Origin: a virus
DNA: 64,000 nucleotides
Direction: 5' to 3' (one strand)
IMG/VR virus record: IMGVR_UViG_3300023174_000065
The stretch's first letter is position 1. Each line of letters starts with the position of its first letter. Below the pieces are notes generated by a model. It ran no database searches. It was given only the letters and a program-made list of their open reading frames with translations, and was not told the origin of the DNA. Positions 1-64,000 of the stretch are shown here, piece by piece. A program made the translations under genes and the position numbers.

Positions 1-3000
1 CGCACTGAACAGATATGACTGTATTGTTCCTGCACTGAAGAAAGTAAATTCTGGAGTATTTAAGTTATCCACTAAGCTATAATCAACTCCAAATATTGCC
101 GGAATTCCATTAATTGTAACATATGTACTTGATCCAGCACTGCCTATTGCATCAAATAGTACGGGAGGCGAATATTTGCCACCTGGCGCAGAAAAAGTCT
201 CAACATTATAATCTATTAAAGATATAGTTCCTGCATGAATCGATGTCAAGCTAAGAGCACCTAATCCAGGAGTTGTTGAAGTGAACCTAAAAGTATTATT
301 GGTAAAATCTATCACGTATTCATTTTTGTTCAATTTTCTATTATTAAACACTGCAATTACAGAATCAATATTAGTAGGTTTTAGACCTAGACTATAAGTG
401 GAAGTGGATCCGTTCACTGTATACAATTTATTAACGATGTTAGGTTGTACCAAAGGAGATTGTGTATAAAGACTGATACCAACTGATTCCATAATCTGAC
501 CAGGAACACACTCTTCCGGAGCAGGACTATTATAAGAATTTAAGAAACCATCGTCGATCATTCCTGTCATAAATCTAGTTGATGTTGAGCCACCATCTAA
601 TATTATTTCACTAGGAGTTAATCCTAGAGCGGTAGTGTATGCCATATTGCCGCCATTAATAACGGAGTCCAAGCTTCTTTCAATATCGTATATTTGCAAT
701 GTTCCATCACTATCAGAGTGCCTGAATTCAATTAGCGTACTCGTTGTCAGGAAAGCCGAAGAAGGAATGGTGATCACAGTCTGAGTGGTAGCCGAAACAG
801 TTGTTGTGAACTCAGATTTTATCACTGCTCTTGCGTATGCTTGTATCGTGGATGGTCCAGTGATTGTAACTACTGGAGTAGAAGTGTATCCTCTGCCGCT
901 ATTTTGTAATTCTATACCAGTAATTTGGCCTAACACATTCAGTATTGCAGTGGCGGTTGCAGCAGTTCCACTGATAGAATTAGGCGAAGATATTGTCACT
1001 GTTGTCAATGAAGATACATAACCTGAACCTGACACAGTGACTTCTATATTGTCAATTGCTCCTGATCCTATTCCAATAATCGTAGGAACTATTGCAGATC
1101 CCGTGCCGTCAATTCTAGTCTTATTTAGGTAAACATTAACTCTTGTTCCAGTACTGATTATAGTATCGGTAAGAACAAATGTCTGCGTACTCGTAGAATT
1201 TGTTGAATATGAAATATAACCAGATTCTAAAGAATAATTATCCCATGTCGTAGTCCCAAATGGCAACATATCCCAACCATTTGAAAAATCAAATGGCAAA
1301 GTTTCAATTGATAAACCATCATAGGCCACTCCCGACATCAACTGCTCGGGATCTTTTCCAGGCATACCAGCGGTTGGTTGATAATAGTATTCAATTCGAT
1401 CTACTGCTGTGTAAAACGACAGATTTTTTAAATAACTAATTCTAATTCTATCAAATTTATTAGGAATATACTGTAATTTAAGAACAGCATATGATTTTGT
1501 ATAGCTATTATTAAATTTTTCTTTTCGATATTCTATTGTATAACTATCATAAAGCTGTAAAGTATCGTTGACATATAGGTCTATATCTGCTTTGTTTAAA
1601 ATAGGTACCCATGTTAAATCAAATGAGACTTGGTTATCTATAGCAACAAACGAGTCGGTCCATGTTGATGTGCCAATTTCTCGTTGACCAGTCACTCTAT
1701 CAAACTTTAAGGCAACAGTGTTTGTTCTAACTGGACTTTTGCCTAGTCTAGCATACACCCTTGCAGGAGTTAGAGCACCATTTCCTCCTCCGTTGATAAC
1801 AACAGTAGGCGCAACAGTGTATCCATTTCCAGGATTTGTCACAATAATGTCGGTTATTTTTCCTAACGCAACATATGCAATTGCAGTTGCGCCATATCCA
1901 GTATCATTTGCGGCGGCTATTATTGAAATAGTTGGCACTGCATTATAACCAGATCCACCATCAAATACAGTTATTGACTCTATGCCATGAGTGTGATTTT
2001 CAAACCATGATTTCCAAGGATACTGTAATAGTTTCTTATTTCCAAAATCAACATTAGTAAAATTAGATGTTGAAGTATTGTAATACACTGGCAAATCAAA
2101 GTCAGTGGTGAAACTTTGAGTAAATTCCGTACTGGTATATGCCTCTACAAATTTTCTAATTTTTGTATGATATGGTTTAATTTCTTTTAAGAAATTTTCA
2201 TAATTTTTGCTATTTTGTAATTTGTAGGAATGACGCTGATCCAAACTACCCAAATTATTTATTACTGAAATAAACGTAGTTTTGAATGCCCAGTCTAAAT
2301 TTTTCTGCTCAGTCATTGCATATCGAACAGCTTTGAAGAAAAGCTGATTCCAATATATCTTTAAATTTCCTACGAATATATCATCTTTTAATGCTGTAAC
2401 GGCATAAAAAATTTCTTTAGAAGGTGATTGATCGAATTGAGTTTGGTCAAATCCAGCACGTTGATCCCATGCATACAATGATCCCGATAGGTTCCATAGT
2501 GGTTCAAGGAATTGTATAGTGCCATTTTGAGAGTACACAATATTCCAATTATCATCGAATGTGCCGCCAGTGCCAGCGGTTCTTTCAAGTATCAAATATC
2601 TTCCGTCACCGCCGTTTTCAACTTTAATATAACTGCCGATGTCCAACGACTCCCATGCATCAAGTGCAAATGTCGAGGATATTTTTGCAGATATTTCCAT
2701 TCGAGAATTATAATTAGGACTCATCCAATCTATATATTTCCAGTACTGAGTAGTGTCATATTCCTGTGTCCTGGACTTGTTCCAACGCTGTCTCTCAACA
2801 TCCCACTCATATACTGCCCACTTGCCATTAACCGTGGAATCAGTCTGCACCACTACAGTAAAGGGCCTAACTGTAATAGTTGCATAAGTGTATTGACTAC
2901 CAGGATTTATTATAGATACACGAACAACGCGACCAGATTCATCTATTCCATCCTTTTCAGGAACAATGATCTCTGCTCCCGTTCCGTCACCTGTAATCAC

Positions 3001-6000
3001 AAGCGTCGGTGATACTCTATAATCTGATCCAGGATCAACAATTACAACTGATGAAATTTTACCATTTAAATCAATTATTGGCCTAATATCTGCTGATTTT
3101 ATACTCTTGACATTTACAAGCTCAAGTGCGTAAATGTCTTCAACTAGTAAATCATAGGATGCCGCTGCTGGAATATGATCTTTTGATTCCAGATTCCCAA
3201 AGTTAATTTTATCGGTAATCAATAAAGATGCCAATATTGTATTACTGAATTCCATGATATTACGCATTGCTTCTAGTGGATATTTGAAGAGACTCTGCTG
3301 TGGTCTAATTCCCAGTCCATATCTAACCTTTTCTGGCAAGTTAGGAAACGGTACTGCATTTCCTATTTCATCATGCCCTATTAAGCTATCTATCAATTTT
3401 TTTTCTAATAATGCGTTTGGCTTACTATTAGGATCATTTTCTTGCAATAATAGCCATTCAGTGTGCCTATTTGCAGAATTTCTGGTATAATCAAATGTAA
3501 TATTAAGATTAACATTATTTGACACAAGAGCAGGCTTGATATTTGATATCATGGCCGATGTTGGACCTAGAATTGCTATTGATTTAATCCCTGAACCAAC
3601 AGGATCAGCTATTTGTGATGCAACACTAAATGCAGTAAGTTTCCTATTATGAACGTTGTCAGGAAGAATATTTTTGTTCTTTACCCAGTAATAGTATACA
3701 TTACTAAACGAGTTTGAAACTGAATTATATACCTGTTTTACCGACATTACTGTATTTGTGGCAAATTTTGGCTGGCCGCTTATTCCTCGTGCCAATCCAT
3801 CCGCAGTGTCTGCAAAAGTGCTCCACTCTATTGGCAAGAATTCCGATTTTACCCACTCATAAACGTCAATTGTACATCCAGGAAATAAACGATTCCAATT
3901 GTTTTTTCTATATTCCAACTCACCCTGTTCGTACCATACAAATTTTACATTAGAAAGATCCCACCACAATTCACCCACATGCTCATCAAGCCAGTTAGAA
4001 TTTGTATCAACATTTGTACTATCAATGCCAATACTGTAGATTGCAGGATCATAAGGTGTGATAAATTTTAATTCCTGCTTTGCTGTTGCCAAAATATCAC
4101 CCTTAACTGGATCAATAATGTCAAGGTAATCTTTGACTTGTTGTGTTTTTGAATCAATAGTTGATGCTTTTTTAACTAGTGTTAGATCGACCAGTGGTGA
4201 ATTTTGTCTGAGAAGTTTCCATGCATTTACAGACACTTCTTTTCGATCATAGATGTAGACCTGACCTCGGCCTTGATTGTATGAACTCAACAGTGACGGT
4301 GCACCAACACAAATAGTCTTTGAAGTAACTGATAAACCTGATCCAAATGAGCTTCCCAAATTGACTGAGGATGAAGGCAATTCTTGTGCGTAAGTCCAAA
4401 ATTCTCCATACTTGTAGTAAACATGAACTGTTCCAACATCATAAACTACATCATAAAAGGTGGTCGTTCCTGTATCAAAATCTGTAGTTGAATTCCTAAC
4501 GGGACTTGTAGGATCATTCACATAAATTGTACCATATAATGAGTTTGCAATGGTACTTCCTAGTCTTGTTGAGTTTCTATCATAAGTTGTTGTACCAGAA
4601 TATATACTATTCTTGGTCGAAATCACTAACTCAGTCTCAGTTTCATCCAATGCAATATCATACCCAAATTCCAATTTACCAAATTCAAATGGCGAATCCA
4701 GGCGCTGATTGAATGAATAATTGGTACCTGTCCACATGAAAATATCGACTACACCTGTATTGTTTCCTCTAGCAGAATCATTATAATTTTGTGTACCAAT
4801 AAACAAAAACTTTCCATCTTTTGTTAGTTTTATCGTTGATCCAAAATTATCAGATGCTCCAAAAGTAACTGGAAGTTCAGAGCTATCTCCTGATATTATT
4901 TTCAACTGCTCAAGTACATTGGTTGTAGAATTTTCACGATATACAAATACTGCACCGGTTGATCCCAATGTATTATTAATTCCTGGAGCAGTTACGGCAA
5001 CAATACTATTATTCCAATTTGCCGCAATATTTGTACCAAAGTTACTTCCTGTAGAAATAGAAGGCGAAGTTCTACTAGAATATGTCACATTGACCGAAGT
5101 TGTTACACCAACGGTATAACGATAAATTGCACCTATGCCATTAGCATATCCAGGAGAGCCAACAATTAATTTTGATGTCTGAGTTGAATACGCCAATGAT
5201 TTTCCAAATCGAGTATTGTTTTCAGGATTAGGAGTTGTTATAACGGTCGCAGTCGTCTCTGTTCGTCCATTTTCATTAATTATGGATAGTTTTACAACTC
5301 CCTGGTTGACAAATTGATTAGAAATACCCGATGCAGGATTAACTACTGTATTTGTCAAGGTTGATTTCACACTTGATGCACCGGATGCTCCTGCAATAAC
5401 CAATGATATTCCTGAATCAAACGCAACTGCTTCTCCAAAGAAACTAGTTTCAGTTCCATCATAGTATGTAATATTATCTTTATTAATAGAATAGCTAAAA
5501 TTAAATCGAGGATTACTATCGGCATTTCTAGTTAGAACGGAAATACGGCCAGTGTAACCGTAGATGGTCTCTTTGTATGTAGGAGATGATACGATGATAG
5601 TGGTAGTATTGACATTCTGAACAATTTTATAACCATACTGTTGACTGGTAATATCAGGCGCTGGAGCAGATATAACACTGGTAACTGTTGTAAAATTATC
5701 AATTTTTTGATATACTGCCCAATTACCGTCGCCCTTATCATCAATCCACATTAGTTCGCCGATGCGTCGGTCAGTATCATATGATAAACTGTTAGTAGCT
5801 GACCAGTTTAAATCTGACATTCTAGAGCTTTTAAATGTGTGTAATAATCCTCCTAGAAAATCAGGCAATACTGGCAATTCAAAAAGTACAGAGAATACTG
5901 TAAATTCTGTTGGACTGATAATTCGTGCAACTACATAACACCGATCAACATCAACTGCAATGCCTGTTATACTAACAATATCATTTGTATTGAGTAAATG

Positions 6001-9000
6001 TGGTCTACTGGTAACAAAAGCAGTTTCCTGACCAGAAATATAGATTTCAGCAGCAATAATCTTAGTAGCAACTTTGGTATATCGTAATACATCCCAATCT
6101 CTACTCTCAGTGTAACCTAGCCAAATAGCCGTTCCATCAGTGAGTGCTGCATTATTTGAAATATCTAAAATACTATTTTTATTAAAAGCAGTCAATGATA
6201 TATCATCAAATCTAGGATATCCCGCAACAGGTATTTCAAAATCTGTGTACACAGTGGATGTAGTCAGAGTTGGGAACGCCTGTTCAATATCAAAATTATC
6301 AGGCGAAATAATCACATCATTAATATCTTTGTAATAAATGGAGTCAGCAACATCAGTTGGTATTGTATTGACAAAGCCAATAATCTGTGGATTTTCAATA
6401 AATTTTGTAGGATCTAGAGGTGTTTCCAGTTCTTGATAAGTATTGAATCCACCATAATATCCAATGCGAAATGCCCACTCCTCGTTGAAATCTATACTTC
6501 CACTATCATTGATTAGTGTAGATTTGCTCAACTTAATCAAAGGATTTTTTGTACCCTTTTCACGAATATATCCCTGATAGAACTTATATTCCGCAACTGA
6601 ATTGCCAATAATATTGTTAAGATAAGGTCGTGGCAAGTAACCAACCAAATGCTGTGCCATGCGCTGTTGACCTGCATCAAAATTATCAATATCAAGACTA
6701 TAAAAATCTTCAAATTGATTAATCTTATAATCAAAGTTTGGATATAAAGTTGATTCCGGTTTACTACTCAAAAGGGTCCAACTAGTTAGATCAAAGGACT
6801 GACTGCCTTGTACTGACTTTGTGGCAGAATAATAATTGCCAGAAAACCGTACAACCTGACCAATTTCATAACTAGTAAATTTTTCCCAATCAACTATCGT
6901 TGCTCTATCAAATATAAATCCTGGACTAAAAAAGTCTCCATTCCAATTTTTAGTTCTGAATCCCTGAAGTTTTACCCTACGCTGACGATAACCTGTTTCA
7001 ATATCATATATAACATCATTAAACAGACTATAATTGTTAAAAATTAATGCATGTTCTTTTTGAACAAGATTTAATTTGGCAAAATATATACCATCCGTGG
7101 CATTGACCGTTGATATTGTGAAGTTTCCATCCGATCGAATCAACGTAAATCTATTTTGTAGGAATGGTGATCCATCTGCTCTAAGCAAACTATACTCATA
7201 AAATTTATTGAGTATGTTATCAACTATTCCAGTATTTGAATAAAAGTTCAGTTTATTTGCAAACGGACTCAGAGTTATAACTGAATTAGTTGTCCAATTC
7301 TGAGTTGTCCAAAATAAAAATTCTTTAGCACTAAGCGTCCAATCAGAAATTTCACCTAAATCATTTACAAAGTCATCAAATATAAATCCTTTAGATACAA
7401 GCCAGCGCCCATAACCGATAATAAAATCATACACTTCTTGTATAGTTTCAAAGGTGGTACCATAGGGAACATTCTTTGCAGTATCTGAAAATAACGAGCG
7501 AGTAGACACACTTATTCCACCGATCATTGGCAAATAAGGAAGACTTTGATAATAAGACATCACGAAGTCTACACCACTATTGTGCTTCTGTTTTGACCGA
7601 TAGTACCTGTCCATATAAAATACAATCTGACCAAGATCATATATAGAATTTGCCTGCCAATTTACAAAATTTTCGGATCTACCTCCAGAAACTTCAAGTC
7701 GGTCAGTTGCAACTGGTACTGGCTCAAATACTGTAAAGAATGGTTCATATTTGTCATAACCTCTAACAGAGAATCCCGTGAGAGTCTTTTGTACTATTAT
7801 TCCAGAAATTCCCAAAGTCTGTATAGGTGAACTTTGATTAAAAAATATCTGATAGTCTTCAGATGGCAATAATACTCCAGGATATGGACTCGTAGGATCT
7901 ATAGAGTCAATTGAGATTTGAAGTTTGTCTTTGCTTACAAATCCGCCTAATTTTACCATCAAATTATACGTAACGTTAGACAAATCATTTTTTAAGGAGG
8001 TAAGATATTTTGCATCATTCATTAGTCCACGTTCAATTACAAAAACACTATAACCAGAAGCAAGTACTCTAGTGCCGTTAACAACATCACGATATAGAGA
8101 AACCTTTGACAAGTTTAAAAACTGATGACTTTTTCCATACTTATATTGATTAAACTTATTTGCTATCAACCTATCAGGATCAAACATAAAAGCTGCATAA
8201 TCGGCCGGCTTAGTAAGCGCTGCAACAATTTGATAGATAAATGGCCAATAACTACTCTTTCTCCATGAGGTTTCGGCCGGACCTTGGTCTCCCACTATCC
8301 AATCACTGTCAATATTAATGCTTCTGATATTAATAATTCTTTTAGGATCACCAGGATTAATTATAGCAGTTGTGACCAGTCCAGTATCTGTTGGACTTAA
8401 TAAATTACCACTATCATCAACTGGAATAAAATTAGACAATCCTGGTCTTGAATACAAAGAATGTGTTCCTGCGCGATCACCACTTGCAATCTTGCCAGAT
8501 TCCAAGTCATTCCAAAGAATTGTATTTCCACGAGTATAAGGAGAAGGTCCATACTCGGTATTCCACCATTCAGGTTTTTCAGTAAATCCTAGCATTTCCC
8601 ATGGATGAGTATGAGGACGATCAGTGTCATAGAAAAATTTATATATTGCTCGCCAGTGTCCTGGCATTCTACGCTTGTGTATTCCATCAATCATTCCAGA
8701 ATAATTAAATGTAAACGTATCCAACTGATCAAATGTATTATTAGTTTGATAATCTACCCCAAAATTACCTGCCCACTTTAATATATCGGGAGTAATAATA
8801 TCGGTAATCTCATTTATTGAATAGTCAGTTGTTCTAAATGCACCTGGAATAATTGAGTTTATGTCGATCAAATGTCTCTTATAATCTGTTTTTATATTAT
8901 TATAAACACGAATTTCAAATTCTAATAAAACATCATCTCTATAGTCACCAAATGCAAGAGTGATACTACCATCATGACCCTGAATAACCAAACGAGGATC

Positions 9001-11988
9001 ACCTACATATGTGTCATCATAGAATTTTGCTGGAGTATATTTAGGATAAAGACCCAATTTTGTAGGTGTAGGAGGAACAAAATTACCTACAGTACTGGAA
9101 TAGTCAGAAACTAAAATAATATCACCGGATGAAAGAGGAACTTTAATCGTAAAACTTGCAGAAAATCTATCAATAATATAATCTCTGCCACTGATCAATA
9201 ACACATCATTCAAATATATCAAAATTGATCTTTCGCTCAGGACTGTATTATCAAAAATACTCTCCAAACTATAAATTTTGTTTCTTGAATCAGTGACTGT
9301 ATATGATCTATCACTATGATTTTTGCCATAAGCAATCATATCTGAAAAATTATACGAAACTGAATTGTCTTTTACCAGATTTAGTGAGGATATTGCCAAA
9401 TCTAGAATATCCCTGGGAAATAAATCGTAGGAATTTCTCAAATCAGTAATACTTCTAAGGAGATTGGATTTAAATTGGTTATAATCTTGTGCAACCTGTC
9501 TTACAGAATCAATTATACTGTGTTGTTTTGTTCCTAAAAAGTAATGAGCAAAACTCATGGGATTGGAATGACTTACTAATTTAGATCCATATTTTCCAAC
9601 ATTTGATAAATCTCGCAAGTTTCCATTTCCTGGAAAAACTCCAATAAATTCAGGACTATTATAGGCAATTGTTCTGACGTGGTCACTTAGTTCCGCATAT
9701 GTAAAATTGCCGATAGGTCCATTTAATGGATTGTCGGTTAAATTACTAGGTATTTCATAATAACCATGATCATTAGAAGGTTTTTCAGTAAACAGTTTTA
9801 TTAAAACTCTATCGTTCACTGAAAATGAATTTTCTACTACAACATATGCTCTCTCTGAATCCCTTGCTATTCTAAAATCAATATAACGACGCTTTTTGAC
9901 ATCATTTACATATAGATCAATCTCAAGATCAGGTGTATAACCAGGCTCGTCAATTGCAATAATTTGAACGTATATGATTTCTGAATCAATCACTTGATAT
10001 TGAATAATTGGAATATGTAGTTCGGACTGCTCTGTCCACACATCTAAAAATGATTCTGTACCATCGGCATATGTTATCTTTAGATAATTGCCAGCAACCA
10101 TTCGATCTTCGATCTGATTATTGACCGATAATGCAAACGTATCCGTCATAAAATCATTATTGAACAGATAGTCGCCTTGATTTGCTATATTTTTATATTT
10201 TAATGGAAAATTTAAAATGGCGTCTTTTGAATTATTGGTATCCACTGCGTAACTAAACACATTTGTTCCACGAAATGTGGAATTATATACGGTCTGGTCA
10301 GAAAAACTAATTCCATCATCGTCAAAAACATCAAACTTAGGAAATTGATTTAACGCAAGACGCTGTTGAGAATATGTCCATTCATTGCCGTTAAACCACC
10401 AATTTGTTCCCTTATATGTTTCGCCACGAAGAACTACCAATGAAGAATTGTACTCAGATACAGTATCCAGAGTTTCTACCAAGTCTACTACTTGTTTTCC
10501 GTTTACCGTAACAAAGTTAACTTCAAAAATCTTACCACGAGTTAAAGGATCTTTGTCTGCATTAAAAATTACTCTAAAACCAGGTTCAACCATTACTTGA
10601 TCAATATAAAATCCAGGACTATTTGCAAATGCCGAAAGAGCATCAACTGTAATCGTATCAATAAGATCAACTGTTTGTTTAGTAGTTGCACCAAAATTAT
10701 AAAGTCTTAATCCAGAAACAAATTCAATAATAGGACGCCTTGCTTGTTGAAGAGAAGAATATTCTGGTTGAACTCCGTTAGCAAGAGCAGTGGATTTAAT
10801 CACGTCAATATGAACCCAACGATTATATCGACTCCATGAATTTCTATCGGGACTTGCTCGATTGATTGTAATATATTCAGGCAAAAGAGGAACATAACTA
10901 AAATCATCAAATGGATATTGATCAAATGGAGTAGCATCAAAGTTAACATTCAAATTAGTAGTAGATATTCCAACAGTCTTTAGTTCGTTATAAGGAACAA
11001 GAGTGATATATGTACCAACTCCCTCTACTATGAAATCATTTTCTGCATATTCTTCAGGCATAACATTGCCAGCAAATCTAACTTTCATGCCATTTGAGAA
11101 TTCTACGCCGCCGATAGACGAATAAGTCTTTTTGCCTATAATATCAGCAGAAACATCTAAGATTGAATTTTCTATTGCGCGCTTTACTACAATTTGTCCA
11201 ACGCCGTAGAGATTTCCTTCTGGAAAATAAAATAAATTATCAGGAGTAGTGTCATCAATTGTTAAAATAAGTCTACCTTGTTTAACACCCTGATTGGTAG
11301 CTCCTCTATATAGACCAACTTCTCCAGGAACATATCCGGTTTTTATATAAAATGGATAGTCACTGTTAACATCAAATACATAGGTAGATCCTCTATATAA
11401 AGTTAACAAAGGAGATGTTGATAGACCATCTGGAGTAAAAATCAAACTTTTACCATCAACTGAATCAGTTACTGCGTAGGAACTAATAGTCGATGCTTGC
11501 TGACCTGCAATTTCAATAGTGTCTGGACCATTTGGTAACCAGTAGTATTGTCCGTAATTAATAAATTTATCCCAATCTATACACGGATCATATGAGAACG
11601 ATTTTGGCCTAAATAGTCTATCTAGGTTAGATACCTTGGATCCATTAAATTTCAATTCATTAATTAAATCATCATATGTAGATGAATATGTTATATTCAA
11701 ATTTGGATCTTTTATAACAAGAGACGGCTCTAATTGATAGCTATTTCTTAATGTGCCATTAGAATCGAGGTATATATCTTTTGCAGGATCATAATTTAAA
11801 CTGAGCTTGCTTCCAACAAATCCATCGAGTCGTTCTAACTGTGGCTCTTGAATAAATTGATCAAGTGTACTCGCTAAAAATTTTGCATTTTTATCTGTTT
11901 TATGATATCCCGGCAACAGATCAACAGTCCTACGTACATTTGAAGGATTGTTTATATCCACTGGATTAATAAATTCTTTATTGGCCAT
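1..11988 (-). CDS. Giant baseplate wedge / virion structural protein (gp7-like position), partial, at least 3996 aa, continues beyond the left edge
   Basis: ATG at 11988 directly after the gp6 stop (MANKEFINPVDINNPSNVRRTVDLLPGYHKTDKNAKFLASTLDQF...). The frame is still open at position 1 (...TPEFTFFSAGTIQSYLFSA). Its absence from the ORF track is consistent with no in-window stop. Contains FG-GAP-like, CBM5/12-like and GxGY-repeat motifs. The position after gp6 suggests gp7. Confidence 0.85.
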   Translation of the reverse strand, partial: MANKEFINPVDINNPSNVRRTVDLLPGYHKTDKNAKFLASTLDQFIQEPQLERLDGFVGSKLSLNYDPAKDIYLDSNGTLRNSYQLEPSLVIKDPNLNITYSSTYDDLINELKFNGSKVSNLDRLFRPKSFSYDPCIDWDKFINYGQYYWLPNGPDTIEIAGQQASTISSYAVTDSVDGKSLIFTPDGLSTSPLLTLYRGSTYVFDVNSDYPFYIKTGYVPGEVGLYRGATNQGVKQGRLILTIDDTTPDNLFYFPEGNLYGVGQIVVKRAIENSILDVSADIIGKKTYSSIGGVEFSNGMKVRFAGNVMPEEYAENDFIVEGVGTYITLVPYNELKTVGISTTNLNVNFDATPFDQYPFDDFSYVPLLPEYITINRASPDRNSWSRYNRWVHIDVIKSTALANGVQPEYSSLQQARRPIIEFVSGLRLYNFGATTKQTVDLIDTITVDALSAFANSPGFYIDQVMVEPGFRVIFNADKDPLTRGKIFEVNFVTVNGKQVVDLVETLDTVSEYNSSLVVLRGETYKGTNWWFNGNEWTYSQQRLALNQFPKFDVFDDDGISFSDQTVYNSTFRGTNVFSYAVDTNNSKDAILNFPLKYKNIANQGDYLFNNDFMTDTFALSVNNQIEDRMVAGNYLKITYADGTESFLDVWTEQSELHIPIIQYQVIDSEIIYVQIIAIDEPGYTPDLEIDLYVNDVKKRRYIDFRIARDSERAYVVVENSFSVNDRVLIKLFTEKPSNDHGYYEIPSNLTDNPLNGPIGNFTYAELSDHVRTIAYNSPEFIGVFPGNGNLRDLSNVGKYGSKLVSHSNPMSFAHYFLGTKQHSIIDSVRQVAQDYNQFKSNLLRSITDLRNSYDLFPRDILDLAISSLNLVKDNSVSYNFSDMIAYGKNHSDRSYTVTDSRNKIYSLESIFDNTVLSERSILIYLNDVLLISGRDYIIDRFSASFTIKVPLSSGDIILVSDYSSTVGNFVPPTPTKLGLYPKYTPAKFYDDTYVGDPRLVIQGHDGSITLAFGDYRDDVLLEFEIRVYNNIKTDYKRHLIDINSIIPGAFRTTDYSINEITDIITPDILKWAGNFGVDYQTNNTFDQLDTFTFNYSGMIDGIHKRRMPGHWRAIYKFFYDTDRPHTHPWEMLGFTEKPEWWNTEYGPSPYTRGNTILWNDLESGKIASGDRAGTHSLYSRPGLSNFIPVDDSGNLLSPTDTGLVTTAIINPGDPKRIINIRSINIDSDWIVGDQGPAETSWRKSSYWPFIYQIVAALTKPADYAAFMFDPDRLIANKFNQYKYGKSHQFLNLSKVSLYRDVVNGTRVLASGYSVFVIERGLMNDAKYLTSLKNDLSNVTYNLMVKLGGFVSKDKLQISIDSIDPTSPYPGVLLPSEDYQIFFNQSSPIQTLGISGIIVQKTLTGFSVRGYDKYEPFFTVFEPVPVATDRLEVSGGRSENFVNWQANSIYDLGQIVFYMDRYYRSKQKHNSGVDFVMSYYQSLPYLPMIGGISVSTRSLFSDTAKNVPYGTTFETIQEVYDFIIGYGRWLVSKGFIFDDFVNDLGEISDWTLSAKEFLFWTTQNWTTNSVITLSPFANKLNFYSNTGIVDNILNKFYEYSLLRADGSPFLQNRFTLIRSDGNFTISTVNATDGIYFAKLNLVQKEHALIFNNYSLFNDVIYDIETGYRQRRVKLQGFRTKNWNGDFFSPGFIFDRATIVDWEKFTSYEIGQVVRFSGNYYSATKSVQGSQSFDLTSWTLLSSKPESTLYPNFDYKINQFEDFYSLDIDNFDAGQQRMAQHLVGYLPRPYLNNIIGNSVAEYKFYQGYIREKGTKNPLIKLSKSTLINDSGSIDFNEEWAFRIGYYGGFNTYQELETPLDPTKFIENPQIIGFVNTIPTDVADSIYYKDINDVIISPDNFDIEQAFPTLTTSTVYTDFEIPVAGYPRFDDISLTAFNKNSILDISNNAALTDGTAIWLGYTESRDWDVLRYTKVATKIIAAEIYISGQETAFVTSRPHLLNTNDIVSITGIAVDVDRCYVVARIISPTEFTVFSVLFELPVLPDFLGGLLHTFKSSRMSDLNWSATNSLSYDTDRRIGELMWIDDKGDGNWAVYQKIDNFTTVTSVISAPAPDITSQQYGYKIVQNVNTTTIIVSSPTYKETIYGYTGRISVLTRNADSNPRFNFSYSINKDNITYYDGTETSFFGEAVAFDSGISLVIAGASGASSVKSTLTNTVVNPASGISNQFVNQGVVKLSIINENGRTETTATVITTPNPENNTRFGKSLAYSTQTSKLIVGSPGYANGIGAIYRYTVGVTTSVNVTYSSRTSPSISTGSNFGTNIAANWNNSIVAVTAPGINNTLGSTGAVFVYRENSTTNVLEQLKIISGDSSELPVTFGASDNFGSTIKLTKDGKFLFIGTQNYNDSARGNNTGVVDIFMWTGTNYSFNQRLDSPFEFGKLEFGYDIALDETETELVISTKNSIYSGTTTYDRNSTRLGSTIANSLYGTIYVNDPTSPVRNSTTDFDTGTTTFYDVVYDVGTVHVYYKYGEFWTYAQELPSSSVNLGSSFGSGLSVTSKTICVGAPSLLSSYNQGRGQVYIYDRKEVSVNAWKLLRQNSPLVDLTLVKKASTIDSKTQQVKDYLDIIDPVKGDILATAKQELKFITPYDPAIYSIGIDSTNVDTNSNWLDEHVGELWWDLSNVKFVWYEQGELEYRKNNWNRLFPGCTIDVYEWVKSEFLPIEWSTFADTADGLARGISGQPKFATNTVMSVKQVYNSVSNSFSNVYYYWVKNKNILPDNVHNRKLTAFSVASQIADPVGSGIKSIAILGPTSAMISNIKPALVSNNVNLNITFDYTRNSANRHTEWLLLQENDPNSKPNALLEKKLIDSLIGHDEIGNAVPFPNLPEKVRYGLGIRPQQSLFKYPLEAMRNIMEFSNTILASLLITDKINFGNLESKDHIPAAASYDLLVEDIYALELVNVKSIKSADIRPIIDLNGKISSVVIVDPGSDYRVSPTLVITGDGTGAEIIVPEKDGIDESGRVVRVSIINPGSQYTYATITVRPFTVVVQTDSTVNGKWAVYEWDVERQRWNKSRTQEYDTTQYWKYIDWMSPNYNSRMEISAKISSTFALDAWESLDIGSYIKVENGGDGRYLILERTAGTGGTFDDNWNIVYSQNGTIQFLEPLWNLSGSLYAWDQRAGFDQTQFDQSPSKEIFYAVTALKDDIFVGNLKIYWNQLFFKAVRYAMTEQKNLDWAFKTTFISVINNLGSLDQRHSYKLQNSKNYENFLKEIKPYHTKIRKFVEAYTSTEFTQSFTTDFDLPVYYNTSTSNFTNVDFGNKKLLQYPWKSWFENHTHGIESITVFDGGSGYNAVPTISIIAAANDTGYGATAIAYVALGKITDIIVTNPGNGYTVAPTVVINGGGNGALTPARVYARLGKSPVRTNTVALKFDRVTGQREIGTSTWTDSFVAIDNQVSFDLTWVPILNKADIDLYVNDTLQLYDSYTIEYRKEKFNNSYTKSYAVLKLQYIPNKFDRIRISYLKNLSFYTAVDRIEYYYQPTAGMPGKDPEQLMSGVAYDGLSIETLPFDFSNGWDMLPFGTTTWDNYSLESGYISYSTNSTSTQTFVLTDTIISTGTRVNVYLNKTRIDGTGSAIVPTIIGIGSGAIDNIEVTVSGSGYVSSLTTVTISSPNSISGTAATATAILNVLGQITGIELQNSGRGYTSTPVVTITGPSTIQAYARAVIKSEFTTTVSATTQTVITIPSSAFLTTSTLIEFRHSDSDGTLQIYDIERSLDSVINGGNMAYTTALGLTPSEIILDGGSTSTRFMTGMIDDGFLNSYNSPAPEECVPGQIMESVGISLYTQSPLVQPNIVNKLYTVNGSTSTYSLGLKPTNIDSVIAVFNNRKLNKNEYVIDFTNNTFRFTSTTPGLGALSLTSIHAGTISLIDYNVETFSAPGGKYSPPVLFDAIGSAGSSTYVTINGIPAIFGVDYSLVDNLNTPEFTFFSAGTIQSYLFSA

Positions 11989-11990
11989 TA

Positions 11991-14900
11991 TTAATTGCTC
12001 ACATTCGTATTGTTTATAATTGGAGAGATAGCGTTAATTTGATTTGATGTAACAGCATCAATGATATCAATGTCATTGATTGTTGCTCCACTTATTAATA
12101 TCTCATTTGACTGGCATGATATTTCAAACAAACTTCCAAATGGTAAACTAGGATTTTTAGGAGTTATGATGAAGTTAATGATATCAGGAGATACATATAC
12201 CATCACAAACGCAGACAGTTCCGTAAAGTTAAAGGTTTGTCCAAAATTCCAATTTTCCACTCTAAAAAAAGTATCTATTGCATAAATTATTCTAGATTTT
12301 AAATAGTTATCACTTGTAATTCTTTCAGGATTGCGGACGGCTTTAAATGTTGCCTGTAAATTAGGCGAAGCTGTACTACCAAATAATATTTTATAATTTG
12401 CAGGATGATATACCAATGTATCAGATATCGACTTTATAGGATCCAATATCGTCGAAAAATCATTTTCCAAGCTTTGACTAGTTGGCGCAGGTGGCATCAT
12501 TGCACCATTTACTAGATATTGACGGAATGCAGTGTCATAACTGGCTGTTAATACGTAGACATCAATAATATTACTTTTACTAGGGTCAATTCGTCGTTCT
12601 TCGCCACTATTGTGCATATAGTGAAATTTAATACCAGATCTACCAGGTCTAGCAAAATAGGTGTTGTTTAATATAAAAGATCCTGAGGCATCATATTCTT
12701 GAATCACATCAATGTCGTAAAAATAGTAAAGTTTTCCTACAACCGGTGAATTGACTTCATCAGAATTTTTGTACGAGGTTATCAAACTCTGGTCGCTTAA
12801 TAATTCATATCTACTACCATCTGATAATATTTTAAAATAAACAAATTTATCACGAGTTTTATTAGGATCAACTATATCAATAAATGCATCAGGAGTATCT
12901 ATTTGTCCGTCATTATTGGCATCATAGAAACTCACAATTACCTTTTTAGGTTCAATATATCCATCGGGTTCAATTATAGTACTTTCTATTTGCCAGCGAT
13001 AGTCCATACTGAGCCCTAGCGTTGATGTTGATACGTTTGAATTAACTGCCAATACATCAATCTGATCTTTAATTAATGTCCGAGTGACGTAGTCATAGTT
13101 GACATTATTATAATCAACAAAAAATGCAGTTTGATTAGCACTTTCAAATATATATTCCAATAGTCTATGAGTTACAGTATAACCCGTTCCATTCCACTCA
13201 AATGCAATCATCCAGCTAGAATCTTTTTGAGAATTTGTAACATCTTTTTGATAAATCAACGAAAATGCATTAACTAAATCCAGATTACTTTCTAGAATAA
13301 CAAACCACTGCCTAGAAAGTCTATCAAAACTCAGTCCAAAGTTTCTTTGTACCATGCAAAGATTTGAAATTTGTGTTTCAAACGCATAATTAAAAACACT
13401 CACGAATGCCGGAATAACTTCTATCATCTTGGCAGAAGTGGGTATTTTTCCAGACAGGATAATTGGTCCCGTCCCATCGTTTAGTTTACCTTTGCCGGAA
13501 TTTGCACCATCTCCAATAACTTGAATTACCTTGGACCAAACATATGTAGGTGTTCTATTAGGTTCAGATACAGTAGGAGGAGTTATATTAAATTTAATCA
13601 ATGCTCCGGTGGTTATGTAAATGGCACTACTAGAGCCAAAATATCCAACCGGTACCGGAATAGAAGTTGCGGTGTTACTTATATATCCAGTTGTCTGATT
13701 AGGCAAATTGGTAACAGCCTCCCATGCGTATGTGAAGGATTCTAAATTAGGCCGAGAATAGTTTTCATAATAGAAGTTTCTAAAACTACCAGATGCAACA
13801 ATTGGCTCAATTCTTTCTTTTATCACTGCGAATACTTGATTTCTAGTGGTAAACTTAAAAGTAAATGATACCTTTTTATTTTCTTTGTAGAGAATTCCAT
13901 CATGTGCAAAAATGTCAGTGTTTGAATATCTACCACTAATGTCTGACAATTCAAAATACTTGGATATTCCACTAGAAACACGGTTGATACTGGTGACCTT
14001 CAGTACATTATTACTGGCACTAAGAGGACCAATGGAATAATCTTCCGCTGTTATCATTCTATTTTGTAGATAATAATTTTGAGGAGCATTAGTTTTAATG
14101 TTATCAATTGTCTCCGAATTACTACTGTTTGACACTGTATTTTGAAGAGACAGAGTTAATGTTAATTGATGTGTTGCACCCATTTTGTTAGTATATGGAA
14201 TATTAACATTGATGCCAGACATCTGATCAGGAGTAATTGAATAATTCTGTCCGTTACTTTGCCTATAAAATACTACAAAGTCACCTTTAGGCAAATTACC
14301 AAAGCTACCATCAGCAAAATTTAAATCTATCTGATCATTATTTCTACTAGTAACCGAGTATATCGTTCGTATGTTTTTAGAAATATTGTTATATACCACA
14401 TTGTTACCAACTAGTCCATCGACTCGTGTCCATAATGTATCATAAGATCCGTTTGTGCCCAATTGCCATAGCCAAACATCATCATTATTGACACCGTTTG
14501 CATTTATTCCAATAATTTCGTTTGGCACAGGCGCAGGTACACTGAATACACTCGATGACATTGATCCCTGTCTAAAATAGACAAAGAATCCAGTATTAGC
14601 TGATCCAGTACCTTGATTGTCGTTTTGATACACCAATGAAAATGCTGCACCTGGACGAGGTGTTTGTTCATATATGTAATTTTTGCCAGTAAACGCAGCG
14701 CCAGTGATTTCAAATGTCATCTGTGTTCCATTTATGGACTTTGATAGACTGTAAATTGAAAGATCATCTGTTCGACTATTAAATCTATATTGTTCCGCAC
14801 TAATGCCATTTAATGTGGCAGTATCATCGGGAAGTCCAAAGACTGATCCTGGAGTCATAGCAGAATTCATGATGTTAATAAATTGCTGATACCAATTATT

Positions 14901-15344
14901 ATTAGAAGAATCATTCCATGCAACTACTTGATTTGCCAGATTAATACCGTTAGAATCTATGATATTATCAGTTGTTCTAATCGAAGTTATTTTCAATAAA
15001 CCACTTGCCGGAATATTTCTCTTGGGATTATAGCTAATCAATTGAGCCAATCGAAGTACGCTATCTTTTCGTTGAGCAGTCTCTAGAAAATTTTCCCGAG
15101 CATTGAGATCAACTCGAAAGCTTAGATTTTGGCCAACATACGCAATAAGATCAACCAATGCTATATATTCACTAGAATTTATATAGTCATTAAACTCTTC
15201 AGGATAAGTTTCCTGAAGATATGCAATCATGGTCCTACGAAGAGTATCAAAATCGTAGCTTTGAAAATCAGCATTACTAGAGTTTTGATAAAGTTTAGTC
15301 CAAGTCTCTGCAACGAGTAATTGTGCTTTAGTTGAGGGTATCAT
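11991..15344 (-). CDS. gp6: Baseplate wedge subunit, T4 gp6-like
   Basis: N-terminal DFDTLRRTMIAYLQ...EFNDYINSSEYIALVDLIAY...ENFLETAQRKDSVLRLA and ETIDNIKTNAPQNYYLQNRMITAEDY motifs typical of gp6/baseplate J; follows gp25. Confidence 0.88.
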   Translation of the reverse strand: MIPSTKAQLLVAETWTKLYQNSSNADFQSYDFDTLRRTMIAYLQETYPEEFNDYINSSEYIALVDLIAYVGQNLSFRVDLNARENFLETAQRKDSVLRLAQLISYNPKRNIPASGLLKITSIRTTDNIIDSNGINLANQVVAWNDSSNNNWYQQFINIMNSAMTPGSVFGLPDDTATLNGISAEQYRFNSRTDDLSIYSLSKSINGTQMTFEITGAAFTGKNYIYEQTPRPGAAFSLVYQNDNQGTGSANTGFFVYFRQGSMSSSVFSVPAPVPNEIIGINANGVNNDDVWLWQLGTNGSYDTLWTRVDGLVGNNVVYNNISKNIRTIYSVTSRNNDQIDLNFADGSFGNLPKGDFVVFYRQSNGQNYSITPDQMSGINVNIPYTNKMGATHQLTLTLSLQNTVSNSSNSETIDNIKTNAPQNYYLQNRMITAEDYSIGPLSASNNVLKVTSINRVSSGISKYFELSDISGRYSNTDIFAHDGILYKENKKVSFTFKFTTRNQVFAVIKERIEPIVASGSFRNFYYENYSRPNLESFTYAWEAVTNLPNQTTGYISNTATSIPVPVGYFGSSSAIYITTGALIKFNITPPTVSEPNRTPTYVWSKVIQVIGDGANSGKGKLNDGTGPIILSGKIPTSAKMIEVIPAFVSVFNYAFETQISNLCMVQRNFGLSFDRLSRQWFVILESNLDLVNAFSLIYQKDVTNSQKDSSWMIAFEWNGTGYTVTHRLLEYIFESANQTAFFVDYNNVNYDYVTRTLIKDQIDVLAVNSNVSTSTLGLSMDYRWQIESTIIEPDGYIEPKKVIVSFYDANNDGQIDTPDAFIDIVDPNKTRDKFVYFKILSDGSRYELLSDQSLITSYKNSDEVNSPVVGKLYYFYDIDVIQEYDASGSFILNNTYFARPGRSGIKFHYMHNSGEERRIDPSKSNIIDVYVLTASYDTAFRQYLVNGAMMPPAPTSQSLENDFSTILDPIKSISDTLVYHPANYKILFGSTASPNLQATFKAVRNPERITSDNYLKSRIIYAIDTFFRVENWNFGQTFNFTELSAFVMVYVSPDIINFIITPKNPSLPFGSLFEISCQSNEILISGATINDIDIIDAVTSNQINAISPIINNTNVSN

Positions 15345-15395
15345 ATGTTATATTTTCCTAGATAACATATTTATTGAATGGATTAACTATACATA

Positions 15396-15836
15396 TTATT
15401 GTCGTGTTACAGTTCCTGAATCTTTATTAAATCCAAGCTTCATGTCCTGTGTTAAATCTAACTGCTTGTAATAAAGAGTTGCCTCCAATAGAAGTCCATA
15501 TTCTGCTTCGGAAATGTTGACTCTAGTAGGCGCCACTCTAGGATCATAATTCAAAATATTAGTGATATCATCACTGATTCTCTGCTTAACATCATTTGTA
15601 AATGGTTCATAAATCATTTCCCAGATCATTGTACCAAATTGAGGATCCATGACTCTTTCACCTCTGCGAGTTTGAAAAATATTAATAATATCTTGTTGAA
15701 TTAGATCAAAGTCATATATTTTACTAGACAACCGAGTGCTATCAGCGGTGCTAAAGCCTTTATAAAATTGACTTTTTTGCACACTTTGCTGATTGCTTAT
15801 ATTGTTAGGAGTTATTATGATGTTTTTATAAGGCAT
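15396..15836 (-). CDS. gp25: Baseplate wedge subunit / sheath initiator, gp25-like
   Basis: IQQDIINIFQTRRGERVMDPQFGT...YDPRV motif of the GPW/gp25 family. Confidence 0.92.
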   Translation of the reverse strand: MPYKNIIITPNNISNQQSVQKSQFYKGFSTADSTRLSSKIYDFDLIQQDIINIFQTRRGERVMDPQFGTMIWEMIYEPFTNDVKQRISDDITNILNYDPRVAPTRVNISEAEYGLLLEATLYYKQLDLTQDMKLGFNKDSGTVTRQ

Positions 15837-15849
15837 ACATTATTTACTC

Positions 15850-17877
15850 TTAGGCTGATATCGTTCCGCCGCCCTGTTTATAATAGGTTTGAACGGCTTC
15901 TAGGGATTTTCCACCCTGATTATCTTTGTTGCCTGGTAAACTTGCCCATACACTGGAAACTTTTCTAGTGGCATTAGCTATTCTTCCAGCTTTAACATCA
16001 TCCAGTGCTCCCTTCTGTTGAATCAATAAAACAGCAGCTTTATCCTGACTAGCTGGACTAAAATCCTTCAATGAAAGAGCCTTTTTTACAGAATCCCATG
16101 TACTAGCTAAAAATTGATATGCGCCTGCTGCTGTTGAAGTTATTGGTCTTCCTTTGACCGATGCTGTATTCTTAATTCTAGGATGATCTGCAAATCCACT
16201 GAATGTTTTACCGGTAAACATGGTATTATATCCATTTGCACCGCTTGTACCCTCACATACCCTAATTGTCCACAAGAATGCCGCAATATTATCTTGCTCA
16301 ACATTCCCAGTTTTAGTAGGAGGCGTTCCAACTGACGGAGGCACGTTGTATTTGACTGACTGACTTCCTTCGCCAACACTAACGTCTAGATTCGCTGGAC
16401 TAAATTGATCAGGATTAATATTTTCATGATGATCCCATGGCTCATGCGTTGGCGCTCGCTTCATAATAGTAATCACATCTGCGGCCTTGTATAACTCTGC
16501 ATTTGCCCACCCCTGAGTACTATCACGATTAGGCAAATTAAAGACGGTCAGTGGCGAAGCCGACGAGGCAGAGGATGGACCAGTTGCAGACGCAGCTGGA
16601 GCACCGTTCATATCTATCATGCCAGCAGTTTCTTTATGATGTGAACTTGTAACATTTGAAGTGCCAGATGCACTGACTTTCCAGTCTCCTCCTGAACTCA
16701 TATTGAACTCGCCACCAGCACCTTCATAAATTGAAGACGCTAAAATGTGAATATCTCCATCCGCGGTTTGATACAAAGACGATCCAGTACGTATATTCAC
16801 ATCGGATTCAAAAGTCAACTGGCCTCCTGCGGAAACATTCAATACATAATCTTTTGCAACATCCATGTGATAAGTGCCGCCAACGGAAACATTCATGTTT
16901 CTTTTGCATTCTAGATTTATATCCCTGTCCGCTAGAAAATTAAAATCTTGTTGTGTGTGGATACTAACACTATCCTCTGCATACATATCAATTTTGCCGT
17001 TGGATGTCAATTCTATCCAGGCAGTTCCTTTACTATTTCCGATATATATTAAATCTGAGCTATTGTGTAATAGAATTTGATGACCTGTTCTTGTTCGAAT
17101 GCGTAATAATTCATTTTTTCCATCTCTATCGCCATCATCCATGACAAGCTGATGTCCACCAAGTCTACTTACCGGCAATAAAATGGTTCCAGCACCTGAA
17201 GTAAATCCTGCTGATTTAAGTGGAGAATTTACATCAATTGGTCCAGGAGTACTAATTCCAAATACCTGACTTGGAACTTCTCTTCTAGCACTACTAGATG
17301 TAACTCCACGAACATCATCAACTAATAAACCCTGTTGAACCAATCTATCGGCAAATGGATGTATCGGCTTGGTAAACGTGTCTGGAGTAGGATTGGATAA
17401 ATCACGAGTACTTTTTAGAAACTCTGCAACAGGAACATTTCTAGTATTGTATTGGCGTAATTGATCATCTGTCATTGCTGAATACTGACTAGCTGCTATT
17501 CCCGGTACCATGTGATTTTGATACATATCTGGTATGCAACCAATCCAATAGCCCTGATTTATATCACCTGCAATAAAAACGACTAGAACCGTACATCCGA
17601 TATCCGGTGGAACCATCCACATTCCATAGGATTTTTGAACATCATTAAAACTCGCAGAGTTATTACCTTCAAATTTACTAGATGTTGCTCCAAAAAATGG
17701 ACTACAATATCTTACAATTATATTGGAAGATTCAGTTTCTGCCAAACCAGGAATAGCTTTTAATAATTGAACTTGTAGAGATCCCATGAATGTAGTATCT
17801 AAGTGATTTGTAACTCTTGCAAGATATGGTCCTGGATTAATATGCGACCTATCAGAAGAGCGTGTATCAATTGCCAT
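15850..17877 (-). CDS. gp5: Baseplate central spike (gp5/VgrG-like) with C-terminal lambda-R-type lysozyme/transglycosylase domain
   Basis: OB-fold motif SYGMWMVPPDIGCTVLVVF...GYWIGC; beta-helix region (RTRTGHQILLHNS...WIELTSNGKIDMYA); C-terminal AFLWTIRVCEGT..YNTMF..F..FADHP..STAAGAYQFL..TW..DFSPASQD..WASLPG. Confidence 0.85.
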   Translation of the reverse strand: MAIDTRSSDRSHINPGPYLARVTNHLDTTFMGSLQVQLLKAIPGLAETESSNIIVRYCSPFFGATSSKFEGNNSASFNDVQKSYGMWMVPPDIGCTVLVVFIAGDINQGYWIGCIPDMYQNHMVPGIAASQYSAMTDDQLRQYNTRNVPVAEFLKSTRDLSNPTPDTFTKPIHPFADRLVQQGLLVDDVRGVTSSSARREVPSQVFGISTPGPIDVNSPLKSAGFTSGAGTILLPVSRLGGHQLVMDDGDRDGKNELLRIRTRTGHQILLHNSSDLIYIGNSKGTAWIELTSNGKIDMYAEDSVSIHTQQDFNFLADRDINLECKRNMNVSVGGTYHMDVAKDYVLNVSAGGQLTFESDVNIRTGSSLYQTADGDIHILASSIYEGAGGEFNMSSGGDWKVSASGTSNVTSSHHKETAGMIDMNGAPAASATGPSSASSASPLTVFNLPNRDSTQGWANAELYKAADVITIMKRAPTHEPWDHHENINPDQFSPANLDVSVGEGSQSVKYNVPPSVGTPPTKTGNVEQDNIAAFLWTIRVCEGTSGANGYNTMFTGKTFSGFADHPRIKNTASVKGRPITSTAAGAYQFLASTWDSVKKALSLKDFSPASQDKAAVLLIQQKGALDDVKAGRIANATRKVSSVWASLPGNKDNQGGKSLEAVQTYYKQGGGTISA

Positions 17878-17878
17878 A

Positions 17879-20800
17879 TTAAGTACTTCCCTGGATATTA
17901 TTGTTCTGTATTAGTTTCACCAATGGACTCGGTGATTGTTTACTGCCAAGTGCGGATATTACAGTGGTATCTAGAGATGAATTTACAGGAGTTGATCCCA
18001 TTTGTAGAACTGATTTAATCGTTAGCGCGCCACTTTCTACCGAACCTAGTCCAACCGATGCTGGCATGACTCCTGATACAGCATTTTGTGCTCTAGATCC
18101 TACAGAATTAACAACTCCAACTGCTTCTCCGACTACATTATTGACTATACTATTTACTGTGCCTATATTATCTGATAATCCTTGAACTGCTCCAGAAATG
18201 TTATCAAGTCCTGATGAAAGACTTCCCACTGAGTTTGTAATTTTATTAATATCAGTAAGTGCAGGAAGATTGGTCAAATTATCTAATGTACCAGATATAC
18301 TACCAAATGAATTTATAATACTCTTGAGCGCAGGATCTGGCAAAGGTTTAGGTGCAGAAACACTGGGCTGAGCTGGTGGCAAATTTGGTATGTTATCCTT
18401 AGTGATGAATTTAAACATTAGACCTTTATTTCCTAACGTTCCAAAATCAACGTTATCAGGAATCAAACTAGAAATCTTTTTCAATTCACCTGTAATCTGA
18501 CTGCCAACTGGACCCAATAGACCGGATATTTTGGATGTATCTATTCTCAATGAGTCTGCAATTGCAAGTGGATCAGATAAACTAGAGTTGAATGCTTTAC
18601 TAATTGCATTCGTAACGTCTCCCACTGTATCATCAACCTTGCCAACCACATTGGATATACTTTTATTGACATCTGATACAATACTATTAGCTGAACCACC
18701 TGCCGCTGTTATCTGTGTAGCAACTGATGTTGCCAGTGCAGTGGAAGCATCGGTCTCATCTATACCTATAGTTCCACTAATCGACCTACTGACCGCTGCT
18801 ATTGCAGAAGCGGATGGATTGGGTGAAACAATAGTTGAATTAAATAATTCCGCCGACGCAGATATTTTTTTGTCAATGTTATCAATTCCACCACTTAGTT
18901 GGTTTGCCAATTCTCCAGCTTGGCCTGCAAGTCCTGAAAAATCGGATACCAAACTTTTGGAAAAATTTCCAACACTTCCAACTGCGTTAGAAAGTGCGGC
19001 TTCTGCATCGGTCGCAAAATTGATAAAGTTATCAACTGGATTTGGTAAACCTCTGGATAACATATTCAGTATTCCCAGGGAATCCGACCGAATTCCAGTA
19101 GCCTGAACATCTGCTGGCTTGGTATCTTCTGTTTTTTGTTCTCCAGGTAAAGGCGAACTTTTTATTAAATTAGGAGATGTTTCAGTTCCTCCAGAATCAA
19201 TTATTCCCTGAGAACGGTTTAATGTTAACAACTGAGTAAAAACTCCATTTTTAAAATTACTAGTTAAGCTCATTACTCTATATAAACCACTAAAAGGCAA
19301 CAATGGAGCAAATTCAACAAATCCTGAATTTGCTCCATCAATTGATATGTCAATTGGATTTCTAAAATTAATTTGTATAAAAAGATCTCCTTGCCTAACA
19401 GCCGCCTGTCCATCATTCGTAATCATAGTGGTTCCAGTCATACCATCATCCAGTATAACACCTTCATTTATCATTCCACCATTAATAAGAAAATAAGGAT
19501 CACCCAATATTTCTAACTCTCCTGTTATCATTGAAGTATTATTCAAGATTGATTCATGAAGAGTACGAGCCATAGACTGATATGAATCATTCAATATCTG
19601 GCCAGTATGATCTTTTGGCACACTATTAAGTTTTCGATCATATTGTATGGTAGCAGAAGGAGTTTTATCAACAGGACTAGATGTATCGTTATTAGACATA
19701 GTTGCTGTTGCACTAGCCGGTTGTGCTATCTTAACTGGATTAGTTCGAGTAGCAGAATTTGGAACAGCTGAAGAAGACGGTTTATTTCCTAATAATGGTG
19801 ACTGTGCATCATAGAATAAATTATCAAATTTTAGTTGAAATTTTATAATATCTGTATTTTTTCCGGTATAGATATATTGATATTCTCTTTTTATTTGACT
19901 AAGAACCTGAGAAGTATCGATCTTAGCCTGTGATAATCCAGGAATATTAGTATATAGCGTTCTATATGGCTGTAATATGTATCTGTATACATAATAATAA
20001 GTATTATTTTCAATATCAAAATCTTCAGAATACACGGTCTGAGATTCAATTGTAAAATAAGTGACGTTTTTATCTTCTCCATTTTTTGCAGCAATTAGTT
20101 GCTTTTGTAGTAAATTAATTCTAATATATTCACTAGATATTATAATTGAAGTAATACAATCACTTATTTGACTACCCGCACTGAATTGAAATGATGGTTT
20201 ACCTGGAGCAGGTGCTTTCTGAGTAGTAACTGGTGCACCAGTCGCCGTTTTAGCAGATCCACCTTCTGGCTTTGCTCCAACGTATCCACTTGTTTGAGAA
20301 GGTTCTGAAAATTTAAATAAGTTAGGATCTGATAATCCATTATTCATTTTTTCTTTAATTATTTCATTTTGATAATTATTTGATTCGCCATTAGATGATT
20401 TTACTCCTTCTCTTGGAGAATAAAGCATCGCATTGAGAATATCACTACGATCAGTGGTGCTTGCAAGCTTAGGACAAGAAATTTCATAAAAATCATGCTT
20501 TGCATTAATGTTATCTTTTGATATTTTTGCATTATTTTTTACTGATTCATTAACTTTCTTAAAAAAGTCACACAAGACTTCACCCACTGTATATCCCTCA
20601 ACAGAAAGATCAGTTAGTAACATACCAGCATTGCCAAATGAAATATTATTGAGTGGAAGGACCGAGCATCGATATTTTGTTCCTGATTCACTTACACCAA
20701 CTTCAATTTGTGAAAATTTAAAAATAAAATATCGAGTACTTTTTGGAATAATTTCCGATTTTAATTCATTAACTGGAATATCATCTTTATATCCGTTAAA

Positions 20801-21706
20801 TTCTACCTTCATTCCATACGGCGTATTTAGGTAACTATCAAATCCAGCAGCCCTTGATGACACTTGTAATGATTCTATAAATCCATTCATGCTATATGGT
20901 TCTGTTACAGTAAACTTCATAGTCATTACCTGAGTGGATCCTGCAGCCGCATTTCCCGAACCAATAATACTATCAAATTCCAAATCATCAATAAATAAAT
21001 CAAATCTTCCGGGACTTTTTCTATTATAATCATCAATCATTTGAGATACTTCTTCTGACGAACCATTTTTATCTACATTTTTCTGATTGCCTTTGCCTTT
21101 AGAAGTCAAAACAAGATATCGATTAATGGACTCATCTACTAACGTATAGTCAATAGTATCACTGACTGCTGCTACTGGCAAACATCCAATAGTGAAATTA
21201 TAATTCCATGAATTATACTGATTTAAAATATTGCTTTCAGTTGCAAGAACAAACCGTAGATTACTATCTGGATTATTAAACAATTTGTTAGGCGCAGCAT
21301 CTTTAGCAGTTTTACGTGATGCCGTACCGCGATCGGCCGCTCCAGAAGATCCACGTTGAAACTCATAATGTACGGCATCATTCTTAACATTTTTCCAAAT
21401 AATTCCATATTTTTTTAATATATCTTTGGCTACCGGATCTCCGCCTTGTTGAATATCTACTGCAAGGCCGCGCGGATGTTTGGATACATCGGGATCCACT
21501 GCTTTAGGTCCCGCGTTTCTTTGCTCCTCACGAGTTCGATAAGAGGAATTGATTTGAAGCTTCTTACCAGTCTTTTTTAAATACTCTTGTCCTGCATTAA
21601 GTAGTGCATTTTGAAAATCCTGTGGCAGTTGTCTAAAATGAGCCTCATCGCCCGTTGGGAATTTTGTATAAAAATTTAACACATCACTTGGACTAATTGA
21701 TGGCAT
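17879..21706 (-). CDS. Baseplate hub protein (gp27-like position) with N-terminal M15 (VanY-like) peptidase domain
   Basis: N-terminal INSSYRTREEQ...SKHPRGLAVDI...DAVHYE Zn-peptidase motifs; hub-like ELEILGDPYFL and FSGLYRVMSLTSNFKNGVFTQLL motifs; lies between gp53-like and gp5-like genes. Confidence 0.7.
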   Translation of the reverse strand: MPSISPSDVLNFYTKFPTGDEAHFRQLPQDFQNALLNAGQEYLKKTGKKLQINSSYRTREEQRNAGPKAVDPDVSKHPRGLAVDIQQGGDPVAKDILKKYGIIWKNVKNDAVHYEFQRGSSGAADRGTASRKTAKDAAPNKLFNNPDSNLRFVLATESNILNQYNSWNYNFTIGCLPVAAVSDTIDYTLVDESINRYLVLTSKGKGNQKNVDKNGSSEEVSQMIDDYNRKSPGRFDLFIDDLEFDSIIGSGNAAAGSTQVMTMKFTVTEPYSMNGFIESLQVSSRAAGFDSYLNTPYGMKVEFNGYKDDIPVNELKSEIIPKSTRYFIFKFSQIEVGVSESGTKYRCSVLPLNNISFGNAGMLLTDLSVEGYTVGEVLCDFFKKVNESVKNNAKISKDNINAKHDFYEISCPKLASTTDRSDILNAMLYSPREGVKSSNGESNNYQNEIIKEKMNNGLSDPNLFKFSEPSQTSGYVGAKPEGGSAKTATGAPVTTQKAPAPGKPSFQFSAGSQISDCITSIIISSEYIRINLLQKQLIAAKNGEDKNVTYFTIESQTVYSEDFDIENNTYYYVYRYILQPYRTLYTNIPGLSQAKIDTSQVLSQIKREYQYIYTGKNTDIIKFQLKFDNLFYDAQSPLLGNKPSSSAVPNSATRTNPVKIAQPASATATMSNNDTSSPVDKTPSATIQYDRKLNSVPKDHTGQILNDSYQSMARTLHESILNNTSMITGELEILGDPYFLINGGMINEGVILDDGMTGTTMITNDGQAAVRQGDLFIQINFRNPIDISIDGANSGFVEFAPLLPFSGLYRVMSLTSNFKNGVFTQLLTLNRSQGIIDSGGTETSPNLIKSSPLPGEQKTEDTKPADVQATGIRSDSLGILNMLSRGLPNPVDNFINFATDAEAALSNAVGSVGNFSKSLVSDFSGLAGQAGELANQLSGGIDNIDKKISASAELFNSTIVSPNPSASAIAAVSRSISGTIGIDETDASTALATSVATQITAAGGSANSIVSDVNKSISNVVGKVDDTVGDVTNAISKAFNSSLSDPLAIADSLRIDTSKISGLLGPVGSQITGELKKISSLIPDNVDFGTLGNKGLMFKFITKDNIPNLPPAQPSVSAPKPLPDPALKSIINSFGSISGTLDNLTNLPALTDINKITNSVGSLSSGLDNISGAVQGLSDNIGTVNSIVNNVVGEAVGVVNSVGSRAQNAVSGVMPASVGLGSVESGALTIKSVLQMGSTPVNSSLDTTVISALGSKQSPSPLVKLIQNNNIQGST

Positions 21707-21707
21707 A

Positions 21708-22007
21708 TTAAATTCCCAAAGCTCTGTTTATAGCATCTTTTCTAGGAATAAAGATAGTCTGACCAGGAACAAAGTCAAAAATTGAATCTTTAATTACATC
21801 TTTATTCCTAACGGCAAATACCCACCAAAGTTGCGGATCGCCATACACATCTGATGCGAGTAAATCAGGCCTATACAGATGTCTACTAGTCAAGGTATAC
21901 TGAGAGTCACTTGCCAATGCAGGAATATCAATGAAATTTAAAATATCAAGAATTCCGCCATTTATAGGAGTTCTATAGTATGGACTTGATTTGTTATATC
22001 CCGACAT
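21708..22007 (-). CDS. gp53: Baseplate wedge protein gp53-like (LysM-like / tail X)
   Basis: YRPDLLASDVYGDPQLWWVFAVRN motif. The likely true start is ATG at 22007 (TAATG overlap with the upstream stop), not 22046. Confidence 0.8.
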   Translation of the reverse strand: MSGYNKSSPYYRTPINGGILDILNFIDIPALASDSQYTLTSRHLYRPDLLASDVYGDPQLWWVFAVRNKDVIKDSIFDFVPGQTIFIPRKDAINRALGI

Positions 22008-22936
22008 TAGATCAATCCTTTGCCAATAAATGAGCCGGTTAACCAATCAGGAATATTATGATTAAGCATTTCTCGTCTACTATACATTATGTTCATATCA
22101 ATTGTAATATTACTAGCTATAGGTACCATGGATGCAAGAGGTGTTCCTCTTCCTATTGTTACATAATCAACGTCATTGGGCAACTCATGTTTCCATGAAG
22201 TTATTGCCACAGGTACATTATACATCATATATTGTCCATATGCATAAAATCTACATACAGGCGGCGGACTACCTGCTTGATCATCTGCACCAAAACGCAT
22301 TTTAGTCAATGCTCTAAGTAAATGAATTACAGATAATAATACCTTGCCGTCCTGTTCATTCTGGACTGTGAATTTAGCAGTCATATTAATTGGACCCACT
22401 GAACTATTTTTATAAAAATACTGTGAGAAATTTGAATGTAGTGGAGTTTGTTGCGCATATTCTGCTTTATTATCAACACTGATAGTAGGAGTATAAGGAA
22501 ATAATATGCCTCCATTATTTGTCAAAATGTTATTTGGACCAGCACTTGGAGTTCCAGGTTGTATGTATTCGCCTGGAACTTTTAATCTAACACGTAAATC
22601 TTTACCGGCAGTAGGATCGGCATTCACAGTTATTCCTTCTGCTGCTACTAATGCTGCATAGTTCTTCTGTACTTGAGTGTCCAAGGACGCGGCAAGTGCT
22701 GGCAAGTCTAGTTTCGGGCTATTAATTGATGCAGTAATATTAGCATTGTAGGCAGCGATCTGGGCTTCCACTGAAGCATCCTTCGACCCAAATGTTATAG
22801 GTGGCAAAATTGGATTAGTAAGTTTACTATTACCCACAACATTAAAATCAGCAGAGCTTGGATCCGGAAATAGCGATGCTGCATTAAAGTCTGGTCTAGT
22901 GGGGTTAGTTGCAAAATTAGGTGGATTACTTGCCAT
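22007..22936 (-). CDS. Baseplate/tail-tube initiator (gp48/gp54-like, CIS tube-type)
   Basis: GILFPYTPTI...HSNF..YFYKNS...GSPPPVCRFYAYGQYMMYNVPVAITS motif; located upstream of the gp53-like gene. Confidence 0.6.
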   Translation of the reverse strand: MASNPPNFATNPTRPDFNAASLFPDPSSADFNVVGNSKLTNPILPPITFGSKDASVEAQIAAYNANITASINSPKLDLPALAASLDTQVQKNYAALVAAEGITVNADPTAGKDLRVRLKVPGEYIQPGTPSAGPNNILTNNGGILFPYTPTISVDNKAEYAQQTPLHSNFSQYFYKNSSVGPINMTAKFTVQNEQDGKVLLSVIHLLRALTKMRFGADDQAGSPPPVCRFYAYGQYMMYNVPVAITSWKHELPNDVDYVTIGRGTPLASMVPIASNITIDMNIMYSRREMLNHNIPDWLTGSFIGKGLI

Positions 22937-22992
22937 TTATTTTTCCTCGCAGTCTATTTACTCGATTAAATAATGTACATACTTAATAATTA

Positions 22993-23021
22993 TTGCTTTT
23001 TTCACGGTAATCAGTTATAAT
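22993..23021 (+). promoter_or_regulatory. Sigma70-type promoter upstream of the late sigma factor gene
   Basis: TTGCTT-N17-TATAAT, followed by SD AAGGAG before the ATG at 23046. Confidence 0.65.
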
Positions 23022-23045
23022 ATCTGGATAAGGAGAGCATGTAAA

Positions 23046-23954
23046 ATGCCTAGATCACCAACACCAACGCCACCAGGAAGAAAACAAAAATATCTAAACA
23101 ATAAAGAATTGTTATCAGAAATTCACAAGAGTAAAAACAGCTTCAGTAGCTATATATCTCCAGAATGTTCACAATATGATCTAATTCTACCTGATTTAGA
23201 TAAAATTAACATCAGAACTATAGCTGATGCAAAGCGAAATCGAGCAAAAAGAATTGGAATATTAGCTTTGCAAGAAGCAAAACTTGCAGGAATTAAGAAT
23301 ATTAAAATTGCCGACACTACTCCTGACTATAAAACGATTAAAAAAACCGACGTTATATTCAGAATAATGACATATGATCATATTCCACTTGCTCCGGGTA
23401 GAAAAAAGACTACAAAAACAACTGCCGACAGTCACGCAAAGCTAAATTTTCCACCATATCAACATTGGAAATTTGACGAAGAAGGAAATCTAATATGTGT
23501 AGGCAAGAGTCATTGGAAAGACGGAATTCATAACGGTCATTTTAGTTGTGACCATGGAAGAATCACTGAAAATCTTGGTCAAATGTTTATTAAGCTATCA
23601 GAAAGATATGCACAAAGACCAAACTGGCGAGGATATACTTACATCGATGAGATGAAGGGACAAGCTCTTTTACAACTGAGCTATATTGGATTAAAATTTG
23701 ATGAATCAAAATCTGAAAATCCTTTTGCGTATTATACGGCGGCAGTGACAAACTCTTTTACAAGAGTATTTAATCTAGAAAAGCAATCTCAGAACATCCG
23801 CGATGATATTCTTGAAGAGCACGGATTAACTCCAAGTATGACACGACAGCTTAGTCAGGAATTTTCAGGAGAAGTTTCTAGACAAGCAATTCTTTATAAA
23901 TCGCACCGTATGAAGAAATCAAAAGAATCCGATGTTGAAGACGGTGAACAATAA
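23046..23954 (+). CDS. gp55: Late transcription sigma factor, T4 gp55-like
   Basis: YLNNKELL..I, LGQMFIKLSERYAQRPNWRGYTYIDEM and KFDESKSENPFAYYTAAVTNSF motifs; directly upstream of gp47/gp46 as in T4-like phages. Confidence 0.85.
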   Translation: MPRSPTPTPPGRKQKYLNNKELLSEIHKSKNSFSSYISPECSQYDLILPDLDKINIRTIADAKRNRAKRIGILALQEAKLAGIKNIKIADTTPDYKTIKKTDVIFRIMTYDHIPLAPGRKKTTKTTADSHAKLNFPPYQHWKFDEEGNLICVGKSHWKDGIHNGHFSCDHGRITENLGQMFIKLSERYAQRPNWRGYTYIDEMKGQALLQLSYIGLKFDESKSENPFAYYTAAVTNSFTRVFNLEKQSQNIRDDILEEHGLTPSMTRQLSQEFSGEVSRQAILYKSHRMKKSKESDVEDGEQ

Positions 23955-23983
23955 TTGACTTCTTGCCTATATACATATATAAT
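23955..23983 (+). promoter_or_regulatory. Sigma70-type promoter upstream of gp47
   Basis: TTGACT-N17-TATAAT. Confidence 0.75.
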
Positions 23984-24011
23984 ATAGAAAAATAGGATAA
24001 TAATAACAAAA

Positions 24012-25025
24012 ATGGCATTATTCAAAAAAGTAGCCGCCTTCACCGATATTCATTTTGGTCTAAAGTCAAATTCATCGACACACAACAAAGATTGTGAAGA
24101 TTTTGTTGACTGGTTTATAATGGAAGCTCAAAAAGCAGGCGCAGAAACCTGCATATTTTTAGGTGATTGGCATCATCATCGTAATTCCATTAACTTGACA
24201 ACATTGGATTCAAGTTTGCGATGTTTAGAAAAACTAGGAGCTGCGTTTGAGCAGTTTTTTTGGTTTCCCGGCAATCACGACTTATTTTATAGAGATAAAC
24301 GAGACATTCATTCCAGTGCATTTGGTAAACATATTCCCGGAGTAACTGTTATAGATAAAGTTACCACAATAGGAGATGTTACACTAGTTCCATGGCTAGT
24401 AGGAAACGAATGGAAAACTGTTCCTAAGATTAAAAGCAAATATATGTTTGGTCATTTTGAATTACCATTGTTTTATATGAACGCAATGGTACAAATGCCA
24501 GATCATGGTGAATTACAGGTTGCACACTTCCAGCATCAAGATTATGTATTCTCTGGACACTTCCATAAAAGACAAAATCGAGATAAAATCTGGTATATTG
24601 GAAATACATTTCCACACAACTTTGCGGACACATGGGATGATGATCGAGGAATGATGTTACTCGATTGGGATGGAGAACCCGAGTTCAAAATATGGCCAGA
24701 TGCTCCAAAATTCAGAACATTAAAACTCAGCGAACTCATCGATAAAAAAGATGAGATTATGAAGGGCAAAATGTATCTAAAGGTAAATCTTGATATTGAT
24801 ATTAGCTATGAGGAAGCAAACTTTCTCAAGGAAACCTTTATCAGTGAGTATGATATTCGAGAAATTAGTCTTATTCAAGAAAAGATCAGTTTAGATGCCA
24901 CTACTGACGATGATCCTGATGTAGCTTTTGAATCTGTAGATCATATAGTTACAAATCAGTTAGTAAACATTGATTCTGAATCATTTGATAAACAAATACT
25001 CTTAAAAATCTACCAGGAACTATAA
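24012..25025 (+). CDS. gp47: Recombination nuclease subunit (Mre11/SbcD-like)
   Basis: Metallophosphoesterase motifs DIHFG, GDWHH, GNHD, GHFE and SGHFH. Confidence 0.93.
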   Translation: MALFKKVAAFTDIHFGLKSNSSTHNKDCEDFVDWFIMEAQKAGAETCIFLGDWHHHRNSINLTTLDSSLRCLEKLGAAFEQFFWFPGNHDLFYRDKRDIHSSAFGKHIPGVTVIDKVTTIGDVTLVPWLVGNEWKTVPKIKSKYMFGHFELPLFYMNAMVQMPDHGELQVAHFQHQDYVFSGHFHKRQNRDKIWYIGNTFPHNFADTWDDDRGMMLLDWDGEPEFKIWPDAPKFRTLKLSELIDKKDEIMKGKMYLKVNLDIDISYEEANFLKETFISEYDIREISLIQEKISLDATTDDDPDVAFESVDHIVTNQLVNIDSESFDKQILLKIYQEL

Positions 25026-26821
25026 TGTCGTTTTTAATTAAGAACATAACCGTAAAAAATTTCATGTCGATAGGTAATCAAACACAGGCAGTTGATTTTG
25101 ACAAAGAATCATTGACACTAGTAATTGGCGAAAACTTAGATCTTGGCGGAGATGACTCTGGATCTAGAAATGGAACAGGAAAAACCACAATGGTTAATGC
25201 ACTGAGTTATGCTCTGTATGGCCAGGCGCTCAGTAGTATTAAAAAAGAAAACCTAATCAACAAAATAAACGGCAAACATATGTTGGTAACGGTTGAATTT
25301 GAATCCAAAGGCAATCATTACAGAATTGAACGCGGAAGAAAGCCTAATATCCTAAAGTTATACGTCAACAACCAAGAACAAAAATCAAAAGATAATAACG
25401 ACGATGACGCACAAGGTGATAATCGAGAGACTCAGAAATCTATAGAACATTTAATAGGAATGAGTCACACGATGTTCAAGCACTTAGTTGCGTTGAATAC
25501 TTACACAGAACCATTTCTATCAATGGGAGCAGGCGCTCAACGAGAAGTAATTGAGCAGCTATTAGGAATCACGGCACTGAGCGAAAAGGCCGAGAATTTA
25601 AAAAATTCTATAAAGATAACAAAAGATAACATTCAATCAGAGACCTATAAGATTGATGGCATCAAAAAAGCAAACGAAAATATTCAAAAAAGCATAGATA
25701 GTTTGATATTGAAAAGCAACGTCTGGGAAAAAAAGCGAGAGGCTGACCTTGAAAGTTATGGAAAGGCAATTCTTGAACTTCAGGATGTTGATATTGAGGT
25801 AGAATTAAAAACACACGCGATTATTAAAGAATTAGAAACTAAGATTTCTCGTTCGAGGGAATTGAATGTACAAAAAACCACATTACAATCAGCACTTGCA
25901 CAGAATGAAAAGATAACAAGCAAATATCTAGCACAAATAACGTCACTGGATGTAGATAAAAAATGTCCTAGCTGTGACCAGACTCTTCAAGATCACAAAC
26001 ATGAAGAAATGCTTGCACAGCTAGAAACAGAGTTGGCGGAGGCATCAGAGTATTCCACTAAAGTAGGAAATGATCTATTATTAGTAGTAAACGAATTGGA
26101 AACAATTGGCAAACTGCCGGTAATGCCAACAACATTCTATGATACCGAAGCAGAAGCACTTGGTCATAAAAACAATCTAGCATCTCTAGAAAAAACATTT
26201 GAAGATCGTTTGATAGAATATAATCCGTATGTTGAACAAATTGATGATTTAAAAGAAACTGCATTACAGGAAATTGACTGGACAACTGTTAATGAACTGT
26301 CAAAATACAGAGATCATCAGGAATTTCTACACAAGCTATTGACTAATAAGGATTCATTCGTCAGAAAGAAAATTATCAATCAAAATCTAAGTTATTTAAA
26401 TAAGAGACTCAGTTATTATATTGATCAACTGGGTTTACCACATCTTGTGGTTTTTCAGAATGATTTGACCGTGGAAATTACACAACTAGGACAAGATTTA
26501 GACTTTGATAACCTAAGTAGAGGCGAAAGAAACCGTTTAATCTTAAGTATGAGTTTTGCTTTCAGAGATGTTTGGGAAAATCTATACCAACATATTAATC
26601 TCTTGTTTATTGATGAGTTGATTGACAGTGGAATGGACACTGCTGGAGTGGAAGCAGGCCTAGGAGTTCTTAAGAAAATGGCAAGAGAACGAAGTAAAAA
26701 TATATTTCTTATTAGTCACAAAGAAGAGTTAATAGGCAGAGTAGGAAATGTATTGAGAGTAATCAAAGAATCTGGATTTACCTCGTATGCTTCAAATTCA
26801 GAACCTGTAGAAGCGGCATGA
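25025..26821 (+). CDS. gp46: Recombination ATPase subunit (Rad50/SbcC-like)
   Basis: KNFMSIG, Walker A NGTGKTT, zinc hook CPSC, signature LSRGE, Walker B LLFIDE, ISH. Confidence 0.93.
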   Translation: MSFLIKNITVKNFMSIGNQTQAVDFDKESLTLVIGENLDLGGDDSGSRNGTGKTTMVNALSYALYGQALSSIKKENLINKINGKHMLVTVEFESKGNHYRIERGRKPNILKLYVNNQEQKSKDNNDDDAQGDNRETQKSIEHLIGMSHTMFKHLVALNTYTEPFLSMGAGAQREVIEQLLGITALSEKAENLKNSIKITKDNIQSETYKIDGIKKANENIQKSIDSLILKSNVWEKKREADLESYGKAILELQDVDIEVELKTHAIIKELETKISRSRELNVQKTTLQSALAQNEKITSKYLAQITSLDVDKKCPSCDQTLQDHKHEEMLAQLETELAEASEYSTKVGNDLLLVVNELETIGKLPVMPTTFYDTEAEALGHKNNLASLEKTFEDRLIEYNPYVEQIDDLKETALQEIDWTTVNELSKYRDHQEFLHKLLTNKDSFVRKKIINQNLSYLNKRLSYYIDQLGLPHLVVFQNDLTVEITQLGQDLDFDNLSRGERNRLILSMSFAFRDVWENLYQHINLLFIDELIDSGMDTAGVEAGLGVLKKMARERSKNIFLISHKEELIGRVGNVLRVIKESGFTSYASNSEPVEAA

Positions 26822-27111
26822 GCGAAGAACTAAACAAGTATGAAAAGAAACATGAAGAACACACAAAGTATATAGAAAATTATAGTAATTTTGTAGATAC
26901 TTTGGTAGAATTTCAAAGTTTACACGTGGACTATATGCAAAAACAGAGTCTCCGAAAAAAGGCTGCTCTAAAAAAAGTACTAAAAAGATTGAGATTTATT
27001 ATTAAGGAAATGGAAACATCTTCTCTACGCAGAAAATACGAGAGTAGAAAAAATCAACTCCTAATAGATTCTCAAGAAATAATAAACAACAAGGAAGAAA
27101 CAAATGAATAA
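26818..27111 (+). CDS. Hypothetical basic helical protein
   Basis: 97-aa ORF overlapping both neighbours (ATGA coupling with gp46). Confidence 0.7.
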   Translation: MSEELNKYEKKHEEHTKYIENYSNFVDTLVEFQSLHVDYMQKQSLRKKAALKKVLKRLRFIIKEMETSSLRRKYESRKNQLLIDSQEIINNKEETNE

Positions 27112-27298
27112 CACATCTGAACTAATTAAATCAACAGTCGATACATTTTTGGCTGAAAACACAAAGTTTGAAGAGGGAAATGCAGCAGCAGGAACTCGTG
27201 CCAGAAAGGCACTAGCTGACCTCAGTAAACTTATCAAGTCTCGCCGAGGCGAAATTACCGAAACAAAAAATTCACGCAAGGAAGCAAAGGCTTCATAA
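27104..27298 (+). CDS. Histone H1-like (Hc1-family) small DNA-binding protein
   Basis: KFEEGNAAAGTRARKALADLSKLIKSRR motif of the Hc1-like family; SD AAGGA. Confidence 0.8.
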   Translation: MNNTSELIKSTVDTFLAENTKFEEGNAAAGTRARKALADLSKLIKSRRGEITETKNSRKEAKAS

Positions 27299-27300
27299 GT

Positions 27301-27732
27301 GTGAATTGGTACTATAAAGATAATATAGTATCTGAAATACCAGAGGACGTGATTGGATTTGTATATCTTATCACAAACACGTCCTCCGGACGCATGTACA
27401 TTGGAAAAAAGCTGTTTCACTTTAGTAAAACCACATATAAAATGGTAAAACTAAAAAATGGCACAAAAAAACGTAAAAGAATTCGAGGCAAAGTCGAAAG
27501 TGATTGGCAAGATTATTATGGATCAAGTGACAATTTAAAAGTTGACATTGACTTATTAGGTAAAGATAAATTCAAACGAGAGATTCTATACTACTGCAAG
27601 AGTAAATCGGAATGCAGCTACATTGAAGCAAAAGAACAATTTTCTCGCAAGGTATTAGAATCCGATGATTATTATAATGGACATGTACAAGTTAGAGTAC
27701 ATAAAAAACATATAAATGGTAAAATTAGTTAA
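27301..27732 (+). CDS. GIY-YIG endonuclease (endonuclease II / DenA-like)
   Basis: GFVYLITNTSSGRMYIGKK...ESDWQDYYGSS...FKREILYYC...YIEAKEQF...YYN. Confidence 0.85.
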   Translation: MNWYYKDNIVSEIPEDVIGFVYLITNTSSGRMYIGKKLFHFSKTTYKMVKLKNGTKKRKRIRGKVESDWQDYYGSSDNLKVDIDLLGKDKFKREILYYCKSKSECSYIEAKEQFSRKVLESDDYYNGHVQVRVHKKHINGKIS

Positions 27733-27737
27733 TTTTC

Positions 27738-27766
27738 TTGACTTTTATACTCATATAAATTATAAT
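27738..27766 (+). promoter_or_regulatory. Sigma70-type promoter upstream of the 27775 ORF and the structured non-coding element
   Basis: TTGACT-N17-TATAAT. Confidence 0.75.
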
Positions 27767-27774
27767 TACACATT

Positions 27775-28017
27775 ATGGCAAAATTAAAATGGAACCGCAT
27801 TGCAGAAAAATCGCTAATACGCAGACATGGTCATAAAATAGTACAATCTGAATATACGCAAAAAGTTCAAAAAAACAAAAATTATATAAATCTAGGCATT
27901 CACGAAAAACACAACTGGCAACCACTCAAAGGACCGTTTGGTCCACACTCAGGCAAAATAATTTGTAAGACATGTAATGATAAATGGATTACATGGCTTC
28001 CTAAAGGCTCCATCTAA
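27775..28017 (+). CDS. Hypothetical small basic protein with possible H/H/CxxC metal site
   Basis: 80-aa ORF (IHEKH...GPHSGKIICKTCNDKWITWL) directly after a promoter. Confidence 0.7.
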   Translation: MAKLKWNRIAEKSLIRRHGHKIVQSEYTQKVQKNKNYINLGIHEKHNWQPLKGPFGPHSGKIICKTCNDKWITWLPKGSI

Positions 28018-28079
28018 GGCACATCTCGCAAGTAATCGATAATACGGATTGCATTGCAATAGGCACAACAAATCGTAAC

Positions 28080-28450
28080 ACATAAGGGTGTCGGCCCAGT
28101 TCTAAACCGATGTGGAAAAGGTGGTGAGAAAATAGCCACACACGCAACATGTTGAGACATTCCCACGCTAGTCAGAGGGTCTAAGTATTAACATAGAATG
28201 TTTGTTACCATTCGAAAACACTAATGCTCCTAAACACCTTGGAAACTAGGAACGAGTCCAAGGATACTACATTTATGTAGTAGGTCGCGGTAGGCAGGGA
28301 AAAGCGCAGAGTCCCTGGAGCGGGTGTATAAACAAAGTACCTACTTCCATGTCTCGGTTGATACAACTCGTATGAAACCCTGACAGACGGAACCTTTAGG
28401 GGGTTCCGTCTGGTATCCTCAATCTGTATGAATATCCTTTCCCCTTATAG
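28080..28450 (+). ncRNA. Putative large structured non-coding RNA (family unassigned)
   Basis: ORF-free, GC-elevated region with terminal pairing ATAAGGG/CCCTTAT, long-range TGAGACAT/ATGTCTCG, at least five hairpins and crossing helices. Strand is inferred from the upstream promoter and G-U wobble orientation. Confidence 0.6.
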
Positions 28451-28504
28451 TTCTAATAACATTACTATGGTGATTACTCTTCCTGTTAAATCTATAATAT
28501 AAAA

Positions 28505-28550
28505 ATTGCTTCGAGCGATAGCGAAGAAGCAAGTGAGCTTTAGCTCGCTT
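28505..28550. other. Tandem hairpins (terminator or ssDNA signal) at the end of the structured element
   Basis: TTGCTTC-gagcgatagcgaa-GAAGCAA followed by GTGAGC-ttta-GCTCGC-tttt. Confidence 0.45.
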
Positions 28551-28591
28551 TTATAATAAATAAAATTAAATTAATAGGAATAAAACTTGCC

Positions 28592-28993
28592 ATGAAGATC
28601 AATGAAATTCTAACTGAATCACAAATAGATGAAATAAGTTTGCCTAAGATGATAGGAGGAGTTGCTAAGGGATTGGGAGCTATTCCAGGAGGAGCAATAG
28701 GAGCAATTGATGCTGCTAAACAAGGATTTGATGCAGGATATAGAGCAGTCTCTGGAAGAGGATATGGCAGATCCTATGGCTCGCCTTCACCTCAATCATC
28801 TCCAGATACTAAAATTAACAAACAACAGATAGATCAACTCGATCAGACTATTTCTTCAATGAATGTAAAGGATTTGAGAAAGTTGCAAAATACTATTAAT
28901 AACACTATTCAAAGAAAATCTAGACCTAGAAATCGCGCTGCTAATACAACTCAGCAATCTCCTGGAGCTACACCTACCACAACTAATCCATAG
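28592..28993 (+). CDS. Hypothetical late protein, possible head internal protein
   Basis: MKINEILTESQIDE N-terminus; preceded by ATAAATA (28556-62) and SD AGGA. Confidence 0.75.
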   Translation: MKINEILTESQIDEISLPKMIGGVAKGLGAIPGGAIGAIDAAKQGFDAGYRAVSGRGYGRSYGSPSPQSSPDTKINKQQIDQLDQTISSMNVKDLRKLQNTINNTIQRKSRPRNRAANTTQQSPGATPTTTNP

Positions 28994-29012
28994 ATTTAAG
29001 GTATTAATTATA

Positions 29013-29249
29013 TCAAAAGAATGGCATACCGCTTTCTTTAGACAATGTTAAGTTATCTTCTATTATCTTGTAAATGATTTCTCTGCTTTCTTGATCTAGC
29101 ATATAGGCCTCATTTGTGCTGATTCCTCCTCTTAAGAACCAACAGATTTTAAACAATTCTTTTTTTAGTTCTTGTGTATCATTCTCAAGGCTCTTAACAT
29201 AACTTTCTATTTCATCATTATCTAACGTTAAGAGCCTTGTCCGAAAAAA
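29013..29249 (-). CDS. gp51-like C-terminal extension reached by -1 frameshift from the upstream gp26-like gene
   Basis: Open frame RTRLLTLDNDEIESYVKSLENDTQELKKELFKICWFLRGGISTNEAYMLDQESREIIYKIIEDNLTLSKESGMPFF* with no usable start; slippery T TTT TTC at 29249-29243; not in the ORF track. Confidence 0.7.
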   Translation of the reverse strand, partial: FFRTRLLTLDNDEIESYVKSLENDTQELKKELFKICWFLRGGISTNEAYMLDQESREIIYKIIEDNLTLSKESGMPFF

Positions 29250-30118
29250 TCCGAATTATCCATTGTAATGGGAATATAATAAGTTTCAGGAGCACCTTTA
29301 TCTATATGTTCAGGTTCGGCTCGTACCATGACTGGTTGTATTCCTTGTTTCTCTCTCATCGTTAATACATGAGATTGAATTTTTTTAGATATAGAACTAT
29401 CAGAATTTTCTATGAATTCTTTAATGAACACTTTATCAGTTACTATGGCGTGTGGAGTTTGAATTGATTCTATACTTTCTACTATAACATCAATTGTAAG
29501 ATCGGTCATGGATTCCACACTTTTGTTAAATAATTTAATTTTTTGATCCTCTTCAAGCTCACTATCATTAACTGATTGTATCATGCGTTGTACTTCAAAA
29601 GTTTTCAAACTTACTTTAGACATGTGTTTATAGGTCAGTGGCTTAATAAAACAAGTTATTTCATCATTGCATTCTACTGCCTCTTGCCATGCAGGTCCTT
29701 TATTAACTTCATCCAGTAATATTCTAAGATCAATTTGGTGAGTTACTGACTCGTCTGTATTAGGAACATTATGTGTAATATCCATCATTTCACCGTAAGA
29801 TGATATTCTTATTGCTATTAGAATAGTATCAATATCGGTTGCTGGAGTTAGCCACGCATTTTTAATGTTTGGCATGCAACTTTGAATAACTTCTACTATT
29901 GCTTGACCATTTAATAGCGCATCGGGAGTTTTGAAAATTAACTCATCTCTTGCAGTCATGGAAAATACAGGATATAATCCATTTTCAGTGATATCTATGC
30001 TACCTGTTTGCCAGTATAGACCATTACTAGGTAGACTTATGTATATTTTTGGATGACGCATATAACCCATAAGTGGATTACTAGATGATTCTAAACTGGA
30101 TGAAAATGAACTACTCAT
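29228..30118 (-). CDS. gp26: Baseplate hub assembly chaperone, gp26-like (copy 2)
   Basis: PKIYISLPSNGLYW...VFSMTARDELIFKTPDALLNGQA..IQSC.P.IKNAW..P..DID.ILIAIRI.SYG; ends ..SDFF. Confidence 0.78.
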   Translation of the reverse strand: MSSSFSSSLESSSNPLMGYMRHPKIYISLPSNGLYWQTGSIDITENGLYPVFSMTARDELIFKTPDALLNGQAIVEVIQSCMPNIKNAWLTPATDIDTILIAIRISSYGEMMDITHNVPNTDESVTHQIDLRILLDEVNKGPAWQEAVECNDEITCFIKPLTYKHMSKVSLKTFEVQRMIQSVNDSELEEDQKIKLFNKSVESMTDLTIDVIVESIESIQTPHAIVTDKVFIKEFIENSDSSISKKIQSHVLTMREKQGIQPVMVRAEPEHIDKGAPETYYIPITMDNSDFFGQGS

Positions 30119-30993
30119 TATTTCATTCCTTCTTTAAAGAAACTTTCTACATCAAATACAAAAGGTATTTCAATTACACCATCACTGCCAGCCGATATCA
30201 TCTCTTCTGATGCATTTATTTTAATAGGTTTTATTCCTCGATCAATTGCATTTTGATCAATTCTGTCTTTTATGAGGCTGAATACTTCGGTATCACACTT
30301 TTCAATAAATTCATTTATAAATGCTCGATCTACAACTTCTTGGTCATTGTATAAAATTTTATAAACTGAATATTGAACAAATGACATTGTCATCTCAGTA
30401 AGTTTTGCAAAGCTCTTCTTAAAAGTATTAAGCTTTTTCTCCTCACTTGCCGTATCATCATTGATAATATCCATAATTTTCTGAGTTTCTACTGTTTCTT
30501 GGGTAGTTTTGGCAAGAATCTTATATGGAACAGGATTGAGATACAGTGTAATCTCGTCGTTTAATTTAAATTCTTCTTCCCACTTTTTCATAGTTTCTAT
30601 TTGATCTTTTACAACGGATAGATCAATTATACAAGGATAAAAAACACCATTAAATTCAACTTTTGTATTTAAATCTGTTCCATAAGATGCAATTCTGATA
30701 GAAATTAATATTAAATCTATATCAATGTTAGGAGTATGCCAAGCATTTTTAATAGCAGGAATACAACTTTGAATAACCTCTACAAATGCGTCTCCGTTTG
30801 TTACTGCTGTGGGATTTTTTAAATTCATTTCGTCTTTAGCAGTCATGGAATAAACTTCATAAGTGTTATCTGGAGACTGTATTATACTTTTTTCCGGCCA
30901 ATACTTTCCTTGACTAGGCAATGTAATTTTTAATTTAGGTTTGCGCATTAATCCTGATAGTGGATTTACGGAAAGTTGTGATTTGTGTTGCAT
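30118..30993 (-). CDS. gp26: Baseplate hub assembly chaperone, gp26-like (copy 1)
   Basis: Clear paralog of 29228-30118 (PKLKITLPSQGKYW..VYSMTAKDEM..IQSCIPAIKNAW..DIDLILISIRIASYG). Confidence 0.75.
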   Translation of the reverse strand: MQHKSQLSVNPLSGLMRKPKLKITLPSQGKYWPEKSIIQSPDNTYEVYSMTAKDEMNLKNPTAVTNGDAFVEVIQSCIPAIKNAWHTPNIDIDLILISIRIASYGTDLNTKVEFNGVFYPCIIDLSVVKDQIETMKKWEEEFKLNDEITLYLNPVPYKILAKTTQETVETQKIMDIINDDTASEEKKLNTFKKSFAKLTEMTMSFVQYSVYKILYNDQEVVDRAFINEFIEKCDTEVFSLIKDRIDQNAIDRGIKPIKINASEEMISAGSDGVIEIPFVFDVESFFKEGMK

Positions 30994-31003
30994 TTTGACT
31001 CCG

Positions 31004-31034
31004 ATAAATAACTTAAATAGCGTGTTTATTTATA
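31004..31034. promoter_or_regulatory. Divergent pair of T4-type late promoters
   Basis: ATAAATA on + (31004-10) toward the tape-measure-like gene; TATAAATA on - (31034-27) toward the gp26-like genes. Confidence 0.6.
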
Positions 31035-31059
31035 TGCGCATAAAATTCGAGAAAAATTC

Positions 31060-34000
31060 ATGACTGAGCAAGTAAAAGGATATTTAGGCAAAGACGACAT
31101 TCTTCTAGAGAATGCCGCTACCGAAGCGACATTAAAAAAATTACTAGAAGAGACGATTAAAATGTCTAAAGAACATAGTTCTTCCCTTTCGTCACTTCTC
31201 GGAAGGACTGATGTGCCCCGGGACGATTATTCTGATGAATCTTCAGGAATGAATATTTTAGGCAAAACAGTTCGAGCAGTAGGTTTTACTTTTGGAGTAT
31301 TAGCGGGTACAAGTGAAAAACTAGGCGGAGCATTTAAAGGAGTTATAGGTTTTGCCGATGCACTTGCAAACAATGGCGGAAAAGCTAGTAATGTATTTGC
31401 TTCCCTAGGTGGACTTCCATTTGGAATAGGATCTGTAATGCAGGCCTTTTCTGCATTGCAAAAGATTCAAGAAGAACAGTTAGAGTCCTATCAAAAAATG
31501 ACTGCATCTGGTGTAGGCTTTAGTGGCAATCTAGATCAGATGCGTTTAACTGCTGGTCGATTAAACCTTACATTACCTCAGTTTACCGAATTGATGTCAA
31601 GAAATGGTGAGTATCTTGCAAAGTTTGGCGGAAATGTACTGGATGGATCAAAGGCATTTGTTAGAATTTCGTCTGATTTAAATAATGGTCCTACCGGTAG
31701 AGCATTGCGAGGATTAGGTTATACCTCTGAACAAATCAGTGATCATTTGATAAAATATATTGCGATTAGTGGAGGACGCACTGAAAGTGAACTAAAAAAC
31801 ACAAAATTAATAACTGCGCAAACAGCTGGATATCTAAATGAGTTAGATCGGCTAGCCGAAGTTACTGGAAAAAGCAGAGAAGAACAAGAAAAGGCTCTTC
31901 AGACTCAAGCAATGGAAGCAAATTGGCAATTATTTTTAGCTAATTTAAGTGATAAAGACCCAAATGCTGGAGCAAGACTTACTAAGGGTCTTGGTGATTT
32001 TACTAGTTTATTTGGACAGGCAGGCGCCGATATCTTAAAAGCTGGCTCTCAGGGAATACAAGTACAAACTGAAGAGGGTCAAGCATTTGCCAAGGTCAGT
32101 AGCAGAGCATATGCAGACATGTTAAGATATGGCGAAGCTGCTAAAAATGGTACTATGTCATCTGGTGAATTGGCTAAATTACAAAATAAAATTAGACAAG
32201 AATTTTCAGAGGACGCCGCAAAATTTGGAACAGGAGTGGGAGCGGCAGCACAGGTGTTTGCTAAAATACAAGAGGCTGGACTCCAGGCAGCAAGAGATCA
32301 CGGAAAATCATCTGCTCAGCTAGATGCAGTTGATGCAAGAATAAAAGAAGAACAAATAAACAGAGGAAAAAGCCAAGCAGCTTCACAAGCTGATCAGCAA
32401 GTTGCAATGATTAAAATGGCAAATGATGTTATGGCAGCCCTTCTATCACTTTCCCGTCAATTGCAACCTATAATGACACAGATTTTAGGATATTTTCAAA
32501 CATTTATTAAGTCATTGTCCGATTATGTAGTACATCATCCTAATACTATCAAAGATTTAGGAGATCAGCTTTCAAAGTTAAAAGACAATATCGTATATAT
32601 CAAAGATATATTGAAAAACACATTTATTAATATAGACAGTACGTTAAAATCTTTGGGAATATCTTGGGGAACAGCAATTGGTGGTGTTATTCTTGGAATT
32701 ATTGCGCTCCAGAAAGGCCTCGCGGGTATGGTGTTTGGAGGTGTTAAAGGATTAATTTCAGGAGGAGGAGGCGGTGCAGCAGGAGGTGCAGCAGAAGGTG
32801 CAGCAGGAGGTACGGCAGGAGGAGTATTAAAAGGGTTAGGAGCTGGATTTGCTAGTGCTGCTAGTTGGCTTTTCAAAGGAATTGCAATAGGAGCATCACT
32901 ATACGCCATTGGGTGGGGTATGGAAAAACTAGGCACTGGATTATTACCCTTTCAGCAATTAGATTGGGAAACAATAGGTAAAGGCCTAGTTGCAATGACC
33001 GGCCTAGGAGCACTTGGTGCTGCTGCAGGTGCTCTGAGCGAACTTATACTCCCAGGAGCGCTTGCTATAGGAGCCCTAGGATTAGCGCTTCAAACATTTC
33101 CTAGTGGAATTTTAGGAGAGTTAGGAGATCTATTTTCCAAAGTATCTCACGCAATAGGAGATCTATTCGTAAGTACACTCAATGCAGTTGTCGAAGGATT
33201 GACTAACTTAAGTAATATAAATCCAGCAGGTTTGCTTGGAGTAGCAGCAGGAGTTACAACATTAGGTGGAGCATTTGCGGTTTTTGGAGTTGGCACATTT
33301 TTAACAGCATTAACAAATTATGAAAGTCTGACTAATGGATTGTCAAAACTTACTACAATTGATCCTAGTAATCTTGAAAATATAGGTAAAGGAATTAAAA
33401 ATTTTGTTAAAAATCTTCCAGGAGCAGTAGACTCTTTGAGCAGTTATTGGGGAGGAATAGGCAGCACTCTTGATTCTATCGGAGATGGAATGATAAAGAT
33501 TTCACAATCATCTCCAAATAATTTAATATTACTCACTAAATTTATTCAAACAGTATCTGCTGCCAAAATTGGAAGCAGTGGAATAATAATTTTTAATGAT
33601 AATACAGTTAAACTATTGGATACTTTTTCAAAATTGCCGTTGAAGCCAAATGTAGACCAGGTAGAGAAACTAAAAATGCTAGCATTAACTAACATGGATG
33701 CCGCTACAAGAAATTTAAACAACTTTGGAACAAGTCTTGATAAGTTAATAAAAATTGATACTACCAAAATGGACATATTGTCTGAATCAATTACCAAATT
33801 AAAGACTGCTATTACTCCTGATAAACAAGAGCAAAATATTGCTAGACAGGGAATTAATTATATTGTTGGACTTTTAGGAGGCACAACATCTGATATGGGA
33901 CCAGGCACCGGTAGCGACACAAATGACACTAGTAAATATTTGAATACTAATATTGGTATTCCCGAAGGTGCTAGTGCTCAGGAAATAATAGAGAAAGAAT

Positions 34001-34110
34001 TGCAGATATTAAATAGTAACATAGCAAGACTTGTAAATTTAAATGTCGATATTAAAGATAACACCAAGCGCACCGTTGATAATATGAATACAAATCTATT
34101 TAGAAGATAA
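31060..34110 (+). CDS. Tape-measure-like / baseplate hub (gp29-like) protein
   Basis: 1016-aa predicted-helical Ala/Gly-rich protein with hydrophobic segments, next to the gp26-like chaperone genes. Confidence 0.65.
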   Translation: MTEQVKGYLGKDDILLENAATEATLKKLLEETIKMSKEHSSSLSSLLGRTDVPRDDYSDESSGMNILGKTVRAVGFTFGVLAGTSEKLGGAFKGVIGFADALANNGGKASNVFASLGGLPFGIGSVMQAFSALQKIQEEQLESYQKMTASGVGFSGNLDQMRLTAGRLNLTLPQFTELMSRNGEYLAKFGGNVLDGSKAFVRISSDLNNGPTGRALRGLGYTSEQISDHLIKYIAISGGRTESELKNTKLITAQTAGYLNELDRLAEVTGKSREEQEKALQTQAMEANWQLFLANLSDKDPNAGARLTKGLGDFTSLFGQAGADILKAGSQGIQVQTEEGQAFAKVSSRAYADMLRYGEAAKNGTMSSGELAKLQNKIRQEFSEDAAKFGTGVGAAAQVFAKIQEAGLQAARDHGKSSAQLDAVDARIKEEQINRGKSQAASQADQQVAMIKMANDVMAALLSLSRQLQPIMTQILGYFQTFIKSLSDYVVHHPNTIKDLGDQLSKLKDNIVYIKDILKNTFINIDSTLKSLGISWGTAIGGVILGIIALQKGLAGMVFGGVKGLISGGGGGAAGGAAEGAAGGTAGGVLKGLGAGFASAASWLFKGIAIGASLYAIGWGMEKLGTGLLPFQQLDWETIGKGLVAMTGLGALGAAAGALSELILPGALAIGALGLALQTFPSGILGELGDLFSKVSHAIGDLFVSTLNAVVEGLTNLSNINPAGLLGVAAGVTTLGGAFAVFGVGTFLTALTNYESLTNGLSKLTTIDPSNLENIGKGIKNFVKNLPGAVDSLSSYWGGIGSTLDSIGDGMIKISQSSPNNLILLTKFIQTVSAAKIGSSGIIIFNDNTVKLLDTFSKLPLKPNVDQVEKLKMLALTNMDAATRNLNNFGTSLDKLIKIDTTKMDILSESITKLKTAITPDKQEQNIARQGINYIVGLLGGTTSDMGPGTGSDTNDTSKYLNTNIGIPEGASAQEIIEKELQILNSNIARLVNLNVDIKDNTKRTVDNMNTNLFRR

Positions 34111-34121
34111 GGATACTTACA

Positions 34122-35846
34122 TTGAGTTGGAAAAAATATTTTACTCCCGTAAACACTGATGGCGCCAATAGTCCAGTAGGAAGTACGTCAAATAGAGCAA
34201 ATCCCAGTCGTGCAAATTACTCTAGTTTTTTGCCAGATGTGTATTCAGGTCACCCAAACCGTCAGGAAAGATATTCCCAATATAACACCATGGACTCAGA
34301 TTCAGAAGTCAATGCTGCACTTGATATTCTTGCTGAATTTTGCACTCAAATTAATGATACCAACCGTACTCCATTTGAATTCTTTTTTAGAGACACTGCG
34401 ACTCAGGCTGAGATTCTAGTCTTAAGAAAATATCTCCAGCAATGGTGCAAGATGAATAAGTTCACAAACAGAATTTTTAAAATAGTCAGAAATGCATTTA
34501 AGTTCGGTGATGTGTTCTTTGTCAGGGATCCTGAAACCCAAGAGTGGATGTATATTGATCCATCAAAAGTTGATAAAATCATTGTCAATGAAAGCAGTGG
34601 AAAATTACCAGAGCAATATGTAATTAGAGATCTTAATATTAATTTGCAAAATTTGACAGTAACTCAGATTAATCCTAGTAATACCTCAGGTACACCAGGA
34701 GGCACCAATTACATGACTGCTGGCACTCAGCAACGAGGCATGGCTGGAAGCATTCCAGGAAATGTTGGAACCAGATTTCAACTTAATCAAAATCAGTATG
34801 CTATAGATGCCAAACATGTAATTCACCTATCGATGAGTGAAGGATTAGATGATAATTTTCCCTTTGGTAACAGTCTATTAGAAAGTATTTTTAAAGTTTA
34901 TAAGCAAAAAGAATTACTTGAAGACGCGATTATCATTTATCGTGTGCAACGTGCTCCAGAGCGTAGAGTATTTTATATTGACGTTGGTAACATGCCAAGT
35001 CACCTAGCAATGAGCTTTGTTGAAAGAGTCAAGAACGAAGTAAATCAACGAAGAATTCCTAGTTTGACCGGTGGCGGAACAAGCGTTATTGACACTAGCT
35101 ACAACCCATTAGCAATAGGTGATGATTTCTTCTTTCCACAAACTGCGGAGGGAAGAGGTAGTAAAGTTGAAATTCTTCCAGGCGGATCAAATTTGGGGGA
35201 AATAGATGATTTACGGTACTTTACTAATAAGCTTTTTAGAGCGTTGCGTATTCCTAGCAGCTACCTTCCCACCGGTCCTGATGATGGAGGCTCTGCCTTT
35301 AACGATGGTAGAGTGGGAACCGCCTATATCCAAGAGTTGAGATTCAACAAATATTGTCAGAGATTACAAGGAATCTTAAACGAGCACTTTGATAATGAAT
35401 TTAAATTGTATCTCTTTAACAAAGGGGTTAATGTTGATCCTAATATTTTTGATATTAAATTTAATCCTCCTCAGAACTTTGCCTCATATCGCCAAGCAGA
35501 AATGGACACCGTTCGGGTTTCCACGTTTGCAAGTATGTCAGAGGTAGCCTTTATTAGTAAGCGATTTGCATTAAAGCGTTTCTTAGGTATGAGCGAAGAA
35601 GAAGTTGCAGAAAATCAAAAGTTGTGGAGAGAGGAAAATCTGGAAAATATTCATCAGGGACTAGGTGCTAGTGCGGAAATGAGATCAGCGGGAATTACAG
35701 CAGGTGGTGCAGCAATGGATCTAGGTGCAATTGATAATGCTGGTATTCCTCCAGAAGGAATGACAGACGGTGATACGGGAGCGGCACCACCAGCTCCAGG
35801 AGCGGCACCAACGCCAGGAGCTACTTCAGCTCCTCCGCCGATGTAA
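34122..35846 (+). CDS. gp20: Portal protein
   Basis: QKELLEDAIIIYRVQRAPERRVFYIDVGNMP, DDFFFPQTAEGRGSKVEILPGGSNLGEIDDLRYF and ELRFNKYCQRLQ motifs; TTG start. Confidence 0.95.
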   Translation: MSWKKYFTPVNTDGANSPVGSTSNRANPSRANYSSFLPDVYSGHPNRQERYSQYNTMDSDSEVNAALDILAEFCTQINDTNRTPFEFFFRDTATQAEILVLRKYLQQWCKMNKFTNRIFKIVRNAFKFGDVFFVRDPETQEWMYIDPSKVDKIIVNESSGKLPEQYVIRDLNINLQNLTVTQINPSNTSGTPGGTNYMTAGTQQRGMAGSIPGNVGTRFQLNQNQYAIDAKHVIHLSMSEGLDDNFPFGNSLLESIFKVYKQKELLEDAIIIYRVQRAPERRVFYIDVGNMPSHLAMSFVERVKNEVNQRRIPSLTGGGTSVIDTSYNPLAIGDDFFFPQTAEGRGSKVEILPGGSNLGEIDDLRYFTNKLFRALRIPSSYLPTGPDDGGSAFNDGRVGTAYIQELRFNKYCQRLQGILNEHFDNEFKLYLFNKGVNVDPNIFDIKFNPPQNFASYRQAEMDTVRVSTFASMSEVAFISKRFALKRFLGMSEEEVAENQKLWREENLENIHQGLGASAEMRSAGITAGGAAMDLGAIDNAGIPPEGMTDGDTGAAPPAPGAAPTPGATSAPPPM

Positions 35847-35847
35847 G

Positions 35848-35855
35848 TATAAATA
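35848..35855 (+). promoter_or_regulatory. T4-type late promoter TATAAATA
   Basis: Exact T4 late consensus ending 5 nt before the ATG at 35861. Confidence 0.65.
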
Positions 35856-35860
35856 ATCAT

Positions 35861-36112
35861 ATGCTGCTAAGAGAATTCATATATTTCAATGACAAAGATC
35901 CTGATCAGAAACAGGACCGTCGTTATGATCCTAGAGACGATAAAAGTATTCTAGATGTCAATAGTACTAGAAAGACTCGTCTAACACTGGGAATGATAAA
36001 CAAGCTTCGCCTAGCAGGTGAAGCGCGTGAGCAAGAAATCGAAGAAGATATGGTATTAATTAGAGCCATGTATGCTATTCCACCTGTACAAGATGCAGCA
36101 CCTATGATGTAA
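35861..36112 (+). CDS. Small head-cluster protein (prohead core-associated)
   Basis: 83-aa ORF (MLLREF...TRKTRLTLGMINKLR) between portal and core genes. Confidence 0.75.
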   Translation: MLLREFIYFNDKDPDQKQDRRYDPRDDKSILDVNSTRKTRLTLGMINKLRLAGEAREQEIEEDMVLIRAMYAIPPVQDAAPMM

Positions 36113-36247
36113 AATTTTTTATTTTTTATAAATATAATTTTGCCCAGTAAAAATCAAAAACCTCTATTTTAGGTGCATTCCACCCGCTATTTTAGCGTTA
36201 TTTGTAAATATACAAAACAATCCACACATTATCAAGGAGATTAATTT

Positions 36248-37282
36248 ATGTCTAAATTTGAACAACTATTAGACTTAATTGTAAATGAAGAAAAAGCAAA
36301 GGCTGACGAGCTATTTCATGAAATTGTCGTAGAAATGTCACGCAGTATTTATGAAAAAATTCTTTCTGAAGAAGAACAAGAAGAGCAAGATTCAGAAGAT
36401 GAAGAATCAGAAGATGATACTAACGAAAGTTATGTTGACGAATTCGCAAAAGGTGATGAATTTGGTGATGAATTCCCTATTCAGGACAAAACTGATGACT
36501 TTGAGGACGATGTTGTAGATCACGAGTTTGGTGATGAACATGATGACGAATTGGGTCATGAAGAAGATGAAGATGCGCCTGCTACTAAAGACGATATTCA
36601 TGATCTAACAGATTCTCTAGAAGAGCTAAAAGCCGCATTTCAAAAAATACTAGACGGTGGCTCGCTCGATCTTGATTCCGAAGAAGATGATTCAGATATG
36701 GACTCAATGGGTAATTTTGATGATGAAGAATCAGATGACGAAGAGTCAGATTATGAAGAAGAATCAGCCGATGATGAAGAGTCAGATGACGAAGAATCAG
36801 AAGATGAAGAGTCAAAAATGCCGTTTGAATCCCGCAAGAGCCAGGGTGAAACCATGCGTGAATACATCGAAAAGATCACTGCAACAATGGATGGCGGTCT
36901 TGTAGGCGGTCGAACAGGCGAAACAATGTCTGCTCCTAAAGAAGGCAAGAGTGTAGTTAGTTCAGGATCTGGTAAACCAACCAGTGGTGCTAATGCAAAA
37001 AATATTGCACAATCAGGCGATTGCACTGACGAAGATGGTACCTCACCAAAGGGTAAAGTTGGCGGTCTAGTTAAGAAGGGCGGTGATTATCCTCACGCTG
37101 GCAACTTTGAAAATTCCCAGAATAAAGGTCGTACCACAAAGAACATTTGGGGCCAGGCTAAGAAGCCAGGCAACAAAGAAGGTGCTGGAGTTGGTGCAGT
37201 TGCCGGCGGCGACAAAGCAGGTCAGACAGGTGGTGTAATCACCAAAAGTCCTATAACTGGCGCCCCTAATAGAGCAAAGTAA
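36248..37282 (+). CDS. Acidic prohead core/scaffold-like protein (gp67/gp68 position)
   Basis: Very D/E-rich; strong SD AAGGAG; GTAAATA at 36204-10; located before the prohead protease. Confidence 0.75.
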   Translation: MSKFEQLLDLIVNEEKAKADELFHEIVVEMSRSIYEKILSEEEQEEQDSEDEESEDDTNESYVDEFAKGDEFGDEFPIQDKTDDFEDDVVDHEFGDEHDDELGHEEDEDAPATKDDIHDLTDSLEELKAAFQKILDGGSLDLDSEEDDSDMDSMGNFDDEESDDEESDYEEESADDEESDDEESEDEESKMPFESRKSQGETMREYIEKITATMDGGLVGGRTGETMSAPKEGKSVVSSGSGKPTSGANAKNIAQSGDCTDEDGTSPKGKVGGLVKKGGDYPHAGNFENSQNKGRTTKNIWGQAKKPGNKEGAGVGAVAGGDKAGQTGGVITKSPITGAPNRAK

Positions 37283-37291
37283 GGAATCACG

Positions 37292-37918
37292 ATGTCGCGC
37301 TACTTACGAGAACATTTGAGTTTTGACCAAGCTCGCGTCATTTTAGAAAATGATGGAGAGAATGGTAAAAATCTTTGGTTAAAAGGCATTTGCATCCAAG
37401 GCGGGATCCGCAACGCTAATCAGCGTGTTTATCCAGTTAATGAAATTGGCAATGCTGTCAAGACATTGAATGACCAGATTCAAAACGGATATAGTGTTCT
37501 CGGAGAAGTTGACCATCCAGATGATCTTAAAGTAAATTTAGACCGTGTGTCGCACATGATTACAGAAATGTGGATGGACGGTCCTAATGGATATGGCAAG
37601 ATGAAAATTTTGCCAACTCCTATGGGTAATCTCATCAAGACAATGTTAGAATCAGGCGTAAAACTTGGCGTAAGTTCCAGAGGTAGCGGAAACGTTAAAG
37701 ACGGAACTGGAGAAGTTTCTGATTTTGAAATTATCACTGTTGATATTGTTGCCCAGCCGAGCGCGCCTGGAGCTTATCCAACTCCTGTATACGAGCATCT
37801 TATGAATAATAAGGGCGGATATCAAAGTTGGAGAGTTGCGCAAGAAGTTAAAGAAGATCCAAAGGCCCAAAAATATCTGCAAGAATCTATCGTGCAGATT
37901 ATTAAAGGTCTAAAATAA
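37292..37918 (+). CDS. gp21: Prohead core protease
   Basis: GICIQGGIRNANQRVYP, GEVDHP, VSHMI, KLGVSSRGSG and VDIVAQPSAPGAY motifs. Confidence 0.95.
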   Translation: MSRYLREHLSFDQARVILENDGENGKNLWLKGICIQGGIRNANQRVYPVNEIGNAVKTLNDQIQNGYSVLGEVDHPDDLKVNLDRVSHMITEMWMDGPNGYGKMKILPTPMGNLIKTMLESGVKLGVSSRGSGNVKDGTGEVSDFEIITVDIVAQPSAPGAYPTPVYEHLMNNKGGYQSWRVAQEVKEDPKAQKYLQESIVQIIKGLK

Positions 37919-37934
37919 GCCCGAGGAGAAATAG

Positions 37935-39017
37935 ATGTTGGATGCATTCAAACAGTTAGTAGAAAGCGGCATGATGTCAGAACAAGTTCGTTCTGCTGTC
38001 CAAGAAGCTTTTGATCTAAGAATCCAAGAGAATCGCGACCAAGTCACAGCCGAACTCCGTGAAGAATTTGCTCAAAAATACGAACACGACAAAGGCGTTA
38101 TCATTGAATCTATGAATTCAATGCTAAGTGAAAGATTGGCCGCAGAAATTACTGAATTTGCTGAGGATAGACGTGCTTTGGCCGAAACCCGTGCCAAGTA
38201 TGTTGAAAAAATGAAAGGTGACACCAGAATGATGGAATCTTTTGTTACTCATCAATTAGCTAATGAACTTAAAGAATTCCAAAGCGACCGAGTAAAAGTC
38301 GCAGAGAATTTTGAAAAGCTTGAGCAGTTCGTTGTAAACGCACTTGCAAGAGAAATTTCTGAGTTTGCCGAAGACAAGCGTGATCTAGCTGAAACTAAAG
38401 TCAAGCTAGTAGCAGGTGCTAAGGCAAAACTTGACGAAGTTAAAACACAATTCATCAAACGCGCATCTACAACTGTACAGAAAACAGTAGAAGCAACTTT
38501 ACGTAATGAGATTTATCAGTTGCGTGAAGATATTGATTCTGCTCGAACAAGCAGCTTTGGACGTCGTATTTTTGAAGCATACGCTCAAGAATTCCAGCAC
38601 AGTTTTCTTAATGAAAAGTCAGAAACATCAAAATTGTTGAAGATCATCAATAAGAAAGATGCTGAAATTGCCGAAGCAAAATCATCCCAGGTAGAAGCTC
38701 TCCAACTAGCAGAATCCAAAGAACGCGAACTTCGTGTTCAGAAAGATTTGATGGAGCGTAAAGTCGTAATGGGTGAACTATTAGCACCTCTAAGTGCTGA
38801 TAAAAAAGGAATCATGCGTGAACTATTGGAGTCAGTAGACACCAATCGTTTAGCAGGAGCCTTCGATAAATACCTACCCGCAGTCATGGAAGGCGAAACA
38901 CGAAAGCCAAAAACTTCTGCTGTTTTAACAGAAGCAGTTGGTGATCGTAACGTAAAAAATACTGAGGTAGGCTTAGATAATATAGTAGATATCCGCAAAT
39001 TGGCGGGTCTAAAATAA
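37935..39017 (+). CDS. gp22: Prohead core scaffolding protein
   Basis: Coiled-coil, E/K-rich; lies between gp21 and gp23; GRRIFEAY motif. Confidence 0.85.
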   Translation: MLDAFKQLVESGMMSEQVRSAVQEAFDLRIQENRDQVTAELREEFAQKYEHDKGVIIESMNSMLSERLAAEITEFAEDRRALAETRAKYVEKMKGDTRMMESFVTHQLANELKEFQSDRVKVAENFEKLEQFVVNALAREISEFAEDKRDLAETKVKLVAGAKAKLDEVKTQFIKRASTTVQKTVEATLRNEIYQLREDIDSARTSSFGRRIFEAYAQEFQHSFLNEKSETSKLLKIINKKDAEIAEAKSSQVEALQLAESKERELRVQKDLMERKVVMGELLAPLSADKKGIMRELLESVDTNRLAGAFDKYLPAVMEGETRKPKTSAVLTEAVGDRNVKNTEVGLDNIVDIRKLAGLK

Positions 39018-39036
39018 CATTTTCAAGGAGAAAAAA

Positions 39037-40212
39037 ATGTCACAACTTCTGAACGAAAGATGGTCAGAAACCAAAGAAGCTCTGCTTGAAGGCCTCCAAG
39101 GGACCCGCAAAGCTTCGATGTCTGTATGCCTAGATAATACACGTCGTTACCTTTCAGAAAGCGCTTCCTCTGGTGCGACTTCTGCAGGCAACATTGCTAC
39201 ACTAAACCGCGTCATTCTTCCAGTAATTCGACGTGTTATGCCAACTGTTATTGCTAACGAAATCGTTGGTGTTCAGCCAATGACTGGTCCAGTTGCTCAG
39301 ATCCACACTCTACGTGTTCGTTATGCTGATAACGCATCAGACGTAGTTGCTGGTGAAGAAGCACTATCACCATTCAAGATTGCTGCTGCATACTCAGGTA
39401 ATGATTCTGCATCAGCTCCAAAGGCAACTTCAACTGCACAGCTTGAAGGTACTCCAGGTCGTAGAATGAGCATTCAGATCTTGAAGGCACCAGTTGAAGC
39501 AAAGAGCCGTAAGCTCTCTGCTCGTTGGACCTTCGAAGCTGCTCAAGATGCACAGGCTCAGCAGGGCATTGACATCGAAGCAGAAATCATGGCAGCTCTT
39601 GCACAGGAAATCACAACTGAAATCGATCAGGAAATCCTTGCATCACTCCGTGCTCTTGCATCAGTCGAAGAAACATATGACCAGTCACTTGTTTCTGGTA
39701 CAGCAACATTCGTTGGTGACGAACATGCTGCTCTTGCAATTCAGATTAACCGCGTAAGCAACAAGATTGCACAGCGTACTCGTCGTGGTGCTGGTAACTG
39801 GGCTGTTGTGTCTAACCAGGCACTAACAATCCTACAGTCAGCTACCACTTCTGCGTTTGCTCGTACAACTGAAGGTACTTTTGAAGCACCTACAAACACT
39901 AAGTTCGTTGGTACTCTAAACGGTGCTATGCGCGTTTATGTTGATGCATATCGTCCAGATAGCGACGACGACAACCAGGTTCTTATTGGTTATAAGGGTT
40001 CGAGCGAAGCAGACGCTGCTGCGTTCTACTGCCCATATATTCCTCTAATGAGTTCAGGTGTTGTTCTTGACCCAGCAACTTTTGAACCAGTTGTTGGTTT
40101 CTTGACCCGCTACGGCTACATCGAATTGACAAATACTGCATCGAGTTTGGGAAATGCTGCCGATTACTTGGGCAAGGTTTCAATCACTTCTGCAAACGTA
40201 AGCTTCAAGTAA
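39037..40212 (+). CDS. gp23: Major capsid protein
   Basis: ILPVIRRVMPTVIANEIVGVQPMTGP, AKSRKLSARWTFEAAQD, RTRRGAGN, GYKG..E.DAAAFYCPYIPL and TRYG; strong codon bias. Confidence 0.97.
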   Translation: MSQLLNERWSETKEALLEGLQGTRKASMSVCLDNTRRYLSESASSGATSAGNIATLNRVILPVIRRVMPTVIANEIVGVQPMTGPVAQIHTLRVRYADNASDVVAGEEALSPFKIAAAYSGNDSASAPKATSTAQLEGTPGRRMSIQILKAPVEAKSRKLSARWTFEAAQDAQAQQGIDIEAEIMAALAQEITTEIDQEILASLRALASVEETYDQSLVSGTATFVGDEHAALAIQINRVSNKIAQRTRRGAGNWAVVSNQALTILQSATTSAFARTTEGTFEAPTNTKFVGTLNGAMRVYVDAYRPDSDDDNQVLIGYKGSSEADAAAFYCPYIPLMSSGVVLDPATFEPVVGFLTRYGYIELTNTASSLGNAADYLGKVSITSANVSFK

Positions 40213-40237
40213 GTTTAACTCACAAGTACAAAAAATT

Positions 40238-40268
40238 GAAAGCGCGGCGAAAGTCGCGCTTTCTTTTT
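40238..40268 (+). terminator. Intrinsic terminator after gp23
   Basis: GAAAGCGCGGC-GAAA-GTCGCGCTTTC followed by TTTTT. Confidence 0.85.
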
Positions 40269-40318
40269 GTATAGAATTTAAAAATAATAGCAATGCAGCA
40301 GACTATAATAAATATAAG

Positions 40319-41119
40319 ATGAAACATTTTATATACAAAACAACTCACGTTAATGGCAAATACTACATTGGTCGTCATAGTACCGATAATATAGATGATG
40401 GTTATATTGGATCGGGAAGATGGCCCAGGTCTATCAAAGATAAGTCAGTATTGACTAGGGAAATTCTAGAATTTGCCGAAGATTATGATCATCTAATTAG
40501 GTTAGAAAATCAATATCTAGTAGAACATTATGGAAAACCAAACTGCATGAATATGAGCAATGTTAGTACTGGATATGCGACCGGCAATGCTAATCCAATG
40601 AATAATCCAGAAACTGCTTCAAAAATTAGTGGTGATAATCATTGGTTAAAAAAGAATCCAGAAAGGATTGAAGAAATAAAAGATAGACAACTAATTGCAT
40701 CAAAAGACGGGACACACAATTGGTTAGGCTCAAGAAATCCTAATAAAGATGGTTCTATATCTAGAAAAACTGCATCTGAAGGATGCAATATATTTCAAAC
40801 CAACAATCCCAGTATATGGAGAAGTGAGCAAGGAATTCATCATTGGCAAAATGGTAATAGTCCTAACTATGAAGGTAAACTTAATAAAAAATTAGTTGAA
40901 GAAGGTCGGCATAACTGGCTAGGTCCAGATGCAAATAATAAACGAATTTCAGAGGGTACACATAATTTTCTTGGCAGTGCAAGCAATGAAAAAATGCTGG
41001 CAGAAGGCAGTCATCCGTCTCAGCAAAAGAAAATATGTGAACATTGTGACAAATCTATGAGCGTGGGCATGTACAAACGTTGGCATGGCGACAATTGCAA
41101 ATTTAAGGAACCACGATGA
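40319..41119 (+). CDS. Free-standing GIY-YIG (Seg-like) homing endonuclease
   Basis: FIYKTTHVNGKYYIGRHSTDNIDDGYIGSG..REILEF..E; repeated EG.HN(W/F)LG units; C-terminal CEHC..RWHGDNCK zinc motif. Confidence 0.85.
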   Translation: MKHFIYKTTHVNGKYYIGRHSTDNIDDGYIGSGRWPRSIKDKSVLTREILEFAEDYDHLIRLENQYLVEHYGKPNCMNMSNVSTGYATGNANPMNNPETASKISGDNHWLKKNPERIEEIKDRQLIASKDGTHNWLGSRNPNKDGSISRKTASEGCNIFQTNNPSIWRSEQGIHHWQNGNSPNYEGKLNKKLVEEGRHNWLGPDANNKRISEGTHNFLGSASNEKMLAEGSHPSQQKKICEHCDKSMSVGMYKRWHGDNCKFKEPR

Positions 41120-41361
41120 AACTATATGAACATAATGGCAAAATATATGAAATAAAAATTGTCGAGGGCGTTGAAATTATTGAATCTGAAGAAAAGCCTG
41201 GTCCAGGATGGATACAGGTAGATGTTGACAATTTAATGATACTCAAGCACTTTCAGAAAAAAAGTCAACGCCGTGTTGAGAGTTTAACAGACTTTCTTAA
41301 GGATATAGAACTATCTTCAGATTTTAAGGATTCGGCAAGTGAGAATATTCGAGATAACTGA
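41116..41361 (+). CDS. Hypothetical protein
   Basis: 81-aa ORF with ATGA overlap and SD AAGGA. Confidence 0.55.
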   Translation: MKLYEHNGKIYEIKIVEGVEIIESEEKPGPGWIQVDVDNLMILKHFQKKSQRRVESLTDFLKDIELSSDFKDSASENIRDN

Positions 41362-41635
41362 TAAAAATAAAACATGGAATGCAATATCAGGAATTAGTAC
41401 GAATTATGAAGAAGAATATACCCTACTTCTGAGAGTCCATAATCTTTACACAAAGATGAAAAGACATCACCAATATCCTGCTATTGTTTCTCAGATGGAT
41501 GATTTTATTACGGATGCTACTAAATTTGTCAATGTTGTATATCCAGATAAAAATGATCCGGACATAGATAATATTAAAAATAATACAAAACAAATGATAA
41601 GTCATATAGAACAACTGCGAACCACCTTACTTTGA
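41339..41635 (+). CDS. Hypothetical protein
   Basis: 98-aa ORF, GTG start, MRIFEI N-terminus, AAGGA upstream. Confidence 0.6.
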   Translation: MRIFEITDKNKTWNAISGISTNYEEEYTLLLRVHNLYTKMKRHHQYPAIVSQMDDFITDATKFVNVVYPDKNDPDIDNIKNNTKQMISHIEQLRTTLL

Positions 41636-41663
41636 CTAAATAGATTGTCAGGTCTTAAAAAGT

Positions 41664-41712
41664 ATTATGCAGAAACCCGCTGCGTATGTCATAGAATGAC
41701 ACATCAAGGAGA
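41664..41712 (+). promoter_or_regulatory. Structured 5' leader (two hairpins) ahead of the SD of 41719
   Basis: TATGCAG-aaacccg-CTGCGTA followed by TGTCAT-aga-ATGACA, then AAGGAG; CTAAATA late-type promoter at 41636-42. Confidence 0.5.
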
Positions 41713-41718
41713 AAACAA

Positions 41719-42642
41719 ATGGGACGTCCAATTAATAGTAAGTTTTTCGGTAACTTAAACCGACCATATAATAATTTTGCCACTGGTGGTCTTACTGGTG
41801 TTGGCGGAGAAAGCATTGCAACTGTATCAGTTTCAAACAGTGGTACGCTATACTCACAAGGTGCTGTTGTAACAATCTCTGCTCCAAATATCACTGGTGG
41901 TATTCGTGCAACAGTTTCCACGACTGCTAATGCCGCTGGCAATGTTGCTGTTACTATTGCTAATTCTGGTACTGGTTATACTGCAACTAGTACATTATCA
42001 ATCTCAACTGCATCTGCTGTTACAAAAGTTACAACTGGTACATCTGCTACTACTGTAATTTATCCTGCTACTACAAGTGGTATCTATGTTGGTATGAAGG
42101 TAATTGGTACAGGTATTAGTGCAAGTGCTACCTATGTAACTTCATTCACTGGTGCAGCAGTTAACTTAACTTGGCCAAATGCTACCGCAATTTCGACATC
42201 TGTTAACTTCGTTGATGTTGGTACTGGATTTGCAGGAATTGTTTCTGCTCTTACTACTACTACTCAAAATGCACTTAGAATTACTACATATCTAACAACC
42301 GGAAGTTCCGCGGTTACTGGCGGCGATATCCTTAAGCAGGATTCAAGCCGTAAATATTTGGTACAGAATTCACAGGGTCGAGGCGTAGTTAAACTAAGCG
42401 CAGGAACTGGAACAAATCATGTGCTAGAACCAGGCGGAATGCATTTGATTGCAACTGACTTTGGTGGTTCAACTTATTATGTTCTTAAGCTAACTGCTCG
42501 TCGTGTAACTTTAACAGATCGTTCGGGTACTAGTACTGCATTAGTAACTCTAACAACTGGCACAGACGGTGTAAAAACTGGATCTGCTAAATGGACTCTT
42601 GGTGCAGCAACAGGCACTATTGTCACTCTTTCTAACGCTTAA
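41719..42642 (+). CDS. Thr/Gly-rich virion structural protein (possible head decoration or fibre)
   Basis: MGRPINSKFFG start, Thr-rich beta motifs, codon bias like gp23, own late promoter and terminator. Confidence 0.75.
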   Translation: MGRPINSKFFGNLNRPYNNFATGGLTGVGGESIATVSVSNSGTLYSQGAVVTISAPNITGGIRATVSTTANAAGNVAVTIANSGTGYTATSTLSISTASAVTKVTTGTSATTVIYPATTSGIYVGMKVIGTGISASATYVTSFTGAAVNLTWPNATAISTSVNFVDVGTGFAGIVSALTTTTQNALRITTYLTTGSSAVTGGDILKQDSSRKYLVQNSQGRGVVKLSAGTGTNHVLEPGGMHLIATDFGGSTYYVLKLTARRVTLTDRSGTSTALVTLTTGTDGVKTGSAKWTLGAATGTIVTLSNA

Positions 42643-42648
42643 AAACAG

Positions 42649-42676
42649 AAATTGGGGGAGAAATCCCCCAATTTTT
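42649..42676 (+). terminator. Intrinsic terminator
   Basis: AAATTGGGGGA-GAAA-TCCCCCAATTT followed by TT. Confidence 0.8.
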
Positions 42677-42687
42677 AAGGTCAATGA

Positions 42688-43227
42688 ATGAACTTTACCT
42701 ATTATCCATCGCAAGTAATTCAAACAAGTAGTTTGCCCGATCAAGAAATTGGATGGACGCAATACTCAATAGGTAATTCTGAATATCTCCTGGGTTCAAG
42801 ATGGAAAACCAATAAACCACTATTGCATATTTCAAATCCTGCAACTGGTGATTTGCGAAATTCAACATGGACATTGACTTGTACGGGTTTTAATATTCCT
42901 TTATTGAATACAATTACTGGAATAAAATTAAATGTTAAAGCACAACGAAACGGAAGAATCGTTGATGATATAATTCAATTAACATATCAAGGATCTGCGA
43001 TTGGAGCAAATAACTTTTCATATATCACTGATAGTGAGGGGCATTTTCTTTTGTTAAATGATACTTATTATGGTGGTGAATTTGATTTATGGGAATCAGA
43101 AGTTACGCCAAGTATGTTAACCGATCCTAGTTTTGGAATAATATTAAAATTTCAAAGTCATCCATTTTATCCACACAACTGTGAAATGTATCTGGATTCG
43201 GTGTCTTTAACTGTTTATTCCGTATAA
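42688..43227 (+). CDS. Hypothetical (jelly-roll-like) virion protein
   Basis: LTCTGFNIP..ITGIKLNV..YYGGEFDLW..TPSMLTDPSFGI..YLDSVSLTVY pattern. Confidence 0.75.
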   Translation: MNFTYYPSQVIQTSSLPDQEIGWTQYSIGNSEYLLGSRWKTNKPLLHISNPATGDLRNSTWTLTCTGFNIPLLNTITGIKLNVKAQRNGRIVDDIIQLTYQGSAIGANNFSYITDSEGHFLLLNDTYYGGEFDLWESEVTPSMLTDPSFGIILKFQSHPFYPHNCEMYLDSVSLTVYSV

Positions 43228-43248
43228 ATATTACAGAGGAAAATATCA

Positions 43249-44316
43249 ATGGCTACAACTGTTTCAAGAGTAAATGGTAATTATAAAATTCAGTCATCTT
43301 CTGGTACAGATGTTCTAGTTGTTGATACCACTGGTGCTGGCTATGATATGCCATCTTCGTATACTAACTCTAAAGTTGTGATCACCGGTGATTTGTACGT
43401 ATTAGGAACTAAGACAGAAACATCTTCTACTACAGTCACTATTAAAGATCCTTCGATTACATTAAATCAAGGAAATACATTTACATTACCTGGCAGTCCT
43501 CTTGTTTCAGGAATTGACATTGATCGAACTCCAAATCCATCAGCATTTATACAGTGGTATGAAGGTGGTACTTGGACTGGATTTGGAGGAGCAACTACTT
43601 CTACTGGTTACTTTGAATTTAGAACTGGACCTCGAAATTCAGCAAACTACAGCGCAATTAAAGTTAATAAAATTTTACTCGGTGATTATGACGGATTTAC
43701 TGAGGGTCCTTTAAGAAATCGATTAAATCTTCTCGGTGCAGAAAATCCAGTGGGAGTACTTAGTGTTTCAGGTACTAATAATTACGCCAGTCGTGTTATA
43801 GATGCTGACGATATTCCTAATAAGGCATATGTTGACCAAATTCAACAATATTCGGTCACTGAACGTACATTTAGTATTGTCACTGGTTCTAACTATCTAA
43901 CATTGACTAATCCTGCTACCGAAGGTATTCCTAGTGCGATATTAGGCGTTCTTAATGGTAATCCTGTTACAAAAACAAATATTACAACTGGAACAATTGT
44001 TCTTAACATAACAACTTCTACTGCTTTAGTAGGCACAATAGATATTGTTGCCGCACAAATTTCTCCAGTTTTGCCCTATGTTGATTTAGTATTATTTGCT
44101 AATACAGGCGGCCAAGTAAAATTGAATTCTCCATTATTGTTACAGGCAAATGGAGATGTGCCAATACCTCAATCAGGACAAACTGGTATATACTCGGATG
44201 ATCCAGCTGGAGGAGGCACCGGTCTTTATTATATAAATAGTAGTACATCAGGCAGAGTCCTACAGGATGAGTTTATCAGTCGTAGAAAAGCATTGATTTA
44301 TAGTATAATTTTTTAG
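43249..44316 (+). CDS. Fibre/appendage-associated structural protein
   Basis: VITGDLYVLGTKT..TIKDPSITLN motif; ends ALIYSIIF; TATAAATA at 43223-30. Confidence 0.75.
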   Translation: MATTVSRVNGNYKIQSSSGTDVLVVDTTGAGYDMPSSYTNSKVVITGDLYVLGTKTETSSTTVTIKDPSITLNQGNTFTLPGSPLVSGIDIDRTPNPSAFIQWYEGGTWTGFGGATTSTGYFEFRTGPRNSANYSAIKVNKILLGDYDGFTEGPLRNRLNLLGAENPVGVLSVSGTNNYASRVIDADDIPNKAYVDQIQQYSVTERTFSIVTGSNYLTLTNPATEGIPSAILGVLNGNPVTKTNITTGTIVLNITTSTALVGTIDIVAAQISPVLPYVDLVLFANTGGQVKLNSPLLLQANGDVPIPQSGQTGIYSDDPAGGGTGLYYINSSTSGRVLQDEFISRRKALIYSIIF

Positions 44317-44324
44317 GAAATTTC

Positions 44325-44639
44325 ATGATAATAAACAGAACATTAGCTACAACACCGGTAGCGGCTATCTTTACAGCCACTTTTCAAACCGCGATTACTA
44401 CCGTGATGTTTTGTAATATTACTACCAGTACAGACGCTACTATTAAAGTATATGCGGTTGCAAGTGGGCTTAATCCAAGTCCTAGTACACAAGTTATAAA
44501 CAACGTCACAGTTCCTGTGGGAGAAACTTTTGTCCTAGACACGGAAAGATTGATTCTAGATGCAGGTGATGCACTATGGGCAACTGCCAGTGTCTCTGAC
44601 ACAATTGTTGCAACTGCAAGTTTGATGGTAACTGGCTAA
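44325..44639 (+). CDS. Small beta-sandwich virion protein
   Basis: TAITTVMFCN..VPVGETFVLDTERLILDAGDAL; paralog of 53378-53764. Confidence 0.75.
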   Translation: MIINRTLATTPVAAIFTATFQTAITTVMFCNITTSTDATIKVYAVASGLNPSPSTQVINNVTVPVGETFVLDTERLILDAGDALWATASVSDTIVATASLMVTG

Positions 44640-45379
44640 TGAAGTTTTATAAACGCCTCTCAATTGATAGCAAGGATCCTATGAACAATTCGCTTGCTGT
44701 CGAAACCGATGGCAGAATTGTAACAGATACCACAAAAAGTATACAGATACCAGCAGGCACTACTGCTCAACGGCCTGGTGTTCTTAACAATGGCCAACTT
44801 CGTTACAATTCTAGTATTGGATCTTCTGGTGGTGAATTAGAGGCATATGTTGGTGGCAAATGGCAAGTTATAAAAACGGTTAGACAGTCGGAAATATCTC
44901 AACAAATATTTTATAATGGCAATTATGCAAATACCATATTTGGACCTCTGAGCTATAATGTGGATATTACTAGGCCACAAAATGTAGTAGTTTTTGTAGA
45001 AAATGTGCCTCAAATTGCTAATTTAAATTATACGCTAATAAGTTCGCCTATAACAACATCAACAACTGCTACAGTTCGAGTTGTTTCTGGTACAGTTCTA
45101 ACAGTAAAATCTGTTGCAGATTTTAACGTTTCAAATATAATTACTCATTCTGGAAATGCAATTTCTGTTGGTACAACTATTACCTCCGTTAATGTTACTA
45201 ACTCAACAATATCTATTTCTAATGCTTTAATTGGTACAATAAACACTGGTGATAGTCTGACCACTAGTTTTTCGTCAGGAACTTATATAAAATTTGTCGA
45301 AGACTCATTACCTGTTCCCACTAAACCAGTGATTGCTATATTAGGATTTGACGGATATACACCTCCGTTTGCTCCCTAA
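44639..45379 (+). CDS. Virion structural protein (fibre-associated)
   Basis: IPAGTTAQRP..GQLRYNS..ELEAYVGGKW motif; VVVFVENVPQ. Confidence 0.75.
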   Translation: MKFYKRLSIDSKDPMNNSLAVETDGRIVTDTTKSIQIPAGTTAQRPGVLNNGQLRYNSSIGSSGGELEAYVGGKWQVIKTVRQSEISQQIFYNGNYANTIFGPLSYNVDITRPQNVVVFVENVPQIANLNYTLISSPITTSTTATVRVVSGTVLTVKSVADFNVSNIITHSGNAISVGTTITSVNVTNSTISISNALIGTINTGDSLTTSFSSGTYIKFVEDSLPVPTKPVIAILGFDGYTPPFAP

Positions 45380-45410
45380 CAACATAGTTTTTCATAAATC
45401 AGCTAAATAA

Positions 45411-45492
45411 TAGTACTGTCATAAATGACAGCCGGACTGTGGTAAACCCGCAATGTAATGTGGTTATCCGTGAAACACGGTGTATTGGGGAG
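45411..45492 (+). promoter_or_regulatory. Structured (possibly pseudoknotted) 5' leader of the 2.6-kaa virion protein gene
   Basis: CTAAATA promoter (45403-09); hairpins CTGTCA-taaa-TGACAG, TGTGG-taaac-CCGCA and CCGTG-aaa-CACGG; closing TAGTAC/GTATTG next to SD GGGGAG. Confidence 0.55.
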
Positions 45493-45497
45493 CAAGT

Positions 45498-48400
45498 ATG
45501 GGCATAGGTCGTATTACTGGTCCGCTGCTCGCGAATAATCTTCTTCGCGATGGTCGGAACTTAGCAGTTGAAACAGATTTACTTTATCTAGACGTTACTA
45601 ATGGACGCATCGGCGTTAAAAATGCAACTCCTCAATATAATTTAGATGTACAAAATAACGCTAGAATAGCAAATATATCCTTCACTGCAACAAACACTAG
45701 CAGTATTATTCTTAACACAGTTGGTAATTTGATTATCTCCTCTGGAGGAGATGATACCGATATAGTGATGCGAAATAATCTATCAGTTGAAGGTAATATT
45801 CATGCTGTTGGAAATATTACTGCCGGTGGAAACGTCCAAATTGGCAATGGCTCAGGTTCAGATGTTGTTGGAATTTTTGCAAATGTCATATCGGATATTG
45901 TTCCTCAAACAGACAATGAATATAATATAGGATCTGAACAGCAGTCATGGGCTACCGCATACGTTAACTCACTCATAGCAAGTAAGCTAGTGAGTCCAGC
46001 TGGCCAAGAAATTAATATCGGAATGCCGCTAAAGCAAGATGTTAATATAACCGATATTACAAATCCTACTATAAATTTAAATGGTCCTGTTAGAATTTGG
46101 GGAGATAATCCACTAGGAACTGCTCCTATAACTAGTAATGTTCTCTATGTTACTATGGATGGAAGCGATACGAATGATGGTCGCGCCCAAGATCCATCTC
46201 GTGCATGTAGAACAATTACTGGAGCACTCAGGAGTCCATTTTATCAACCTGGCACAAGTATTAAAGTTGCTGCTGGTAGATATTATGAAAATAATCCACT
46301 TGAATTAAAACCATATACATCCGTTATTGGAAGCGATCTTAGAACAACAGTAATTGAACCAATAAACAAAACACAAGATTTGTTTCATGTTCAATCTGGG
46401 TGTTATCTAGCACAAATGTTGTTTGCAAATGGTCAAAGTGGATTGCTTCCAGGACCAGGATATAAGCCAGGAACAAATCGCGGAGCATATGCTACTGCAT
46501 TTCCTCCTAACTATAGCTCACAAAAGATTGATCTTTATCATTCGCCATATATACAGAATTGTACTAACCAAAGTGGACCTTGGTTACAAGATGGCACAAT
46601 GTTTCTGCCAAATCAGACCGTGCAAATTCCACAGGCTGTTGGAACAGCAACCTGGATAGTTAATACAACTACACTGAGAGTCGTATTAAGTGAAGGTACC
46701 TTGTCTGTTGGTCAGAGTATTAATGCTGGACCGACTCCTCAAAGTCATATTAATGCTAGAACACTTCTTCTTGCTAATAAGCCATTTATTCAAGAACAAG
46801 TTATTGCATATATAGGTGTTAATTATCCTACTTTTGTTTATAATAAAGCAACATATCGTAGAGATATTGGAGTAATTGTTGAAAATATTGCTTATGATGC
46901 TGCATTTGGTGGAAATGAAAAATCTGTTGAAGGTGGATTGTTATATTGGGACGGTGTTACTAGTGTAATTGCAGATGGAATTACACAAACTGCCAGTGCG
47001 ATTAATTATATCAATACGCTATCACAATATATTATTGCAAATAATACTGCGACAAATTTATTAGGACAAGCACAGCTAGCTCCTCAGGTAATCAATTACA
47101 ATTTAACAGGTGGTTCTTCTGCTGGCTCGGTTATTACAAATCTAATAGGAATAATTTCAACAGTAGTTCAAAGTGGTCCATCTAGTGCTCCGCAAATTCA
47201 AGCTGGTAACGGTCCAGACTGGGGATCAGTGTCGGCAGAAGTATTATTACAATCAAATAGATCGTTTATACAAAACGAAGTTGTGAGTTATGTTAATTCT
47301 ACATATCCAGATTTTGTGTACAGAGAAGATTTGTGCTATAGAGATACGGGATTAATAATTGATGCTATTAGTCAGGACATTATTCTTAACGCGAACGCCA
47401 AGACAATTGAAGCCGGCAAAACATATTGGACTGGTAATATTAGTGCTGTTACTGGACAGATAACAGAAACAGTTAATGCTCTCTCTCGCGCAAAAGATAT
47501 AAGTCTGCAAATTGTCAATAATACAACAGTAACTACTACTGCATTTACATTTAATTCTACTAAATGTGCTCGTGATACTGGCCTAATTGTTGATGCAATT
47601 GCACAAGATCTTTTATTTGGAGGCAACAGTCAATCAACATTTGCAGGAATTCAATATTGGAATCATGGTGACTATGTTGGAGAAATTGGCAACGAGATAA
47701 CCACTACCACCAATGCCATCAAATATATAAGTAGCCTGACACAGCGAATTATTTTGAATCAACTAGTTACTCCTCTGCAAAATGTTGTTTCTCAAGTTAC
47801 TGCGACTTCTACTGCAACGGCAGCTGAAGTCACTATCATACGAAACGAATTCAACATTATCACTGATATTTTGACTAGTGGAACGGTTGGAGTGACTAAT
47901 TTAATTGTTCCAAATAGATTGACACCTAGTACAACAGCATCCGTTATTACTGCATATGATTTGATACAAAACAATGTTAATTTTCTAAAAGAAGAAGCAA
48001 TTGCTTGGGTAGAACAAAATAAAAATTTCAGATATACTACTGCAACTTGTGCAAGAGATGTTGGATTGATTGTTGATAGTATTGTTCTTGATCTCAACTT
48101 CCCTACAACCGCTTTAAGTCAGTCAACATTTGCAGGATTGCAATACTGGAATCAAGGCGGATATACTGGAGATATTGGAAGCGAAGTAACAGCTACAGTA
48201 AATGCAATATCTCATCTATCAGAAATTGCTAGTTATGTAATTGTGAATAATACCTCGAGTGGAGTGAGATACGCAGGAGTTCAACCAGTAACTAATCTTC
48301 CTGCGGCAGGAGCATCAGAACAATCGTTCCTGACCAAAGAATTTACTACAATCACAAACATAATTCTAAATGGAACAACAGGCACAACAGATCAAATTAT

Positions 48401-51400
48401 TTCAAACGGAATCGTTGCATCTTCTAGCTCTACTGTAAACAATGCATATAATATTCTTCAAGCAAATAAAGCATATTTACAAGCAGAAACTGTTGCATAT
48501 GTTGAAGCAACTAAGTCACCTGGATTTGTTTATAATACATCCACTTGCTACAGAGATGTGGGATATATGATCGACTCGGTAAGTTTTGATCTTCTTTATG
48601 GTGGAAATAGACAAGCAATTCAAAGCGGAGTATATTATTATAGTTTCAACGGTAGTACTGCTGTTCCAAATGAAATCGAACAGGTAATATCTGCCTATAA
48701 ATTTATTCTTGGGTTAAGTAGCAGTATTATCAGAAATGATCCAGTTAATGCTCTGCAAACAACAGTTGATCAAGTTTACACTACTACATCATCAAATATT
48801 ACAGTGTTCGATGATATCGATGAAATAGTAACACGAATTACTGATATCATTGAGTATGGTCCTGGAGTTGTTGATGTAAAGCAGCCTATCAGTTTGACTA
48901 AAACTAACGAAATAATGAAGGAATATGCTGCTAAAAATCTTCTTGCAAATAAAGATTTTATTAAAGCAGAAACAATTGCTTATATTGACAAATATCTAGT
49001 ATTTCAGTATGATCCTGAAACTTGCAGAAGAGACGTTGGATATATTCTAAATTCAGTTAGTTTTGACCTTCTTTATGGTGGAAACAGACAGGCAATTCAA
49101 AGTGGAGTTTACTATTGGGGATACAGTAATGTAAGTACTGCATTACCTAAAGAGCGTTCTGCCACCACACTTGCATATCAATACATGAAAAGATTGATGT
49201 CAGATATCGTTGTTAATAATAGAATAAGTACAACTTACCAAACATCATCAACTCAGGTAACTGGACTTTCTCCTGCAACACAAATAGAAGTTGATGCCAT
49301 TTCTGTGAATATTGACAAAATTGTCAATATCATTAACAGAGGTCCACAAACAGCTGGTGCCAAAACTCCAATTGGACTAGTTAGAAGCAACAATGTTTTT
49401 GTTCAAAATGCTGCTAATTTTCTGTCTGCTAACAGGGATTTTATTCAAAAAGAAGTTAACGCCTTTGTTAGTGAAATGCTGGTAAACAATGCTCAGGTAT
49501 TTTTACCATTCTATTCTAAGGGATCACAAGCAACTCTATCAATAACTAGAAACTTTAATATTATTTCAGACATAATTGAAAAGGGACCAGGAGTTGCTCC
49601 AATAATATCACAAGGAAATGGCATTTTTATTAAAACTGGCCTAAGTCCTGACGATATTAAAATTGCACCAGTTATTACTAATATAACAACTATAACTACT
49701 GGAGTATATCAAGTAGACATCAGCCAAAGTACCATTGGCTTTGGTGATAGTACTGTTCTATATTTTGGAGAAACTGCTGTATTTCCTCTACTTGACAACG
49801 ATGTTCCTGATAGATGGCAACAGCGTAGAATTAATCCAATTGGGTCAATGGGTGGAAGTCTTGTTGACGGTAAAGTAATATCAGACAGAAGTCCGATTAA
49901 GTCATTTGTTTATGATGCGTATACTCAAGTGAATCAGGGCGGCCGAGGCGTTCACGTTATTAACAATGGATACGCTCAGTTAGTTTCTGTGTTTACTATT
50001 TTCTGTAGTGATGCAGTGACCGTTGAGAATGGTGGTATCTGTTCAATAACTAACTCCAATAGTAACTTTGGTGATATATGTTTGGCAGCTAAGGGATATG
50101 GATTTAGAGAATTCTCTGGATATATCAAGAATCCGCCGGTTCTGCCTTATTTTCCTAATGGATTTTATCCTCAAAGAGGAACAGTGCAGGTTTATATTGC
50201 TGACCCAAGACTGCGCCCACATATTGCGCTAGTTATGGAAGTTGAACCTCCTGCTGATTTTGTTAATAATCAAGGACTTCCTGGATTCTTATCAGGAAAC
50301 ACTAGTATAGCTACATTGACAACTGGAACTATTACAATCTCTGGAATTGATAATACCGGAATGGTAATTGGACAGAAAGTATTTGTAAGAGATCAGTTTG
50401 GCAGAACATACGATAGTAATGGTGAACCTTATATAGTACCAGGCACACTTGTTGCAGATGTTTCTTACCAAAGTGTTACTTTAAATTATCCATTAAATTC
50501 AGGGGGCGGCGATCCTAATAACTCAAACTATTTTAGTTTATACACTTGCGGCAATGCTTATTATACAGTTCTATCAAGTACGGTTGCGGAAGATAAATTT
50601 AGCAGCAATCGTGTTCTTAAAGCATATAACTTACTACAGGCCAATAGAACATTCTTACAACAAGAAACAGTTGCATTCGTTGAGGCAACTAAGACGTTGG
50701 GATTCTCATATAATACATCAACATGTTATCGAGATGTTGGATATATTGTTGATTCAATAAGTTTTGATTTATTGTACGGAGGAAATAGGCAAGCTACACA
50801 AAGTGGTGTATATTACTACAATTTTGCAGGATCTACATCTATACCTGGAGAAACAACTGCAACTGTCGCTGCATTTAATTATATTGGAACACTATCGAAT
50901 AAAATTATTCAAGGAACAACGATTACACCATTGCAAACGGTTATTCCTCAATTTAAAAATGGAAATTATGGCACAATTAGTGAGGCAAACAGTGTTACAA
51001 ATAATATTAGTATTATAAACGATATTATTATAAATGGACCAGCTGGTTATGCAAAAACTCCGATAAGTTTAAATAGATCAACTAATCCTAATGTGCTAAA
51101 TGCTGCTAGGATTTTAAGCGCAAATAGGTCATTCATTCAAGCGGAAGTAATAAAGTTTGTTTCAAATAATTATCCGCTGTTGTCGTATACCACTGCCACT
51201 TGTAGAAGAGATACAGGTTTAATTGTTGACTCATTGGTTCAAGACTTGTTATACTCAACATCAAGTCAGTCAACATTCTCAGGTATGCAATATTGGAATC
51301 AAACCGGTTATACTGGCGGTATTGCCAGTGAGATTACTACTACTACCGCTGCGATAAGCTATTTAAAGAGTATTGCTGAAAATGTTGTACAAGGTATTGT

Positions 51401-53372
51401 GTCTCCTGGATATTCGACTGGCACACAGGTAACGAATCTTCCTTATTCTACTGAAATTGAAGCAAAAACAATAGGTTCAGACTTTGATGTAATTCTAAAC
51501 ATTTTAAATAATGGAACAGCGGGTGTTTCTGACGCAATTATTCCAAATAGTATAGATCCAATTGGCGCAGGATATTCACTGTTGCCAAGTCCTCAAAATG
51601 TCGAAGAACTATATAGTTTACAGTATCTAAGTACAATCACCCAATATATTGTTGCAAATACAACAGTTACTAATAAGTACGGCAAGGCTGCGCAAATTTT
51701 TGATAATAGTCTTGTGGGTGGAAGTAGCGCAACTACATTTATTACTGATAGACTTGCTCTTATAGGAAGTATAATTGTAAATGGTCCTGATAGTGCTCCT
51801 GCTATTACAAGAACAGGAGTTCTTCCATCTGGAGCAGCTTCCGCCGCTAGCTTACTTAATAAAAATAGAGCATTTATCCAAGATGAAGTAGTATCATTTG
51901 TTAATATAACAAATTATGGATTTACCTATAGTGAAGACAAGTGCTCAAGAGACTCTGGCTTAATTGTTGATGCGATTGCGCAAGATATACTATTCAGTAC
52001 TAGTAGTCAATCGACATTTGCAGGATTACAATATTGGAATCAAGGTGGTTATTCAGGAACTCTTCCTTCTGAAATTAATACAACTACATCTGCAATTCGT
52101 TATATTAGTAGTTTGACTCAGCAAATTATACTATCAACCACTGGAACAAGATACCAAAGTGTAAGTTCACAGGTTACTAGTGGCAATATAGGAAGTAACT
52201 TAGAAGTATATAAGGTAAAAACGGAATTTAACACAATTGTTGACATTCTTGTAAATGGTACAGCTAGTGTATCGGACATAATTCAACCAAATAGCTTAAC
52301 TTCAAGTACTAATGTAAATGTCATTAATGCCTATAATTTGCTACAGTCAAACAAAAATTATATTAAAGACGAGTTTATTGCATATATTAATTCTACAACG
52401 GTTGGATTTTCATATAACGAGGCCAACTATCGTAGAGATATTGGATATATTGTTGATTCTGTGAGTTTTGATATACTATATGGAGGTAACCGCCAAGCTG
52501 TTCAAAGTGGTGTATACTATTACAGTTATAATACAAGTTCGTCTGCAATTTCAAATTATGAAATAACTCCTACGATAGATGCATATAATTACATCAATTC
52601 TTTGACAACAAAGATTATATTAGGACAGGCGATTACTCCTAAACAAACCAAGGTTGCTCGTGTATTTTCTACAACTGCAACATCTGTGGAATCAAATCTT
52701 GCTCAAACTAATCTGAATCTGATTAAAACTATAATACAAGATGGTCCTACTGGATATGCGAACACTCCTATTTCTTTAACAAGAAGTACCAGTACTAATA
52801 AAATCGCAGCAGCTACTATTTTACAAGATAATAGAAAGTTTATTCAAGCAGAAGTGATTGCATATATTAATAACAAGTATCTTCCATATAATCAAACAAA
52901 ATGTAGAAGAGATGTTGGATTTATTGTAGATGCTATAATTTACGATCTAGATAAGGGTGGAAATTATAATAGTGTTATTGCCGGAAAGAGTTATTTTGCT
53001 ACAAGTGGTACGTATCATGTAGTGTCTCTTGAGGAAAATATTACAGATCCAGCATTGTTCCCGGATGATGCAATTGTAACTTTCTACCAAAGAAGTTATA
53101 TGTCTGCAAGTGGTTATTTGTTTGAATATGTTGGCGCCGGAACAAATTACGGATCTCTACCACAGGTAGGCAGAGCAGATCCTGTACAAAGTAAAGAAGT
53201 AGTTCAGTTAAATAATGGTAAAGTATTCTTTACTTCTACTGACCAAAACGGAGATTTTAGAATTGGACCAGGATTAGTAATTAGTCAGGCAACCGGTGTA
53301 TTGTCAGGTAGAACCTTTACAAAATCACTATTTGCTAATCTAACACCATTCATCTTAGCAATTGAAGGATAA
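45498..53372 (+). CDS. Giant virion structural protein: pectin-lyase-like beta-helix with 11 inserted ~160-aa helical CxRD repeats
   Basis: Start moved to ATG 45498 (SD GGGGAG). VLYVTMDGSDTNDG..RTITGAL..IKVAAGRYYE..VIGSDLRTT and SPYIQNCT/NNGYAQLVSVFTIFC beta-helix motifs; repeats C.RD.G.I(V/I)D....DLLYGGN. Confidence 0.85.
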   Translation: MGIGRITGPLLANNLLRDGRNLAVETDLLYLDVTNGRIGVKNATPQYNLDVQNNARIANISFTATNTSSIILNTVGNLIISSGGDDTDIVMRNNLSVEGNIHAVGNITAGGNVQIGNGSGSDVVGIFANVISDIVPQTDNEYNIGSEQQSWATAYVNSLIASKLVSPAGQEINIGMPLKQDVNITDITNPTINLNGPVRIWGDNPLGTAPITSNVLYVTMDGSDTNDGRAQDPSRACRTITGALRSPFYQPGTSIKVAAGRYYENNPLELKPYTSVIGSDLRTTVIEPINKTQDLFHVQSGCYLAQMLFANGQSGLLPGPGYKPGTNRGAYATAFPPNYSSQKIDLYHSPYIQNCTNQSGPWLQDGTMFLPNQTVQIPQAVGTATWIVNTTTLRVVLSEGTLSVGQSINAGPTPQSHINARTLLLANKPFIQEQVIAYIGVNYPTFVYNKATYRRDIGVIVENIAYDAAFGGNEKSVEGGLLYWDGVTSVIADGITQTASAINYINTLSQYIIANNTATNLLGQAQLAPQVINYNLTGGSSAGSVITNLIGIISTVVQSGPSSAPQIQAGNGPDWGSVSAEVLLQSNRSFIQNEVVSYVNSTYPDFVYREDLCYRDTGLIIDAISQDIILNANAKTIEAGKTYWTGNISAVTGQITETVNALSRAKDISLQIVNNTTVTTTAFTFNSTKCARDTGLIVDAIAQDLLFGGNSQSTFAGIQYWNHGDYVGEIGNEITTTTNAIKYISSLTQRIILNQLVTPLQNVVSQVTATSTATAAEVTIIRNEFNIITDILTSGTVGVTNLIVPNRLTPSTTASVITAYDLIQNNVNFLKEEAIAWVEQNKNFRYTTATCARDVGLIVDSIVLDLNFPTTALSQSTFAGLQYWNQGGYTGDIGSEVTATVNAISHLSEIASYVIVNNTSSGVRYAGVQPVTNLPAAGASEQSFLTKEFTTITNIILNGTTGTTDQIISNGIVASSSSTVNNAYNILQANKAYLQAETVAYVEATKSPGFVYNTSTCYRDVGYMIDSVSFDLLYGGNRQAIQSGVYYYSFNGSTAVPNEIEQVISAYKFILGLSSSIIRNDPVNALQTTVDQVYTTTSSNITVFDDIDEIVTRITDIIEYGPGVVDVKQPISLTKTNEIMKEYAAKNLLANKDFIKAETIAYIDKYLVFQYDPETCRRDVGYILNSVSFDLLYGGNRQAIQSGVYYWGYSNVSTALPKERSATTLAYQYMKRLMSDIVVNNRISTTYQTSSTQVTGLSPATQIEVDAISVNIDKIVNIINRGPQTAGAKTPIGLVRSNNVFVQNAANFLSANRDFIQKEVNAFVSEMLVNNAQVFLPFYSKGSQATLSITRNFNIISDIIEKGPGVAPIISQGNGIFIKTGLSPDDIKIAPVITNITTITTGVYQVDISQSTIGFGDSTVLYFGETAVFPLLDNDVPDRWQQRRINPIGSMGGSLVDGKVISDRSPIKSFVYDAYTQVNQGGRGVHVINNGYAQLVSVFTIFCSDAVTVENGGICSITNSNSNFGDICLAAKGYGFREFSGYIKNPPVLPYFPNGFYPQRGTVQVYIADPRLRPHIALVMEVEPPADFVNNQGLPGFLSGNTSIATLTTGTITISGIDNTGMVIGQKVFVRDQFGRTYDSNGEPYIVPGTLVADVSYQSVTLNYPLNSGGGDPNNSNYFSLYTCGNAYYTVLSSTVAEDKFSSNRVLKAYNLLQANRTFLQQETVAFVEATKTLGFSYNTSTCYRDVGYIVDSISFDLLYGGNRQATQSGVYYYNFAGSTSIPGETTATVAAFNYIGTLSNKIIQGTTITPLQTVIPQFKNGNYGTISEANSVTNNISIINDIIINGPAGYAKTPISLNRSTNPNVLNAARILSANRSFIQAEVIKFVSNNYPLLSYTTATCRRDTGLIVDSLVQDLLYSTSSQSTFSGMQYWNQTGYTGGIASEITTTTAAISYLKSIAENVVQGIVSPGYSTGTQVTNLPYSTEIEAKTIGSDFDVILNILNNGTAGVSDAIIPNSIDPIGAGYSLLPSPQNVEELYSLQYLSTITQYIVANTTVTNKYGKAAQIFDNSLVGGSSATTFITDRLALIGSIIVNGPDSAPAITRTGVLPSGAASAASLLNKNRAFIQDEVVSFVNITNYGFTYSEDKCSRDSGLIVDAIAQDILFSTSSQSTFAGLQYWNQGGYSGTLPSEINTTTSAIRYISSLTQQIILSTTGTRYQSVSSQVTSGNIGSNLEVYKVKTEFNTIVDILVNGTASVSDIIQPNSLTSSTNVNVINAYNLLQSNKNYIKDEFIAYINSTTVGFSYNEANYRRDIGYIVDSVSFDILYGGNRQAVQSGVYYYSYNTSSSAISNYEITPTIDAYNYINSLTTKIILGQAITPKQTKVARVFSTTATSVESNLAQTNLNLIKTIIQDGPTGYANTPISLTRSTSTNKIAAATILQDNRKFIQAEVIAYINNKYLPYNQTKCRRDVGFIVDAIIYDLDKGGNYNSVIAGKSYFATSGTYHVVSLEENITDPALFPDDAIVTFYQRSYMSASGYLFEYVGAGTNYGSLPQVGRADPVQSKEVVQLNNGKVFFTSTDQNGDFRIGPGLVISQATGVLSGRTFTKSLFANLTPFILAIEG

Positions 53373-53377
53373 AACAA

Positions 53378-53764
53378 ATGGCACTATTACCGTTAAACAC
53401 GTTTAAAACCAAAACATCAATACTAACTACAAATTCATCTACGAGAGTATATACTGCTCCAGTAGGGGTTACGGCAATTGTGCTTATGGCAAATGCATCT
53501 AATATTGATGCTGATAATACACATTTGATTACCTTTTCTCATTATAGAAATTTGCCTGTTTTGCCAGATACACAAGGAAATGGAGGACAGAGCGGCAACG
53601 TAATAACTGAGCAAGTAAAAGATTTTCCAATACCAACTAATAATGCAGCCACATTGTTGTCCGGTAAGTTAATTGTTGAAAGTTTGGACAGTGTTATTGC
53701 ATATGCAGATGCACCGGGAGTTATTAAATTAACTCTCAGTGTTCTAGAGACGGCTAACCAGTAA
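53378..53764 (+). CDS. Small beta-sandwich virion protein
   Basis: VYTAPVGVTAIVLMANASN..IPTNNAATLLSGKLIVESLDSV; paralog of 44325-44639. Confidence 0.8.
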   Translation: MALLPLNTFKTKTSILTTNSSTRVYTAPVGVTAIVLMANASNIDADNTHLITFSHYRNLPVLPDTQGNGGQSGNVITEQVKDFPIPTNNAATLLSGKLIVESLDSVIAYADAPGVIKLTLSVLETANQ

Positions 53765-53765
53765 G

Positions 53766-56700
53766 ATGCCTACGCTATTAAACAACTCAAAAGGATTAGT
53801 GGGTACTTCTGGCACCGGTACCTTCTTTATTACCCTCGAAACGGCCCAGCCGCTATTGGGACGTACTCCTAGTACTGAGACTGGATTTACATTAGTAACA
53901 GGTCCCGCTGGTCTTTTGGTGTTTACTAGTACCATAGGACAAGTATATTTTGCTGACAGTACCATAACTTCTGCTAGACAAAATGGTATATTGACCATTA
54001 CTTCGGTTGGAACTGGTACGGTTAACATTACAGGAAACTCATATTTTGACGGCCAACGAGTAACAAGTAATGTTGCAAACATCACTGAAGCCAACTTAAC
54101 TAAGTTAAATGTACTAAGCACTGCTAGTTTCTATGGACCAGTGCAATATTATAATACTGTTACATATGTTACTAGTCAAAATACGCAGTACACTGATAGT
54201 ATTGTTGAATTACATGTGGCGAATACTGCATCAGTTGATACTTTATGGACCACTGATGATGCTAAGAATATTGGATTTAGATTCCATTATTATAAAGGAG
54301 TCTATCCAGATGGTACTGGCACACAAGGCGCATTAATTTTAAATAGTGTTACTGAGGATCTTGAATGGTGGAGTGATGTAACCACCGGAACTAGTTTCAC
54401 CGGAGTTACTTATGGAAAATTTAGAACTGGATCAATTCATTTAACTAGTTCAACAAATGCAGTTTCTACAACTACTGGTGCATTTACTGTTACAGGTGGT
54501 ATTGGAATTGGCAAAGACATATATGCTGGTGGTAATGTAAAAATATTAGGAACTGCTACTAATTATTTTGTAGGTCCTATTAGTATTGGCACACAGTCTA
54601 ATAATGATCAGATTCACATTAAAAATTCTACTGCAGGAATTAGACTAGAAAGTACTACAACAAATTATGCAAGATTTAGAACTGATTCCAGTGGCTCGGT
54701 ATATCTTGATGCCAATCAGTCTGCAAGTGCGGTTCCAAGTATTATTGCGTTTACTAATAAAAATGTAGAAGTCGCAAGATTTAATAGCCTAAATTATCTT
54801 GGAATTAATAACACTGATCCTCAATATAGATTAGATGTTAACGGACCTACTAGATTTACAAGCGCCACTCTTTTTACTTCTAATATTGATAGCAATTCCA
54901 CTGGATCTGGCGCAGTAATTATAACAGGTGGATTAGGTGTAGGTAGTCAACTTACTGCTAACACTGTTGCAACAACCTATCTTACTGGAGATAACAATTC
55001 CGATATTACAGTACGAGCAACAGGATCTCTGATTTTAACATCTCCTACTAAATTGGCAGTCAATAGTACACTTGATAGTACTGGCACAGATAACGGTTCA
55101 GTTGTTATAAAAGGCGGAGTTGGTATTGCTAAAAAACTTTATGTTGGCAATTTAATTTATAGCCAGGGAAATGAAGTTTTAACTACCGCCACTAGTTTAA
55201 ATTTTGGTGTTTCTCAGTTAACGGCAGGCACCGATACTGCGGTGTCAACCTCCACTGGTATAGTAACAGTATGGAATACTAGCACACTCCAAACAATAAC
55301 TGGTAGAGGTAATTCAACTACTAATACGATTATTATTGCAAATACAGCATCATCTACTTCTACCAATACTGGTGCGTTAACCGTTGCAGGTGGCGTGGGA
55401 GTTGGTGGTGCAATTAATGCAAAAACTATATACGAAGATTTGGCAAGAGTTGTTAGTACAGCAACTATTAAGAATTATGCAGTTACTACTGCCACTGCTG
55501 GAACTGATACATCGGTTTCTCTTGATACATTGACCGGCAATCTAACAATTTGGAATATTAGTACACTCCAAACAGTAACGGGTAGAGGCAATTCAACCAC
55601 TAATACAATTAGTATTACAAATACTGCATCATCAACTTCTACTAATACTGGCGCATTAACAGTTGCCGGCGGCGTTGGTATTAGCGACAGTTTGTATGTA
55701 GGAAATTATATTGCTGTTAAAAATATTACTTCTTTTCCTACTAACTCTAATATTAATATTGATCCTGACGGCACTGGAAGTGTAGTTTTTACTACCTCTA
55801 CCCAAGTGTATGTAAACAGCAATGTTGCTAGTACAACAACTAATTCTGGTGCATTGATAGTCACTGGCGGAGTAGGTGTTGGTGGAACTATTTCAAATCG
55901 TGGATTAATTGTTGTAAGCACTAATACAGTTGTTGGATCAGTCTGGATAGGTGGTACATATCCGGTTGGCGGCGGATCTTTTGTGTATGATGGCGGTAGT
56001 GATGGCGTTTTTCCATTTACAAATATTGCGACAACAGCAGGTGCTTATACTGCGTTTAGAACCAATGGTCAAGTTGATCTCCTATCAATCTATAATACCG
56101 GAACAGTAATTGTTAATTCTAACACATCGGCCACAAGCACTAATTCTGGAGCATTTCAGGTTGTTGGTGGTGCAGGAATTGGACGAGATCTGTATGTAGG
56201 CGGAAAAATCGTAAGTTCAGGCAGTAATGTTATAACTGAGGCAACAATAGCTAATTATGGCGTTTCTAAAATAAATGCTGGTACCGGTACTGCTGTTAGC
56301 ACATCATCGGGTGTTGTTACAATTTGGAGCACTGCAAGTTTACAAACGGTAACTGATTATGGAAATTCAACTACAAATATTGTTATAATTAATACTACTA
56401 CAAATTCAACGTCAACTAATTCTGGTGCATTACAAGTTATTGGTGGTGTTGGAATTGGCGGTAATATGCATCTTGGTGGCAACATTGTTATGTACAATGC
56501 CGCATTGGTTCAAAAGTTATCAGGAATAGCAGTAGGAATAACATCTGCTACTATTGATACTTTCTCAATGAGTGCATATCGATCTGCAAAATATGTTGTT
56601 AGTGCAAGTAATAGTTTTGTTAATCAATATCAATCAAGTGAAATATTAGTAGTACATGATGGTATTACTCCTTATCTGCAAAGTACATCCGTGTTCACTG

Positions 56701-56819
56701 GTTCAGAACCTATTGTAACATTTTATATAAATACATCAACTGGAAATGTAATTTTACAGGCAGTGGGAGTATATACAACAAATACTATCAAGGTTCATAA
56801 AATGTACATAGAAATTTAA
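53766..56819 (+). CDS. Tail fibre-like protein
   Basis: Repeats STNTGALTVAGGVG(I/V)G and AGTxTAVSTSTGxVTxWxTxxLQTVT; C-terminal IDTFSMSAYRSAKYVV..SEILVVHDG domain. Confidence 0.8.
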   Translation: MPTLLNNSKGLVGTSGTGTFFITLETAQPLLGRTPSTETGFTLVTGPAGLLVFTSTIGQVYFADSTITSARQNGILTITSVGTGTVNITGNSYFDGQRVTSNVANITEANLTKLNVLSTASFYGPVQYYNTVTYVTSQNTQYTDSIVELHVANTASVDTLWTTDDAKNIGFRFHYYKGVYPDGTGTQGALILNSVTEDLEWWSDVTTGTSFTGVTYGKFRTGSIHLTSSTNAVSTTTGAFTVTGGIGIGKDIYAGGNVKILGTATNYFVGPISIGTQSNNDQIHIKNSTAGIRLESTTTNYARFRTDSSGSVYLDANQSASAVPSIIAFTNKNVEVARFNSLNYLGINNTDPQYRLDVNGPTRFTSATLFTSNIDSNSTGSGAVIITGGLGVGSQLTANTVATTYLTGDNNSDITVRATGSLILTSPTKLAVNSTLDSTGTDNGSVVIKGGVGIAKKLYVGNLIYSQGNEVLTTATSLNFGVSQLTAGTDTAVSTSTGIVTVWNTSTLQTITGRGNSTTNTIIIANTASSTSTNTGALTVAGGVGVGGAINAKTIYEDLARVVSTATIKNYAVTTATAGTDTSVSLDTLTGNLTIWNISTLQTVTGRGNSTTNTISITNTASSTSTNTGALTVAGGVGISDSLYVGNYIAVKNITSFPTNSNINIDPDGTGSVVFTTSTQVYVNSNVASTTTNSGALIVTGGVGVGGTISNRGLIVVSTNTVVGSVWIGGTYPVGGGSFVYDGGSDGVFPFTNIATTAGAYTAFRTNGQVDLLSIYNTGTVIVNSNTSATSTNSGAFQVVGGAGIGRDLYVGGKIVSSGSNVITEATIANYGVSKINAGTGTAVSTSSGVVTIWSTASLQTVTDYGNSTTNIVIINTTTNSTSTNSGALQVIGGVGIGGNMHLGGNIVMYNAALVQKLSGIAVGITSATIDTFSMSAYRSAKYVVSASNSFVNQYQSSEILVVHDGITPYLQSTSVFTGSEPIVTFYINTSTGNVILQAVGVYTTNTIKVHKMYIEI

Positions 56820-56857
56820 AATTTCGTTAAGATTTGCTGTTAGGGAGATATGGAACT

Positions 56858-59800
56858 GTGGCAAACAATTATTTTTACGTTCACAATGGTCTGACGGCAG
56901 GTGCATTAAGCATCGATGCAGCAACTGGCAATCTAACCACATTAGGTATCATAACCTCTACATCTACTCAAGTAGCAAATAATACGTTTTCTGGAGCACT
57001 TGTTGTTACCGGTGGCGCAGGAATTGGCGGCAAATTGTATGTTGGTGATGATATCTACAGCAAATCCAGTCTCGTTCTTACTACTTCGAGTGCAAGATCT
57101 TTTGTAGTAACCTCTCTCAGGTCAGGAACTGGTACTGCCGTAAGTACATCAACCGGTGATGTAATTGTTTGGAGCACTGCAAGTTTACAAACAGTAACTG
57201 GTTTTGGAAATTCAACTGATATCGCAATCAAAATCACTAATTCAACTTCAGCAACCAGTACTTCAACTGGCTCATTGGTAGTTGCAGGCGGTGTTGGTAT
57301 CGGCGGCACATTGTGGGTTGGCGATGATGTATATAGTAAAGGCAATTTAGTTTTAACAACTGCTTCAATAAAAACATATGGCGTTTCTAAAATAACGCCG
57401 GGAACAGGCACTGCTGTTAGCTCATCGACCGGAGAAGTTACTATATGGAGTACCGCCACTTTACAAGATGTTACTAGTCAGGGTTCATCTACGGATCGAT
57501 CTATTTCTATTACTAATAGTACTACCAGTACAGACACTGGATCAGGTGCTCTAAAAGTAACGGGCGGAGTTGGAATTGGTGGCAATCTAAATGTTGGCGG
57601 ACAGTTAAAAGTAAATAACGAAGCTACATTTTTAGGAAATGTTACATTCAGCGGAAATGCAACATATGTTTATTCTACTAACACTCTTTACACAGATAAT
57701 ATTCTAGAACTTCACACTCCATCTGATGGACAGTGGACACTTGATGACGGCAAATCTATTGGGTTAAAATTTCACTACTTTAATAATGCAACTAACACAA
57801 ATGCCGCGCTTGTATTAAAAAATGACAGTAAATTCTTAGAATGGTTTTCTTATGGTGTTACTGGAGATAGTACATTTACGAGTGCAACCTACGGTACATT
57901 TAAGACAGGTTCTATAAGACTTGCTGACTCAACCTCTGCTACTAGCACAGTTTCTGGTGCATTACAAGTTGTTGGTGGTGCAGGAATTGGCGGCAATCTT
58001 TATGTAGGCGGAGATATTTATTCTAGTGGTTCAAGAGTAGTAACTGAAACTAATCTAGGAACTTATGGTATTTCTGCGATTTATGCAGGAACAGGAACTG
58101 CTGTTAGTTCAAACACTGGATCAGTGACGATCTGGAGTACCGCAACTTTACAAGATGTTACTAGTCAGGGTTCATCTACCGATCGGTCTATTTCAATTAG
58201 TAGTTCCACAAATTCAACATCGACTAATACTGGAGCATTACGAGTCACGGGTGGTGTAGGTGTTGGTAGAAATCTATATGTTGGCGGACAGTTGGTAGTG
58301 ACCAATTCCACTGTTTCCACTGTTTCTGATGGTTCACTACTGACAATAAATCATCCTGGAAATAAAAATTGGGCAGTGTTGATAGGAGATGCTGTTAATA
58401 CTGGATCAACAACTGGTATATATTTAAGATCAACTACGACCTCATATATAGCATGGGGCGCACAAGGCTCATTGGTATTTACATCAAGTGGTGTTGGAAT
58501 CGAGCGTATGCGCATAGATTCTTCTGGTAGTTTAGTAATTGCAACAACTACCGCTGCTATAAATTCTCAGTCAGGAGCTCTTCAAGTTGCAGGAGGAGCA
58601 GGCATTGTTGGTGATCTTCATGTGGGTGGTAATATTTACGGAAAAATCAGCGGCACGGTAACCGCTACTACTCACATTGTAGGAGGTGCTGCTAATCGAA
58701 TTGTTTATAATACAGGAACAGATACTACTAGCTTTATTATTGCACCACCATCATCAAATGTTTTTCTACAATATACGGGTAATAATGCGTTCACTTGGAC
58801 ATCGTTCTCGGCAGGAACTGATACTGCAATAAGTGTAACAGGCGCAGATGTAAAAATTTGGAATAACAGTACACTACAGTCTATTACTAACAGAGGAAAT
58901 TCAACTTCTAATGCAATTAGTATTACTAGTAGTACAGCATCAATATCAACTACTACCGGTGCGTTAACTGTTTTAGGTGGTGTTGGTATTCAGGGAGATC
59001 TCTATGTAGGTAAAACTATTTACGGAACAATCACTGGATCTATAACAACTGCTTCCAACATTGCATCAGGCAGTGCTAATAGAATATTATATCAAACTAG
59101 TACCGGCACTACTGGATTTATTGCAACTCCAACTAATTTTGGTACATTTTTACAATATTCTACAACTAATACCTTTGTTTGGACAACTGTTACAGCAGGT
59201 GTTTCTAAAATAAATGCTGGCACCGGAACTGCTATTAATACATCAACTGGAGAAGTTACTATATGGAGCACTGCAGGTTTACAAACAGTAACTACTATTG
59301 GAAATTCAACCGATAAAGCAATCAGAATCACTAATTCAACTTCGGCAACCAATACTTCAACTGGCTCATTGGTAGTCACAGGTGGTGTTGGTATTGGCGG
59401 CGATCTTTATGTAGGCGGTACATTTTACGGAAAAGTCAGTGTTGATGGAGTAGTTGAATATGCTAAGGCATTGGGTGGAGGATCATCAGGACAATTGCTA
59501 TATCAATCAGCAACTTCCACTACTAGTTTTGTGTCCACTGCTGCATCTGGATGGTTACTACAGAGTAACGGTAGTAATGCTCCTTCTTATGTAAATCCAA
59601 ATAGTTTAACGGTCAGTAAAGCTGGTGATATTACCGGTGGATTGAATAATCAAATTTTATACCAACAGTCAGCAGATCAAACATCATTTATAGATGCTCC
59701 CACTGATGCTAATACATTCCTGTTGTTTAGGGGTGGATCATTTGTATGGTCATCAACGATCAATAATACTGCGCAAGCAACTTCAACCAATTCTGGAGCA

Positions 59801-61042
59801 TTTCAAGTTGTAGGAGGTGTTGGAATTGGCGGAAACTTATATGTAGGCGGAAATATCGTTGCGACTAATGCACAGATATCCGGCTCTATCGACTCTGCTA
59901 CCACTGCAACTCATCTAGCAAACGGTTCTACAGGAAGCATTCCATATCAGACCAATGTTGGTAGAACTGGGTTTATTCCAATTGGAACAACTGGCACTGT
60001 ATTGGTCAGTGATGGCACGACTGCTACTTGGAAAGCTTCGAGTGCAATTTCAGCCAGTACTGCGAGTACTGCTACTAATTTAGCGCGCGGTGTAAGGGGA
60101 AGTATTCCATATCAAACCAATACTGGCACTACTGACTTTATTCCAATTGGAACAACTGGCACTGTACTGGTCAGTGATGGTACAACTGCTACTTGGAAAG
60201 CACAAAGCACATTGTCGGTGGGTACAGCGACGACTGCTACTCATCTAGTAGGTGGTGCTCTGGGAAGTATTCCATATCAAACCAACACTGGTACTACTGG
60301 ATTTATTCCAATTGGATCTCAGGGACAGATATTAGTAAGTGATGGTACTACTGCTACTTGGTCAACCGCTTCAATATCATTGTCCGTGAGTTCTGCTACT
60401 ACTGCTACTAATTTAGCAGGCGGCGCAACAGGAAGTATTCCATATCAAACCAATACTGGTACTACTAAATTTATTTCAATAGGAAGTACAAGCAGTTTAT
60501 TAGTAAGTGATGGTACTACTGCTACTTGGAAAGCGCCAACCACGATATCAGTGAATACTGCTACTTATGCAACCAATATTTCTAATAATAACTACAGCAG
60601 TGGATTCCAGATTGCATACAATAGTGATAGCGTTACTACAAAGTTTGCAAATTCTGCGACTACTACTGGTACATTCTTAAAATACAGTGGCGATAGTGCA
60701 TATCCATTTATATGGGACACTGTATCACAGGGCGGTGTTACCTCGGTTAATCCAGGCACCGGGACTGCGGTTAGCTCCACTACTGGCAATGTGACTATCT
60801 GGAGTACAGCAACTCTTCAAAACGTCACCGACAGGGGAAGAACATCTACTAATGCAATTTCAATTACATCCACTACGCAATCAACGGGCACAACTACTGG
60901 CGCGTTAACAGTTTCAGGTGGTGTTGGTATAGGTGGCAATATTTATACAGCCGGTGAAATACATATTACATCTGCTACAGCATCGGTATTTTATATGAAG
61001 TATAATCCCGCTGCCGGTGCAGTAGACTTTATATTTGGTTAA
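56858..61042 (+). CDS. Tail fibre-like protein
   Basis: Same GALxVxGGVGIGG repeats plus four 55-56-aa GSIPYQT repeats. The start is probably GTG at 56858 (after GGGAG/GGA) rather than the ORF-track start at 56834. Confidence 0.8.
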   Translation: MANNYFYVHNGLTAGALSIDAATGNLTTLGIITSTSTQVANNTFSGALVVTGGAGIGGKLYVGDDIYSKSSLVLTTSSARSFVVTSLRSGTGTAVSTSTGDVIVWSTASLQTVTGFGNSTDIAIKITNSTSATSTSTGSLVVAGGVGIGGTLWVGDDVYSKGNLVLTTASIKTYGVSKITPGTGTAVSSSTGEVTIWSTATLQDVTSQGSSTDRSISITNSTTSTDTGSGALKVTGGVGIGGNLNVGGQLKVNNEATFLGNVTFSGNATYVYSTNTLYTDNILELHTPSDGQWTLDDGKSIGLKFHYFNNATNTNAALVLKNDSKFLEWFSYGVTGDSTFTSATYGTFKTGSIRLADSTSATSTVSGALQVVGGAGIGGNLYVGGDIYSSGSRVVTETNLGTYGISAIYAGTGTAVSSNTGSVTIWSTATLQDVTSQGSSTDRSISISSSTNSTSTNTGALRVTGGVGVGRNLYVGGQLVVTNSTVSTVSDGSLLTINHPGNKNWAVLIGDAVNTGSTTGIYLRSTTTSYIAWGAQGSLVFTSSGVGIERMRIDSSGSLVIATTTAAINSQSGALQVAGGAGIVGDLHVGGNIYGKISGTVTATTHIVGGAANRIVYNTGTDTTSFIIAPPSSNVFLQYTGNNAFTWTSFSAGTDTAISVTGADVKIWNNSTLQSITNRGNSTSNAISITSSTASISTTTGALTVLGGVGIQGDLYVGKTIYGTITGSITTASNIASGSANRILYQTSTGTTGFIATPTNFGTFLQYSTTNTFVWTTVTAGVSKINAGTGTAINTSTGEVTIWSTAGLQTVTTIGNSTDKAIRITNSTSATNTSTGSLVVTGGVGIGGDLYVGGTFYGKVSVDGVVEYAKALGGGSSGQLLYQSATSTTSFVSTAASGWLLQSNGSNAPSYVNPNSLTVSKAGDITGGLNNQILYQQSADQTSFIDAPTDANTFLLFRGGSFVWSSTINNTAQATSTNSGAFQVVGGVGIGGNLYVGGNIVATNAQISGSIDSATTATHLANGSTGSIPYQTNVGRTGFIPIGTTGTVLVSDGTTATWKASSAISASTASTATNLARGVRGSIPYQTNTGTTDFIPIGTTGTVLVSDGTTATWKAQSTLSVGTATTATHLVGGALGSIPYQTNTGTTGFIPIGSQGQILVSDGTTATWSTASISLSVSSATTATNLAGGATGSIPYQTNTGTTKFISIGSTSSLLVSDGTTATWKAPTTISVNTATYATNISNNNYSSGFQIAYNSDSVTTKFANSATTTGTFLKYSGDSAYPFIWDTVSQGGVTSVNPGTGTAVSSTTGNVTIWSTATLQNVTDRGRTSTNAISITSTTQSTGTTTGALTVSGGVGIGGNIYTAGEIHITSATASVFYMKYNPAAGAVDFIFG
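59900..60535 (+). repeat. Four tandem ~165-bp coding repeats (GSIPYQTNTGTTxFIPIGxxGxxLVSDGTTATW)
   Basis: GGAAG(C/T)ATTCCATATCA recurs at 59933, 60098, 60263 and 60431. Confidence 0.9.
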
Positions 61043-61057
61043 ATGGAATTTAAATAA

Positions 61058-64000
61058 ATGGCAATAAAATATTGGACAGGTCGGGTTGATAGACAATGGA
61101 CAAACCAAGCTAATTGGTCGTTGACCCCTGGAGGAAATACATCGGTGCAATCACCGGGCTCAAGTGACGATGTAATTTTTGATTTTTCTGCGTTATCTTC
61201 GGGATCTTATACGGTGTTAGGACCACCGTCGGCTTTAACAATTCGATCACTTAGTTTAGGAAATCCATCAAATGGAACTGTTACATTAACCTTGCAAGCT
61301 GCATTAACTTGTTCTACAAATCTTACAACTATTTCAGGAATAATAGAATGCAGTGGCCAAAACTTTACAGTTAGGACCTTTGCAAGTAACTCTCTTTATT
61401 TTATAGTAACTTCAACTGGAATAGTAAGAAATTTTGCAGCATTAATTACAAAATGTATTTCTCAAATTGATGGTCAAGTAACCTCTTCATTAGGATATTG
61501 GAATAATTCCTATAATGCTGACGTTAATGGACTAGTAGATGTTAGTAGATATATATCTATTGGCAGTACTTTAACTATTAATATTAGTGGAAGTGTTACA
61601 TCTAGAGGATATCCTACAACTCTTACCGATGGAATTACATGCGATTATCTATATAATTATGGAACACTTAGAGCTATTACTTATGGAATTAGTGTAAGTT
61701 ATGCTTTAACTACTGGTTCAAGAAGTACAACTTCGATAGATGGATCTTCTAGATTTGGAACAGCGTCGTCACTATTATATACTAGTAGTCTAGAAGGTCC
61801 AGTTACTGTTGGCAATGATTTATATGTTCGAATAAATTTAAACGTTTATTCTACTCTACAAGTTAATGGGGTGATGACAACAATTTATGGAGCTCATATT
61901 TATTCTCCAGGCATAGTAACTGTATCGAAATATATGGATAATAACGCAGGTAATGTGACTATAGAAAGCGGAGCACGTATTACAACTAATGGTGCTAATT
62001 CTACCTACGGTCAAGGATTTATTTGTAATAATCTATATAATCATGGAATATTACAAGTTAATAATGGCGCACTATTAATTGCCTATGAAATGAAAACTTT
62101 TCCAGAAAGTACAACATCAGCTGGCCCTAGCCCTACTGGATACTTGTCTAATATTGGTAATGCTAGTTTATCGTATACTAGCACACTCAATGGCCCGGTT
62201 ACTGTTAGTGGTAATTTATATTTTAAATCAAATTTACAATCTAATAAACCGTTATCTATTACCAATGGAGGATATTTAAGAGTTTACGGAACTGCTGTAT
62301 TTACTGATAATTTAGATGTAGATAGCTACCTTGATGCAGGATATGACACTACTTTTGGAATTTTAAATCAAATAGCTAGTCCTATTTATACTATTGGAAA
62401 AGCCCTATTATCTACCGGAGGGTTAATTACAAATTCTACCTCAGTTTTAACAATTTATAAAGGAACTCTTATTACTTATGGTGTCACAAATGCTATATAT
62501 GGATTAGGTGTAGACTGCGGTTATTTTATTAATTATGGATCTGCTACTATTAATGGCGCAATTAAAGTTAATTATTATATGGATACTAAAGATGGAACTA
62601 CAACTATTGTAGGACCTTCGACCAATTTATCGACTATAGGAGATAACTCTTATACTAGCACGCTAAAAGGTATAGTTACTATTAAAGGAAATACTAAAGT
62701 TGATTATTTAAATTCAACTGCAATTTTAACAATTAACGGGTATCTTGATGGCCAGTACGCAGTTGTGTTAGGAAATTCTACAATTATTGATGGTTACGCT
62801 AATAGTAATAGTGGATATGATTTTACAATAGATCAACAAATAATTTCGAATATAAATGTTCCATTTAATGTTTACATTGGCGGGGACTTAAGAGTAGGGC
62901 GTAATTTATATGTTAGAAACTACACTTCTGTTGACGGAATTGTGAATTTCTTATATTCGTATAGTCGAGGACTATATTTACAAGGTGGTGATTTAACAAT
63001 AGGCCTTCCAGTTTCTTTTACATCTTATCCTCCACAATTTAGATTTTTTTACTTAGCTCTTGGTAACAATACATTATATTGTCCTGCATTAACACTTACA
63101 CCGTCTTCTATGGAATGGAATGAATCTGGAGCAATTTCTCTTACAGGAGAACCTGATACAGGTGTCACACTCACTGTTTTAGATTTTGATACAACATACC
63201 TTTCAGTCTTTGATACCACCAAATATCCGCCTACAGTTACTTTAGATGGCACTGGATCATTAGGAACTCGGAGAGTTATCAATTCAGGACCAGGAAGTAA
63301 ATTACAAAATTTAAACATTAATGTAATTGATGATGCCAGTGACACCGTTGTTATAACTGGACCAGTTAATGATATGTTGTTTGACGATACGTACTTGGGT
63401 ATTGGAAATTTAGCTGCTTGTACTGGAATTTATGGAAATTTTGCATCATCGGATAATATGACTTTTACTCCATCATCTAACCTATTATATTTTCTAGGAA
63501 AAGATGCAGTAGATTTAAATATGAATGGCGGTGTTTTAAATCAACCAGTTCAATTTTTAGGAAGAGATCCTAATGTTACTTGGTATTTGAGTTCTGATTT
63601 TGCAGTAAGTAGTGCTTATACTGCCACATTTTATCAAGGAACTTTAGATTTTACTTTTGGTAATATATATTGCGGTCTATTTAATTCATCAACTGCAAGT
63701 TCTGTGACAAGATATTTTAATAACGGCGGAGGTGGCACCGGCGTTATTTCAGTTTCGTCGTCGTCGGGTGTTGTATTTGATACATCAATTAATACTAATT
63801 TAGAACTTACAAGTTTTGTTGATGTTGTATTAACATCTAATTCGAGGTCTGGAGCTATTCGAACTATTCGGGTAGGTGCACCGTTAGAAGGAAACTGTTT
63901 TAATTTTGTTGTCAGTAACGGAACATCTGGGAGCATTGTGAATTTTACTTCTGGCAATAATGTAGGAGGTTTAGATTTTAGAGGAACATATTCATCTATT
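61058..64000 (+). CDS. Large beta-helical virion/receptor-binding-like protein, partial (at least 981 aa)
   Basis: ATG at 61058 (MAIKYWTGRVDRQWTNQANWSLTPGG..PGSSDDVIFD). Its absence from the ORF track is consistent with a frame open to the window end. Recurrent YTSxLxGxVT(V/I) units. Confidence 0.8.
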   Translation, partial: MAIKYWTGRVDRQWTNQANWSLTPGGNTSVQSPGSSDDVIFDFSALSSGSYTVLGPPSALTIRSLSLGNPSNGTVTLTLQAALTCSTNLTTISGIIECSGQNFTVRTFASNSLYFIVTSTGIVRNFAALITKCISQIDGQVTSSLGYWNNSYNADVNGLVDVSRYISIGSTLTINISGSVTSRGYPTTLTDGITCDYLYNYGTLRAITYGISVSYALTTGSRSTTSIDGSSRFGTASSLLYTSSLEGPVTVGNDLYVRINLNVYSTLQVNGVMTTIYGAHIYSPGIVTVSKYMDNNAGNVTIESGARITTNGANSTYGQGFICNNLYNHGILQVNNGALLIAYEMKTFPESTTSAGPSPTGYLSNIGNASLSYTSTLNGPVTVSGNLYFKSNLQSNKPLSITNGGYLRVYGTAVFTDNLDVDSYLDAGYDTTFGILNQIASPIYTIGKALLSTGGLITNSTSVLTIYKGTLITYGVTNAIYGLGVDCGYFINYGSATINGAIKVNYYMDTKDGTTTIVGPSTNLSTIGDNSYTSTLKGIVTIKGNTKVDYLNSTAILTINGYLDGQYAVVLGNSTIIDGYANSNSGYDFTIDQQIISNINVPFNVYIGGDLRVGRNLYVRNYTSVDGIVNFLYSYSRGLYLQGGDLTIGLPVSFTSYPPQFRFFYLALGNNTLYCPALTLTPSSMEWNESGAISLTGEPDTGVTLTVLDFDTTYLSVFDTTKYPPTVTLDGTGSLGTRRVINSGPGSKLQNLNINVIDDASDTVVITGPVNDMLFDDTYLGIGNLAACTGIYGNFASSDNMTFTPSSNLLYFLGKDAVDLNMNGGVLNQPVQFLGRDPNVTWYLSSDFAVSSAYTATFYQGTLDFTFGNIYCGLFNSSTASSVTRYFNNGGGGTGVISVSSSSGVVFDTSINTNLELTSFVDVVLTSNSRSGAIRTIRVGAPLEGNCFNFVVSNGTSGSIVNFTSGNNVGGLDFRGTYSSI

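What the first reader, a model, noticed from the sequence alone, without database searches (positions are those of the whole stretch)
28080..28450. ~370-nt multi-domain, pseudoknotted non-coding element after the recombination/nuclease block
Seen: the 574-nt gap 28018-28591 is the only long ORF-free stretch in a densely coding genome and is more GC-rich than its flanks. Pairings read by eye: terminal helix ATAAGGG(28082-88)/CCCTTAT(28442-48); TCGG/CCGA; GTGGT/GCCAC; long-range TTGAGACAT(28152-60)/ATGTCTCGG(28349-57); CCTTGGA(28237-43)/TCCAAGG(28257-63); TACTACA-ttta-TGTAGTA; CAGGGA/TCCCTG; and a perfect 11-bp CAGACGGAACC/GGTTCCGTCTG. GCTCC(28226-30)/GGAGC(28317-21) crosses GTAGG(28290-94)/CCTAC(28340-44), which would make a pseudoknot. 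A near-consensus sigma70 promoter (27738-66) reads toward it. I could not match it to tmRNA, RNase P, a tRNA or a group I/II intron. Inference: a large phage ncRNA of unassigned class, either a ribozyme/scaffold of the GOLLD/ROOL kind or an R-loop-forming replication primer RNA.
Basis: partly seen in the sequence, partly recalled or inferred. Interest (0 to 1): 0.85.

Follow-up and report, generated by a model that had tools for sequence, protein, structure and literature searches.

The report
Knotted twin-box phage RNA, probable origin
The gene-free gap encodes a real, about 370-base, multiply knotted RNA that is in no RNA catalogue and is shared by hundreds of aquatic phages; its evolution suggests it pairs back onto its own DNA to start genome copying, which is inferred and not shown.

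Summary
Real. Window 28061-28433 (+) has no Rfam match but about 185 homologous loci. A 67-pair model with five crossing helices is 97% paired with 35 compensatory pairs.

The boxes change often yet stay identical: 146/149 RNAs, 35 joint changes against 1 single. No complementary partner exists in the RNA. Nearby mismatches are mostly G/A or U/C, so the first copy can pair with the complement of the second.

Sister phages carry, at this locus and never together with it, an RNA built on Rfam Polynucleobacter-1 that ends in the same module. Four complete 30-kb phages carry the RNA without reverse transcriptase, helicase or polymerase.

Best reading (0.45): an RNA that anchors onto its own template DNA to seed an R-loop replication primer, like ColE1 RNA II or T4 oriF. 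No transcript or replication data; GC skew gives no support. This scan found the family before on other DNA (for example e1-5648312).

The parts
27301..27732 (+). Stand-alone GIY-YIG nuclease gene (SegE_GIY-YIG PF19835, phrog_447). Usual neighbour, not an obligate partner.
   Evidence: Pfam E 3e-34. Within 6 kb of the RNA in 93 loci, mostly directly upstream. Replaced by a RusA-like resolvase in some, absent from complete G042 and G043, present without the RNA in L029/L038.
27738..27766 (+). Sigma70-type promoter; probably drives the small ORF and the RNA
   Evidence: 11/12 match. A similar promoter lies directly before the 5' AGGCA motif of a type-B copy in G045. Function inferred.
27775..28017 (+). 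Optional 80-aa ORF with a CxxC motif
   Evidence: No Pfam or PHROG hit; in only 14 RNA loci.
28061..28213 (+). 5' domain of the type-A RNA: AGGCA start motif, pseudoknot 28075-80/28203-08, hairpin 28089-112 with loop pseudoknot 28086-88/28095-97, helices 28113-14/28141-42, 28121-24/28136-39, 28149-55/28188-94, 28196-200/28209-13
   Evidence: Covariation. Swapped for a different 5' domain in one subtype.
28227..28348 (+). Knotted core: 28227-30/28317-20, 28237-41/28259-63 with a conserved purine loop, variable hairpin 28267-80, 28287-89/28305-07, 28290-94/28340-44, 28298-300/28312-14, probable 28249-52/28345-48; possible base triple 28235 with 28300-28312
   Evidence: Helix 28249-52/28345-48 is nearly invariant, so it is not proven by covariation.
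28351..28376 (+). Module 1: upstream box (28351-60), linker, invariant CTC, box A = GTATGAA (28370-76); unpaired in the consensus fold
   Evidence: Identity covariation with module 2; unpaired in RNAalifold.
28384..28412 (+). Hairpin between the two modules; box-to-box spacing 49-67 nt across the family, 56 here
28408..28432 (+). Module 2: upstream box (28408-15), linker, invariant ATCT, box A' = GTATGAA (28426-32); proposed DNA target on the template strand
28433..28501 (+). AT-rich stretch (GC 0.28), candidate unwinding element
   Evidence: Family mean GC falls from 0.43-0.47 to 0.28-0.33 for about 160 nt after A'. This could also be ordinary intergenic or terminator DNA.
28507..28548 (+). 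Separate two-hairpin motif, mostly with C-G-closed GNA/GNNA loops (ssDNA-like), conserved behind both RNA types
   Evidence: HMM hits in 80 of 160 syntenic loci. Also scores as a minus-strand terminator.
28556..28562 (+). T4-type late promoter motif for the next gene
   Evidence: Conserved in the alignment; sequence.

Best explanation
The element is a cis-acting RNA gene that works at its own DNA, most likely as a replication-origin primer. SHOWN: a conserved, multiply pseudoknotted + strand fold; two single-stranded bipartite modules around a hairpin that must stay identical within each element; no complementary partner in the RNA; wobble polarity favouring module 1 paired to the complement of module 2. 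INFERRED: host RNA polymerase transcribes the element, and the knotted body presents module 1. Module 1 invades the template DNA strand at module 2 behind the polymerase, through two short helices about one turn apart. This stops the duplex reclosing, so the transcript stays hybridised into the AT-rich stretch as a persistent R-loop. Its 3' end, possibly trimmed by an RNase H, primes DNA synthesis, and the displaced strand with its small hairpins loads the helicase and primase. Small phages without replication genes would use the same element to recruit host or helper-phage machinery.
For: (1) Boxes are identical in 146/149 type-A RNAs, read from alignment columns without requiring identity; 12 sequence variants; one true 1-nt exception. 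35 joint changes against 1 single on the tree, 29 against 0 in type B. (2) No third covarying column and no 7-nt complement within 700 nt. (3) Two copies in one genome carry different boxes, each self-identical (G044, G045), so the constraint is internal to each element. (4) Polarity: first mismatch after the box is G/A 87 and U/C 11 against A/G 1 and C/U 0. On the tree CC goes to TC 15 times and never to CT; TT goes to TC 31 times and to CT 3 times. Module 1 pairs better with the complement of module 2 than the reverse in 152 of 162 sequences. (5) 132 of 160 syntenic loci carry type A or type B and none carries both; most of the rest are cut short or hold other types. (6) Four complete 30-kb phages carry it and lack helicase, polymerase B, late sigma and any recognisable initiator. 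(7) AT-rich DNA follows. (8) Precedent: PMC5043065, PMC3016281.
Against: Four-fold-site GC skew does not switch at the element, and the RNA-sense strand is C-rich, the opposite of a displaced strand in simple rightward replication; codon bias confounds this. A 7-bp AU-rich hybrid is weak, unlike the G-rich ColE1 anchor. The window's own RNA is one of the 9 exceptions to the polarity energy test (-17.4 against -19.5, RNA parameters as a proxy). Three box-position exceptions go the other way or are neutral (L123, L008 clade, L053). T4 oriF needs no specific RNA sequence or fold. No PF00075 RNase H in these phages. The polarity counts include positions that may also pair within the RNA, and the sequences are related.
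Confidence: 0.45

Rival explanations
1. Two-fold symmetric scaffold: the folded-back twin modules bind two copies of one partner (a homodimeric protein or a trans RNA), or build an RNA-only multimer as GOLLD and ROOL do.
For: Direct repeats on a folded-back strand give two-fold symmetry. Both modules are unpaired. Linkers of the two modules are often complementary. Size and ornateness resemble GOLLD/ROOL (abstract of 10.1101/2024.12.08.627333).
Against: Two copies in one genome have different boxes, each self-identical; one tolerant protein would not enforce that. No non-structural gene is shared by all carriers. It does not explain the G/A and U/C polarity.
Confidence: 0.17
2. Self-targeting catalytic RNA: module 1 binds its own DNA as in the best explanation, but the knotted core nicks the DNA or joins to it (like EBS1/EBS2 of group II introns), starting strand-displacement replication or mobility without an initiator protein.
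For: Same pairing evidence. Bipartite short helices and invariant residues (CTC, ATCT, purine loop) suit a docked substrate. The C-rich RNA-sense strand fits displacement of the other strand. Found in unrelated jumbo and 30-kb phages.
Against: No group I or II intron model matches. At least four different bodies sit on the same module, which is odd for one catalytic core. The fixed locus argues against selfish mobility.
Confidence: 0.13
3. A-B-A' template for a telomerase/DRT2/DRT10-like polymerase (host-encoded or unrecognised) that makes tandem 50-65 nt hairpin repeats, or a decoy for such a host enzyme.
For: The pattern is formally the A-B-A' of DRT10 (PMC12632851). The commonest box starts with ACA, like the DRT2 flanks (PMC12039810). 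Identity starts sharply and decays 3'. Pseudoknotted body of similar size.
Against: No RVT_1 in 61 records, including four complete small phages and two near-complete jumbo phages. No Drt2 HMM hit and no convincing YxDD motif. No concatemer junction in metagenome or viral contigs (a weak negative). Unit length is not a multiple of 3. Wobble polarity is opposite to cDNA realignment, and identity extends to a second box outside any template.
Confidence: 0.1
4. Guide or scaffold RNA for the adjacent GIY-YIG nuclease (OMEGA-like ribonucleoprotein).
For: The RNA starts at or near the nuclease stop codon in most loci. The pair also occurs together in 30-kb phages. The protein is a bare catalytic domain with a basic insertion.
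Against: The nuclease is replaced by a RusA-like resolvase in some loci; G043 has endonuclease VII instead. RNA without nuclease (G042, G043; second copies have none adjacent) and nuclease without RNA (L029, L038) both occur. Genomes do not avoid their own box sequence.
Confidence: 0.09

Closest known systems
Polynucleobacter-1 RNA motif (Rfam RF01718; Weinberg et al. 2010, PMC2864571)
   Same: Same locus behind the same small nuclease family. Full-length Polynucleobacter-1 RNAs (type B here, 114 loci) end in the same ACTC-box...hairpin...ATCT-box module, which is visible in the flanks of the authors' own alignment.
   Different: The window's RNA does not match the 141-nt model, and its 5' and core domains are unrelated in sequence (no locus hits both HMMs). 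The model covers only the first third and omits the twin boxes. Module homology between types is statistically weak: 34 on-target against 3 off-target hits, 3 with E<0.01. No function is known.
ColE1 RNA II preprimer (PMC5043065)
   Same: Long folded ncRNA made by host polymerase that would form a persistent hybrid at its own locus with no initiator protein. From memory (Masukata and Tomizawa 1990, not checked here), an upstream G tract of RNA II pairs with a C tract of the template strand near the origin, which is the same geometry.
   Different: No sequence likeness. The anchor is a variable bipartite AU-rich box about 56 nt upstream, not a G tract about 245 nt upstream. Multiple pseudoknots. 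No antisense RNA I equivalent found. Phage, not plasmid.
T4 oriF/oriG R-loop origins (PMC3016281)
   Same: T4-like phage; promoter, transcript and AT-rich downstream element; more than one copy in some genomes.
   Different: T4 origins are about 100 bp and sequence-independent, with no conserved RNA fold or repeat.
DRT10 / DRT2 / telomerase template RNAs (PMC12632851, PMC12039810)
   Same: Pseudoknotted ncRNA with an A-B-A' direct repeat whose copies must match.
   Different: No reverse transcriptase nearby or in complete genomes; wobble polarity reversed; a second identical box.
GOLLD and ROOL large ornate RNAs
   Same: Large, heavily covarying, phage-borne RNAs of unknown function.
   Different: No Rfam match; smaller; twin identity-covarying boxes; not beside tRNA genes.

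Membership tests
Polynucleobacter-1 (RF01718) | Match to the 141-nt covariance model at or above 37 bits | tested here: not met
   No hit in the window or in 8 other type-A loci; type-B loci score 79-114 bits.
Polynucleobacter-1 (RF01718) | Lies downstream of the GOS11034 / PSSM2_218-like gene | tested here: inconclusive
   The RNA follows a phrog_447 GIY-YIG gene, as type B does; identity of that gene with GOS11034 was not checked.
Extended twin-box family (full-length Polynucleobacter-1 and relatives; not formally defined) | 3' module with identical boxes around a hairpin | tested here: met
   GTATGAA at 28370-76 and 28426-32.
ColE1-type RNA primer origin | Host-polymerase transcript of several hundred nt with a required fold | tested here: inconclusive
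   Fold shown by covariation; promoter only by consensus; no transcript data.
ColE1-type RNA primer origin | Upstream RNA segment able to pair with the template strand near the origin | tested here: met
   Met at sequence level only: identity covariation and wobble polarity.
ColE1-type RNA primer origin | Persistent R-loop, RNase H processing, priming of DNA synthesis | not testable with these tools
   Needs biochemistry.
ColE1-type RNA primer origin | No element-encoded initiator protein | tested here: met
   Four complete 30-kb genomes; unrecognised initiators among hypothetical ORFs are not excluded.
ColE1-type RNA primer origin | Strand-skew signature of an origin | tested here: inconclusive
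   No switch at the element; sign opposite to the simple model; confounded by codon bias.
DRT2/DRT10/telomerase RNA | A-B-A' repeat with matching copies | tested here: met
DRT2/DRT10/telomerase RNA | Cognate reverse transcriptase gene | tested here: not met
DRT2/DRT10/telomerase RNA | Tandem-repeat cDNA product | tested here: inconclusive
   No junction in assemblies; raw reads were not available.
GOLLD / ROOL | Match to the Rfam model | tested here: not met
tmRNA, RNase P RNA, tRNA, group I/II intron | Match to Rfam or ARAGORN models | tested here: not met
OMEGA-type nuclease-guide RNA | Obligate co-occurrence of nuclease and RNA | tested here: not met

The most novel reading that the evidence does not exclude
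A self-targeting catalytic RNA origin: the folded RNA finds its own DNA through a programmable bipartite box and itself opens, nicks or primes it. It would replace an initiator protein in jumbo phages and in 30-kb satellite-like phages that borrow the helper's replisome and late sigma factor.
Probability: 0.13. Interest if true: 0.95.

Novelty: new variant of a known kind. Interest (0 to 1): 0.74.

Why it matters
The RNA class is real, large and uncatalogued, and it occupies a fixed locus in an abundant group of aquatic jumbo phages. Covariation by identity instead of complementarity is rare and points to pairing with the opposite strand. If the reading holds, it gives a function to an Rfam orphan from 2010 (Polynucleobacter-1) and identifies how this phage group starts replication. 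It would also speak to two questions the reviews leave open: what triggers persistent hybrid formation in ColE1 (PMC5043065) and what rules govern T4 origin R-loops (PMC3016281). The box-swap test is cheap, and a 7-nt programmable anchor could be a tool. It also suggests a class of 30-kb phages that depend on jumbo helpers.

Tried and rejected
Single-sequence folding: not significant. BLASTN against GenBank phages: nothing. Pattern scan of GTDB genomes: pattern too loose; only two real hits, both in MAG contigs, probably phage DNA. RNase P and group I readings from look-alike motifs: rejected, because those segments pair locally by covariation. Gene-60-type ribosomal hopping: rejected, because many boxes have no stop codon and the landing copy repeats the stop. 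Box C/D K-turn: rejected, because the required G varies. DNA iterons: spacing of 49-67 nt is not helically phased. My first inference that one subtype lacks the nuclease was an ORF-calling artefact. Reverse transcriptase searches: negative. Concatemer junction scans: negative. Box avoidance in genomes: none. GC skew: inconclusive. Whole-record module pattern: uninformative. No assembly is held for this window. No R-scape or Infernal model was built; my G-test null is home-made.

Full report
Setting. The window comes from an uncultured T4-like jumbo phage. Its gp46 is closest to PA5oct/Paride (49%), Phosso and Atu_ph07. The gene order is gp55 sigma, gp47, gp46, Hc1-like, GIY-YIG, 80-aa ORF, the gap, then a 133-aa ORF and two gp26-like hub genes. 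The gap 28018-28591 is the only ORF-free stretch over 250 nt. It has no Rfam, tRNA or tmRNA match, and folded alone it is not better than shuffles (z -1.45).

The structure is real. Syntenic and pattern searches of IMG/VR gave about 185 loci with this RNA, some redundant (type A). Mean pairwise identity is 69% among 85 non-redundant sequences. A G-test with a tree-based null put Watson-Crick pairs at the top of the list. On a 50-sequence alignment my 67-pair model is 97.4% paired, 35 pairs change on both sides, and none of 500 shuffles reaches this; slid controls fall to 31-42%. RNAalifold recovers most of the nested part independently. Five helices cross others: 28075-80/28203-08, 28086-88/28095-97, 28287-89/28305-07 and the core set around 28227-30/28317-20, 28249-52/28345-48 and 28290-94/28340-44. 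G-U pairs outnumber A-C pairs 647 to 38, so the + strand is the folding strand. The terminal helix and the long-range helix 28152/28357 do not.

The twin boxes. Several top covarying column pairs were identical, not complementary. They define box A (28370-76) and box A' (28426-32), GTATGAA in this phage. Read from alignment columns with no identity filter, the boxes match in 146 of 149 type-A RNAs, in 12 sequence variants. Two of the three exceptions are misaligned longer repeats and one is a 1-nt mismatch. On a tree built from the RNA body, both copies change on the same branch 35 times and one copy alone once (that set was pre-filtered for 6 matches, which one search shows to be harmless). 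A second, shorter box about 12-18 nt upstream also matches between the two modules. No column covaries as a complement, and no 7-nt complement lies within 700 nt.

A family of bodies on one module. Syntenic phages that lack type A carry a different body of about 400 nt at the same place, ending in the same module (type B, 114 loci). No locus has both. The first third of type B is Rfam Polynucleobacter-1, an orphan motif from PMC2864571. The flank of the Polynucleobacter chromosomal copy in that paper's alignment also shows the module with matching boxes. Further bodies occur in L098, L141 and L453/L478. Statistical homology of the module between types is weak but directional. The window's RNA is therefore not a member of RF01718 but a sister class that shares its locus and 3' end.

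The constraint acts in cis. Near-complete genomes G044 (353 kb) and G045 (328 kb) each hold two type-B copies about 140 kb apart. The boxes differ between the copies and match within each copy. A single trans-acting protein would not require that. Genomes do not avoid their own box sequence.

Polarity. Where the modules differ, module 1 tends to have G where module 2 has A, and U where it has C. These are the differences that G-T and U-G wobbles absorb when module 1 pairs with the complement of module 2. On the tree, TC arises from CC 15 times and from TT 31 times; CT arises 0 and 3 times. Both routes lead to the same state, so a mutation bias in one copy does not explain it. Duplex energies favour this direction in 152 of 162 sequences, though not in the window's own RNA. 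Telomerase-type realignment needs the opposite direction (PMC12632851).

Which complement? A cDNA needs a reverse transcriptase. None was found in 61 records, including four complete 30-kb siphovirus-like genomes with type A and the two near-complete jumbo genomes. No concatemer junction appears in assemblies. That leaves the template DNA strand at module 2 as the simplest partner (inference).

Why an origin. The element is near-universal at its locus and is followed by AT-rich DNA and a conserved pair of ssDNA-type hairpins. It is present in small phages that lack helicase, polymerase, late sigma and any recognisable initiator. More distant marine relatives without the RNA carry initiator-like ORFs (DUF1376 or HTH), but this is a single clade contrast. 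ColE1 RNA II and T4 oriF/oriG prime replication from persistent hybrids. The anchoring of RNA II by an upstream tract on the template strand is from my memory and was not checked.

Against. GC skew does not switch at the element and has the wrong sign for simple rightward displacement. The hybrid would be short and AU-rich. T4 origins need no such fold. An R-loop at this site could also serve termination, recombination or nicking. I put pairing of module 1 with its own DNA at about 0.6, and the primer-origin function at 0.45.

The nuclease neighbour is probably a junction-resolving enzyme and not the RNA's effector (inference). It is swapped for a RusA-like resolvase in some loci, G043 has endonuclease VII instead, and each partner occurs without the other.

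Prior notice. I found no paper that describes type A or the twin boxes; the supplementary motif tables of PMC10690425 were not searched. This scan has reported the family many times on other DNA, and one note reached the same origin reading. I reached mine before those look-ups, and they are not independent support.

Verdict. Real feature; new RNA class on a shared, unexplained module; works most likely like an RNA-primer origin; not a member of any Rfam family. Interest 0.74.

Noticed in passing
G040-G043 (L441-L448), complete 29-31 kb phages: They have a full virion module and TAAATA (gp55-type) motifs before structural operons, but no late sigma, helicase or polymerase. They may be satellites of the jumbo phages.
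   Followed up: partly
window 28507-28548: Two-hairpin motif with C-G-closed GNA/GNNA loops on the top strand, conserved behind both RNA types. Many homologs also have a GAA-loop hairpin on the bottom strand right after box A'.
   Followed up: partly
window 41653-41721 (+): Rfam freshwater-2 RNA, 51.3 bits, directly before the ORF at 41719.
   Followed up: no
L438:10101-10165 (PA5oct, NC_071039.1 about 76,760-76,825): 8-nt repeat with one G/A difference, 57 nt apart around a -20 kcal hairpin, in the syntenic gap. Possible remote module in a cultured phage; similar hits occur about three times per kb in the Phosso gap, so only a lead.
   Followed up: partly
L439:9401-10416 (Sinorhizobium phage Phosso): 1-kb non-coding gap at the syntenic site, between a Holliday junction resolvase and an RNase HI gene.
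   Followed up: partly
G044:105082-105463 and G045:160207-160638: Second type-B copies sit at a conserved second site, upstream of a phosphoesterase-like gene, with no nuclease adjacent.
   Followed up: partly
L453:2960-3420, L478:2430-2880, L098, L141-L144, L466:960-1400: Further RNA bodies at the equivalent site (types C, D and one unassigned), showing that 5' and middle domains are swapped as modules.
   Followed up: partly
window 27301-27732: PHROG labels this GIY-YIG family (phrog_447) 'NAD synthetase', which looks like a mis-annotation.
   Followed up: no
window 1-11988 (-): One open frame of at least 3996 aa runs off the window start; probably a very large virion protein.
   Followed up: no
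L248, upstream of and within the RNA: Short tandem repeats before the RNA's 5' end and a duplicated insert in the variable hairpin.
   Followed up: no
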